Below, piece after piece: positions 1 to 64,000 of a DNA stretch of 64,000 nt. The stretch is from positions 5,456,001-5,520,000 of the forward strand of contig NC_043023.1 in NCBI RefSeq assembly GCF_006345805.1, in the 5' to 3' direction. The notes below the pieces were generated by a model. The model was not told the origin of the DNA. It searched no databases and saw only the letters and a program-made list of their open reading frames with translations. This stretch comes from Octopus sinensis (taxonomy: Eukaryota). The translations under genes and the position numbers were made by a program. Numbering within the stretch: position 1 is the first letter of the stretch; each line of letters begins with the position of its first letter.

Positions 1-749
1 CTCTCTCTTATTATTACTCCCACTGCCACCATCAACACTATTACTTTTAATAAAACATCATCAACTCTCCCTAAATTTCTTTGTCTCTTTCTCCCTCTGC
101 CTTCGCCACTGCCCTCACCATCTCTATGCCTACTATTGCTCTCACCCCAGCATGAGGAATAGTAGAAGTGTCATTGAATAGTGAAGGGGTCAAAGTGTGA
201 CACACTGACAAACAAAAATTAATTTTCGCATTTATTATATTAGATATACATATGAGAATATATAAAACGATATGCAATCTATCTGGGTGCCTTTTCAATA
301 CTTTGGTTTAAAAAGTCACGTCAGGTACAAGAGGTGATACATATGTGTGTGTGTCTTTGTGTCTGTTTGTCCCCCACCACTATTTGACAACTGGTGATGG
401 TGAAACACATTCCTGTAACTTAGTGGTTCAGCAAAAGGCGACTGAATAAGTAACAAGCTTTAAAAAAAGGGAAAAAAGTACTGGAGTCAATCCATTTTAC
501 TAGAAATTTTTCAAGGCTGTGTCCCAGCAAGATGGCCACACTAGTAAAAAAAAATAATTTTTAAATGCAGTAATAAAAATCATTAATTTCCACCCCTGCG
601 CCTCTCCTACTAGACAAACCACTTGGGTGTAATAAATTCTTCAAATATTTTGTGATATTTTAAAAACAAAAAAAAACCTGTCTACAGACAATGAATAGTG
701 GCACCCACCCACCCCACACACACAAAAAAAACAAGAGAATCAAAATCAT

Positions 750-1320
750 CATCATCATCATTGTTTAACGTCTGCTTTCTATGCTGGCATGGGTTGGACG
801 ATTTGACTGAGGACTGGCGAACCAGATGGCTGCACCAAGCTCCAGTCTGATCTGGCGGAGTTTCTGCAGCTGGATGCCCTTCCTAATGCCAACCATTCTG
901 AGAGTGTAGTGGGTGCTTTTACTTGCCACCAGCATGAGGGCCAGTCAGGCGGTACTGGCAGCGACCACGCTCAAATGGTGTTTTTTACGGGCCACCTGCA
1001 CAGTAGTCAGTCCAGCGGCACTGGCAACGACCTCGCTCAAATGTTTTTTCACGTGCCAGTCAGGCGACACTGGTAATGATCACACTCAAATGGTGCTTTT
1101 TATGTGCCACCAGCACGGAAGCCAGTTTGCTGCTCTGGCAACGATCACGCTCAGATGGTGCTCTTAGCGCCCCACTAGCACGGATGCCAGTCATCGAATT
1201 TGATTTCAATTTCGATTTCACTTGCCTCAACAGGTCTTCACAAGCAGAGTTTAGTGTCCAAATGAAGGAAAGGTACACATAAGTGAGTTCGTTACGCCCC
1301 TAGCATAGAAATATCCATAT
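750..1320 (-). mobile_element. 5'-truncated copy of RTE LINE 3' UTR
   Basis: Reverse complement of the 25852-26458 type tail: (CAT)n, ccatgctggcatgg, ggatgcccttcctaatgccaac, repeated tttta(c/t)gtgccacc. Confidence 0.85.
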
Positions 1321-1702
1321 TTGTATTTGTAATTCATTAATTTCCTGTTGATTTGTTCACTTTCATTAACATGTTAATTGTTATGTTAACCATAACTACA
1401 TCTCTAACCCCTTTGACCGTTGGTTTACAACAATATTTTGGTCATAATTATATTTCTTGATTGCTTTAATTAAAGAAGTCTTGCTGACATTTTATTTTAT
1501 TTGTTTATTATTTTTTGTTTTTATTTTGAAGTAACTTTAGGTGTGACTGCGCAGTTAAGAGGCTTTCGGGTTCAGTCCCACTGCATGGCACCTACTATAT
1601 TCTAGGACTAACCAAAGCTTTGTCATGTGTACATATATATTACACATACACACGCATATCTATATACATACACAGACGTTCAAATACACATACACACACA
1701 TA

Positions 1703-2030
1703 TAGGATATGGTGAATAAACTGTCATCTAAATTACGCAAAAATGAAAATAACACTGACATCTCATTTTAATAGATACATTTACCAAAATTACATAAAAA
1801 TATCTTGAAATACTAAAGAGTAAATTTATTCAATAAAATCACCATTGGCTTCAACAATGGCCTCTTGACGACTTCAGAATCTCCTGCGACTCTTCTGGAT
1901 GGTCTCCTTGTTTAAGTTGGTGAATGCTGCCATAATCCTTGCCTTCAGTTCATCTTTGGTGTTACAAGAAGTTTTGTTCGTCTCTAGCTCAACTGCACCC
2001 CACACATAATAATCAAAAGGGTTAAATCAT
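1703..2030 (-). mobile_element. Tc1/mariner-superfamily transposase C-terminal relic
   Basis: Minus strand reads DLNPFDYYVWGAVELETNKTSCNTKDELKARIMAAFTNLNKETIQKSRRRF*SRQEAIVEANGDFIE*, a typical (SP)DLNP.D..W catalytic region with an internal stop. Confidence 0.8.
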
Positions 2031-2529
2031 ATGACCGACATATGTTTCAATGGATACATTAAAATTTATCCAGGAGGAAAAACAATGTGGAATATCAATA
2101 TCATCAGGGAGGAGATTATAAATAACAGCGTTCATTAATAAGCCATTTTTACAGATGTAAGAAATTATATAATATATGAAAAACATAAGGTGGATAGAGA
2201 ATGCTAGTAATTTTAAAATAGTGTTCAGAAATTTAACGTCATAGGACGAGAGAGAAAGATAAAGTAAAAGGAGTTATGGAGGAATAAACAAAAAGTGAAT
2301 GACAAATGGGTAGAACTGATAAAGGGATGTATGGAATGAAAAGAATAAAGTGTAAGTTACAGATATTATTAGGCAAAGGGGGCAGATATTATTTGAAATA
2401 GCTAAAAGTGTGTTTTTTCTGATGTAAACACGTTCTTTATAGGTATTGATGTGTGTGTTTGGAAAAAAGGATAAATAGCTGTTCATCCGTACAAAGAGGG
2501 CAAAATGATTTGCCTTTATCATAGGGGAA

Positions 2530-5060
2530 TGATCTTGACCAAAAGTGTTAAATCTGAAAGTAATCCTCCTCCAAACCCAAGATCAAAACAGTTTGAAGCC
2601 GACCTCAGGTCTATTGTTAAGAATATTAAATTCCACCATTCCCTCTTAAGGAATTGATATTAGAGATATCTACATAATATTACCAAGGAAATTTACAGCA
2701 TGGAAAGTCTACTTGTTCAATTAGATAAAACTGGTAACGTGAATTACTTAAACATGGATTATTACCTAAAATTACTCAGGAAGAAAACACAAAATATACA
2801 CTACAAGACTATTAGTAAAAATGCTATCAGGAAAGCCAACCTGGAAGCTAAGAAAATTATGGAAAATGAAGGCTGAACCTTTAAATCCAAAGCAACCCCA
2901 TTTTATTTCAAAGAACCACAAACCTAGCTCCTTCAATAACCAAACTCTCTGTCTTATCTGTCCTTCCATCTCCAATATCAGTTTACTTAGCAATATTCTT
3001 GATAAGTACATTCTTACTTTAATGAAAAAGCTTAAACTCAACTTATGGTCTAATCCATTCCAGGTATTAGACTGGTTCAACTCTATTGATAATAAACTAA
3101 ACATTAAATTTATCCAGTTTGATGTTTATAGGTATTATTCCTCTATTAATCCCATCATCCTTAATAAAACCCTATGGTTTATGCATAATAAATCCGGCCT
3201 CACCTGAGATGAAATTAATGTTGTTTTAGCAGCTAGAAAATATATCAAATTTGATAATAAATTTTGGGTTCGAAAAGATAGACCTGATTGCTTTGATATG
3301 ACAATAGGAGCTAGCGACTCCGCCCAAGTTTTGGACCTGGTCGGTATTTATAATCTATCTGAAATGGCTGACCAATTCCCATATATCCTCGGTAATTATA
3401 TCATGACAGCAGTCTTCTTTACCTCCAAAATATCTCTAATCAAAAATTACATATTTTAAAAAATAATCTAATTGAATTCTTCAGCAATACAGGCCTAAGT
3501 ATTATCTTTGATGATGACAGAACAAAAGTTAATTTCCTTGACCTTCCACTCAAATCAAATACAGCTTTGTATTTCCCATACTACAAACCTGCAACCAATC
3601 TAAAGTATATCAATTTTTTAGCAATCATCCTACCAATACAACTAAAAATCTAGTTAAAAACATTTCATTTAGACTCTCTAAATTATCCGCTAATGTTAAC
3701 ATTTTAAATAATAATGCTGACTTCTATAATTCATCTTTATCAAAGGCAGGATATAAGGAGCAAATTAAGTATTACAACCTGCTTGATCCTAGTTTAACCT
3801 CTGATAATCAGGTTGATAGTAGTTGTACTAATAATAATAATAATAATAATACTCATAATGTTTCTTCCATAGATAACAATCTGATAATAATTTCTTAAAT
3901 CGAAATATTCAAAAAGCTAATCTTGGTAAATTTTAAAATAAACAGGCTAAGGGAGGTAACTATACTTATCCACTCCTGTAAAAAAAAAAAAAAAACTCCA
4001 GTTTTTTTGTTTTTTTAATGAGGAATCTTCCTATAAATTGCTTAACCCTAGAGTCAAGACTATTGAAAAGGTTGCAAGACGCAACGAAAATTTAAGGAAA
4101 ATAAAAATAAGAAATAAGTGGAAATTTCACTGGTGAGTGTGTTACATTATAAGGCACAAAAACAAAATGACAAAAAGAAAATTAGATTAAGTAAATAATT
4201 AAAAATAATCCCTCTCTACTTCCCGCAAGATTTAAATTACTGCAATAATTCGATGAAACAACGGAGAAGAAAGTTTACCACGTTTCTCTCTCTCTATATA
4301 TATATAAATATAAATTAGTCTGCGAATTATCCTACATTCAAAAACATAATATGTATGTACATATAAGTATGTGTAAATGGAAAAATATATATTTATATAT
4401 ATATATATATATTTGTGCATATATGTATGTGTGCATATGCATATATATACGTTCCTCGTGTATATGCAGATTAGTTTTGACATAACTGTAATACCTTTAT
4501 GATATATTGATTGTAAAATTACTATCCTCATAACTTTCAAAAATATCTGTTTATATATTATATTTTATATTATATCTATTATGAATAACAGAATACATCT
4601 AATATTAATAATATTAGTATTAACTTATTATTGTATATGCTTATAAATGCAAATATGTATGTATATTTCAGTATATATATAGGTATTTATGTCTATATAT
4701 ATAAGTATTCAAATGTGTGTGTATTTTATTTATTTTATATTATATTTATATTTATTTATAACTTAACATTATGTACTTTATAATCTCTGGCGAAGCCTAG
4801 AGATATACCCAAGTACCTCATTTTCATCTGAGTAATAAAGGTAGAATGAGGTACTTTTATCTATAGGCTGAAACAGCTGTAAGTTATTTTACCAATTTAT
4901 GTTCATGTTTTTTATTTTATAATAATTACTAGTATCCTTATATATATTTTATATTTTGTATGTAAAGCATAATATGTTATATGTATGTATATTATTGTAA
5001 TTATCAGTTTAGTAAATAAATAAATGAGTTAAAATAATATAATGTCTAAAAGTTGATGAA
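2530..5060 (+). mobile_element. Decayed Penelope-like element (RT remnant plus pLTR-like 3' region)
   Basis: LNLWSNPFQVLDWFNSIDNK..KFIQFDV..YYSSI and FDMTIGASDSAQVLDLVGIY (3292-3350) match Penelope RT motifs; stops and frameshifts; hammerhead motif at 4787. Confidence 0.8.
4781..4887 (+). ncRNA. Degenerate type I hammerhead ribozyme motif in Penelope pLTR
   Basis: CTGGCGA (4787-4793; canonical CTGANGA), long stem II AGCCTAGAGATA..TATCTATAGGCT, GAAA 4870-4873, palindromic stem III ACAGCTGT, H17=A. Confidence 0.6.
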
Positions 5061-5104
5061 CCACCTATCATCCCTCCATTTTCTTTTTGCTATATATATA
5101 TATA

Positions 5105-5440
5105 TCATCATCATCATCGTTTAACGTCCGTTCTCCATGCTGGCATGGGTTGGATGGTTCGACAGCGTTCTGGGAAGCCGGGAGGCTGCACCAGGCTCCA
5201 GTCTGATCTGGCAGTGTTTCTACAGCTGGATGCCCTTCCTAATGTCAACCACTCCGTGAGTGTAGTGGGTGCTTTTTACGTGCCACCCGCACAGGTGCCA
5301 GGTGAGGCTGGCAACGGCCACGGTCGGATTGGTGCATTTTACGTGCCACCAGCACGGAAGCCAGTCTAGGCAGCGCTGGCATCGGCCACCTTCAGATGGT
5401 GCTGTTTACGTGCCACCGGCTCAGGGATCACAACTGCAGT
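5105..5440 (-). mobile_element. RTE 3'-end copy
   Basis: Same (CAT)n-ccatgctggcatgg-ggatgcccttcc module. Confidence 0.85.
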
Positions 5441-6254
5441 TTACATACATGTATATGTATATATATATATATACATACATACATACATATATATATATAT
5501 AAATAAAACAGAAAATGGAGATAACATTGAGGAACAACAATTGACTTGTATCAATTATTATTTATTAATTATTTACAAAAAGACTATCCCATCTACAGCC
5601 GATGTTCTTTGGTATCTCCTTTATTGTGATAGAAATATATATATATATATCATAGTTGGTAATAAAACTGATTTGAAACATGGAGCTTCATCAGAGTGGA
5701 AAATAAAAGAGTAAATAAAAAGAAGAGACAAGAAAAGAAGAAGGAAAGGTTAAATATGGTGAGAATCAAGTCATGCTGTGTGTGTTTCTCCCTAGGACGC
5801 TGGTTCTGTGCTGTTTGTCCCTCCCACCATCGATTATCCCTTAGACAGTTATTTTAACCTCTAACTCATTCGCATATACAGATGTATATATATATGTGCG
5901 TGTGTGTGTGTGTTTATATATGAAAACAAATCTGAAAAGAATGACGGGGGTTGGAAGAGCAAGGGAAGCAACTCTTGCACTTTTTATATTTTTTTACCAT
6001 TCTTAGGAATTAGAAACGAAGTCCTAATTCTTGGTTGATTGCATCCAATGAAGGGAACAATGAGAGTTCAGCGGTCCCGTGACTATAGAAGTGTTTGGAA
6101 AATCAGTTGGGAAAGATTATGTTGAAAACAGCGGAAATGAAGCATTGTAAGGTGTTTCTGTTTTTCTAAAGCATATGCAGTAATGTACAAATGTCAGGGA
6201 AGTGAACAGTGTATGAGTCAGATACATGCTTGCATGTGTATGGAGGGGAGAAAA

Positions 6255-6656
6255 TCAGGTGTAGTGTTGGCGAATCTCAGGAAGCATGGAAGTTTTGAAG
6301 GATGCAGTGCTCCGACAACTAACAACTGATGCCGGCAGTTTGTTCCATGCTTCAGCAACTCTCAGCGTGAAAAAATGTTTCCAAAAGTCATGGGAGCTGT
6401 GCTGTTTTCTGACTTTGTAAATATGTCCACGAGTGTTAGACAGGTGGAGTTTGAAAAGGTGCACAGAGTTATTGTTAGTAAGATGGTTAATAATTTTATG
6501 GGTGTCTGCCAAGTCAGCTGCCAGACGTCAGAGTTTCAATGTGTCCATGCCCAGGGAAGTAAGGCGTTCAGGATATGGCAAATGCCTGATGGAGGGTATT
6601 CTCTTGGTTGCACGTCGCTGAACGGTTTCCAGACGAATGAAAGACGTTATCTATAG
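6255..6656 (-). mobile_element. CR1/L2-type LINE 3' coding relic
   Basis: RLETVQRRATKRIP..LPYPERL..*RLAADL..TRGHIYKV..HFFTLRVAEAWNKLP, a characteristic CR1-group C-terminus. Confidence 0.8.
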
Positions 6657-7004
6657 TTTTGTTGTTTCAGTATGTTGGTAAAGTTTTAATAAATCTTAAT
6701 TTGGTGACTTGAAAACAAATATAAAAACACTTTAGCTTTTATTTGTTAGTTTTACATCTGTTGTTGGACATATTGTAAAAGTCTTAACTGAGCATTATGA
6801 TAGTTAATTCACTAAGTGTATGCATTAAGTGACAGGTGAAAATTAATGAACAAAGTATTGAAATTCAGTTTCCTTCAGTAAACACATTCTCTCCCTCCCA
6901 ATCTCCCTGTCTCTCCACGACAGGCTTCTTTCAGTTTCACCATTCGTATCTACATTCCTGGCATCCAAATTATTCGATGATTCAATGATTCGCTAATGTC
7001 ACCA

Positions 7005-7200
7005 TCATCATCATTTAACGTCTGTTTTCTGTGCTAGCACAGGTTGGACGGTTCGACCGGGGTCTGGGAAGCCAGGAGGCTGCACCAGGCTCCAATCTGA
7101 TCTGGCAGAGTTTCTACAGCTGGATGCTCTTCCTAATGCCAACTGAGTGTAGTTGGTGCTTTTTACGTGCCACCGGCACAGGTATCACAACTACAATTTC
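7005..7200 (-). mobile_element. RTE 3'-end copy
   Basis: Same tail module. Confidence 0.8.
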
Positions 7201-7589
7201 CATTTGAATTTTTATTTTGATGTTGATGTAATTGACTCAATAGGTCTCCAAGCACAGCAGGTCGCCCTACGATCCAAGGTAAGCACAGGTTGTTCTGCAA
7301 TCCAATGTGTATATATAAAATTGATATAAACAGCAGTTTGCAATGTTTCACCAAAAATGAGTCACTAAATGTGACCAGGGTGTTAGGAAATACCTACATT
7401 GCTAGAAAGAAGAGCTAAACTGCTGTAATGCTGTAGTTTTAAAGCACATGAATGAAAGCATATTCACTAACAGAACCACAATCGTCTGAAAAGTGCAGAT
7501 AATTTTCCATCAGAAGCATATATTGTCATCATCATCATTTAACTGGCAGGGATGCAGGTGTGGTTGTGTAGTAAGAATATAAATAAAAA

Positions 7590-7835
7590 AATAAGTGCAC
7601 CCTTTTAAAGCCTAACCAGGCTCATGGGCCCAGTTTCCTGGTTTCTATGGCATATGTGTCCCCCAGCTGGACGGGACGTCAGTCCATCGCAGCGTTACAC
7701 ATTTTTTTCCAGCTGAGTGGACTGGAGCAACGGGAAATTAAGTGTTTTGCTCAAGAACACAACATGTCACCCGGTCCAGGAATTGAAACCACAATCTTAC
7801 AATCATGATGCTGACACCCTAACCACTAAGCCACA
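7590..7835 (-). mobile_element. tRNA-derived SINE (same family as 38683-38927)
   Basis: Head gtggcttagtggttagggtgtcagc (A box) and ggtttcaattcc (B box); close copy at 38683-38927. Confidence 0.75.
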
Positions 7836-8369
7836 GTAAGAATATATATAAGAGATATTTTCTTGGTCCACTTTGGATTCCCTTGATAATACTGTGTTTG
7901 CATATACTTTCAGACCTATTACTTTGGTATTTTATATCTTTTTCTGCACCTAAATATGTTGGCACAATAGAAACGATCATTTGTAATATATGGTGTGATC
8001 ATCAATTAACCCATAAAATGCTGGGATTTGGACTCACATAGCATGTGCTGCTGAACACATTTTATGAAAATAAGACCACCATGCACACATAAAAAACCAA
8101 AAAATAGTTAAAATATCTTCTTAGTATATAATGGTGGCAAGTTTTATATCATCAGAAAAGTCATTAGTTGAGCTTTTAGTCCTCTTGCATTCTGGGGGGT
8201 ATCAGAGTGTTTGAGTGACATTAAACCTCAACAAACGCATCTATCTGGGTCATAATCGTGGCCTGTCGACTTGCGTCTGATGGCCACGATCATGGACCAT
8301 CACGCTTTATGTGTTAACCCTTTCATTACTGTATTTATTTTGAGACGCTCTGTGTTTCTTTAAATATGC

Positions 8370-10010
8370 TAAAAGGTTAAACTGGTCAGATCCAACTCTA
8401 CAATATCATTTCTAGAAATTTGCAATCACATCATTGGAATCTCAAAGCTATGAGATAATGCAGGATCAATTCAAAACAATGGGAATACATAAGAATTACA
8501 TTTAATCTGAATGCTTGAGGGTTAAACTGGCCAGATCCAACCCCAATATTCTGTCTGTTTTATGTTCAAACTAGCCAAATCTGGTCTCTCACATCTATCC
8601 TAAAATGCCATTCTTAAAATAACCAGTCACATCATTGAAACCTCCAAGCTACAAGATGATGCTTGATTAATTCAGAACAATGTGGATAAATAAGCGTTAC
8701 ATTTGACAGAGTGACCTGAATGCCAGAGGGTTAAACCAGCTATACTCAACCTGCTTTGAAGGCCAGATCCAGCCTCTCATACCTAACCTTCAATGTCATT
8801 CTAAAAATAAACAATCGCATCATTGCAATCTCAGAGCTGCGAGATAATGCAGGATTAACTCCAAGCAATATGAATAAATAAGCTTTACACCTGAACAAGT
8901 AATGAGAATGCTGGAAGGTTAAACTGACCAGATCCAACCTCTCACACCTCTCATACAATGTCATTCTAAACTAATACAATCACATCACTGAAATCTCAAA
9001 GCTTTGAGATAACACAGGATTAATTCAAAACAATGTGGATAAACAAGCCTTACATTTGATAGAGTATTCTGAATACTGAAGGGTTAAACAGGCCATATTC
9101 AGACCAGATATTCTGTTTATGTTCAAACTGACCAGATCTAGCCTTTCACACCTACCCTACAGTGTCATTTTAAAAATAAACAATAGATGTGTAGCTTTGA
9201 GATAATGCAAGATTAATTCTAAACAATGTTAATAAATAAGAGGACCGTAAATCCTCGAGTATAGTCCGCCTTTGAGTATAATATGCTGGGGATTTTTAGG
9301 GGGCTGTACCTCTGAAAAACCTAAACCTGGTGTATAATACGCACCCCTTCTCTAACTTGAGTTGTGCGTAATTAAGCCAGCAGCACCTAGTCGAACAAAC
9401 ACTTCCACGCATGCGTAATACAATAATGGTGATGTTCTTAACTGTTATATGGGAATGTAAATATGTTTGCAAATTGTTTTTGTTACATGTTATTCTGTGT
9501 TCTGAATACTTTTGTTTTAATAAATGCTGCTTACTGCAAGTTATGGATGATTCTTTTATGGCTTCATTGCTTTCAGGCTTAGCTTAAGGTATTTTCGCGT
9601 CTGACATCACAAAATGCGTCTGAATAAACATTGCCGGACAACAAATAGAGACTCGGACATTGCTTAGAAAATATTTTTCATTTTTAACCTCGTGTATAGT
9701 ATGCACTTGGGATTTTGACCTTTAAATTTGGGGGAAAAAAATTCCGATTATACTCGAGGATTTACAGTTATCTGAATGTTAAAGGGCCAAAATATTCTCC
9801 TTGTTTTATGTCCAACTTGAGCAGATTCAGCCTTTCACACTTACCCTACAGTGTTATTTTTAAATAAACAATCCCATCGTGAAAATCTCACAACAAAACA
9901 ATGCATGATCAATTCAAATTAATGTGAATAAATAAGTATTGCATCTAACAGTGCAATCTGAACGCTGGAGGGTTGAACTGGGCCACGTTTGGCCTCTCAC
10001 ACCCACCCTA
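8370..10010. repeat. Degenerate tandem array of ~150-210 bp units ending in AGGGTTAA
   Basis: Repeated ggttaaactg(g/a)ccagatcc..tgtcattctaaa..gagataatgc..aattc at ~8373, 8518, 8728, 8915, 9080, 9780, 9967. Confidence 0.8.
9244..9768. mobile_element. MITE with 20-bp TIRs (Tc2/pogo-like), inserted in the tandem array
   Basis: accgtaaatcctcgagtata (9244-9263) vs tatactcgaggatttacagt (9749-9768), 19/20 inverted match; no ORF. Confidence 0.8.
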
Positions 10011-10089
10011 CATTCTGAGTAATCTAAATACGAAAGAGTAAAGAAAAAACAACAAAGAAAATAGATGTGTAGAGAATTTATCTCAGTAT

Positions 10090-10648
10090 ATATGTGTTCA
10101 TGTAAGCATTATATATATATATATATATATGCATGTATACATTGCATGTGTATGTATGTGTAATATATATATATATATGTGTGTGTATATATATATATAT
10201 TAGTTTTACAATAAAAACAAGAGAAGAACAGTTCAGGATGGTTCTGCTGTTATAAGTTCAATTCACACAGATTCTCTTTGTCCATTATCGTTATATATAT
10301 ATGTGTATATGTATATATATGTGTGTGTTTGCGTGTGTAGATAAATATACGTGTGTGTGTTGCCTCTGTATTATGAAATGAAGATCAGCCTGTAGGTACG
10401 TAAATGTATGTATATACATATATAAATGTGTGTGTTGTGGCGTGTATGTATAGATGGCTACAAACAGTTTATTGTTTTCCAGTTCTCGAGTGTGTAAAAT
10501 AAGTCTGTGGTTAATGGATGCAGGAGTTATGCATGTATGTATATTTCTTGCCCTACAGATATTTATTATTATATACATTCAATGGATTTGTACACATATG
10601 TGTATATATATATATATATATGTGTGTATATATATATATATATATGTG

Positions 10649-10691
<43 letters not shown>

Positions 10692-10884
10692 GTATATATA
10701 TATATAATATATGTATATATATGAGTGTGTGTGTATATGCATGTGTGTGTATGTATATATATATTACATACACACTCATATATATACACACACACACTTA
10801 AGCATACACATGTAGTGTCCATGAAATCCTGACGCACAAGAAATTTATCAACATTTTCTATATATTACATATATTATTAACATA

Positions 10885-10916
<32 letters not shown>

Positions 10917-10925
10917 GTACATATG

Positions 10926-10965
<40 letters not shown>

Positions 10966-10981
10966 GTGTGACATATTTATG

Positions 10982-11014
<33 letters not shown>

Positions 11015-11092
11015 CACGCACACCAATATATGTGCTTGTGAGTATATAATATAAATATTCACACACACAGAAAATCCATACATATACAAATA

Positions 11093-11142
<50 letters not shown>

Positions 11143-11220
11143 CGTGTGTATATATATATATATTGTATATATGTATGTATGCATGCATGTGTGTATATAT
11201 ATTGTGCTCTCACACACACA
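10090..11220. repeat. Compound (TA)n/(TG)n/(CA)n microsatellite field
   Basis: Directly visible; source of the YI/TH-rich ORFs. Confidence 0.95.
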
Positions 11221-12439
11221 CATATAAATTTACATATCCACACTGCTCTGGAAGCTGTGTGTAGTATGGGAGTGAAGCAGAGATGGGCATGGCGGCAGAT
11301 AGAAAACAAGATATATTGGTGGGGGTTCAACCCCTGGGACTTCTCGCCAGAAAAAGAAAAGAAATGTTTTTTTTTTCTGATTTAAGCACCAGGCCAGCAT
11401 TTTTGAGGGGAGGGAGGAGGGGGGAGTTAAGTCAATGCCACTATCCCTCTAGTGCTCGACCGGTCCTTTTTTTTTCTTTAATCAACCTCCACACACACCC
11501 ATCCCCACAAGAAAAAAAAAAAAAGGTGAAAGGCAAAGATGACCTTGGTTGTATTTGAACTTTCAGAATGCAAATGAGCCGGAACAAATATCACAAAGCA
11601 TTTTATCCGATGCTCCGAAAATTCAGTCGATCCACCATATTGAAGTTAATAATACAGGGAGGAAAAAAAAAAAAAAAAAAAAAGGGTTTTAAATTTTGGT
11701 ACGATTTTGAGGGGTGGGGCCAGTCGACTACATTGACACCCCACTCCTCTGCCAAGTGTAATAATTTCATATTCAGGGATGAAGGCCAGGAAATCTGGGA
11801 AAGTAGGACCCCAGAACTTTCGACTAGTATTTATCTTGATTTTTTTTTTTTATCCCACTTTCTGAACCCCAGAAAGATGAAAGTGTAAAGTTGAATCCAG
11901 CGGGGATTTGAACCTAGAGATATTGTCAAAAGGACTTTACTGAATGAAAACCAAATTTCCTGGCAATCTTTTTGGGTTTTTTTAAAAAAAAACACAAAAA
12001 AAAAATCTATTTCCTTTGTTTTATATGGGCCCATGATGGCAGCAGACTTGTAGGGTGGAGGTGGCAGAATCAGTGGTGGAGCAGGTGAGAGGGCAGAGAA
12101 AAATGGAGGTAGGACGCATTCAACGGAATTCACAACTCTCCTACCCATCCACCCAACTATTTACGCACACCTGTATGCAGCTGAATTATTTGGTTTACTG
12201 CCCTCCCAACCCCACCACCCTCGGGATGTTAAAAAAAAAGGGGCCAAATTGTTAAGTGTTGACCACAGTGGGATTTGATCCCATGACTTTGAAATGCACT
12301 TCTCTTACATTATGCGCCAGAAATTGTTAGTAATATTTGTTCCCACTTAGAACAAACCATATTGGGATAGGTAAACATTGGCTTTTGGTGCAATATGCAC
12401 GTTTATATCACGAGCAGGGAGACAAATTCCTGTAACCTC

Positions 12440-12510
12440 CAGCGCTGAGACCACCAGATCCCGTTATTTCAACCTTCATTGGTCTCATCAGTGATGGATG
12501 CTCCACCTCT
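12440..12510 (-). ncRNA. Type I hammerhead ribozyme motif, unit 1
   Basis: Minus strand CCAUCA-CUGAUGA-GACC-AAUGAA-GGUU-GAAA-U-AACGGG-AUC|UGGUGG; 6-bp stem I, 4-bp stem II, 2-bp stem III; predicted cut 12457/12456. Confidence 0.85.
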
Positions 12511-12804
12511 AGAGATAGCAGCGATTCATCTCCCCACAGTGATATATAGAATAACAATGCTACAACAGGCACTGGTATCGCAATTAGCCAGTGAGCTTGC
12601 TAAAAATATATATATTAGCAACAGAGGAAGTGTTAATACTGTGGGGTAATATTTATGCCCACTTAAATGTGGAGGCTCTGTTAGAACAGACTATACTGTG
12701 GTAGATACCATGAGAGAAACTCTCATATTGCCATTTGGTGCAAAATGCATTCTTGTTTATATATTTCTAGTGGGGAGATAAATACTTGCTACTTCTAGCA
12801 CTGA

Positions 12805-12875
12805 GAGAGAGAAACCACCAGATCATGTGATTTCAACCTTCATTAGTCTCATCAGTGATGGATGCTCCACCTCTA
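12805..12875 (-). ncRNA. Type I hammerhead ribozyme motif, unit 2
   Basis: CCAUCA-CUGAUGA-GACU-AAUGAA-GGUU-GAAA-U-CACAUG-AUC|UGGUGG; predicted cut 12821/12820. Confidence 0.83.
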
Positions 12876-13154
12876 GAGATAGTGGTTCATCTCCCCACCA
12901 GTGATATATAGAAAAATCAGTGGTACCAGAGCAGGCACTGGTGTTGTGATTAGCAAGTGAGCTTATTAAAAGGTACATATTAGCTATGGAGGCAGTGTTA
13001 ATACTGAGAGGTAATATTTATCCCCACTTAAACATGGATCTTCTCTGTTAGAACAAACTAGGCTATGTGAGAAACCCTCATATTGGCTTTTGGAGCAAAA
13101 TGCATGCTTGTTTATACTGCTAGTGAGGAGATAAATCCTTGTCACCTCCAGCAC

Positions 13155-13215
13155 CGAGACTACCAGATCACTTAATTTCTACCTTCCTTGTTTCATCAGT
13201 TATGGATGCCCATCC
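13155..13215 (-). ncRNA. Degenerate type I hammerhead motif, unit 3
   Basis: CUGAUGA..GAAA..AUC retained but stems I and II carry mismatches. Confidence 0.6.
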
Positions 13216-13440
13216 GCTGGATAGCAGCAACTCATCTCCCCACCAGCGATGTATAGAAAAACAGTGCCAGAACAGGCTCTGATGTTGCAATTTCCTCTCA
13301 GTTTTAATTCTGCCTCTCTTTCACTGATATTTTGGCAGTGGAGGAAAGTAGAGTGACAGTTGATAACATCAGATGATTAGTATTACTCAACCAAGGTCCA
13401 TATAAGATTTAGTTGTTAAAATTTATCTGCAATAGGCATT

Positions 13441-13830
13441 GGAGTGGCTGTGTAGTAAGTAGCTTGCTTACGAACCACATTGTTCCAGGTTCAGTCCCAC
13501 TGCATGGCACCTAGGGTAAGTGTCTTCTACTATAGCCTCGGGCCGACGAAAGCCTTGTGAGTGGATTTGGTAGACAGGAACTGAAAGAAGCCCGTCATAT
13601 ATATGGTATATATGTGTGTGCTTGTGTGTCTGTGTTTGTCCCCCCAACATTGCTTGACAACCGATCCTGGTGTGTTTATGTCCCCGTAACTTAGCGGTTG
13701 GGCAAAAGAGACTGATAGAATAAGTACCAGGCTTACAAAGAATAAGTCCTGGGGCTGATTTGCTCGAGTAAAGGTGGTGCTCCAGCATGGCCGCAGTCAA
13801 ATGACTAAAACAAGTAAAAGAAAAAAGAAA
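13441..13830 (+). mobile_element. tRNA-derived SINE with CORE-like segment (family A)
   Basis: ggagtggctgtgtagtaag (A box), ggttcagtccc (B box), ggcacctagggtaagtgtctt (CORE-like), internal (TG)n, tail atgactaaaacaagtaaaaga. Confidence 0.85.
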
Positions 13831-13894
13831 GAACAATAAAAGTGTTTTGAGAATTTTTTACTAAAATTCCTCAGAATATTTAATTATAAAAGAA

Positions 13895-14485
13895 TCTTTT
13901 ATCTTTTACTTGTTTCAGTCTTCAGACTGCAGCCATTCTGGGGCAGCACCTGGAATGATTTTTAGTTTAATGACTAAACCCCAGAACTTACTTTTGTTAA
14001 GCTTGGTACTTATTCTATTGGTCTTCTTTTCGATGAACTGTTTAAGTTATGGGGACGTAAACGTACCAACACCACCTGGTATGTGAGGGTGAAGATACAG
14101 ACACAAAGATATATATACATATACACATGTGTGTGTGTATATATATATATATATACATACACACACATATATATACACACATATAAACATATGCATACAT
14201 ATATACATACATATATATGCTTTTGGTGCGAATATATATGCATATATACATACATACCTATATATACACATATATGCTTTCAATGCGAATACATATATAT
14301 ATATATACACATACAGACACACACAATGGGCTTCTTTCAGTTTCCGTCTACCAAATCCATTCACAAGGCCTTGGTCAACCCAAAGCTTTAGTAGAAGACA
14401 CTTGCCCAAGGTGCCATACAGTGGGACTGAACCCAGAACAATGTGGTTGAGAAGCAAGCTTCTTACCACACAGCCATGCTTGCAC
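13895..14485 (-). mobile_element. Family A SINE with expanded internal microsatellite
   Basis: Reverse-complement head at 14320-14485 and tail at 13895-14070; tail-to-tail with the 13441 copy. Confidence 0.75.
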
Positions 14486-14719
14486 CTATAATAATAGTAT
14501 TTTTTAAACATTGAATGACTGTGGTGGGGGGGATGGGGGGCAATAGAATAAAATAGGAATCAATGGGGTCCACAGTTAGGATATGGTTGAAAGGATGAAA
14601 GGCAAAAACCAACCTCAGGGGACTTTGAACCCAGAATATAAATAACCAGAAGAAATGCTAAGCCCTTTGTCTGGCAAGATAACAACTGATGATGATAATA
14701 ATAATAATACTAATAATAA

Positions 14720-14831
14720 AAATCTTGAGGAGTACATGGAGGAATTAGGGGCTGCAATAAGGGTGGAGCACCTGCAGAAAACAGCACTGTTTGGAACCAC
14801 TCGAATACTCCGGATGGTGCTCGAAAAATAA
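14720..14831 (+). mobile_element. R4/Dong-like (RLE) LINE extreme C-terminus
   Basis: LEEYMEELGAAIRVEHLQKTALFGTTRILRMVLEK*, flanked by (TAA)-like repeats. Confidence 0.65.
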
Positions 14832-14884
14832 GCTGACACCGTAGTACATCTCCAGCGTTAGAAGATAACAAAATAATAATACTA

Positions 14885-16422
14885 ACCCTTTTTACTATAG
14901 GTACAAGGCCTGAAATATTGCGGGAGTGGACTGGTCAATTACATCGACCCCCAGTGCTCAACTGGTCCTTATTTTATCAACCCTGAAAGGGTAAAAGGCG
15001 AAGTCGACCGTGGCAGAATTTGAACTCAGAACACAAGGACAGATGCAATGCCACAAAGCATTTTACCCAGCACGCTATCAATTCTGCCAGCTCACAAGGT
15101 CACGAAGCCTGAAATTTGGGGTCAGGGGGATAAAAGGGTAAAGACCCCCTTCAGTTATGAAGGGCCATGGGATTGCACCTAGAAAGTTCCCCTCTGAGGC
15201 ACAAGTCCAGGCAAGGTTGTTTATGGAAGACCAGCAATCGCCCATGCATACCAGCCTCCCCTCTCCGTGCCACCAATGTTATCCAAGGGAAAGGGCAAAG
15301 GGGTCGATACACCTTGGCACCTGTGATGTTGCAATTCATTTCTACAGCTGAGTATATTGGAGCAACGTGAAATAAAGTGTCTTGCTCAAGAACACAACAT
15401 GCAGGTTAGCCCGGGAATCGAACTCACTACCTCATGATTGTGAACCTGATGCTCTAACCACTGAGCCTGACCCCAGAGCTCAACTGCTACTTTATTTTAT
15501 TGACCCCAAAAAAGTGAAAGGCCTCAGTGGAACTTGAACTCAGAGCATTAAGGAGTTGCAAAAATTGTATCTCAGCATTTTGTCGGACATGCTAATGGTT
15601 CTGTCAGCTTGCCCACCATAACCCTTTCGTTACCGTATTTATTTTGAGATGTTCTGTGTTTCTTTCAATTACTTTAAATATAACAAAGAATTCAGTAAAA
15701 TAACTTAGTTATCATTCAGCTAGTGTTAGAAACATGAATTGTAACTAAGGTTTGGTGGAAGATTTTAATTCAGAACTTATGGAAACAAGACATTTCTACA
15801 AGGAGCCAGAGCTGGTTTCAGCCAGGTTGGTAACAAAAGGGTTAATAATAGTTTCAAAATTTTGGTACAGGGCCAGCAGTTGAGGGGATGGGATGTTGAC
15901 TACATTGGCCCCAGTATTTGGCCGCTACTTATTCTATCAACCACCAACAGGATGGAAGGCAAAGTTGACCCCAACAGAATTTGAGAATGTAAAGATGGGG
16001 CAAAATGCAGCTAAGCACTTTGTCTGATGTGCTAACGATTCTGTCAGCATGCTGCCTTGTATGAATATAATTACTGGTTTCAAATTTTGGCACAAGGTCA
16101 ACAGTTTTGGGGGAGAGGGTAAGTTGACAGCATCAACACCAGTGCGCAACTGGTACTTCTTTTATCAACCCCGAAAGGATGAAAGGTAAAGATGATCTTG
16201 GTAGAATTTGAACTTAGAATATAAGGACAAAGAAAATACTGCTAAGAATTTCGCTTGTCATGCAAACCATTCTTATGTCTTGACTGCCCACAAGGGGCTA
16301 AACACAGAGGGGACAAACAAGGACAGGCAAATGGATTAAGTTGATTATATCGACCCCAGTGTGTAACTGGTACTTATTTAAACTTATTGACATGCTAACC
16401 ATTCCGCCAACTTTCCACCTTA

Positions 16423-16454
<32 letters not shown>

Positions 16455-16670
16455 CCTTTCTACTATAGGCACAAGGCCTGAAATTTTGGGGAAGGGGGTT
16501 AGATGATGACCACAATGACCTCAGTGTTTTCACTGGTACTTGTTTTATTGACCCTGAAAAGATAAACGGCAAAGTCAACCTCAGTGGAATTTGAACTCAG
16601 AACAGAAAGATGGACGAAGTATCACTAAGAATTTTGCCAAGCATGCTAATGATTCCGCCAGCTCACTGCC
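14885..16670. mobile_element. Cluster of decayed family B SINEs (gccgaggtcgactttgcctttcatcc core) with a family D SINE (15130-15467) and a piggyBac-like MITE (15619-15845)
   Basis: Repeated gaaaggatgaaaggcaaagtcgacc..aatttgaactcagaa; family D head accactgagcc; MITE ends AACCCTTT..AAAGGGTTAA. Confidence 0.75.
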
Positions 16671-17089
16671 TTTTTAATAATAATAATTGTTTCTAATTTA
16701 GGCACTGGACCAACAATTTTTGAGGGAAGGGATTTGTCAGCTGATTACACCGATCCCAGTATATGACTGGTACTTTATTTTAGCAACCTCGTAATGGATG
16801 AAAAGCCAAGTTGCTCTCAGCGAGGCTTGAACATGGGACATAAAGATCCAGGAGAAACACGAAGAATTCTTGCAATGCTCGACCGATTCTATCAATCCAC
16901 CGCTTCATGGACGCTCCTAACACGACAGAAAATCTACAGGAAATGAGAGAGAGGTATAGAGGCGATCATATACATGTGAGGACCCATGGCTGTGGGTTTA
17001 GGGTGTTGCAAATCTTGAGAGTAAGATTGTGATCTTGATTCCTCAACTGGGCGTTGCATTGTGTTCTTAATGCTAAATAAACACTTTTT

Positions 17090-17289
17090 ACTTGTTTCTG
17101 TCATTTGACTGCGGCCATGCTGGAGCACCGCCTTTAGTCGAGCAAATCGACCCCAGGACTTATTCTTTGTAAGCCCAGTACTTATTCTATCGGTCTCTTT
17201 TGCTGAACCGGTAAAGTAGCGGGGACGTAAACACACAACCATTGGTTGTCAAGCGATGTTGGGGGGGACAAACACAGACACAAAAACAT

Positions 17290-17323
<34 letters not shown>

Positions 17324-17680
17324 TAGACAAGCTTCTTTCAGTTTCTGTCAACCAAATCCACTCACAAGGCTTTGGTCTGCCTGAGGCTATAGTAGAACAC
17401 ACTTGCTGAAGGTACCACGCAGTGGAACTGAACCCGCAACCATGTGGTTGGTAAGCAAGCTACTTACCACACAGTCACTCCTACGCCTATACATACATAC
17501 ATACATATATATATATACTCTTTACTCCTTTTACTCGTTTCAGTCATTTTGACTGCGGTCATGCTGGAGCACCGCCTTTAGTCGACCAAATTGACCCCAG
17601 GACTTATTCTTCGTAAGCCTAGTACTTATTCTATCAGTCTCTTTTTCCGAACCACTAAGTTACGGGGACCTAAACACATG
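17090..17680 (-). mobile_element. Family A SINE plus partial second copy
   Basis: Full reverse-complement element 17090-17490; tail fragment 17520-17680. Confidence 0.8.
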
Positions 17681-17809
17681 GTGAGAATTTACAAAATAAC
17701 AAAAGATGAAAATGGGTGTGTATGTATATTAATATACGTATATATGTGAGTGTGTATATATATATATATATATATATGTGCATACAGACCCCGCCTTAAT
17801 ATATATGTT

Positions 17810-18030
17810 TCTTTATTACCCACAAGGGGCTAAACACAGAGGGGACAAACAAATGAATTAAGTCGATTACATCGACCCCAGTGCGTAACTGGTACTTAAT
17901 TTATCGACCCCGAAAGGATGAAAGGCAAAGTCGACCTCGGCGGAATTTGAACTCAGAACGTAACGGCAGACGAAATACGGCTACGCATTTCGCCCGCCGT
18001 GCTAACGTCTCTGCCAGCTCGCCGCCTTAG
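17810..18030 (-). mobile_element. Family B tRNA-derived SINE, near intact
   Basis: Head aaggcggcgagctggcag..gagttcaaattcc; tail cccacaaggggctaaacacagagg. Confidence 0.85.
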
Positions 18031-18971
18031 TACTTAATATATAGACCCCATCACAGAAATTGACAGCTACAGTATTTCATCGGCCCCTGCAGAAAGGATA
18101 AAAGGTAAGATAAATTCGACTTTGACAGGGCTGGAATTTGATTTCTAATATAGGAGCAAAGGAGGAAGGACCTGAGGGCTTTTAAATAGAAAAGGGACCC
18201 CAATTGATTATTGATTACACAGACCCCTAAAACTCCTTGTGGTAATTTTCCTTCGTTTTTAATTCATCAGTCAGTCGAATCTACAGATGGATAGGAATAA
18301 AGGGTCAAGTGATGTTGGTGGATCTGGGTTAAAATACAAAAGACAAACACACAAAGAGGGATGACATGAACTAAACACCACAAGGTATTTTCTCGGAGGC
18401 TTTACTGATTTATCAGTACAAATATTTGTGAAGGGTGAGGGTAAGATTTTAGTTTGATACAAGGGTGCTGGAATGGGATGGGAAACAAGTGAACTGAGAG
18501 CGTAACGGGGGAAGGGTTAGGGCCCCGAATCTTACCCCACTCCCGAAGGACAGGGGTAACAAAGATAGGTGGAGGAGGGGAGTGCCCGGGAGGAGATAAA
18601 ATATATGCCCCGCCGTCATCGCCACTGCCACCTCCATGTGCTGAGCTCAGAAACCTCCCCTTCCAACCCAACCTTCTAACCCTGACCCCACCCCCACCAA
18701 TAATCGATTCCCTACACTTTTGCACAGCCATCGACCTTGGCCAACACAACCACCACCATTACTAGGGTCTTCACATCATAATCATCATCCACCACCACCA
18801 CCATCAAAATCATCCCCTATAACAATCATCATCATCATCATCATGGTCCTATTTGTTGTTACCTCCAACACCACCATCAAAACCATTAGCTACACTATCA
18901 TCGCCACCACCACCATCGTTGACACCATCACTATCTCATCACCATCACTACCATCATTATCACCATCACCA

Positions 18972-20518
18972 TCACCCGGACTGTCCGTCCTCCCTGTTCC
19001 GGAAGAACCCCTTCCCGGTTGTGCACTCCCGGACAGTAACGGTGACCTTGTTGGACGTGACGTCGGTGATGAACACTTGGTCAAGTAAGGGTTTGACATT
19101 GGGCGGTGGGCACCAGTAGGTCCTCCGCTCGGGGCCTGTCCCTCCTCCACCCACACCGCCCATCGTTGCGCCCCCGACCCCGCCGGCTCCGCCGCCGCTG
19201 CCAGGGCCGCTCTTGTTTTCGGTGTCTGTGCCGTACTCCAGCCCATCGTAGCTGCCGTCCCTCTCCCTCTCTCTGTCCCGATCGCGGTCCCTCTCTCGGT
19301 CCCGCGACACAAACGAGATCCGCTTGCCGGACTTCTCGGATCCGTGCCGACCGGATGAGGACATCGTGTCCTCGTGGCCGTCCTGCAGCTGACCGAGAAC
19401 GGCCCGAGACTCCCCGCTGCCAACACCGCCACCGCCGCCCACGCCAGTGCACATGCCCCCACCGACACCCACACCGCCACCTGGGGCGTTGCTGCCGCCA
19501 CCGCCGGTAGCACCACCTCCACTGCCCCCTCCACCACCGCCGCCATCTTTGCTACACTTGTGGTGGTGGTGGTGGTGGTGGTGATGGCGGTGGTGCTCCT
19601 TATGCTCTGCCCGTTCACCGCTGATGCTGTCGTCATGGCCGCGGACGCGGAGGTGGGGCTGGCAGCGGTCGTCGACGACGCGGATCCCGTCGACACCCCT
19701 GACGACGACCCCACGCCAACACCGGAGCCCTTGTCCTGCTTGCGCATCGTGTGGTGCGTTACGTTCCCCGTGGATTTTATGACTGATGAGGGCCGGTTGG
19801 AGGAGGAAGTCGAGGACAGAGACTTCGCGGAGGCATTTGACAAGGAAGAGGATGAGGTGGAGGTGGAAGAGGAGGTGACACCCAATGTGGTTCGGTTCTT
19901 TGGGGGTCTACCTGGGCCCCTCTTCACAGGAAGGTGGTGCACCTGAAGTGAGGAGCTGTGTGACCCACTTGGGTTCGCGTCCATTAACCCGCCACTTGAT
20001 CTCTCACTGGTCTTACTGCTGCTGCGATGTGCCCCGCCACACGCCCCCCCTCCGCCACCAGATGTGTTGTTGCTATTACTACTATTACTGCTGCTGTTGT
20101 TGTTGTTGCTGCTGCCTGCAGTCATTTTGTCGTCGAGTCCCTTGTGGGACGATGGCCGCTCCCTGTCTCTCTCCCTCTCCCGCTCTCTCTCCCTCTCTCG
20201 GTCCCGGTCCTTGCGGCCGACGTCCGGAGGAGGCGGAGGGGGAGGCGGAGGAGGGGGCACAGCCGGCAGGCCTCTGTAGGTGTCGCGGGGCCGGTATTTG
20301 CCCGACGCCGCACCCTCGTTGCATGCACTGGTCGATGAGGACGAGGCCGAACCGGTCGAGGAAGTCGTGTTGTTGTTGTTGTTGTTGCTGCTGTTTGTGG
20401 TGGTGGTCGTGGTCGAGCCACACAGGCCCTGGTCGATGTGACTGACTGACTTCCGTCGGCAAGGAGGACTTTCCAGCTCCAGGTCCGAGCCATCTCCAGT
20501 GTCATCTGTTGCTGAATC
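18972..20518 (-). CDS. Pc: Pc/CBX terminal exon 5: low-complexity region, AT-hook (19898-19924), Pc box (~19002-19118); contains an apparent 1-nt frameshift
   Basis: Acceptor tttcccttttctttgtag|GAT. Frame open through poly-P, RE/RD, KRGPGRPPK. Pc box YWCPPPNVKPLLDQVFITDVTSNKVTVTVRECTTGKGFF lies in the -1 frame. Length 1547 nt is not a multiple of 3. Confidence 0.85.
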
Positions 20519-20729
20519 CTACAAAGAAAAGGGAAAGATATAAGCTTTTGTTAGCATCAGAAGAATTTAGGGGTTATTCTACTTCACTTTTGTATCTGGT
20601 TTGCAAAGCACCTTATGTGAATTTGTGTTGGGAACAAATTTTGTTGTATCTGGGGAGAGTTTTACTGCTTTAAGGTAACACACTCAGCAATTTAATTTCC
20701 ACACATTTATTTATTCCAGAAAACTTTGT

Positions 20730-21126
20730 CGTTGCTGTTTGTTTGTTTGTTGAGCGAAGCGGTCTTCGTCCCAGAGCTCGCAAGATCGCGCCTCTGTAGT
20801 GGGAGAAGTCCGGAACGTGGTCCTTTGCTATTCGTAAGACCCGCAGAAGAGAAAGCAGGTCAACCCCCGACACCGAGAGCATCGACAGATGGATGAATGC
20901 GCATCCAGGCTCAGCGGTTGCGTAGGAAGTCGGGGACAAGAAACAGGAAAAAAGAGTGAGAGAAAGTTGGAGCGAAAGAGTACAACAGGGATCGCTACCA
21001 CCCCCTGCTGGAGCCTCGTGGAGCTTAAGGTGTTTTCGCTCAATAAACACACACAACGCCAGGTCTGGGAATTGAAACCGCGATCCTCCGACCGCGAGTC
21101 CGCTGCCCTAACCACTGGGCCATTGC
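20730..21126 (-). mobile_element. tRNA-derived SINE (tRNA-Arg-like head)
   Basis: gcaatggcccagtggttagggcagcggactcgcggtcggaggatcgcggtttcaattccc followed by a non-tRNA body. Confidence 0.75.
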
Positions 21127-21339
21127 ACATCTACTGTTGTTGCTGTATCAATGGATTTTGACTCTAAATAAATGAGTGGAAATTCAACTGGTGAGTGTGT
21201 TATACTATGGCACTATGACTCTCCTCAGACACAACAAGAATTTTGAGGTTACAGGAAATTTTGCTGTAAATATTTTTGTCATACAAAAATAATTCACTGC
21301 AAGAAATTTCATTTGAAATGACCTCAACACATTTGTTTA

Positions 21340-21800
21340 ATATTTGATGTTGAATAAACACTTGCTTACTTAATGTTTTTTTAATAACTTTTTATCATTC
21401 TGTTTATTTTCAAACATTTGAATAAAGGTGCCTAATTTAATGTTTTTATGTCTTTCGTCACTCTGTTTTATATTTTAAAATATTTGAATAAAGACTTGTT
21501 CGTTTAATGCTTTTATAAAACTTTTCATCATTCTTTTATTTTATAAAATTTGAATAAAGACTTGTCCGTTTAATGCATTTTTATAACTTTTTGTTATTGC
21601 TTTTTATATAATAAAATTTGAATAAAGACTTGCCTATTTAATGTTTTTATAAAACCATTCATCATTCTTTATTCTGTGAGTAAAGACTTGTTAGTTTTAA
21701 TGCTTTTATAAAACCTAACCTTTTTAATTTAAAAATATTTGAATATTGACTTGTCTATTTAATACTTTTATAAAAAATTATTATCATTCTTTCCCTTTAT
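21340..21800. repeat. AT-rich minisatellite, ~65-bp period, ~7 copies
   Basis: tttgaataaagacttg..tttaatg..tttata at ~21352, 21420, 21486, 21552, 21620, 21680, 21741. Confidence 0.85.
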
Positions 21801-22244
21801 TTTAAAAAGATGCTGATATAATTCACATTATCATTGTCCATGCAATGAATTTATCTCACAGCAAATTATCCTATACAGCAAAATTTCGTAAGGTAAATTC
21901 CCCAAACACATAACTTATAAACATTCAACGGATCATGAAATGACTGTTTCGTGACAGGGGATTTAGAAATAGATGTTAAAACTATTTAAAAAAAGTGTTT
22001 AAATATTAGTTTCACATTTTGGTATACATACATGCAAAAATGATAAAACAAGATGTATTAAAGTCTTTTTTTATGAATTCCATGTGCACTAATGGATTCC
22101 CACATGAGTATCCAGTAAAAGAATTCCTGCTGTATCATAGCACATGGTGTCTAATTCCTGAAGAGGACCTTTGAAAAGCACACTATAAGTTTTTTTACCC
22201 ATACATACACAGATATATAAATACAGACACAAACATTTATATAT

Positions 22245-22790
22245 ACTCTTTTACTCGTTTCAGTCATTTGACTGTGGCCATGCTGGAGCACCGCCTTTGT
22301 AAGCCTAGTACTTATTCTATCGGTCTCTTTTGATGAACCGCTAAGTTACGGGGATGTAAACACACCACCATCGGTTGTCAAGCGATGTTGGGGGACAAAC
22401 AGACACACAAACATATACACACACATACATCATCATCATCGTCATCGTTTAGCGTCCGCTTTCCATGCTAGCATGGGTTGGACGGTTCGACCGGGGTCTG
22501 GGAAGCCAGGAGGCTGCACCAGGCTCCAGTCTGATCTGGCAGTGTTTCTACAGCTGGATGCCCTTCCTAATGCCAACCACTCCGTGAGTGTAGTATACAT
22601 ACACACATATATATACATATATACAACAGGCTTCTTTCAGTTTCTGTCTACCAAATCCACTCACAAGGCTTTGGTCAGCCCGAGGCTATAGTAGAAGATA
22701 CTTGCCCAAGGTTCCAGGCAGTGGGACTGAACCTGGAACCATGTGGTTGGTAAGCAAGCTACTTACCACACAGCCCCTCCTGCGCCTATT
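22245..22790 (-). mobile_element. Family A SINE interrupted by an RTE 3'-end insertion (22432-22592)
   Basis: SINE tail 22245-22430 and head 22625-22790 separated by a (CAT)n RTE tail module. Confidence 0.8.
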
Positions 22791-23071
22791 TTTATACATA
22801 TATTTTGTGTAGGTAGTTATGGTAAATCCCAGCTGTTGTCTCTCTCTCTTTTCTTCCTTCATTAGGGTCATCTGTGCTGGTCCTAATTATTGTCTAAATA
22901 TAAACAATTCATCCAAATGTAAAATTTGTATTATTTAATTTCTCTGTCTGAAGAATTTCTAACAGGGAATTCCTTACATGTCCACCTAACATATACAATT
23001 TTGTAACCCCTATTAGGGATCTTTACCTTTTGACCAACAGATTTTAAAAACAATTTTTTGTAACTAAACAC

Positions 23072-23554
23072 TTTCAAACTTTAGACACTGGTAGAATATG
23101 TCATATAAAACATCTTTTACTCTTAGCGTTTTTGAGAAAAACTTATATTTACAAAGTTATATTTACAAAGTTATTTCATGTTAAAGTTGTCGTATTTTGG
23201 TAATTTCAACCAATCAATGATGTGTATTCAGCTGAATAAAATTACTGCCATTGTTTGTCACTGTTATTTATGACATCGTTTGTGCGTTTGTACTGGTTTT
23301 AGCTTTAAGGTTTTAGGGTTAGGGTTAGGGTTGTCATAAATAACAGTGACAAACAAAATATACACTGCTGATAGTTCTTGTTGACAAACAGTGGCAGTAA
23401 TTTTATTCAGCTGAACACACGTCACTGATTGGTTGAAATTACTGAAATAGGACTACTTTAACATGAAATAACTTTGTAAATATGTTTTTCTTAAAAACGC
23501 TAACAGTAAAAGATGTTTTGTATGACACATTCTACTAGTGTTTGAAATTTGAAA
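23072..23554. mobile_element. Foldback element with ~180-bp inverted arms and an inner 22-bp perfect inverted repeat
   Basis: Arms 23072-23260 / 23383-23554; tttgtcactgttatttatgaca / tgtcataaataacagtgacaaa; (TTAGGG)3 in the loop. Confidence 0.85.
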
Positions 23555-23649
23555 TTAGGGAGAATTTGACTGAGATGAAGCTGAAAGATGAAGACAGAAA
23601 TAATAAAATAGAGAGGAGAGGAATGAGGGGAATGGGGGGGGATACTTAC

Positions 23650-23713
23650 TTGTAGTTTTACTCGCTTGGGTCTTGGGCCTTTTTTGTGTGGGAGGACATC
23701 TTTGTCAGTCTGA
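23650..23713 (-). CDS. Pc: Pc/CBX coding exon 4 (64 nt), (S)QTDKDVLPHKKGPRPKRVKLQ, AT-hook-like motif
   Basis: Acceptor gtttttccctattacag|, donor |gtaagt; phase 2 in, phase 0 out; KKGPRPK is like the KRGPKPK motif of CBX proteins. Confidence 0.88.
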
Positions 23714-23871
23714 CTGTAATAGGGAAAAACAAGATATCTTTGGTTTAGTAAAGGACCACATACAAAAGAAATGAGAGAGGGAAAGAGAGCAGGAGAGAGA
23801 GAGAAAACAATAGGGAAAGAGAGAATAGAGAGAGAAAGGAAAAGTAGAGTTATTATATATATATATATATA

Positions 23872-26458
23872 GGGAATTGTATCAGACTGCCAAAAGAGAA
23901 GCTAGGAGACAGGTTTATTTAGCCAGAGGGGAAGCAGATAAGAAAAAATTTGCCAATGTTCTGCGCCGTGAGGACCAAAGACTGGAGGTGTTTCGTGTTG
24001 CAAGACAGTGTGTGAGAGAGAATCGTGATGTGGTAGGAGAGAAGTGTGTTCGCATGGAAGATGGTTCACTTGCGCTAAATGAGGATGCAAAGAGAGAGGT
24101 TTGGAGATGCCACTATGAAAGGTTGCTGAATGAAGAAAATGAATGGGATAAAGGGAGTCTGCCGAATGTTGACCCAACAGAGGGACCAGCTATCCGAGTT
24201 GATAGTTCTGTGGTAGCTAAGGCAATTAGAAGCATGAAGACAGGGAAAGCCCCAGGCCCATCAGGAATCACTGCAGAGATGCTCAAAATGTCTGGTAGTG
24301 TCGGCTATAGCCTAGTCACCCATATAGTAATCAGGTGATACACAAGGGGTCATACCCAATGACTGGTGTAGCAGTATAATAGTCAACTGCTACAAAGGTA
24401 AAGGTGATGCCCTAGATACAAATAACTACAGAGGTATCAAGCTGTTGGACCAGGTGATGAAGGTTACGGAGAGGGTCATAGCCCAACTAATTAGAGAGAG
24501 AGTTAGTTTAGATGAGATGCAGTTTGGGTTTGTGCCAGGGAAAAGTACTACTGATGCTATATTCCTGGTAAGGCAGCTGCAGGAGAAATACCTAGCCAAA
24601 GATAAGCCCCTGTACCTGGCTTTTGTTGACATGGAGAAAGCCTTCGACAGGGTCCCCCGATCCCTTATCTGGTGGGCAATGAGAAAACTAGGGATAGATG
24701 AATGGTTAGTGAGAGCTGTGCGGGCCATGTATAGGGACGCCGCTAGTAGGGTGAGGGTTGGAAATGAGTACAGTGAAGAATTCCGGGTAGAGGTAGGGGT
24801 CCACCAAGGCTCAGTACTCAGCCCCCTCCTATTTATCATAGTCCTCCAGGCAATAACGGAGGAATTCAAGACAGGATGCCCTTGGGAGCTCCTCTATGCT
24901 GATGACCTTGCTCTAATTGCTGAGTCGCTATCAGAACTGGAGGAGAAGTTTCAGGTGTGGAAACAAGGATTAGAATCGAAGGGCCTCAGAGTCAATCTAG
25001 CTAAAACCAAAGTCGTAATCAGTAGGAAGGTAGACAAATCACAAACACCTTCAGGTAGATGGCCCTGCTCGATCTGTAGAAAAGGTGTAGGTAGAAACTC
25101 TATAAGATGCACCAAGTGTAAGCTATGGACACATAAGAGATGCAGCAATGTCAAAGGAAGGCTAATTAGGAAGATGGTTTTTGTATGTGGCAGATGCTCA
25201 GGAACAATAAACACTGAAAATGCTCTGAGACCAACTTCCATCACTTTCCAGGGAGAAAAACTAGAAATAGTTGATAGTTTCCGTTACCTAGGTGACCAAG
25301 TCAGCAGCGGGGGCGGGTGTGCTGAAAGTGTAACTGCTAGAGTAAGAATAGCTTGGGCAAAGTTCAGAGAGCTCTTACCTCTGCTGGTGACAAAAGGCCT
25401 CTCGCACAGAGTGAAAGGCGGACTGTATGATGCGTGTGTACGAACAGCCATGCTACATGGCAGTGAAACATGGGCCGTGACTGCTGAGGATATGCGTAAG
25501 CTCGCTAGAAATGAAGCCAGTATGCTCCGATGGATGTGTAATGCCGGTACTCACACTCGGCAGAGTGTAAGTACCTTGAGAGAAAAGCTGGACCTAAGAA
25601 GCATCAGTTGTGGTGTGCAAGAGAGACGTTTGCGCTGGTATGGTCATGTGGCGAGAATGGATGAAGATAGTTGTGTGAAAAAGTGCCACACCCTAGCGGT
25701 TGAGGGAACCTGTGGAAGAGGCAGACCCAGGAAAACCTGGGACGAGGTGGTGAAGCACGACCTTCGAACTTTAGGTCTCACTGAGGAAATGACTAGAGAC
25801 CGAGACCTCTGGAAGTGTGCTGTGCGCGAGAAGACCCGGCAGGACAAGTGAGTCCACAACCCGTGGCCTTCTACATGGGATGGAGCCAGCCTACGTATGC
25901 ATACCTTCCCTTCTTGGGACACAAAACTCTACTTGTGAAGACGTGTTGAGGCAAGTGAGGATCAGAATCGAAATCGATCAATGGAAATTGCGGATGTGCT
26001 ACCAGTGCCGGTGGCATGTCGAAACTCTGCTTGTGAAGACCCATTGAGGCAAGTGAGGATCAGAATCGAAATCGATCAATGGAAATCGATCAATGGAAAT
26101 TGCAGATGTGTTACCAGTGCCGGTGGCATGTAAGAGAACTTTCCGTTTCGCGACCGTTGCCAGCACCGCCCCGTTTCGTGTCCGTTGCCAGCCTCGCCTG
26201 GCCCTCGTGCCGGTGGCACATAAAAAGCACCATCCGTTCGTGGCCGTTTGCCAGCTCTGTCTGGCACCAGTGCGGGTGGCACGTAAAAAGCACCCACTAC
26301 ACTCACGGAGTGGTTGGCGTTAGGAAGGGCATCCAGCCGTAGAAACACTGCCAGATTTGACTGGGCCTGATGAAGCCTTCTGGCTTCACAGACCCCGGTA
26401 GAACCGTCCAACCCATGCTAGCATGGAAAACGGACGCTAAATGATGATGATGATGATA
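23872..26458 (+). mobile_element. Young 5'-truncated RTE-clade LINE (RT, PHD-like finger, 3' UTR, (ATG)n tail), antisense in Pc intron 3
   Basis: ORFs 23877-24338 and 24445-25851: KTGKAPGPSG, QFGFVPGKST, FVDMEKAFDRV, GVHQGSVLSP, LLYADDL, FRYLG, RLRWYGHV, GRGRPRKTW; (TA)n on both flanks; tail atgatgatgatgatgat. Confidence 0.95.
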
Positions 26459-26599
26459 TATATATATATATAGATATATATATATATAATTAATAATATC
26501 AGGGTAATAAAGATTTTAGAAATCTTTACTACCAGTGTCCTAGCATATTAAAAAATTAGTCAATAGACTATATATTATTCATATAAAATACAGTTTACG

Positions 26600-26992
26600 T
26601 TTAAACACATTAAGGTTTCCATCATAGGAATGCTTTACGCTAGAAAGAACAGCTGAAGTCCAAACCACTAATTATTGATAAATTCTCAAAGGGAATGAAA
26701 AATAAAAACATTTACCATCTATCTCCTGGACCATGGTTTCTGACTTATTTTACCAAATAAAATAATTTACTAGGCGAAATCTTCTGGATTGGCCTCGCGT
26801 TTATATGTTTAATCTAGGCGTCCCTGTTGAAGAAGACTTCGCCTAGCAAATTATTTTATTTGCTAAAATAAGTCAGAAATCATGGTCCAGGAAAGAGATG
26901 GTAAATGTTTTTAATTTTCATTCCCTTTGGACTTCAGCTGTTCTTTCTAGCGTAAAGGATTCCTATGATGAAAACCTCTTAATGTGTTTAAA
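26600..26992. mobile_element. Foldback element with ~160-185-bp inverted arms
   Basis: Arms 26600-26785 / 26831-26992, e.g. gctagaaagaacagctgaagtccaaa vs tttggacttcagctgttctttctagc. Confidence 0.85.
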
Positions 26993-27029
26993 TGTACATT
27001 GTATTATATATATATATATATATATATAC

Positions 27030-27400
27030 ATCATTGTCCATGCTGGCATGGGTTAGACAGTTTGATCAGCAAGCTGAGGGGCTGCACCAGACTCCAATCT
27101 GATTTGGTATGGTTTCCTACGGCTAGATGCCCTTCCTAATGCCAACCACTCTGAGAGTGTAATGGGAGCCAGTTGCGTGACGCCAGTATCTGCCACGATT
27201 ATGATTTTACTTGGTTTGATGGGTCTTCTTCTCAAGCACAGCATATTGCCAAAGGTCTCAGTCATTTGTCATTGACTCCGTGAGGCCCAATGTTTAAAGG
27301 GTGCTTTTTATGTGCCACCAGCACAAGTGTCAGAGTGTGACACCAGCAATGGCCACGTCTTCTAAACCACGGCACTTTGCCAAAGGCCTTGGTTCATTGT
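27030..27400 (-). mobile_element. RTE 3'-end copy, diverged
   Basis: ccatgctggcatggg..gatgcccttcctaatgccaaccac. Confidence 0.75.
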
Positions 27401-27793
27401 CTCCGTAAGATCATGCTTCACCACATACATAATAGTATGTAGGATGTGCTTTTTTTATTTCTAAATGTGTAGCAGGAATCTTTAGTAATAAAAACCCGGG
27501 GTCACTATATCTGATGTAAAAAAAAATATACAATTCCAATTCATTTGACTTTTAGCAACGTCATCAAAAAAGTCTGACCATTCAAAACTTTATGTGGAAC
27601 CGGATCTAACCACAGTTTCATCTTTGATAACAAGGCATGGGTGTGTGGTAAGAAGCTTGCTTCCCAAGTACATGGTTCTGGTTTGTGTGTGTGAGTGTTT
27701 CAGCATTTAGACAATGCAACAGAGACTTTAAAAAGTGACTTTTACTTTGAAAAGAAGGGGAGGAGAAAAAGTTTTTGGGAGAGAGAGAGTGAG

Positions 27794-27840
<47 letters not shown>

Positions 27841-28016
27841 CATAGATAGATAAATAGATAGATAGATAGATAGATAGGTAGTGTGGTCATCATAGTAACA
27901 AACAAGGTTTAATTAAAAACATGGAAATTTTAAGTAGAAGTCTATCAACACAACGTAGCTTAAAAAAAAAGGCTTTCACTATATAACAATACAGAGTTAT
28001 TATTTTGGGTGTGTAT

Positions 28017-28054
<38 letters not shown>

Positions 28055-29045
28055 TTCTGCATGCCTTTCAACATACAGACAACACAACAGACAGGCGTGT
28101 TCAAAAGTTTGAAAGATCTTGTTTTAAAAATTAAAATTACTATGCCCAAATACAATTCAATTCAAATATATACAATGTATATATTTGGGCATTTAATATA
28201 AAAATTCAAATTTTCAAAACTACGTTCCAAAATTTTGGGCATGACTGTAAACGTTAAAAAAACAACTTTCACTACAATGACAAGTTGTTGTTGAGAGAAA
28301 GTGAGAGAGAGAATAAAAATTTGTTTGAAGAAACCAAAAACATGTTGTTGTTGAGCAAATCAATGTGATCGTTGTAGTAGGCTTCAGTTGAAGGGGCTGT
28401 TTCATCTTGACTGGGTCATTACTCGGCAGCATGGTGACAGTTACAGACTAGTCTATATATATATAGGTATGGTAGCCTTCAACTAACACTATCTTTTCCG
28501 AGACCCTTCGGCACAAGTTGACCAAAATTGAGAGTATGATAGAAGAAGGTTTGCTCTTTCTTCCATAGAAGATAAAATTCAAATTGGACCATATTAACAC
28601 CAAAAATTATTTACATCAAAAAGGTGCTTTTTTTTTTCTATGAAAATCCCTATTTTTATGATTTTTTTACTGCTGTGTCACCATTTTTCGGTGTATTTCA
28701 ACCAGAAAAATGTTCACTTAAAGAGAATAACAAGCTACATGATGCAAAATATTTACTTTTCAAAAATTCCAATTCTAAAGGGTCGAAACAAACCCGAGCA
28801 ACACCAGGTGATACTACTAGTAAATATTATAGAACCCAGTTTATTGATTTGCCTATAGAGCTAAGACAGCCTTGGTAGCAATACTGATAATAGGATAGTC
28901 ATGGTGATGGTGGTGGTGGTAGCGATTACAGTGCTTGTAGCAGTATTAGTAGTAATATATGTGGTGATGAGTGTCATGTTAGTGATGATAATAGTGCTTG
29001 CAGTAGTAGTAGTAGTAGTTGTTGTAGACAAAGTGTTTACATTAC

Positions 29046-29111
29046 CTGCTTTTAAATGCTTCTATTAATCGCAAATCCAATATATTTTCTTCTGGTTCCC
29101 AGGTGTTATAT
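29046..29111 (-). CDS. Pc: Pc/CBX coding exon 3 (66 nt), (K)YNTWEPEENILDLRLIEAFKS
   Basis: Acceptor ctatttcag|, donor |gtaat; TWEPEENILD signature; phase 2/2 fits neighbours. Confidence 0.95.
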
Positions 29112-29149
29112 CTGAAATAGTAATAACAGCAATGATAATAATAGTACTC

Positions 29150-30640
29150 AATAGACACCAAAAACATTGCAATTGACATAGACACAGAAATCAGGGAATC
29201 AGACCACAATCACCCACAGAAATATTTAGGGATAGACAAAACAGCTAAAATACAAGACAAAAATGAAAGAGAAAATTATGAGACAGTATTACAGAAGAGT
29301 TAGATTAATATAAAACACTGAACTCAATGCTTAAAACAAAAGAATAGGGATAAACACACTAGCTGTACCAATCATAGATTAGTTTCAACATAATAAACTG
29401 GAAGATCAGTGAATTGAGAAACCTAGATAGAAAAACCAGTTATTAACAGCATAGCGAAGTCCCTAGCTCAAAGCAGACACAGACAGAATATATCTACCCA
29501 GCCCAGGATAGAGAACTACTATAAAATAACAAGAGTTGGACTAGAAAGGTGCTTAGAAACAAAAAGTATAAGACTACTATATGAAAAAAAAAAAAAAGAA
29601 AACACTTTTCTCCAGATACAAGGAAGTGACAAAATACAAAACCCTTATCTCAGATGACAAAATACAAAACACTTATCTCAGATGACAACATAGCAGAAAT
29701 GGTCAGAGACAAAAAAAAGCAAACAAAAACACAACTACAAAACATAATAAAGAAGAAATGAAGAAAAAAATCACTCAATGACAGAATGATAGAAGAAGGC
29801 TTGCTCTTCCTTCCGCAGAAGAAAAAATTAAAATCGGACCATGTTAACACCAAAAATTATTTACATCAAAAAGGTGTTTTTCTTTTCTATGAAAATCCCT
29901 ATTTTTACAATTTTTTGACTGCTGTGTCATCATTTTTCTGTGTATTTCAACCAGAAAAATGTTCACAAAGTTTTACAGAGAAGAAGTGAGCCTAAGTAAA
30001 AACTAAAAATGGCTCAAAAACTCTGGACTAAAAGCAGAAATGAAAGGACAGAAATGAAACTTGCTACACAAGTCCAATGCCTGTCTACAAAGAACTATAA
30101 AAGCAAAATAATGATAACAGGCCCTAACACCAAATGCAGAATGGACAACCAGCACAATGAGACAGTTGCCACATCTTCTCTGGCTGTCCAGTCCTTGCCA
30201 AATTTTAGTATATATACAAGCATGATTAAGTAGTTATATTCAATGGAAAATATGCCAACATTACAACATTAAAACTGACATGAAATGGTATAAACATGTA
30301 CCAAACAAGGTACATGACAAGGACCAGGCCACAATCATCTGGGATATGTCTGTTCAAAGAAAAGCTAATCACTCAGACATTATAATCAAGGATTGGAAAA
30401 CAAACACCTACTTAGTGATGGACATTGCAGTCTCTTCTGGCAAAAATGTTGCCCAAAAAGAAGTGAAGTTGTCACAGATCTCAGAGATCTCAAAATTGAA
30501 GTATTCAAGATGTGGAGCATGAAGGTGAAAACAATACCAGTAATAATCAGAGCATTGGGTATGATAAAAAAAAACATAAAAATGTAGAAACATTACTTGG
30601 CCCCTCCACACTACACACTATCCCTAAAATAGTCCAGCTA
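29150..30640 (+). mobile_element. Decayed R4/Dong-like non-LTR retrotransposon (RT C-terminus and restriction-like endonuclease)
   Basis: TIIWDMSVQ..ANHSDIIIKDWKTNTYLVMDIAVSSGKNVAQKE and KIEVFKMWSMKVKTIPVIIRALGMIKK (RLE PD-D..K pattern); many stops; 29785-29960 duplicates 28535-28710. Confidence 0.75.
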
Positions 30641-31180
30641 AGAGGACAAAAGCTGAAGAATGTTTCTGGAAGACTACAAGCATCACCCAGGAAATTAGGA
30701 GAAAATTCATCAGTTTGTGCATAAGGATCATTAGGGGACAATCAACGACATTACTGATGTTGCTGGTATGTCATATGGGTTCATGCAGGCAACCCTAGCA
30801 TCTGGATTCTTCACAATGACAATGCACTCTATCACCAAGTTCTCTTCACTCGTGTTTCTCACCAAAAGCAACATGGTATCACTTCTGCACCCACCCTATT
30901 TACCAGATTTAGCACCCACTGGTTTCCATCTCTTCCCCAAGATGAAAATGCCGATCAAAGGTCACTGTTGTAACACTTGTCGAGATCCAGAGCAAATCGC
31001 AGAAGATCCTTGACTCGCTTATGGAAAACAACTTCCAGGCCGGATTCCAAAAGTAGCAGAAACACAAGGACTGGAGTATTGTTGCACAAGGTGACTATTT
31101 CGAAGGAAGTGATGTTAAAACTTAGGTAAATAAGTTATTTTTTAATAAACATAACTAGTTTGGGAACCTTTTGATACCAC
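30640..31180 (+). mobile_element. mariner (DD34D-type) transposon relic with internal deletion
   Basis: LLHPPYLPDLAPTGFHLFPKMKMPIKG (HPPYSPDLAP motif) plus upstream HTH-like remnants. Confidence 0.8.
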
Positions 31181-31309
31181 CACACCATTGTCACCGTTCA
31201 ATGTCTATTCAGCTGGCAAAAATGAGTTTTACCTGTATCTCAAAGGGCCAGGTCTTGTCACACTCTGTGTCATGCTGAATCTCCCTGAAAACTACATTAA
31301 GGGTATACC

Positions 31310-31540
31310 TATTTCTTTACTACTCACAAGGGGCTAAACATAGAGGGGACAAACAAGGACAGACAAACGGATTAAGTCGATTATATCGACCCCAGTGCGT
31401 AACTGGTACTTATTTAATCGACCCCGAAAGGATGAAAGGCAAAGTCGACCTCAGCGGAATTTGAACTCAGAACATAACGGCAGACGAAATACCGCTAAGC
31501 ATTTCGCCCAGTGTTCTAACGATTCTGCCAACTCTGTGGA
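31310..31540 (-). mobile_element. Family B SINE
   Basis: Same core as 17810-18030. Confidence 0.85.
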
Positions 31541-32059
31541 GTACTCAGCTACTTGTACACTAATTTCACAAGCAGGCTGTTCCATTGATCGGATCAACTG
31601 TAACCCTTGTTGTAATCCATGGAGTGCCAGAATCTTGTCTACCACATGAGCTCTTTCACCAAAGCCACCAGACGAATAAAGCCTGCCCGTTCTTACTGCC
31701 CAAACGAAGGAAGTGGAGCAATCTTCACAGTGGACTCAGCTGACAATCAAATCCATACCACACGACAGCTGGTGTTCATCATAACTTCACAAGTCAGCAA
31801 TGATCACACACTGGATGAGAGCATTCAGGAGAGTTTCATTACTCTGATCACAATACTGATAATAATTTCAAATTTTGGCACAGGGCCAGCAACTGCTGGG
31901 GATGGGAGGGTAAGGCAATTACACCAACCCCAGTGCTCATCTGGTACTTAATTTATCGATCCCCAAAAGATGAAAGGCAAAGTGAACCCCAGTGGGATTT
32001 GAACTCAGAACGTAAGGACAGATGAAATATCGCTAAGCATTTCGACCGGCATGTGTTGC

Positions 32060-32720
32060 TTACTTTGAAACAGGGGAAAAGAGCAGATGTTAGGGGCAGA
32101 GAACTGCCAAACGGAGAGCAAATGGGAGACCTGGATGATGGTGGGTACAAGTATTCTGGGGGTCCTGAAGCTGGACAATATCTTGCATACGGAAATGGAA
32201 GACAGGGTCACCACAGCATATTTGAAGAGCCTTAAACTTCTCTTGAAGTCAAAACTAAATACAAGGAACCTTGTGTCTGCCATCAACATAGAGGCTGTTG
32301 CTATAGTCTGCTGTAGTGCACCCATTCTGAAATGGACGTGAGCAGGGATTGACCGTCTCGGTCACACTACCAGAAAGACGATGACAATACATGATGCCCT
32401 CCACCCTAATGTGAATGTACACAGGCTGTACAAGAAGAGGCATGAAGGTTGACATGGTCTGAAAATCATGCAAGAGTGAGATTGCAACAAGAGTGAAAGC
32501 AGAAGCATGACAGAGCACATGGTAAACAGCAAAGAAGAGCTGCTCCAGTTTGTGGCTAATGCAGGAGGATTTACCAACAATGGAGTTGAGAGTGCTGATG
32601 AATTCTGATCACAAATAGTCAACAAGAAAGGAGGAACACTACTCCACATGGAAGTACATGGAGAGTTTCATTGTGAAATTGACAAAAGACCAGGAGGTAT
32701 CATGGGGGTGTCCAATAATA
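32060..32720 (+). mobile_element. R4/Dong-like RT C-terminal relic
   Basis: YKYLGVLKLDNILHTEM..KSKLNTRNLVSAIN..AVAIVCCSAPILKWT..LHP..RLY; ends at (TAA)n. Confidence 0.7.
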
Positions 32721-33085
32721 ATAATAACAAGAGCAAAAAGCTCCGCCAAGGTAACACCAACGTCTCTCAATGATTAGCCAGAGATGATTTTTAAAATGAG
32801 AATATCTGAAATAAATTTGACTGCTCTCACAAATGAGAATACTAAAAATGAACCTAACTGCTCTCAAAAGTTAAGTAAAAAAAAACAGGAAAAATAATCC
32901 AGAATCCTTGTCTGGTATCAGATTTATCCCAAAATCTAATCAGTTTGTGCCAGTCATGAGGCCAAATATTCCTGAAAGTTTCATCCAAATCCATCCAGTG
33001 GTTCTTGAGATATCTTGTTCATGGATAAACAAACAAATACAACTGAAAACAATACCTCCATCTTCGCTAAGGCGGAGGTAATAAT
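32720..33085 (+). mobile_element. Non-autonomous Helitron/Helentron-like element
   Basis: 3' hairpin tacctccatcttcgctaaggcggaggta followed by ataataat; no ORF; family call from general architecture. Confidence 0.45.
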
Positions 33086-33519
33086 AATCCTTTCTACTAT
33101 AGACACAAGGCCTGAAGTCTTGTAGGAGTGGACTAGTCGATTGCAATGACCTCAGGGTTTGTTAACCCCAACAGGATGAAAGACAAAATGAATTTCAACT
33201 CAGAACATAAAGATGAACGAAATACTGCTAAGCATTTTGCCTGGCATGCGAGCAATTCTGGCAAATTACTGCCTTATTTTTTTAAATGACATTACAAATG
33301 TCGCAAGGTATTTCTCCAAATAATAATAATAATAATGATGATTTGTTTTACTAGCTTTATGAGTCAGAGTTCAGATTCTGCTGAGGTTGACTTCGCCTTT
33401 CATCCTTTCAGGGCTGCTAAAAAAAGTACCAGTTGAACACTGGGGTCAATGTAAACAACCAGCTCTATTCCCTCAAGATTATTATTTATCATTATTATTA
33501 TTATTATTATTACTATTAT

Positions 33520-34070
33520 TATTGAGTGAGAGAGCAGTGCAAGCCATCAAAGTGACACTGGGGTAAAACATACGAAGCCCAGTATACACATGACTACCCG
33601 TCTGATAAGGGTACACCAGGCACTTGCATCACAACCATATGTGCGTGACATGGTGATCTCATATCAAGATAAACAGCACATGACCTTGCAGGTGGGGCCC
33701 AGTTAGAATTTCCTTCAGGTCGAGTAACCCATCCCGCTCAAAAGGTCCCTGAATAAGAGTTGTTTAAGGATGATGAACAAACCACCCATGTTTCCAAAGG
33801 TGAATTATTCAAACCCCAAAGAATCCCTCTCAACACATGGCTATGATACTCCCTCACTACTTCTGCTCATGATCGTCAACCACTAAGGGACATGGTCAAC
33901 TTGTTACGGTCAAACAACTGACAAGCAAATCTGTGGTATTGAGCAGAATATTTGCTGTAGCCCATCTTTTTATACCAAGACAAAACAATGTACATGATAA
34001 CACTTCCAATCACTTAAGATCAGAAGCCACGAGAGGCCACTGCCTGGTACTGTATCAGGGCATTTATTAT
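33520..34070. mobile_element. Unclassified interspersed repeat bounded by (TTA)n on both sides
   Basis: Flanks 33480-33520 and 34066-34095 are (ATT)n; partial second copy at ~40445-40650. Confidence 0.55.
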
Positions 34071-34319
34071 CATTATTATTATTATTATTATTAGACAAGG
34101 TGGTGAATTGTTAGCATGTTGGATGAAATGCTTACCAGTATTTCACCCGTCACTATATTCAGGGTTCAAATTCTGCAGAGGTCGACTTTACCTGTCATCC
34201 TTTTGGGGTTGATAAATTAAGTACCAGTTGAGTACAGGGGTTGATGTAAACAACTATCCCCCTCCCTCAAATATCAAGCCTATAATAGAAAGGATTATTA
34301 TTATTATTAGATGCTGGTC

Positions 34320-34890
34320 ACTAAACTTTGCTTGCGAAGACCTGTTGTGGCAAGTGAAATCAAAATCAAAATCAATTCGATGACTGGCATCTGTGCTAGC
34401 GGGGTGCAAAGAGCACCATACGAGTGTGATCGTTGACAGAGAGGCTATTCGAGTATGATTGTTACCAGCATCACCTTACTGGCACTTATGCCTGTGCTAG
34501 TAGGGTGCCAAGAACACCATCCGAGCGTGATCGTTGCCAGAGCAGCCAACTGGCTTCCGTACCCGTGGCACGTAAAAAAGGGCACCATTCGAGCGTGATC
34601 GTTACCAACGTCGCTTCACTGGCACATGTGTCGGTGGCACGTGTAAAAAAGATTCGAGCGAGGTCATTGCCAGTACTGCCTGACTGGCCCCCATGCCAGT
34701 GGCACGTAAAAAGCACCCACTACACTCATGGAGTGGTTGGCGTTAGGAAGGGCATCCAGCTGTAGAAACTCTGCCAGATCAAGACTGGAGCCTGGTACAG
34801 CCATCTGGTTCGCCAGCCCTCAGTCAAAACAGTCCAACCCATGCTAGCAGGGAAAACGGACGTTAAATGATGATGATGATGATGATGATG
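34320..34890 (+). mobile_element. RTE 3' UTR copy with (ATG)n tail
   Basis: Multiple gtggcacgtaaaaa repeats; ends cggacgttaaatgatgatgat. Confidence 0.85.
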
Positions 34891-35089
34891 TACAATATTG
34901 TGTTGTAGATTGAAGATATTTTGTATACCAGGGATTTGTACTCTGAGTCAAGTCACAATAAGGGCCTCAGAAAGAAATTACTTCATGCAGTACCATGTAA
35001 AGCAACACACCAAGATTGTAGAGTATTTCTAAGTGTCTAGATGTTTCTTCAGGTTGGGTGGTACAGAGCCCAATGCTCCGATATTTTTA

Positions 35090-36130
35090 TTAGCATGATG
35101 GGCAAAATGTTTAATGGTCTTTCATCTGTCTTTATTTTCTGAGTTTAAATTCTGCCGAGGTCAACTTTGCATTCTATCCTTTCAGGGTTGATGAAATAAG
35201 TACCAGTTACGTACTGGGGTTGATAGAATCGACTATCCGCCACCCCGAAATTTTGGGCCTTGCGCCTTTAGTAGAACGGATTATTATTATAACTATCATA
35301 ATTATTACGGTGGTGAGCTGGTAGAATTGTTGGCATGCTGGGCGAAATGCTTAGCGGTATTTCGTCTGTCTTTACATTCTGAGTTCAAATTCTGCCGAGG
35401 TTGACTTTACCTTTCATCCTTTCGGGGTCGATAAATTAAGTACCCGTGAAACAATGGGGTCCGATGTAATCGACTCGTCCCCTTCCCCCCAGATTTCAAG
35501 CCTTGTGTCTTTGTAAGCTGGCAAAATTGTTAGCACGCCGAGCCAAATGTTTAGCGGCATTTTGTCTGTCTTCACATTCTGAGTTCAAATTCCGCCGAGG
35601 TTGACTTTGCCTTTCATCTTTTCGGGGTCAATTAAATAAGTACCAGTTACGCACTGGGGTCGATATAATCGACTTAATCCCTTTGTCTGTCCTTGTTTGT
35701 CTTCTCTATGTTTAGCCCGGTGTGGGTAGTAAAGAAATAGAAATAGGCATTACGGCTATCCTTACGTTCTGAGTTCAAATTCCGCCGAGGTTGACTTTGC
35801 CTTTCATCTTTTCGGGGTCGTTAAATTAAGTACCTATTTCTTTATAACCCACAAGGGGCCAAACACAGAGGGGACAAACATGGACAGACATAGGTATTAA
35901 GTCGATTACATCGACCCCAGTGCGTAACTGGTACTTAATTTATCGACCCCGAAAGGATGAAGGGCAAAGTCGACCTCGGCGGAATTTGATCTCACAACGT
36001 AACGGCAGCCGAAATACCGCTAAGCATTTCGCCCGACGTGCTAACGATTCTGCCAGCTCGAAACAGTAGGGTCGATGTAATTGACTTAACACCCCACCAT
36101 CACCACCATTTCAGGCCTTGAGCCTTTAGC
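35090..36130. mobile_element. Cluster of ~6 family B SINEs, mostly +, one - copy at 35833-36060
   Basis: Repeated ttctgagttcaaattccgccgagg; junction aattaagtac|ctatttcttt flips orientation. Confidence 0.85.
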
Positions 36131-38619
36131 AGAAAGGTTTATTATTAAAGGATAAAAGAGAGGAAAAGAAAGAATGAGATGAAGAAGGAGAAGAATGGCA
36201 GAATAAGAATAAAAGAGATGAAGGAGAAGAATGAGCAGAAAGTGGAGAAAAGAGGAAGAAGAAAAAGGAACAGGAAAAAAAAACACGAAACACAGGAAAA
36301 CAGAAGAAGGAAACCTAAACAAGGTGAAAGAAGGAAAAAGGTGGAGATGGGGAATGGCGGACATGTTGGAAAAATATGTCGACATGAAAGAAGACGGAAA
36401 CGGGAAGAGGCTGGTTAAGAAGCGCGGACGGATGGTGGACATAAAGTCGGGGTAGCATCGGGGTAGATAGAACGACTCTAAACTGAACCCCCATTTAGTA
36501 GCCGGTTGTCATTTTCGGTCCCCCATTTAAAAACCGTAGAACCTAGTCGTAAAACATGAATGTATGTATACACACACACACACACATATATATATATATG
36601 TATATACAGACACACACACATGCTTGTGTCTGTACGTGCGTATATAGATGTGTGTGTGTGTGCTTCATCCATTTATTTTGATGTATGCCTGACTACATGC
36701 ATTCATACACACACAAATACACATACAGTGTGGGCCAGAAGTCAAGCTCCAAAACAATTGGCATTTTATTTATATTATTATCATTCATTTTGTTCACCGT
36801 GTGCAGGGACGGGTGTATTTATTCATTATTTTACTCCTTTTATTCAGTTTTAGAAGAATAGAAGCACATCCTTTGACGATTCTAGAGCAATCATACATTA
36901 AATGAGGTTTGATCTTGGTGCATGACTTTTGGCCCGGCCTTGTGAGTTTGTATAACGTATATAAAATATACGTTGTACAATTATACAAACGCACACACGA
37001 ATACGGACAAACAGCAACCAAACTGCTCTCAAATCACACTCAAAGCTTCTTACAGAAGCAGGACGACACACGGCAATGTACGCCTAGGTACCAAATTACA
37101 GTATAGCCTTGGATCGTAGCTCTGTCCCATCAAAGTTGACCTGGGGCTAAACAACATCAATAATATATACATGTTTATACATCCCATCATATTGTAGACG
37201 AGCGATATATACACCCTACACCTCTAAACGCAGCAGTCCCATCTCACGTTTTTCTACACAGTTGTTTAACCCATGGTCAGGTCTGATCCAACAGATAATG
37301 CAGTCCTAGGAACACTATGTCAGATTAAATGATGTGATGGTCACGGTTGAAACATCTTTGATCATAAAGTCTACTGGATTAGAGCCTTCATCCAAGCAAG
37401 CCTATGATCAAAGATGTTCCAACCGTGACCATCTGATCTTTTTTCTGACAGATTATACCGCCTAATATGCCCTTTTTTAAAAAGACACCAGCCTGTGATT
37501 CGTCTTACAAAATCAACACATTGAATGATGTAGTCTTAGATATACTGTGTCAAAAAGTGAGAACAGAAGGTGGCAAATTGGCAGAGTTGTTAGAACACCT
37601 TGTAGTATTTGTTCCAACCCTCTATGCTCTGAGTTCAAATCCCACCGGAGCCAACTTTGCATTCTGGGTAGCTGAGGATGGTGGCTTGCAGGGGCATGTT
37701 TTTGCAGACCAAGCTGTGATGACACTGACCCCGTGTTATCACAGATCAATCCATGATAAGCTTAACGTGATTCACAATTGAGCATACCATGTTACCCTGG
37801 ATCAGTGACAAATGGGTAACGCATTCATCTAACTCAGCGGTTCTCAACCGAGGTTCATATAAGATTTTGGAAGTGTCCATGCAAGCGAAACACTAAATTG
37901 GGGACCTACAGTAGTATATTAAGGGTCCATGTACCACTGAATCCTCTCCTTGACTGCACTATTTTCACGGATTCCCATGACTCTCTATCACCATCCAATT
38001 CCATTATTATGGATTTGAATTGGGAGTTTGAGTCATAATGGATCTTTCATAAGCTGATCCCACAACCATGGATGCCATCCCTATAGATACATGGCAGTTA
38101 CTCTTTTGATAAAGCTTGGTGATCCTCACCGTTGATCTTTCAGGATTCCCCTGCTCAGCATCAATTTAAAAAGCACTGTTGGCCCAGTTGAGCTCCTCTG
38201 CAACTTCTTCACCATGCTGCGGTCCCATGACTTTGCTGTATCCCTGGAAGGATGGCTGAATGGGTGCTATACCTTGCCAAAGGGCAGCCCATATCTATGC
38301 AGAGCACAGTCATCGCTCCATGAGGTATTTTCAAAATACTCACATACTGGCTCCTACACCAAATCTGTTATTTGGTGCAGACACAGCTGTGAGGTTAAGA
38401 AAGTTCCTCTGTAAACCATGTGGCTTTGGGTTCAGTCTCAGTGAGTGGCACCTTGAACAATTGTCTTCTACTATAGCTCTAGGTTGACCAAAAGCTTGTG
38501 AGTGGATTTGGTAGACTGAAATCAAAAAGAAGCTTCCCATATGCGTGTATGTGTGTGTGCTTCATGCCTTTGAAGCCATTTGGTTTGAAGAACAGTTAAG
38601 GGTTAGCATTAAGGGGAGT

Positions 38620-39072
38620 GGTTCTCAGCTGGGGTCCATATGGCCCTTGAGGGCCCCTATAAGATTTAGTTGTTAAAATTTAAAAATAAAATAAATGCGC
38701 CCTTTTAAAGCCTAGCCAGGCTCATGGGCCCGGTTTCCATGGCGTATGTGTTCCCCAGCTGGATGGGACGCCAGTCCATCACAGCATTACTCATTTTTGC
38801 CAGCTGAGTGGACTGGAGCAACGTGAAATGAAGTGTTTTACTCAAGAACACAACGTGTCGTCTGGGCCGGGAATCGAAACTACAATCATGATGCTGACAC
38901 CCTAACCACTAAGCCACGCGCCTCCACAGTTGTTAAAATTTATCCACAATAAACTGGTTATACTTCTACAATACACAAAACATTTTAACAAATTTTTAAT
39001 ACAATTTCTAAAATATTTAATTATAAAAATATCATAGAGGTCCTTAAGTAAGAAAATGGTTGAGAACCACTG
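38620..39072. mobile_element. hAT-like MITE containing a SINE (38683-38927, minus) with a 15-bp TSD
   Basis: Ends agtggttctca / tgagaaccactg; AGTTGTTAAAATTTA at 38668-38682 and 38928-38942. Confidence 0.75.
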
Positions 39073-39439
39073 AGGAAGGACATTCAGTTGTAAAACAATG
39101 CCTCAGAAACATGTTCATCTAACTCGGTGATTCTCAATGGGGTCCATATAAGATTTAGATGGGATCCACACAAGCAAATTACTAAATTAGGGACCTGCAG
39201 TAGTATACTAAGGGTCCATGAATACATACTCATATGAGAAAATCACTCAACATAGTTTGGTTGTTATCATTTTCTTAAGGTCTGTGGGTACGAATTTTGT
39301 ATACCAATATTGTTGGTAAAGAAAAAGTCAAGATTAAATGCAAGGTATACATAATCGAGTTTTAAAATGACTGAAATAACAAGTAATTAAAAAAAGGGAC
39401 ATTTTATGTGAAACAACCTAATACATAAGGTAGAGGGTA

Positions 39440-39757
39440 AAGTACTCCTTTGGTCATCAGTGACCATGGGGTTGCACCCAGAAAGTTACCCTCCGAGGCA
39501 CAAGTTCGGGCAAGGTTGTTTGTGGAAGACCAGCAGTCGCCCATGCATACTGGCCGACCCTCTCCATGCCACGAGTGTTATCCAAGGGAATGGCAAAGGG
39601 GCCGATACAACTTGGCACCAGTGACATCGCAACTACAGCTGAGTGGACTGGAATAATGTGAAATAAAGTGTCTTGATCAAGAGCATAACATACAACCTGG
39701 TCTGGGAATCAAACTCACTACCTCACGATCATAAGCTTGATGCTCTAACCACTGAGC
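39440..39757 (-). mobile_element. Family D tRNA-derived SINE
   Basis: Homologous to 15130-15467 and 62925-63119; head ggctcagtggttagagc. Confidence 0.8.
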
Positions 39758-39889
39758 CCAAATAATAATCAAAGGGGTCCATAGGTAAAAAAATAGTTGA
39801 AAAACACTGATCTAACCCATGCTAGCATGGAAAAACAGACGTAAGAACAAAGAAAGATATATGTTGCTTATAGAGTTAAATTAGACATC

Positions 39890-40250
39890 ATTGCTTAACG
39901 TCCACTTTCCATGCTAGCATGGGTTGGATGGTTTGACTGGGGTCTGGGAAGCCAGGAGGCTGCACCAGGCTCCAATCTGATCTGGCAGAGTTTCTACAGC
40001 TGGATGCCCTTCCTAACGCCAATCACTCTGAGAGTGTAGTGGGTGCTTTTTACGTGCCACCGGCACGAGGGCCAGTCAGGCGATACTGGCAACAGCTATG
40101 CTCAAATGGTGCTTTTTGTGTGCCACCTGCACAGGAGCCAGTCCGGTGGCACTGGCAATGACCTCACTCAAATGTTTTTTCATGCCAGTAAGGTGATGCA
40201 GGTAACGATCATGCTCGAATGGTGCTTTTTACGTGCCACCAGCACACCAT
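39890..40250 (-). mobile_element. RTE 3'-end copy
   Basis: ccatgctagcatgg palindrome and gtgccacc repeats. Confidence 0.85.
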
Positions 40251-41574
40251 AAGTAACTGATATGGATCACCGGGTTACTTTTTAACATATTTAAGTATTG
40301 GCTTAAAGATTATAGCTATGTTGCTGTGACTTTCTTTATATCACACTGTGTAATATAACTTTTGTTTTTGGGTAGCAACTGTTATTTCTCTTTAGTATGA
40401 AAAATGGCTTCAAACTTCCTTCAAACTTTACTTGTGTTGTGATATTTATTCAAACTCCCAAGGAATCCCTCTTAACATATGGTTATGATGCTCTCCCACT
40501 TCTCTTGACCATGATCAAAGATGTAGATATTGTTAGCCACTAAGGGACATACTCAAGTGGTTAAGGTCAAGCAGCTGACAAGTAAATCAGTGCGGGGGTT
40601 GCAGAAGCCGAAATACCATTATAGCAAATATTCTGTTCAATACCACCAAATTAGGTTGTTGTCTTTGGTCAGTAAGTGTTATTTCCTATTTGCTTCTATC
40701 TAGAAATCAAAAAAAAAAAAAAACTATTCTTCCCTTCAAAGTATTTCAAATGGCCAGCCTTGTCACACTCTGTGTCACGCTGAATCTCCTTGAGAACTAT
40801 GTTAAGGGTACACGTGTCTGTAGAGTGCTCAGCCACTTGCATGTTAATTTCACAAGCAAGCTGTTCCGTTGATTGTATCATCAGAACTGACGGAGTACTC
40901 TTACCTAGTGGGTGGCCCAATTAGAGCCAATTTTAGCAGATTGGACTGCAATGATACCAATAAATAACAAGCTGGAAAGAAAGTACTGACCATCACGCTA
41001 CACCATGTACAAATGACCAGGAGTATACAATATTTGTGAGAGTATAGAAACAGAGTGCATGTCCAGACTGTCAGGTCAATAGTGAAGTCTGTCTTGGATG
41101 CTATTGGTAACATGGAATCGAAAACACCTTGTTGCTTAGTCAGGTTGCCAGTGACTAAACTGGCACCCACACTTGGCTTACCTAGCAAGGAGGATTGCTA
41201 GAAACCCAGTAGGACTAAACACAAATTATATACATAGGTACAGGAGTGGCTGTGTGGTAAGTAGCTTCCTTACCAACCACATGGTTTCGGGTTCATTCCC
41301 ACTTTGTGGCACCTTGGGCAAGTGTCTTCTACAAATTCACTCACAAGGATTCGGTCAGCCCAAGGCTATAATAGAGGACACTTGACCAAGATCTTCAAGC
41401 TTTTATCTTTTACTTGTTTCAATCATTAGACTGCAGCCATGCTGGGGCACCACCCTGTTCATTCTGTCCAACCCATGCAAAAGTGTTAAAATGGTAATGC
41501 ATGCATGCAACACACAAAACATGCATGCATGCGTATGTATGTATCCATACATACATACATACATACATGTAGCC

Positions 41575-42155
41575 ACAAGGGGCTAAACAGGGACAGACAC
41601 ACAAATTAAGTCGATTATATCGACCGCAGTGCGTAACTGGTACTTAATTTATCGACCCCGAAAGGATGAAAGGCAAAGTCGACCTCGGCAGAATTTGAAC
41701 TCAGAACGTAACGGCAGACGAAATACTGCTAAGCATTTCGCCTGGTGTGCTAACGTTTCTGCGACCATGTCTCTCCAGAGAGACAAAAGAACTAGCTTGC
41801 TTACCAACCACATGGTTCCAGGTTTAGTCCCACTGCGTGGCATCTTGGGCAAGTGTCTTCTGCTATAGCTTCGAACCGACCAAAGCCTTGTGAGTGGATT
41901 TGGTAGACGGAAACTGAAAGAAGCCTGTCGTATATATGGATGCATGTGTCTGTGTTTGTCCACCCCCACCAACATCGCTTGACAACTGATGCTGGTGTGT
42001 TTACGTCCCTGTAACTTAGCGGTTCGGCAAAAGAGACCTATAGAATAAGTACTGGGCTTTCAAAGAATAAGTCCCGGGGTCAATTTGCTTGACTAAAGGC
42101 GGTGCTCCAGCATGGCAGCAGCCAAATGACTGAAACAAGTAAAAGAATAAAAGAG
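41575..42155. mobile_element. Family B SINE (-, 41575-41765) adjacent to family A SINE (+, 41790-42155)
   Basis: Family cores visible; the same B/A-type junction tgtctctccagagagacaaaagaactagc recurs near 50675. Confidence 0.75.
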
Positions 42156-42224
42156 CTTCTACATGAAAATGACAATCAATGACGTTTTGAAGTGTTTGAG
42201 GGAGGATATCTGGTGAAAGGAACC

Positions 42225-42420
42225 GGATCTCTGGGGTGCGAAGAATGGGATTCTTCACGATGAAAATGCCCCGTCACTGAGCCCTTCTCACTCGTGGGTT
42301 TCTCACCAAAAACACCATGGTATCACTTTTGCACCTGTTTTATTCACCAGATTTAGCACCTGTGGACTTCCATTTATTCCCTAAGAAGAAAAGGCAGCTC
42401 AAAGGTTGCCGTTATAATAC
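42225..42420 (+). mobile_element. mariner relic (same family as 30640)
   Basis: ILHDENAP..FLTKNTMVSLLH..YSPDLAPVDFHLFPKKKRQLKG. Confidence 0.75.
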
Positions 42421-42494
42421 CATATCCATTAGGTTCCAAGTTCACGGCTGAAGCTGAAGCAAGGGATCTGTATTAGGCATCCTAGTTAGCAGGT

Positions 42495-43063
42495 ATATAC
42501 ATTATATTAGAGGAAAAAGGGCAACAAAAACCAAGGCAGGACAAGTATCATTTAGAGTAAGGTGAATTTGATGTCTTACAGCTGTTTCTGGGATATCCCA
42601 ACTGATAGGCATGTCTGTACCCTAGGTATTCTGTCATCAGAGACAAGGTGAGATATATGAAAAGTTCTAGACAGGGAAATTCAAAGTTTATAAGGAATAA
42701 AATTTTAGATAGAAGAATAAAGAGTAAAAAAGTAGAGAGAAGAATACAGACAGGAAAATAAAGTTCACAGCTCATCTTTTTCCAGAAGGTATGGAGGTTG
42801 GTCCATACTTCTGTGAAGATATAGGCCCAGGTAAATCCAGGCAGTATTTTGACTGATGCACTCATGGTTAGCTCGTAGTGTTCACCTTGTCTCTGATGAC
42901 GGAATACCCAGTGTATGGGCATGCAAGCCTATCACTTGCAATATCCCAGAAACAGCTGTTAAGACTTCAAATTCATCTTACCCTAATTAAGTTATTCTAA
43001 ATGACTTGAGACACTCATCCTGAGTTGGTTTTTGTTGCCCTTTTTTTCTAATATAACGTATAT
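42495..43063. mobile_element. Inverted pair of Penelope pLTR-like arms, each with a hammerhead motif
   Basis: Arms 42495-42651 / 42882-43063; CTGATGA on - (42634-42640) and on + (42893-42899), each followed by GAAACAGCTGT. Confidence 0.8.
42573..42645 (-). ncRNA. Type I hammerhead motif, Pc-sense
   Basis: GUCU-CUGAUGA-[stem II region]-GAA-ACAGCUGU-A|AGAC; stem I GUCU/AGAC; predicted cut 42577/42576; stem II base imperfect. Confidence 0.65.
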
Positions 43064-43455
43064 GTATATATGTATATATTTATGTGTGTGTGTCTGTTTG
43101 TCCCCCTGTCATCACTTAACAACTGCTACTGGTGTGTTTATGTCCCCGTAACTTAGCAGTTCGGCAAAAGAGACCAATAGAATAAGTACTAGGCTTCCAG
43201 AGAATAAGTTCTGGGGTCAGTTTCTTCAACTAAAGCCCTTTAAGGCGACACTCCAGCCTGGCCACAGTCAAATGACTGAAACAAGTAAAAGATACTAAAT
43301 ACAATTGCGTACATATACACTACAGAAAATGTAAGCATTCATACAGCCATACATAGCATTCATACAGATATACACACACATATATATATATTATTATAAT
43401 TATTATTTGAGGGAATATTATCATTTTGAATTGATAAGAAGTGGGTTTTTTTCTA

Positions 43456-43489
<34 letters not shown>

Positions 43490-43493
<4 letters not shown>

Positions 43494-43670
43494 TTAATCC
43501 AAACAAGAAAGCACAAAAAAACACAATGCGAGGACGTGGAACAAATATAGTATTATTGGATGCTCAGGAAAGAAGGAGGGTTCAACGTTTCGAGCGGAGC
43601 TCTTCGTCGGAAACATAGGAGAAGGAAAGATCCAGAGAAGGGAAGACAGAGGGAAAAAATTGCATACACA
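43490..43670 (-). mobile_element. Penelope pLTR-like repeat with minimal hammerhead motif (CCGACGA core, 43580-43615)
   Basis: Minus strand guuu-CCGACGA-A-GAGC-UCC-GCUC-GAA-ACGU-U-gaac; copies at 46140, 49375, 49873. Confidence 0.7.
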
Positions 43671-44169
43671 TCAAAAAACTTATACTCCATCGGTTACAGT
43701 GACATGTGTTCCATGGCATTCAGTTGGTTAGGGTTCCGGTTGATTCGATCAATGGAACAGCCTGCTCATGAAATTAATGTGTAAGTGGCTGTACCCTTAA
43801 TGTAGTTCTTAGGGGAAGATTTAGCATGATACATAATGCGACAAGGCTGATCCTTTGAATTACAGACACAACTCAGCATGGGTTGGACAGCTTGACAAGG
43901 CTCTGATGGAGCGAAGGATGACATCATGTCTCAGTGTCTGCTTTAGGCATGGTTTTTGTATATATAGTGCCAACCACTTACAATGCGTATTGGGTGCTTT
44001 TACTTGCCACTGTCACTAGTGAGGTCACTGATGATAATAATAATAATAATCCTTTCTACTGGAGGCACAAGGCCTCAGATTTGTGGGGAGGGAGCTAGTC
44101 GATTACATTGCCCCAGTGCTTCACTGATACTTAAGTTATCAACCCTGAAAAGACGAATGGCAAAATCAA

Positions 44170-44880
44170 CCTCGGCATCGCTTAACGTCTGCTTTCCATG
44201 CTAGCATGGGTTGGACGATTTGACTGAGGACTGGCAAACCAGATGGCTGCACCAGGCCCCAGTCTGATCTGGCAGAGTTTCTACAGCTGGATGCCCTTTC
44301 TAATGCCAATCACTCCAAGAGTGTAGTGGGTGGGTGGGTTCTTTTACGTGCCACCGGCACGAGGGCTGGTCAGGTGGTAAAGGCAATGGCCACACTCAAA
44401 TGTTGTTTTTTATGTGCCACCTGCACAGGAGCCAGTCAAGCGGCACTGGCAATGATCTCGCTAGAATGTTTTTTCACATGCCAGTAAGGTGATGCTGGTA
44501 ACAATCACACTCGAATAGTGCTTTTTACGTGCCACCGGCACAGAAGCCAGTTAGCTGCTCTGGCAATGATCCCACTCGGATGGTACTCTTAGCGCTCTAC
44601 TAGCACAGATGCCGGTCATCGACTTTGATTTCGATTTCACTTGCCTCAGCAGGTCTTCGTGAGGAGAGTTTAGTGTCCAATGAAGGAAAGGTACGCATAA
44701 GTGGGCTGGTTACACCCCTGGCATATTTCCAAAGGTTTCGGTCACTAGTCATTGCCTTGGTGAGGCCTAATGTTTGAAGGTCCTCATCCCAGGTCTTCCT
44801 GGGTCTACCACTTCCACAGGTTCCCTCAACTGCGAGGGTGTGGCACTTTTTCACACAGCTATCCTCATCCATTCTCGCCA
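44170..44880 (-). mobile_element. RTE LINE 3' end (last coding residues and UTR)
   Basis: RMDEDSCVKKCHTLAVEGTCGSGRPRKTWDED, near-identical to 25660-25740. Confidence 0.9.
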
Positions 44881-44881
44881 C

Positions 44882-44917
<36 letters not shown>

Positions 44918-44939
44918 TTAATAATAATAATAATAATAA

Positions 44940-45865
44940 TAATCCTTTCTACTATAGGCACAAGGCCTGAAATCATGGGGGCGTGGACTAGTCAATTACA
45001 TCGACCACAGAGTTTGACAGGTATTTCATTTATTGACCCCAAAAGGATGAAAGGCAAAGTGGACCTAGGCAGAATTTGAACTCAGAACGTAAAAACAGAC
45101 AAAATGTTGCTGACTGGAAGCACAAGGTCTCAGATTTGGAGGAAGGGATTAAGTCAATTACATAGACTCCAGTGCTTCACTGGTACTTAATTTATCGACC
45201 CTGGAAGGATGAAAGGCAAAGTCGACCTTGGCGGAATTTGAACACAGAATGTAGCAACGGATGAAATACCACCAAGCATTTCATCCAGTGTGCTAACGAT
45301 TCAGCCAGCTCGCCATTTTACTAATAATAATGATTTCTAGTCGAGGCACAATTTTGGTGGGGGAGGGGGCTAGTCGATTACATCGACCCCAGTATGTAAC
45401 TGGTACTTGTTTCATCAACCCCAAAAGGATGAAAGGAAAAGTTGACCTTGGCAGAATCTGGACTCAGAACGTAGCGACAGGCGAAATACCTATTTCTTTA
45501 CTACCCACAAGGGGCTAAACACAGAGAAGACAAACGGATTAAGTCGATTACATCGACCCCAGTGCGTAACTGGTACTTATTTAATCGACCCCGAAAGGAT
45601 GAAAGGCAAAGTCGACCTCGGCGGAATTTGAACTCAGAACATAGCGGCAGACGAAATACCTATTTCTTTATTACCCACAAAGGGCTAAACACAGAGGGGA
45701 CAAACAAGGACAGACATAGGCATTAAGTCGATTACATCGACCCCAGTGCGTAACTGGTACTTAATTTATCGACCCCGAAAGGATGAAAGGCAAAGTCGAC
45801 CTCGGCGGAATTTGAACTCAGAACGTAACGCAGACGAAATACCGCTAAGCATTTCGCCCAGCATG
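44940..45865 (-). mobile_element. Head-to-tail multimer of family B SINEs
   Basis: ~5 same-orientation copies; junction gaaatacctatttcttt at 45489 and 45659. Confidence 0.85.
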
Positions 45866-46008
45866 AGAACGGCCCCAAATTTATAGGGAAATAAGGAGTT
45901 TGGCAAAGTGAGCCCACAGAGGCATTAAATAGTTGATTCAGGTAAGATTTGAACAGGAGAACTGCAAATTGCAGTCTCAATAAAAGAATCAGAAATGTGC
46001 ATACTTAC

Positions 46009-46052
46009 TTAGGTGACCATCCTTTCCATTTAACGTAATATTCCACTTTACC
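46009..46052 (-). CDS. Pc: Pc/CBX coding exon 2 (44 nt), GKVEYYVKWKGWSP(K)
   Basis: Acceptor ttctttattgtttccag|, donor |gtaagt; chromodomain core VKWKGW; too short for the ORF track. Confidence 0.95.
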
Positions 46053-46108
46053 CTGGAAACAATAAAGAAAAATTATGAAATATTTAAAATTTAAACATAA
46101 ACAAAACA

Positions 46109-46139
<31 letters not shown>

Positions 46140-46147
<8 letters not shown>

Positions 46148-46330
46148 TAATCCAAAGAGAAAACACAACAACGCGAGGACGTGGAACAAATATAGTGTTA
46201 TTGGACGCTCAGGAAGGAAGGGAAGAAGGAGGGTTTTTACGTTTCGAGCGGAATTCTTCGTCAGAAACATAGGAAAAGGAAAGATCCAGAGAAGGGAAGA
46301 TGGAGGGAAAAAAATCGCCAACGCGGTCAC
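46140..46330 (-). mobile_element. Penelope pLTR-like repeat with canonical-core hammerhead (46235-46270)
   Basis: Minus strand guuu-CUGACGA-A-GAAU-UCC-GCUC-GAA-ACGU-A-aaaac, ~190 nt upstream of the exon 2 acceptor. Confidence 0.7.
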
Positions 46331-47039
46331 GAGCAAAACGCCCCCACCCTCGTCCAATGGACAGTGCTGAGTTGTCAAACATTTAAACCAAATTTTCTCA
46401 AAACAAGTTGTCCGACCGTCCCATAAGCCTCCCCTTTGAGAAACACTGACTTAACCTAAATTCGAGACACCAGCAAAAGATATAAAGATAGACTTTTTTC
46501 TATTCCAAGAACAATGATTTTACAAATGCACATTCCCACGGCTTTATCGATCACATTCTAACCTGGAATCGATTTTTGTAATTTTTTCAAGACTTATACA
46601 TGCCCTGATACGTCGGTATCTACATATCAAATTTGAGCGTAATTGGATGGAGGATGCCCGAGATCTTAGAAGACACACACAGACAGACAGAACAGATTTT
46701 ATATAATAGATATTAATATTATTTATAGTAAGGGAATATAATAATTCCAAGCCAACAGGGAAAAAAATTCAATTTAGCAGACTAAATCAAAAATTCACAA
46801 TATATTATATACATATGTATATATATTAAATTTAGAGACAAACTGCTATTTAGTTATTCAATCTATACTGAACGATATTATCTATAATAAACATATAGAA
46901 AGTAATTAAATATATTATAATTATTATTCTAAAAATCACAAAACAAAACAAACTTTATATCGACTACGTGTGTTTCATGATTAAATATATAAATCGGACC
47001 TGATGAGTGGTATATATTTTTAATATTAACTTTTAATAT

Positions 47040-47570
47040 TACTGTAAGCGAGTCAAGGATCTTCTGCAATTTATCTGGTTCTCAACAACAGTGACCTTTG
47101 ATCTGCATTTTCATCTTGGGGAAGAGATGGCAGTTCACAGGCATTAATTCTGGCGACTAGGGCAAGTGCAGAAGTGATACTATGTTGCTTTTGATGAGAA
47201 ACTCATGAGTGAAGAGAGCTTGGTGACAGGCTGTCATGAAGAATCCATTTCTTCACACTCCACAGATCTGATCACTTTCGCTGAGTCTCCTCCTTCAAAC
47301 ACTTCCAAACGTTGCAATAGAACTCTTGATTGACGGTCAGGCCCAGGGGGACAAAATCTCAATGCACAGTACCACATTTCTGGGCAGGGTGATGCTTGTG
47401 GCAGGTCTTTTTTGAGACATCTGTGCCACTCAAAACGAGCCATTTCTTCATGTCACTGTAAGCTTACCAAAGTATGGTCGATGTCTTGTAGCAGACTTCT
47501 CAAATTTAACAAAAATTTCACATTGGCTCTTTGTCCATGGCAAAATCACAGACTACAGCATACATGTGAT
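47040..47570 (-). mobile_element. mariner relic (N-terminal HTH and catalytic fragments)
   Basis: QRANVKF..ARFEWHRCLKK and ILHD..FPKMKMQIKG in broken frames. Confidence 0.7.
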
Positions 47571-48152
47571 CACAAAAGCACAAATCTCACAACTTGCAAA
47601 GTAAACACAGCAGTGCAACTCAACACACTCCCTCATGAAGGTCACTGCTCTCACAACTGTGTGCTGCCATCTCTTGGCACTACCTCATAGTTGCAGCATA
47701 GATCCTCATCTTTCTATCTTAACTTTTGAAAATCAGTGAAATTTGTGAAACCGGTTAGGTCCTTTAAAAATTAAAAAATAAAAAGTCTGAATGAATCCAA
47801 GTGCATTTTCAACTTCTATTTTTAATATTAAAGTAGAAACAGCTGTAAGCTAATGAAGTTCATGACAATTTCTTCTTCCCTTGTAAATTTAATTACTTAT
47901 TTCTACTCTGTACCCAACTGATGCTTTGTTCTGAAACCACATAAAAATTCACTGGTGCTGGTGCCATGTAAAAATCATTGATGGTATCACATAGAAATCC
48001 CAGGTGATGGTGGCACATAAAAAGCACCCTGTACACTCAATAAAGCGTTTGGCATTAAGAAGGGCATCCAACTGTAGAAACCGAGTCAACACAGACTATG
48101 GAATGTGGTGTAGCCCTTCACCTTACCAGCTCCTTAGCATGGAAAATGGATA

Positions 48153-48886
48153 TTAACCCTTTTGATACCAACCTAGCCGAAACCGTCTCTGGCTCTGTAG
48201 TTACAAACATCTTGTTTTCATAAGTTCTGAATTAAAATCTTCCACCAAACCTCAGCCACAATTTATGTTCCTAACACTAGCTTAATGATAACTAAGTTAT
48301 TTTACAAAATTCTTTGTTATATTTAGAATGAATTGAAAGAAACACAGAGCATCTCAACGAAATACAGTAATGAAAGGGTTAAGATATATAATAGAGAAAC
48401 AATTCTTAACCCTTTAATTACCAACCCAGCTGAAACCGGCTCTGGCTCTGAGTACAAATGTCTTGCTTTCATAAAATTTTGAGTTAAAGTCTCCCACCAA
48501 ACTTTAGTCACAATTTATGTTCCTAATACGAACTGAATGATAACTAAGTTATTTTACTAAATTCTTTCTTATATTTAAAGTAATTGAAAGAAACACAGAG
48601 CATCTTGACAGAATATGGTAACAAAAGGCTTAAAATATATAATAGAGAAACAATTCTTAACCCTTTTGATACCAACCCTGCTGAAACCAACTCTGGCTCT
48701 GTAGTACAAATGTCTTGTTTTCATAAGTATTGAATTAAAATCTTCTACCAAACCTTAGTCACAGTTTATATTCCTAGCACTAGCTTAATGATAACTAAGT
48801 TATTTTACTAAATTCTTTGTTATATTTAGAATGAATTGAAAGAAACACAGAACATCTCAAAATAAATACAGTAACGAAAGGGTTAA
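48153..48886. mobile_element. Three tandem piggyBac-like MITEs (TTAA-CCCTT...AAGGG-TTAA)
   Basis: TTAA at 48153, 48379, 48406, 48630, 48657, 48883; periods 253 and 251; related to 15619-15845. Confidence 0.8.
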
Positions 48887-49182
48887 ATGATAATAACAAT
48901 GTCCAAGTTCAAACAGTAGACTGTGTGAGAAAGTGTCACTTTCTAAAGCAACAGTCAACCCAAACCTTTGAATGGAATTAGATGAATAAAAACTGAAGAG
49001 AAGGTCATATCCGACAGGCTGAACCGGTAGTTAAAAAATGACAGTTCTGCAGAGGAATTATGTGAAGGATACATGTGCCAGTGGAGTAGAAGGCTCAGCT
49101 AGTTACATGTTAAGTCAGGAGATAATTTAGTTAAATGAACTGAATCCTTCTTCCTGAACTACAGGGATCCATCAATCTTATC

Positions 49183-49213
<31 letters not shown>

Positions 49214-49326
49214 CTAGAAAAACATAGGTAAAATACATTAGCTGATGAATGGTGTCACATGCATGAATTGGAAATCAGGTAACTTCATACCCAGGGAAAA
49301 GTACTGTATGTGTCTCATGCTTGTAG

Positions 49327-49368
<42 letters not shown>

Positions 49369-49374
49369 TACATA

Positions 49375-49676
49375 TATATATAAAGTTAATCCAAACAAGA
49401 AAACACAGTAAAAAACACAACAACGCGAGGATGTGGAACAAATATAGTATTATTGGACGCTCAGGAAAGAAGGGAAGAAGGAGGGTTTAACGTTTCGAGC
49501 GGAGCTCTTTGTTGGAAACAAGGAGAAGGAAAGATCCCGAGAAGGGAAGACAGAGGAAAAAAAATCACCAACGGTACACACGAGGTCACATATATATGTA
49601 TATATATATATATGTATATATATGTGACCTCGTGTGTATATATATGTGTATATGTATATATGTGTATATGTATATA

Positions 49677-49732
<56 letters not shown>

Positions 49733-49845
49733 TATACACATACACATATATATACATATACACATATATATACACATACACATATATATATACACACACA
49801 CATATATATACACATACACATATATATACACACACACATATATAT

Positions 49846-49876
<31 letters not shown>

Positions 49877-50370
49877 AAGTTAATCCAAACAAGAAAACAC
49901 AAAAAAAACACAACAACGTGAGGACGTGGAACAAATAAAGTATTATTGGACACTCAGGAAAGAAGGGAAGAAGGAGGGTTTAACGTTTCGAGCGGAGCTC
50001 TTCTTCGGAAACATAGGAGAAGGGAAGATCCCGAGAAGGGAAGACAGAGGAAAAAAAATCACCAACGGTACACACGAGGTCACATATATATGTATATATA
50101 TATATATGTATATATATGTGACCTCGTGTGTATATATATGTGTATATGTATATATGTGTATATGTATATATATGTGTGTATATATATATATATATAATAT
50201 ATATATATATATACACACATATATATACATATACACATATATATACATATACACATATATATACATATACACATATATATACACATATATATATACACAT
50301 ACACATATATATACACATACACATATATATACACACACACATATATATACACACACACATATATATATAT
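49375..50370 (-). repeat. Tandem duplication (~493 bp) of hammerhead-bearing pLTR repeat plus (CA/TA) tract
   Basis: acgtttcgagcggagctc at 49490 and 49983; both followed by the same cacacgaggtcaca/tgtgacctcgtgtg hairpin. Confidence 0.85.
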
Positions 50371-50694
50371 AAATATAAAGAGAAGACAAAGATAGGTGGA
50401 AGAACAACAAACAGGTGTATTAGTCTGAAGCTCAAAAGTCTTTGACATTTTGAGTCTCTGCTCTGCGTCAAAAAAGGTTGAGAGGAAGAAAATGGAGAGA
50501 GAGATTGAAAAAAAAAACAGAGGAAAAAATGTGTAGGGATTAAAGGTTCAATAAGATGAAAGATCTTTAATATACATATAGATATATTAAATAAAAGGGG
50601 GTGGTCAGCATTTGGATGAGATTTATTTATTTAGTGCTTTCATCCTTCTGAGGAATTCATCATGAGCACTGAATCTCTCCAAAGAGACAAAAGA

Positions 50695-51050
50695 GCTAGC
50701 TTGCTAACCAACCACATGGTTCCAGATTCAGTCCCACTGTGTGGCACCTTGGGCAAGTGTCTTCTGCTATAGTCCCGGGCCAACCAAAGCCTTGTGAATG
50801 GATTTGGTAGATGGAAACTGAAAGAAGCCTGTCGTATATATGTATGTATGTGTGTGTATATGTTTGTCCCCCCAACATCGCTTGACAACTGATGCTGGTA
50901 TGTTTACGTCCCCGTCACTTAGCGGTTCAGCAAAAGAGACCGATAGAATAAGTACTGGGCTTACAAAGTATAAGTCCCGGGGTCGATTTGCTTGACTAAA
51001 GGCGGTGCTCTAGCATGGCCGCAGTCAAATGACTGAAACAAGTAAAAGAG
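50695..51050 (+). mobile_element. Family A SINE
   Basis: Family consensus head to tail. Confidence 0.85.
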
Positions 51051-52369
51051 TATCCAAACCCTGACTATCTCCTTTTCCTTAATATATAAAATCTGTACAC
51101 CACCTCTAACAATCTATACATACATACTTTCAATTATGACATTGGTTCTTAACGAGGGTCCATATAAGATTTTTGAGGGTTCATGCAACAAAATAGTAAA
51201 TGAGGGATCCACAATAGTATTTTAAGGGCTCTTGAAAAATATCTGCTTCTGGGGTATTTATTGTAAGAAACAGCTGGGTTCCTTTCTCTGACATTTCACA
51301 TTGTTCAACCTACACAAGTTAATGTGGGAAAAACAAAATAATAATATTGAAAGAAGTTTCTATAAAACTAGTTTTTTAAACATTGAATGGCCATACGGGT
51401 CCACCAGAATAAAAATAGTAATCAAAGGGGACCATAAATAAAAAATGGTTAAGAACCCCTGAATTACAAGGATGTGAAGTTTTGAAATAAAGTAGCTAAT
51501 ATGTTTTGCTGGGTGTGCGATGTCAGTGTACATGTACAACAGGGTATAAACACGTATATTTGCCATTTAAATATGGCTAACCTCTAAGGGTGGATACTAC
51601 TGTAGTTTGTAGCCCCAGGAGGACACCTCCTCCAGCTGGCTATAGACACACTTTCTGTGCCCTATCAGTATTTGCAAAGGGAAGCCATCCTTCTCGTCTT
51701 CAACCTATGATACACATGGACTCGAGTTTCAGGGTATTGACCCGTCATCAGCGTGTGACAATCACAGTTGTCGATGAAAAGTAGGTTCCCTTCACAAATA
51801 CATATCCTTTTTCCAGTATCGTAAAGACACTGATATCGAAAAAGTGTAAACAAGCAATAATAAATCTCAGAGTATAAACATCTCGAGGGAAAAACTGGAC
51901 ATCAGAGGTATCATATGTGATGTGCAGAGAAGACTGCACCGGTATGGCCATGTTGTGTGTATGCATGAGAACAGCTGTGTAAAGAAGCGCCAATCTCTAA
52001 ATTTGTAAATATTATCAATTGCACATATTCAGTGTATGTGTTTTGTCTGTTTGCCAGTGCTATGGGGAAGTCACCCCCAGGGCACTGTAATGCAGTGAAC
52101 TAGTGAACAAGCAAAACGCATAAATCAAGTATGTGTAGTTGATAATATTTCATAATTGAATTCAATATTACACAGGCATCATTGGGGCATAGCAGCAAAT
52201 TTGTATATAGTCACAGACCGGTAATTCAGTTCAGCCCTGGTTCGATTCAGGGATGTGATGTTGGAAAACCACAAAAATGGCAAAATATTGGTATCCATCA
52301 CTCCTGAATGGGACAGGAGGCGAGTTGTCCATGACTTTCGAGTGTTTTAATGTCAAGGGCTTGTCGATC

Positions 52370-52806
52370 AGCGAGGGCTGGAGGTATTCGACAATGACTG
52401 TCTCCGCCACATTCTTCACTGCCGATGCATTGATCGGGTTCCTACAGGCGGTTTTCGTCATCGCCTGAATCTCCGGCCCCTCCCTTCAGTGCTTCTACAA
52501 CGGAGCTTAAAGTGGTTCAGTCATGCGGCCCGGAGTCCAGAGGGTAAGCTGATTTGCGATGTCCTCCTCCCACCTCCACTTCCCAACTGGCGCAAACGCA
52601 GGGGCGGGCAGCTGAAGACCTGGGCAACGACGATAAAGGAGGACCTCTCCAAACTCTCAGGTCTGCAGATGGTCAGTCTGCGCAGATGGAACCACGAATG
52701 GCTTGCTTTCTCCAGAGACCTCGCACAGGACCATCAAGCATGGGCCACCATGGTTCGTGATGCCATTAGGACCAGAGAAGAAGCTGGCTCAACCCACCCT
52801 GGGTGA
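52370..52806 (+). mobile_element. Second RTE-group LINE 3' relic
   Basis: LEVFDNDCLRHIL..LQRSLKWFSHAAR..WRKRRGGQLKTWATTIKEDL..AQDHQAW; clearly different family from 23872. Confidence 0.75.
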
Positions 52807-52959
52807 ACACTGTCACAAGTACAAGTAAAGCAAGTAATGTCAAGGGCTAGGAGAGAGTTGTCCCCAAAGAATTGTGCCACAGCAAACCACATACACTGAG
52901 TATGCTCGGTCGATAATGTATATATAAATATAACATTAGGAGAAGTACTTGGCCAAAAA

Positions 52960-53960
52960 TAAACATCTGTATCTGGGTTTTGTTGACATGGAGAAAGCCT
53001 TTCACAGAGTCCTACACTCCCTTATACAATGGGCAATGTTAGAAATAGATGAGTGGTTGGTGAGAGCTGTTAGTAAGATGAGAGTTGCCAATGAGTATAG
53101 TAAGGAGTTTAGTGTACAGTAGTCCACCAAGGATCCGTTCTTAGACCCTTCTTGTTTATTGTAGTCCTCCAAGCTAGAACTGAGGGATTTAAAACTGGCT
53201 GCCCTTGAGAGCTCCTCTATGCTGCTGACCATATTCTTATCGCTGAATCACTATTAGAACTAGAGAAGAAATTTCAGGTATGGAAGCAAGGACTGGAATC
53301 AAAGGGCCTTAGAGTTAATTTAGCAAAGACCAAAGACCTGATAAGTAGGAAAACAGACAAACCACAGATCCTTTCAGGGAAATGGCCCTGCTCAATATAT
53401 AGAAACGATGTCAGGAGAAACTCCATATGGTGTACCCAGTGCAAGCTATGGACACATAAGAGGTGCAGCAGTTCCACTGGAAGATTAATAGAGAAAGTAG
53501 TCTTTACATGTGGGAGATGTGTAGGTACTTTAAACACCAGGAATGTACAAAAAATAGACCCCCTCGAATGTCAGGTGGGGTCCTTAGAAGCAGTAGACAG
53601 TTTCCGTTACTTAGGTGACCAAGTTAGCAGTGATGGAGGTTGTTCCGAAAGCATAGCTGCAAGAATAAGCTGGGCAAAGTTCAGAGAGCTACTACCTGTG
53701 TTAGTAGCTAAGCGTCTCTCCCTCAGGGTGAAGGGCAGATTGTGTGATGCCTGTGTACAAACAGCTATGCCACATGGCAATGAGAAGTGGACTGTGACTA
53801 CTGAGGATAGGCAAAGGCTCGAAAGAAGTTAAGCCAATATGCTTCGCTGGATGGGAAATGTAAGTGTGCATATACAACAGAGTGTATAAGAGGCATCAGA
53901 TGCAGTGTGCAAGAGAGAAGACTGTGCTGGTACAGTCATGTAATGCATATGAAGACAGCT
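52960..53960 (+). pseudogene. Decayed copy of the 23872-type RTE reverse transcriptase
   Basis: FVDMEKAF, LLYAAD, AVDSFRYLGDQVSSDGGCSESIAARISWAKFRELLP with multiple stops and indels. Confidence 0.85.
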
Positions 53961-54330
53961 GCATCAAGAAGTGCATGCATCTGTGTCTGTCCTCAACCGC
54001 TGCTTGATAACCAGTGTTGTGCTTATGTCCACATAACTTAGTGGTTCAGCAAAGAGACCAATAAAATAGGTAGTAGACTGACAGAAAATAAAGAATAAGC
54101 GACCAATTCATTCAATGCAGTGCCCCAGTATGGCCACAGGAATGACTGTGTGGTCAGAAGTTTGCTTTCCAACCACATGGTTTCAGGTTCCGGCCTACAT
54201 CTTGACACCTTGGGCAAGTGTCTTCTACTATACCTTCAGGTTAACCAAAGCCTTGTGAGTGGATTTGGTAGATGGAAACTGAAAGAAGACCATTGTATAT
54301 ATATATATATATCTCTATTTATAAAACTGA

Positions 54331-54371
<41 letters not shown>

Positions 54372-54384
54372 ACTGAGATTTTTC

Positions 54385-54613
54385 GAGTGGTGGGCCCCAT
54401 GGAGGCAAAGTGACTAAGTTCCTTTCGAGTGTTGGGCCTCACAGAGGTGAGGTCGCTGAGTTCCTTTTGAGTAGGCCTCGTGGAGGCGAGGTGGCCGAGT
54501 TCCTTTCGAACGGGCCTCATGGAGGCAAGGCGGCTAAGTTCCTTTCAAGTGTTAGGCCACATGGAGGCAAAGTGGTCGAGCTCCTTTTGAGTAATTGGGC
54601 CTCATGGAGGCAA
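54385..54613 (+). repeat. ~40-bp minisatellite (~6 units) resembling the RTE ORF end
   Basis: gag..gggcctcatggaggcaa.gtg.c..agttcctttc repeated; continues into gaccaagacctctgg like RTE 25795-25812. Confidence 0.7.
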
Positions 54614-54684
54614 TGACCAAGACCTCTGGATTGAGAAGACCCATCAAGCTGAGCAAAATCACAGTTGTGGCAAATACCAACATC

Positions 54685-55910
54685 TATTTCTTTATTACCC
54701 ACAAGGGGCCAAACACAGAGAGGACAAACAAGGACAGACATAGGTATTAAGTCGATTATATCGACCCCAGTGCGTAACTGGTACTTAATTTATTGACCCC
54801 GAAAGGATGAAAGGCACAGTCAACCTCGGCGGAATTTGAACTCACAACGTAATGGCAGACGAAATACGGCTACGCATTTCGCCTGGTGTGCTAACGTTTC
54901 TGCCAGCTCACAAATACCAACATCACGCAAATGGCACCCGTGCCGGTGGCACATAAAAGCAGCCATTACACTCTTGGAGTGGTTGGCATTAGGAAGGGCA
55001 TCCAGCCATAGAAAACCTTGCCAAATCAGATTGGATCCTGGTGCAGCCTTCCAGCATGCCAGCTCAGTCAAACCGTCCAACCCATGCCAGCATGGACAAC
55101 GGACGTTAAATGATGATGATGATACTCTTTACTCTTTTACTTGTTTCAGTCATTTGACTGCAGCTATGCTGGAGCACCGCCTTGGTCGGCCCGAGGCTAT
55201 AGTAGAAGACACTTGCCCAAGGTGCCACGCAGTGGGACTGAACCCAGAACCATGTGGTTGGTAAGCAAGCTACTTACCACACAGCCACTCCTGTGCCTAT
55301 GATGATGATATATTGTGCGTGTGCCTCTGTTTATTTCCCACCCTTACTTGACAACCATGTTGATGTTTTTACATTCCCATAACTTAGCGGTTTGGTAAAA
55401 AAAAAACGATAGAATAAGTACCAGGCTTTAAAAAAAAAGGACTGAGGTCGATTCATTTCACTAAAAATTCCTCAAGGCGACACCCCAGCATGGGCGCAGA
55501 CTAAATACTGGGGAAAAAAGTAAAAATAGAAGATAAAAACAGGAGTGGCTGTGTGGTAAGTAGCTTGCTAACCAACCACATGGTTCCGGGTTCAGTCCCA
55601 CTGCGTGGCATCTTGGGCAAGTGTCTTCTGCTATAGCCCCGGGCCGACCAATGCCTTGTGAGTGGTAGACGGAAACTGAAAGAAGCCTGTCGTATATATG
55701 TATATATATGTATGTGTGTGTTTGTGTGTCTGTGTTTGTACCCCTAGCATTGCTTGACAACCGATGCTGATGTGTTTACGTCCCCGTCACTTAGCGGTTC
55801 GGCAAAAAAGACCGATAGAATAAGTACTGGGCTTACAAAGATTTGCTCGACTAAAGTCGGTGCTCCAGCATGGCCGCAGTCAAATGACTGAAACAAGTAA
55901 AAGAGTAAAG
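54685..55910. mobile_element. SINE/RTE-tail cluster: family B (-), RTE tail (+, 54935-55120), family A (-, 55125-55300; +, 55540-55910)
   Basis: Family cores visible. Confidence 0.8.
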
Positions 55911-56289
55911 AGTATACGTATACGCAGACATACATGCAAAGAGTGGGAGAGGAGGGAAGAGGGGGAGGATGTTGTGTCCAATATCGACAGAGGAATGAAA
56001 AACGAGTGAGTAGCGGCGGGAGGTAGACGTGAAGACAGATAGAGAGAAAGAGAGAGAGAGCCCAAGATAGATAGAGAGGAAGTATATGACGGAGTAAGAG
56101 GAAGACATATATATGATAGATAAATATCAGAGGAAGTAAACAAACGAGAGAGGGAGAAAGAGTAGGAAATCAAGGGAAGGTGTGAAAGTGCTTTATATAT
56201 ATATATATATATAATCATCATTATCGTTTTAACGTCCACCTTTCTATGCCTGCATGGGTCAGACAGATTTGTTGAGGTAGAATTTCTAA

Positions 56290-56329
56290 ACAGATTTAAT
56301 AGACACATATATACACCTACCCTTAAATA

Positions 56330-56366
<37 letters not shown>

Positions 56367-57074
56367 GAGTAGGTATATATGACACACACAAACATACATG
56401 GATACACATATATGAGTATAAACACACATTGTGTGTAAATATGTGTACACACGTATATTAACAAACATATATATTCATATGCTTATATATATATATACAC
56501 ACATATAGGCGATCGCCCACACATATATATATATATATACATACACACACACCACTAGATTAAAAAAAATTTTAAACATGCATAAATAAATATACAGACA
56601 TTTATATATATATATATATATACATATATAAATATATATATACATACATATATATATATATATAGGCGATCTTATATATATATATATATATACACACATA
56701 TATATATACACATACATACATACATATACACATACATGTATATATATACACATACATATATATATATACACATACATATATATATATACACATACATACA
56801 TATATGTACACATACATACATATATATATATATAACATATATGTACACATACATACATATATATATATATATACATATATGTACACATACATACATATAT
56901 ATATATATATATACACATACTACATATATATATATATACCATACATACATATATATATATATACACACACATACATATATATATATATATACATATATGT
57001 ACACATACATATATATATATATATATACACATACATATATATATATATACACATACATACATATATATATATAC

Positions 57075-57147
<73 letters not shown>

Positions 57148-57407
57148 ATATATGCATTCATGTACAGAATTCAAATACATAATTTTACAAGGAAAAGGTT
57201 TTGTGACTCCGAAGTGATGGCAAAGTAACCCGACACACTTCGAGGTCACTATCAACTCTCTTCACATAAATAAAAAAAAAAAAGGGAAGCCCAATAAAAA
57301 GTATTTTATTCCTCAATTTTATGTTCCACTGCTTATATACATGACTTAATAAAAAAACAATTATATATATATGATTTTTACATGCAAATATACACGGAAA
57401 TATATAT

Positions 57408-57449
<42 letters not shown>

Positions 57450-57842
57450 ACAAGCTTTTATAAATATATATTTCTAAATACATGTATGTATAGAAATAGA
57501 CAAATTGTATATATGTACATATATACGTATTTACATTTATATATGCATATAGTTACATCTAATTTTATATTATCTATATTTTACATACATCTTCCACAGT
57601 ATGTATATATATATATATATATTATATATAATATATAATATATACACATACATCTTCCACAGTATGTATATATATATATATAATATATATACATACATCT
57701 TCCACAGTATGTATATATATATAATATATAATATATACATACATCTTCCACAGTATGTATATATATATATATATATAATATATACATACATCTTCCACAG
57801 TATATATATATATATATATAATATATACATACATCTTCCACA

Positions 57843-57887
<45 letters not shown>

Positions 57888-57900
57888 TATATCTATCTAT
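56290..57900. repeat. (TA)n/(TACA)n field including six copies of ACATACATCTTCCACAGTAT
   Basis: cttccacag at 57591, 57654, 57699, 57745, 57792, 57835. Confidence 0.9.
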
Positions 57901-58346
57901 ATATGCCATATAGCATATATATACACAAATATATACCCATCCATTTTATACACATTTATACATACATGTGTGTGTGTATAAATATAAAAAGAGACACAAA
58001 ATTAACACATGAGGTGTACAAAAATTTATGTATATACACATGTACACATGGTTAGCCATACATGAATATATTAATGTTTATACACAAATCATTATATGCA
58101 CACACGTATATATACATTATATATATATGAAAGATACGAATGTATATATGTGTGTGTGTATACGCGCGCAGAGTTATGATAAATATACATAAACACTCAC
58201 ACAGATTCATGCACTCACATAGACATACACTAACACTCACTCACACCTACACTCACACTCACACTAATGTAGCAGCTAAGAGTGCAGACATGAATTAAGG
58301 GAAACACCATGGCTATCTGATATCTACTACTACTACTACCACCTAC

Positions 58347-58415
58347 CTTACGAATACGTCGTTTCTGGATACATTCTGCTGCAAACACTCTGTCCCCCAT
58401 ATTCGGAAGTTCCAT
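58347..58415 (-). CDS. Pc: Pc/CBX coding exon 1 (69 nt), chromodomain N-terminus
   Basis: ATG at 58415, [23 protein letters not shown], then donor AAG|GTAGGT; resembles CBX starts such as MELSAVGERVFAAE...KRRIRK. Confidence 0.95.
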
Positions 58416-59399
58416 TTGTAAGAAGGCCCCTGGTCCCTTATTTTCAAAGGAGAGCAGGGAACTGGGTTTCTTTCCTTATCTTTCACCCAATTAACACGGT
58501 TCCCTCTTGCACCTTGGCTCTCACTCTCTCTCACGCTACACTCACTCTCTCTCATTCACTCACTCACACTCTCACTCACTCTGTCTATCTATGTATGTGT
58601 CTGTTAATATATGTGTGAGTTTCCTTGTCTCGAGGATTGCTTGGCTTGCCTCTCTCGCTTGCCTGCTTGCCTTCGTCTCTTCTCTCTCTCTTCATCTCAT
58701 TCATTCCCTCTCTGTATATATGTTTCTTTTCCATTACGTTTCTCTCTCTAATCATTTTTACCATTTCCTTTTCACTCCTCCCCATGTCTTATCTCCTACT
58801 TTTTCACTCACTATACACTATATATATATTTATCACTCCCTCTCTCTATGTATATTTATTTCTTTTTCTCCCCTGCACTTTCCTTTTCCCTCTCTAATCT
58901 CTTTTACCATTTCTTTTTCCTCCTCCTCTTTTGTCTTACATTTTCACTCACTCACTCCCTATACATATACTTATCTATCACTTTCTCTATGCCTCTGTGT
59001 ATTTCTTTATACTTTATTTCCCTCTCTAATCCCTTTTACTATTTCTTTATCTCTCCTCCCCCTCTCTTTGTTTCGTATTTTATCTCTCACTCACCATACG
59101 TATATTTATCTAAATGTCACCCACACTCTCCATCTACTGATGTATTTGTCTGTCACACACACTCTCTCTCTATGCGTGTATGTATCTCTTTCAGTCTTTT
59201 CCCTCCCTATTCCTTTCACTCTTTCCTTTCCTCTCCTCCGCTTCTCTTTGTCTCGCACATTAATCCTCCCTCCCTATAATTTATCTGTCTATCACTCACT
59301 CTCACACTCACAACATTCTCTTTCTATGTATGTATCTATCTGACACATTCTCTCCTTCTATCTATCTTTCTCCATCCCTTACTCTCACTCCATTGTCTA

Positions 59400-59800
59400 G
59401 TTTTCCTTTTCCTCCTCCTCCCTCGCTTTACTGTTACAGTTTGAAGCGGCGCCTGCGCTTCGCATGCTATTGGTGTTGATAATGACGATGATGCTGATAA
59501 TGATAATGGGAGGCTGCTGCTGCCGCGGCCGTCGTCTTCATCCTTATTGTTTTGATGATGCTCAAAGACTTGTGCTGCTGCTGCGGCGGCGGCTGGGACT
59601 GACACGACTGCTGCTGCTGATGACGACACAACTAAAAGGCTGAGGGTGGAGGCGCGACACCCACTACTCCTCCTCCCACTCTTGTTATGGCATGTCGGGT
59701 TGAAACGCGGCGGCGTGGCAACCACAGGCGCGACGGTACGACTAGAAGGGAGATAATCTTTAATCTTGTATGGGTCGGAGGTAGCGGCGGCGTGGTTCCA
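59400..59800 (-). promoter_or_regulatory. GC/CpG-rich island ~1 kb upstream of the Pc ATG; candidate promoter/5' leader
   Basis: Dense CG/GCC triplets against an AT-rich background; no similarity to the repeats seen in this window; position upstream of exon 1. Confidence 0.5.
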
Positions 59801-59929
59801 TAGTTTGTGTGTGTGTATATATATATATATGTATGTAGATATATATATATATATATACGCATCTATGTATGTGTGTGTGTGTATGTATATTTTGTGAATG
59901 TCACTGCACATCTATGTGCATGTTTCTTT

Positions 59930-60158
59930 TATCGTTCGCTTGTTTCAATTCTCAGACTGCGGCCATGCTGGGGCACCACCGTGAAGAATTTTTAGCTGAA
60001 TGAATCGACCCTAGTACTTTTTTTAAAAGCCTGGTACTTATTCTATAGGGTACCTTTTGCTGAACCACCAAGTTATAGGGACGTAAACACACCAACATCA
60101 GTTGTCAGGCGGTGGTGGACAAAGACTCACACAGATGTATGTGTGTATATATATCTAT

Positions 60159-60230
<72 letters not shown>

Positions 60231-60370
60231 GACGGTCTTCTTTCAATTTCCGTCTACTAAATCCATTCACAAGGCTTTGGCCGGTCCAAGCCTATAATAG
60301 AACACATTTGCCCAAATGCAACGCAGTGGGACTGAACTCGGAGCCCTGTGGCTGGGAAGCAAGCTTCTTT
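59930..60370 (-). mobile_element. Family A SINE, diverged, with (GATA)/(GA) expansion
   Basis: Reverse-complement tail and head present. Confidence 0.75.
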
Positions 60371-60952
60371 CTACAGTGGCGACTGTAGGGCGAGACATGA
60401 CCCGACTTTGGTAGTCTCCAATTCAGTTCTGATCAAAGTCGCTCCAACAACCGAGTGTTTTTAGTGCTTTTTTTTTTACTTCTTCTCTTTTTCTACATTA
60501 TAAGTAAAATTAAGACGAGTCTATCCATTTTCCTTTTCTTCTATATTTGTTATTTTGTTGGCAATGGTCGGGTGTGAGTTAATGCAATTTAACTGCTATT
60601 TCTAGCAGACCGACCACAGTATCCCCATGGATGGCACGCTCTCAAAATAAGGGGAGATAATCAATAATCATATATGTGTGTGTAGGTGCATGAGTGTGTG
60701 TGTGTGTGTGTGTGTAAACCTGCATGAATGCGTGTTGGCCTGCTTGGCGGGAGAGGGGTTCTGGCATTTGGTTGTTCTTTGACCCCAAGTCAGTTCTCTA
60801 AATCGGTGCTTCTCAATCGGGGTCCACAGTAGTTTCTTTTAGGTCCATGTAAGAAACAGTTAAGTTTCTTCCTCGTGTTTTACAAAGTTCTGCCTACACA
60901 GGTGAATGTGTGAGAAACGAAATAGGAATTTTGAAAGAGATCTATTGAATGG

Positions 60953-61350
60953 CTATAGGGGATCTTTTCGGTTTGAACGGCAGTTTTTTTCCAGCGGTGT
61001 CATGAAATTGTCACCCATAATTATGACCCTAGTATCGATCTATTGCATTTCAATCTCTTTTAGGTTAAGGGGTGGGGGAAGGGTATCTTTTTTTCTTCAG
61101 AAGTGTAAATAAACCCAATCTGTTTCTTAAACGAGGGACATATTCATACACAGAATGTTTTTTTTTTACCTCAATGGACGTCATTGATAGGTTGAAATTG
61201 CAAAAATTGAAGAAAAAAACAACAAATATGTTAGAAACAATAGAATTTTCTCAATAAAGCCAAGAGAAAAAGTATACGAAGCTTAAAATTTTTTAGTTAC
61301 CTAGAAATTATGTTAAAAACTGCCATTCAAACCGAAAAGATCCGCTATAG
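60953..61350. mobile_element. Non-autonomous element with ~35-bp inverted termini
   Basis: ctataggggatcttttcggtttgaacggcagtttt vs aaaactgccattcaaaccgaaaagatccgctatag; internal ga(c/t)gtcattgat.ggttgaaatt shared with the 23072 foldback. Confidence 0.75.
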
Positions 61351-61429
61351 GAATCCACCAGAATGGAATAGTAATCAAAGTGGTATCCACATAGTGAATT
61401 AAGGATTCATGGTAGTATTTTAAATGTTC

Positions 61430-61730
61430 ATCATCATCGTTTAACGTCCGTTCTCCATGCTAGCATGAGTTGGACGGTTCGACCGGGGTCTGGGAAGCCA
61501 TGGGCCGCACCAGGCTCCAGTCTGATCTGGCAGTGTTTCTACAGCTGGATGCCCTTCCTAACGCCAACCACTCCATGAGTGTAGTGGGTGCTTTTTACGT
61601 GCCACCTGCACAGGTGCCAGGCGAGGCTGGCAACGGCCACGGTCGGATTGGTGCATTTTACATGCCACCGGCACAGAAGTCAGTCGAGGCGGCGCTGGCA
61701 TCGGCCACGATTCAGATGGTGCTTTTTCGG
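61430..61730 (-). mobile_element. RTE 3'-end copy
   Basis: Near-identical to 5105-5440. Confidence 0.85.
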
Positions 61731-61928
61731 GGGAATGGAATAGCAAAGGGATAACCCTGAAAAATATTTTACTTTCGATGTAAGTATTGTAAGAAACGGC
61801 TAGGTTTCTTTGATGTTTTACATATTTCGACCTACGCAAAGGAATGTGTGGTAAATTCATTTGAAAGAAGTGTCTTTAAAACAAGTTTTTAAACACTGAA
61901 TGACTAAGGTGATCTCAGACTTATTATA

Positions 61929-63582
61929 AACAAGGTTTCTAAGATTGGTAGAAGGGAGGGAAAGTGTCTCTCAAACTGAAGACTTGGTCTTGGTAAAAAA
62001 ACTTCTCTGAAAATACAAGAAAAATAAAAAGGCCATGAGGAGATTTATGGGATGCCTAAACCAAAATTTTGCCTTTTCTTTATAGATTCTTGAAAGGATA
62101 AAAAACAAAGTTGACCTTCACAGGATTTGAACTTGGCGTACTGAGGGAACCCACGTTCTACTATAGCCTCAGGCCGACCAAAGCCTTGTGAGTGGATTAG
62201 GTAGACAGAAACTGAAAGAAGCCTGTCGTATATGTCTATATATATGTATGTGTGTGTATGTGTTTGTGTGTCTGTGTTTGTCTCTCTAGCGTTGCTTGAC
62301 AACCGATGCTGGTGTGTTTACGTCCCCGTTACTTAGCGGTTCGGCAAAAGAGACCAATAGAATAAGTACTGGGCTTACAAAAGAATAAGTCCCGGGTCGA
62401 TTTGCTCGACTAAAGGTGGTGTTCCAGCATGGCCTCAGTCAAATGACTGAAACAAGTAAAAGAGTAAAGAGTATATATATATATAGCAGCAACAACAACA
62501 GCTATAATAGGCAGGACACCAATCCACGCATCCAAAGAAATACATTGGGTGCATGGGAACTTCCTTTAAGAAACATCTCTCCACCATAGATCCTCCTTCA
62601 GAGGGTCATTTATTCACATTATTTTCAATTTGTCACCCATTTTAATAACAAATCCTGCATGACATTTTATTGGATCCAGATAATTTACCTCATTGTTTAT
62701 CATTAAGGTAGGCCATGGTGGGATTTGAATTTGGAACATTAAAAAGAACTGCTGACTCTTATGCCACAACTTCCTCTCACTCTTTTCTCCCGCATCTTGC
62801 AGCTCACCCGCGACAGACCGGTGTCCTGTCCAGGTGGGGAACCTATACGCCAAGAGACCGGAAAACCGGCCCTTATGAGCCAGGCATGGCTCGAGAAGGA
62901 ACAAACATACATACTGGCCTCCCTTCTCCATGCCACTAATGTTATCCAAAGGAAAGGCAAAGGTCAATACAGCTTGGCGCCAGAGAAGTTGCATCTAATT
63001 TCTACAGCCGAGTGAACTGGAGCAATGTGAAATAAAGTGTCTTGCTCAACACAGCCCAGTCCAAGAATCGAACTCACTACCTCATGATTGCAAGCCTGAC
63101 ACTCTAACCACTGAGCCAAGCAATTTATTGCAGATAAATTTTAACAACACCTTATATGGACCTGGTTGAGAACCACTGAGTTAAGCAATAGGGTCCATAT
63201 AATTGATCTGCCCCCTTCCTGAAAATTTCAGGCCTCGTAACCAAAGTAGAAAAGATTATTTAGTTCTGCTTTTTAATGTTCCAAATTCAAATCCCTCCAT
63301 GGCCTACCTTAATGATAAACAATGAGGTAAATTATCTCGATCCAATAAAATGTCATGCAGGATTTGTTCCCTCAGTACGCCGAGTTCAAATCCTGCGAAG
63401 GTCAACTTTGTCTTTCATCCTTTCAAGAATCTATAAAGAAAAGGCAAAATTTTGGTTTAGGCATCCCATAAAACTCCTTATAGCTTTTTATTTTTCTTGT
63501 ATTTTCAGAGAAGTTTTTTACCAAGACCAAGTCTTCAGTTTGAGAGACACTTTCCCTCCCTTCTACCAATCTTGGAAACCTT
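61929..63582. repeat. ~320-bp inverted duplication; left arm split by a ~500-bp insertion
   Basis: 63262-63582 is the reverse complement of 62647-62750 joined to 61929-62150. Confidence 0.85.
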
Positions 63583-63583
63583 A

Positions 63584-63900
63584 TCTTTATATATAAAAGT
63601 GAAGTTGTGTGTCTGTCTCCTATGATTTAGATTCCTAACTACACCCACATTTTGCGGTGCAGTTTAACTAAAACTGGGTATCTTATAGTCGTGATTCATA
63701 TCGAGCCCTTCTGGGTATTAGTGCGTGTCTACGATTTTAAAAATAATTTACCATCAATTTTTCCCATTTTAATGCATTTTTTCGCTATTATATAAGGGAA
63801 GTAACTCTCTAAAAATGTCTACGACGAGTCAACGATATTTTAAAAAAATTTTCTTTTGCATAACTGTATGAATTCTTGTATGTAGAACACGAATTCATAA
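63584..63900 (+). mobile_element. Helitron-like 5' end
   Basis: TC..tatatataaaagtgaagttgtgtgtctgtc start typical of non-autonomous rolling-circle elements; a similar architecture lies on minus at 46560-46720. Confidence 0.4.
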
Positions 63901-64000
63901 AAATTTTCTGAAAAACGTTAGAGGTTATATGGAGTGCTTAAACCAAAAATCTGCCTTTTTTTTGTGTTGACCCTCACCCAAAGAATGAATGGTAAAGTTG

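What the first reader, a model, noticed from the sequence alone, without database searches (positions are those of the whole stretch)
18890..19910. Pc terminal exon needs a -1 frame change; two frames stay open for ~940 nt
Seen: the spliced frame runs DSATDD..AT-hook..TTTTTTTTS, then becomes nonsense-like and stops at 18890 without a Pc box (~623 aa). The -1 frame is stop-free from 19907 to 18972 and holds SKDGGGG..Pc box. One extra base near 19554-19556 (agt gt agc) repairs it (~596 aa). Upstream of that point both frames look protein-like (poly-T versus EHKEHHRHHHHHHHHHK; Drosophila Pc has poly-His). Known: the Pc box binds RING1, so a box-less protein would read H3K27me3 without joining PRC1. 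Most likely an assembly deletion (the young RTE also shows two 1-nt deletions near 24330-24345); alternatives are a null allele, a cryptic intron or recoding.
Basis: partly seen in the sequence, partly recalled or inferred. Interest (0 to 1): 0.75.

Follow-up and report, generated by a model that had tools for sequence, protein, structure and literature searches.

The report
One missing base splits octopus Polycomb
The Octopus sinensis Polycomb gene looks frameshifted only because this assembly lacks a single G that the sister species O. vulgaris has, so this is almost certainly a sequence or annotation error rather than recoding, and the public protein model is wrong.

Summary
The spliced frame gives 623 aa with no Pc box, and a second frame is open over 19907-18972 and holds the Pc box. 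The window is Octopus sinensis GCA_006345805.1, and the 623-aa product is exactly RefSeq XP_029652203.1.

The orthologous exon of O. vulgaris is 99.4% identical and is one uninterrupted 514-codon frame. The only frame-changing difference is one G between window 19602 and 19601 (minus strand, GCAT[G]AAGG). The real reading is therefore NGQS-MKEHHRHHHHHHHHHKC-SKDGGGG, poly-His and not poly-Thr.

All four substitutions downstream are synonymous in the Pc-box frame. The shift zone has no slippery heptamer and no plausible intron. Cuttlefish transcripts and genome are single-frame.

Two more 1-nt gaps, both on the O. sinensis side, break a retrotransposon ORF 5 kb away that is intact in O. vulgaris.

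The best explanation is a 1-nt consensus deletion in the PacBio-based assembly (about 0.85). A real allele (about 0.1) cannot be excluded without reads. The gene is an ordinary Pc/CBX ortholog. The useful outcome is an annotation correction, because both public octopus models of this gene lack the Pc box.

The parts
58347..58415 (-). Exon 1 coding part (MELPNMGDRVFAAECIQKRRIRK), start of the chromodomain
   Evidence: tblastn with chromodomain probes and splice reading. Identical at nucleotide level in O. vulgaris.
46009..46052 (-). Exon 2 (GKVEYYVKWKGWSPK), chromodomain
29046..29111 (-). Exon 3 (YNTWEPEENILDLRLIEAFKS), end of the chromodomain
   Evidence: Pfam Chromo 62.6 bits over residues 12-59.
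23650..23713 (-). Exon 4 (SQTDKDVLPHKKGPRPKRVKLQ)
19602..20518 (-). Terminal exon, first part, read correctly in the annotated frame (DSATDD ... AT-hook ... RPSSVIKSTGNV ... AVNGQS)
   Evidence: Aligns to cuttlefish P0001 residues 82-262 in this frame. Collinear with the O. vulgaris single ORF.
19892..19924 (-). AT-hook KRGPGRPPKNR
   Evidence: Read directly. Conserved in cuttlefish and other molluscan CBX proteins.
19601..19602 (-). Site of the missing base. The window reads GCAT|AAGG and O. vulgaris reads GCATGAAGG. This is the only frame-changing difference in the exon.
   Evidence: blastn and MAFFT alignment of the window against L006
19554..19601 (-). His-rich block (M)KEHHRHHHHHHHHHKC encoded by a (CAC)n tract. 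The annotated frame misreads it as IRSTTAITTTTTTTTSV.
   Evidence: O. vulgaris single ORF reads NGQSMKEHHRHHHHHHHHHKCSKDGGGG
18972..19601 (-). Terminal exon, second part, true reading frame (Gly-rich tract, ESRAVLGQLQDGHED, RD/RE repeats, Pc box, stop at 18974-18972)
   Evidence: Aligns to cuttlefish P0001 residues about 270-375. 4 of 4 substitutions against O. vulgaris are synonymous in this frame.
19017..19115 (-). Pc box / CBX C-terminal motif (…LLDQVFITDVTSNKVTVTVRECTTGKGFFRNR)
   Evidence: Pfam PF17218 CBX7_C, 45.3 bits. Matches the CBX7 C-box chain 3gs2_B.
18890..18971 (-). Spurious tail and stop (18892-18890) of the annotated 623-aa product XP_029652203.1. This is really 3' UTR.

Best explanation
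The locus is the ordinary single-frame Polycomb (Pc/CBX) gene of Octopus sinensis. Its parts are a chromodomain in exons 1-3, an AT-hook, low-complexity Ser/Thr, His and Gly tracts, and a C-terminal Pc box in one large last exon.

The deposited assembly (GCA_006345805.1, built from PacBio long reads) lacks one G between window 19602 and 19601. The annotation pipeline therefore ran on in the wrong frame and produced a 623-aa box-less protein, XP_029652203.1.

No frame change happens in the animal. The real protein is 596 aa and reads ...AVNGQS-MKEHHRHHHHHHHHHKC-SKDGGGG...Pc box.

Shown here: the base is present in O. vulgaris, the exon is a single frame in O. vulgaris and in cuttlefish, and the downstream frame is under constraint.

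Inferred: the absence of the base in O. sinensis is a consensus error and not a true allele.
For: 1. Identity. The 623-aa product is exactly XP_029652203.1 on CM016885.1 of GCA_006345805.1. The assembly paper's title names PacBio sequencing plus Hi-C (reference list of PMC10700109).

2. Sister species. O. vulgaris diverged about 2.5 Mya (PMC10700109). Its locus L006 is collinear with the window, and exons 1-4 are identical at nucleotide level. The terminal region (2,002 aligned positions) is 99.4% identical. The exon is one 514-codon ORF ending in the Pc box. The only frame-changing difference is the extra G at GCAT[G]AAGG.

3. Constraint. The four substitutions downstream of the gap (19365, 19278, 19268, 19257) are all synonymous in the Pc-box frame and all non-synonymous in the annotated frame. 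The synonymous fraction of possible changes is 0.249, so all four being synonymous has p of about 0.004 under no constraint.

4. Cuttlefish. Ortholog P0001 is encoded in full (377 aa) as one frame on three independent Logan contigs. Its genomic last exon is also one frame. P0001 has NGQSGKDG contiguous where the octopus frames meet.

5. Neighbouring gaps. Within 18-26 kb there are only three 1-nt gaps between the species, and O. sinensis lacks the base in all three. The other two (24328, 24345) break a reverse-transcriptase ORF that is an open 674-codon frame in O. vulgaris. That element has only 4 substitutions in 2 kb.

6. Domains. Pfam finds CBX7_C only in the second frame, and there is a CBX7 C-box match in PDB 3gs2.
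Against: - No O. sinensis reads or transcripts were available, so the base has not been seen in O. sinensis itself.
- The gap is not in a homopolymer (G flanked by T and A), which is not the most typical long-read error context.
- Across the whole 56 kb alignment, 1-nt gaps are roughly balanced between the two assemblies (70 against 62). They show no clear GC bias. There is therefore no window-wide signature of O. sinensis-specific deletion error.
- The four synonymous changes could predate a very recent real deletion.
Confidence: 0.85

Rival explanations
1. A real 1-nt deletion allele in O. sinensis. It could be heterozygous in the sequenced animal, polymorphic, or recently fixed. It would encode a Pc protein with chromodomain and AT-hook but no Pc box, which could read H3K27me3 without joining PRC1.
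For: The assembly as deposited lacks the base. The context is not a homopolymer. 1-nt gaps are not obviously one-sided over the whole window. Nothing here shows the base in O. sinensis.
Against: The downstream Pc-box frame is fully intact, with 4 of 4 synonymous differences from O. vulgaris. A fixed loss older than a very short time is therefore unlikely.

The Pc box is conserved from cuttlefish to vertebrates. From general knowledge, Pc-class loss of function is severely deleterious in Drosophila and mouse, so the prior for such an allele in a reference animal is low compared with a residual indel in a long-read consensus.

Two more same-direction 1-nt gaps lie 5 kb away in another ORF.
Confidence: 0.1
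2. Programmed recoding: a -1 (or +2) ribosomal frameshift, or transcriptional slippage, joins the two frames on a genuinely G-less mRNA.
For: Two frames overlap for about 940 nt. The wrong frame stays open for 209 codons past the junction, which happens in only 2% of codon shuffles.
Against: Homology confines the junction to 19610-19553, and that zone contains no X XXY YYZ heptamer. The in-phase heptamers lie elsewhere: at 19919, at 19904 inside the AT-hook (a shift at either would lose conserved frame-1 residues), and at 19094.

There is no A or T run that could support slippage. O. vulgaris and cuttlefish encode the protein in one frame, so no recoding arrangement is conserved. The upstream overlap is open in 27% of shuffles.
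Confidence: 0.01
3. A short cryptic intron (length 2 mod 3) inside the terminal exon restores the frame.
For: 688 GT...AG pairs of suitable length exist in this GC-rich stretch.
Against: None of them combines a donor matching at least 7 of 9 consensus positions with a pyrimidine-rich acceptor. O. vulgaris needs no intron there, since the same sequence plus one G is a continuous ORF. Any such intron would also delete residues present in the O. vulgaris protein.
Confidence: 0.01

Closest known systems
Polycomb / Pc-class chromobox proteins (Drosophila Pc; vertebrate CBX2/4/6/7/8). The nearest relative found is Acanthosepion pharaonis 'CBX8' (P0001, 377 aa).
   Same: N-terminal chromodomain (Pfam PF00385), AT-hook KRGPGRPPKNR, and a C-terminal Pc box (PF17218) matching the CBX7 C-box crystallised with RING1B (3gs2). 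Five coding exons, with one large last exon. The terminal-exon alignments to P0001 are 41-48% identical, interrupted by long low-complexity gaps.
   Different: The octopus protein is about 220 aa longer than the cuttlefish one. The extra length comes from low-complexity insertions (Thr/Asn/Ser, Pro, RD/RE, His and Gly tracts), including the His block at the junction that cuttlefish lacks. In this assembly the box is out of frame by one base.
Residual single-base indels in long-read consensus assemblies that propagate into RefSeq gene models
   Same: There is a single-base gap relative to a 99.4% identical sister-species exon. The annotated product runs into nonsense-like text. More same-direction 1-nt gaps lie nearby in another ORF. 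The assembly was built from PacBio reads.
   Different: The gap is not in a homopolymer, and raw reads could not be examined here.
Programmed -1 ribosomal frameshifting (the type seen in retroviruses and coronaviruses, and reported for a few cellular genes)
   Same: Only the bare geometry matches: the functional C-terminus lies in the -1 frame, with a long overlap.
   Different: There is no slippery heptamer at the junction and no conservation of the arrangement in relatives.

Membership tests
Pc-class chromobox (Polycomb/CBX) proteins | N-terminal chromodomain | tested here: met
   Pfam PF00385, 62.6 bits (cut-off 25.1), residues 12-59 of the spliced product. The aromatic positions F11, W32 and W35 can be read directly in GDRVFAAE...KWKGW.
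Pc-class chromobox (Polycomb/CBX) proteins | C-terminal Pc box (CBX family C-terminal motif) in the same reading frame as the chromodomain | tested here: inconclusive
   The motif is present: PF17218, 45.3 bits, at 19115-19017, with a match to PDB 3gs2_B. In the window it is one base out of frame. In O. vulgaris it is in frame (44.1 bits). Whether it is in frame in O. sinensis depends on reads that could not be reached.
Pc-class chromobox (Polycomb/CBX) proteins | AT-hook or AT-hook-like motif between the chromodomain and the Pc box | tested here: met
   KRGPGRPPKNR at 19924-19892. It is identical in cuttlefish P0001, and similar motifs occur in the Haliotis and Solemya homologs.
Pc-class chromobox (Polycomb/CBX) proteins | Binds H3K27me3 and the RING1 subunit of PRC1 | not testable with these tools
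   This is biochemical. It is inferred only from the conserved motifs.
Programmed -1 ribosomal frameshift sites | Slippery heptamer X XXY YYZ in the zero-frame phase at the point where the frames must join | tested here: not met
   No such heptamer lies in 19610-19553. The in-phase heptamers lie at 19919, 19904 and 19094, outside the zone allowed by homology.
Programmed -1 ribosomal frameshift sites | Two-frame arrangement conserved in related species | tested here: not met
   O. vulgaris has a single 514-codon ORF. The cuttlefish genome and three contigs that each encode the full protein are single-frame.
Programmed -1 ribosomal frameshift sites | Stimulatory downstream RNA structure | not tested
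   This was not pursued because the slippery-site and conservation criteria both failed.
Assembly consensus indel | Raw reads of the same individual contain the base that the consensus lacks | not testable with these tools
   There was no access to reads. Exact look-ups of the mended 596-aa protein and of the O. vulgaris 595-aa protein found nothing in the collection. A scan of metagenome contigs for the junction found nothing.
Assembly consensus indel | A close relative has the base and an intact ORF, and further same-direction 1-nt gaps occur nearby | tested here: met

The most novel reading that the evidence does not exclude
The G is truly absent in O. sinensis, or in one haplotype of the sequenced animal. 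That would be a natural Pc allele that keeps the chromodomain and AT-hook but loses the RING1-binding Pc box.

A related possibility concerns a chromodomain-only short isoform. The O. vulgaris annotation contains a 108-aa model that splices out of the big exon at window 20450 to a distal exon at about 10023. Octopuses might therefore normally make box-less H3K27me3 readers.
Probability: 0.07. Interest if true: 0.5.

Novelty: not a real feature. Interest (0 to 1): 0.12.

Why it matters
As biology it is ordinary: octopus has a canonical Polycomb gene. The value is practical.

Both public octopus models of this gene lack the Pc box. One is RefSeq XP_029652203.1, named 'uncharacterized protein DDB_G0271670'. 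The other is O. vulgaris CAI9743318.1, only 108 aa. A domain-based survey of PRC1 in cephalopods would therefore wrongly score octopus as lacking a canonical Pc/CBX subunit.

The corrected 596-aa (O. sinensis) and 595-aa (O. vulgaris) products restore it.

The case also gives a concrete, checkable example of single-base gaps in GCA_006345805.1 that break ORFs.

Tried and rejected
**Homology searches**
- (mended 596-aa query) returned no Octopus protein. The 90% cluster that holds XP_029652203.1 is represented by a 108-aa sequence, which falls outside the length filter.
- (C-terminal 194 aa) was swamped by Gly-rich words and gave nothing.
- (248 aa across the junction, O. vulgaris reading) found only the cuttlefish protein.
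- The exhaustive representative search gave only distant Pc-box hits (best 1.6e-12) and no octopod.

**Exact look-ups and scans**
- Look-ups of the mended O. sinensis protein, the O. vulgaris 595-aa protein, and two internal-Met versions all returned 'not in the collection'. No independent Octopus transcript contig could be fetched.
- A scan of JGI metagenome contigs for the junction, with or without the extra base, gave 0 hits.

**Mechanisms tested**
- Slippery-site and cryptic-intron scans were negative.

**Assembly-wide error signature**
- I tested whether 1-nt gaps are one-sided or GC-biased across the whole 56 kb alignment. They are not: 70 against 62, with similar local GC. The 'systematic deletion error' argument therefore rests only on the local cluster at 18-26 kb.

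**Literature**
- A search for octopus Polycomb papers found nothing relevant.

Cuttlefish has AGTGGCAAAGACGG there, which would imply a 2-nt insertion. The O. vulgaris alignment rejected it.

Full report
**1. What is in the sequence**

On the minus strand there is a five-exon gene, and all its introns are GT-AG.
- Exon 1: 58415-58347
- Exon 2: 46052-46009
- Exon 3: 29111-29046
- Exon 4: 23713-23650
- Large last exon entered at 20518

Splicing fixes the frame of the last exon (codon starts at 20599-3k). In that frame the product is exactly 623 aa. It reads DSATDD..., then the AT-hook KRGPGRPPKNR (19924-19892), Ser/Thr-rich text and a Thr run, then Ala/Val/Arg-rich nonsense-like text, and stops at 18892-18890.

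The frame one base upstream (codon starts at 20600-3k) is stop-free from 19907 to its stop at 18974-18972. It ends in ...PERRTYWCPPPNVKPLLDQVFITDVTSNKVTVTVRECTTGKGFFRNREDGQSG. Adding one base gives 596 aa.

Pfam sees only Chromo (62.6 bits) in the 623-aa product. It sees CBX7_C (45.3 bits, cut-off 22.2) in the second frame. The box also matches the CBX7 C-box chain of PDB 3gs2.

**2. Is the double-open frame special?**

Mostly it is not. The exon is 64% GC.
- In 5000 codon shuffles the upstream overlap (101 codons) is open 27% of the time.
- The 209 codons of the annotated frame past the junction are open 2% of the time.

The second figure is mildly unusual, but nothing supports it being functional.

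**3. Where the window comes from**

The 623-aa product is on record verbatim on CM016885.1 of GCA_006345805.1. It is RefSeq XP_029652203.1, 'uncharacterized protein DDB_G0271670 [Octopus sinensis]'. The annotation pipeline therefore followed the genome through the wrong frame.

**4. Relatives**

*Cuttlefish.* The best homolog is Acanthosepion pharaonis 'CBX8' (P0001, 377 aa). By tblastn it aligns to the annotated frame for residues 82-262 and to the other frame for about 270-375. The ortholog therefore truly needs both frames.

P0001 is encoded in full as one frame on three independent Logan contigs. Its genomic last exon is also one frame. Cuttlefish reads NGQSGKDG contiguously. In octopus, NGQS is in one frame at about 19610 and SKDG is in the other at 19553. 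The junction must therefore lie in that 55-nt zone.

*O. vulgaris.* The decisive comparison is with O. vulgaris, which diverged about 2.5 Mya (PMC10700109). I reached its locus (L006, GCA_951406725.2 OX597842.1) through the 108-aa cluster representative P0263.
- The locus is collinear with the window.
- Exons 1-4 are identical at nucleotide level.
- The terminal region is 99.4% identical over 2,002 aligned positions.
- The O. vulgaris last exon (L006:46105-47649) is one uninterrupted 514-codon ORF running from DSATDD through the AT-hook to the Pc box.

Within the coding part the two species differ by six substitutions, one in-frame 3-nt repeat-length change (20385-20387), and one single base. 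O. vulgaris has a G between window 19602 and 19601, GCAT[G]AAGG.

The true reading is therefore ...AVNGQS-MKEHHRHHHHHHHHHKC-SKDGGGG.... The (CAC)n tract encodes His, not Thr.

**5. Constraint**

The four substitutions downstream of the gap are at 19365, 19278, 19268 and 19257. All are synonymous in the Pc-box frame and all are non-synonymous in the annotated frame. Only 24.9% of possible single changes there are synonymous, so four out of four has p of about 0.004 without constraint. The Pc-box frame has been the translated frame during the divergence of the two species.

**6. Alternatives**

- *Recoding.* No X XXY YYZ heptamer lies in the zone that homology allows. The in-phase heptamers are at 19919 and 19904 (inside the AT-hook, upstream of conserved frame-1 residues) and at 19094. 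There is no A/T run for slippage. Relatives are single-frame.
- *Cryptic intron.* None of 688 GT..AG pairs of length 2 mod 3 has a reasonable donor together with a reasonable acceptor. O. vulgaris also needs no intron.
- *Real allele.* This cannot be excluded, because no O. sinensis reads or transcripts were reachable.

**7. Error or allele**

For error:
- The assembly was built from long reads.
- The downstream frame is perfectly preserved.
- In 18-26 kb the only three 1-nt gaps between the species are all on the O. sinensis side.
That ORF is an open 674-codon frame in O. vulgaris, and the element has only 4 substitutions in 2 kb.
- Three same-direction frame-breaking gaps against 10 substitutions in two ORFs is far from a natural indel-to-substitution ratio.

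Against error:
- The gap is not in a homopolymer.
- Over the whole 56 kb alignment, 1-nt gaps are balanced (70 against 62) with no GC bias.

I put error at about 0.85, a real allele at about 0.1, and everything else at about 0.02. The remainder is unassigned.

**8. Verdict**

This is an ordinary Pc/CBX ortholog whose apparent frame change is most probably a one-base consensus deletion.

The useful product is an annotation correction. XP_029652203.1 (O. sinensis) is mistranslated after residue 390, the S of AVNGQS. CAI9743318.1 (O. vulgaris, 108 aa) is truncated by a different model choice. The correct proteins are 596 and 595 aa, with chromodomain, AT-hook, His tract and Pc box.

Noticed in passing
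window 20450 (GT donor inside the last exon, after ...PPCRRK) and window 10023-10008 (distal exon ATTACTCAGAATGTAG); L006:46105-56837: The O. vulgaris annotated product CAI9743318.1 (108 aa) splices out of the big exon to a distal mini-exon about 10.4 kb downstream, giving chromodomain + K-LLRM*. Donor, acceptor and mini-exon are identical in the O. sinensis window. It may be a real chromodomain-only isoform or an annotation artefact. As a result, neither public octopus model of this gene contains the Pc box.
   Followed up: partly
window 23829-25848 (+), gaps at 24328 and 24345; L006:40750-42771 (-): There is a non-LTR retrotransposon (Pfam RVT_1, 113 bits) in intron 4. The orthologous O. vulgaris copy has one open 674-codon frame. 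The O. sinensis copy is split into 169 + 506 codons by two 1-nt gaps 17 nt apart, with only 4 substitutions in 2 kb.
   Followed up: partly
window 15619-27348 compared with the rest of the window: Divergence between O. sinensis and O. vulgaris is very uneven. It is 0.2-0.4% across the last exon, intron 4 and the retrotransposon, but about 2% just 3' of the gene, and other alignment blocks are only 88-96% identical.
   Followed up: no
window 20385-20387 and 20034: There is an in-frame (AAC)n length difference (Asn6 in O. sinensis, Asn5 in O. vulgaris) and one Gly/Val replacement. These are the only protein differences between the two species apart from the frameshift.
   Followed up: yes
window 18890-19601, annotated frame: The wrong frame stays stop-free for 209 codons past the junction, and a further 27 to its stop. 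This is seen in only 2% of codon shuffles. No function is suggested. It is why the pipeline could emit a long plausible-looking product.
   Followed up: partly
window 19374-19946 and 19885-20445 (+ strand): Long antisense ORFs (190 and 186 aa) overlap the GC-rich exon. They are low-complexity and look like a by-product of composition.
   Followed up: no
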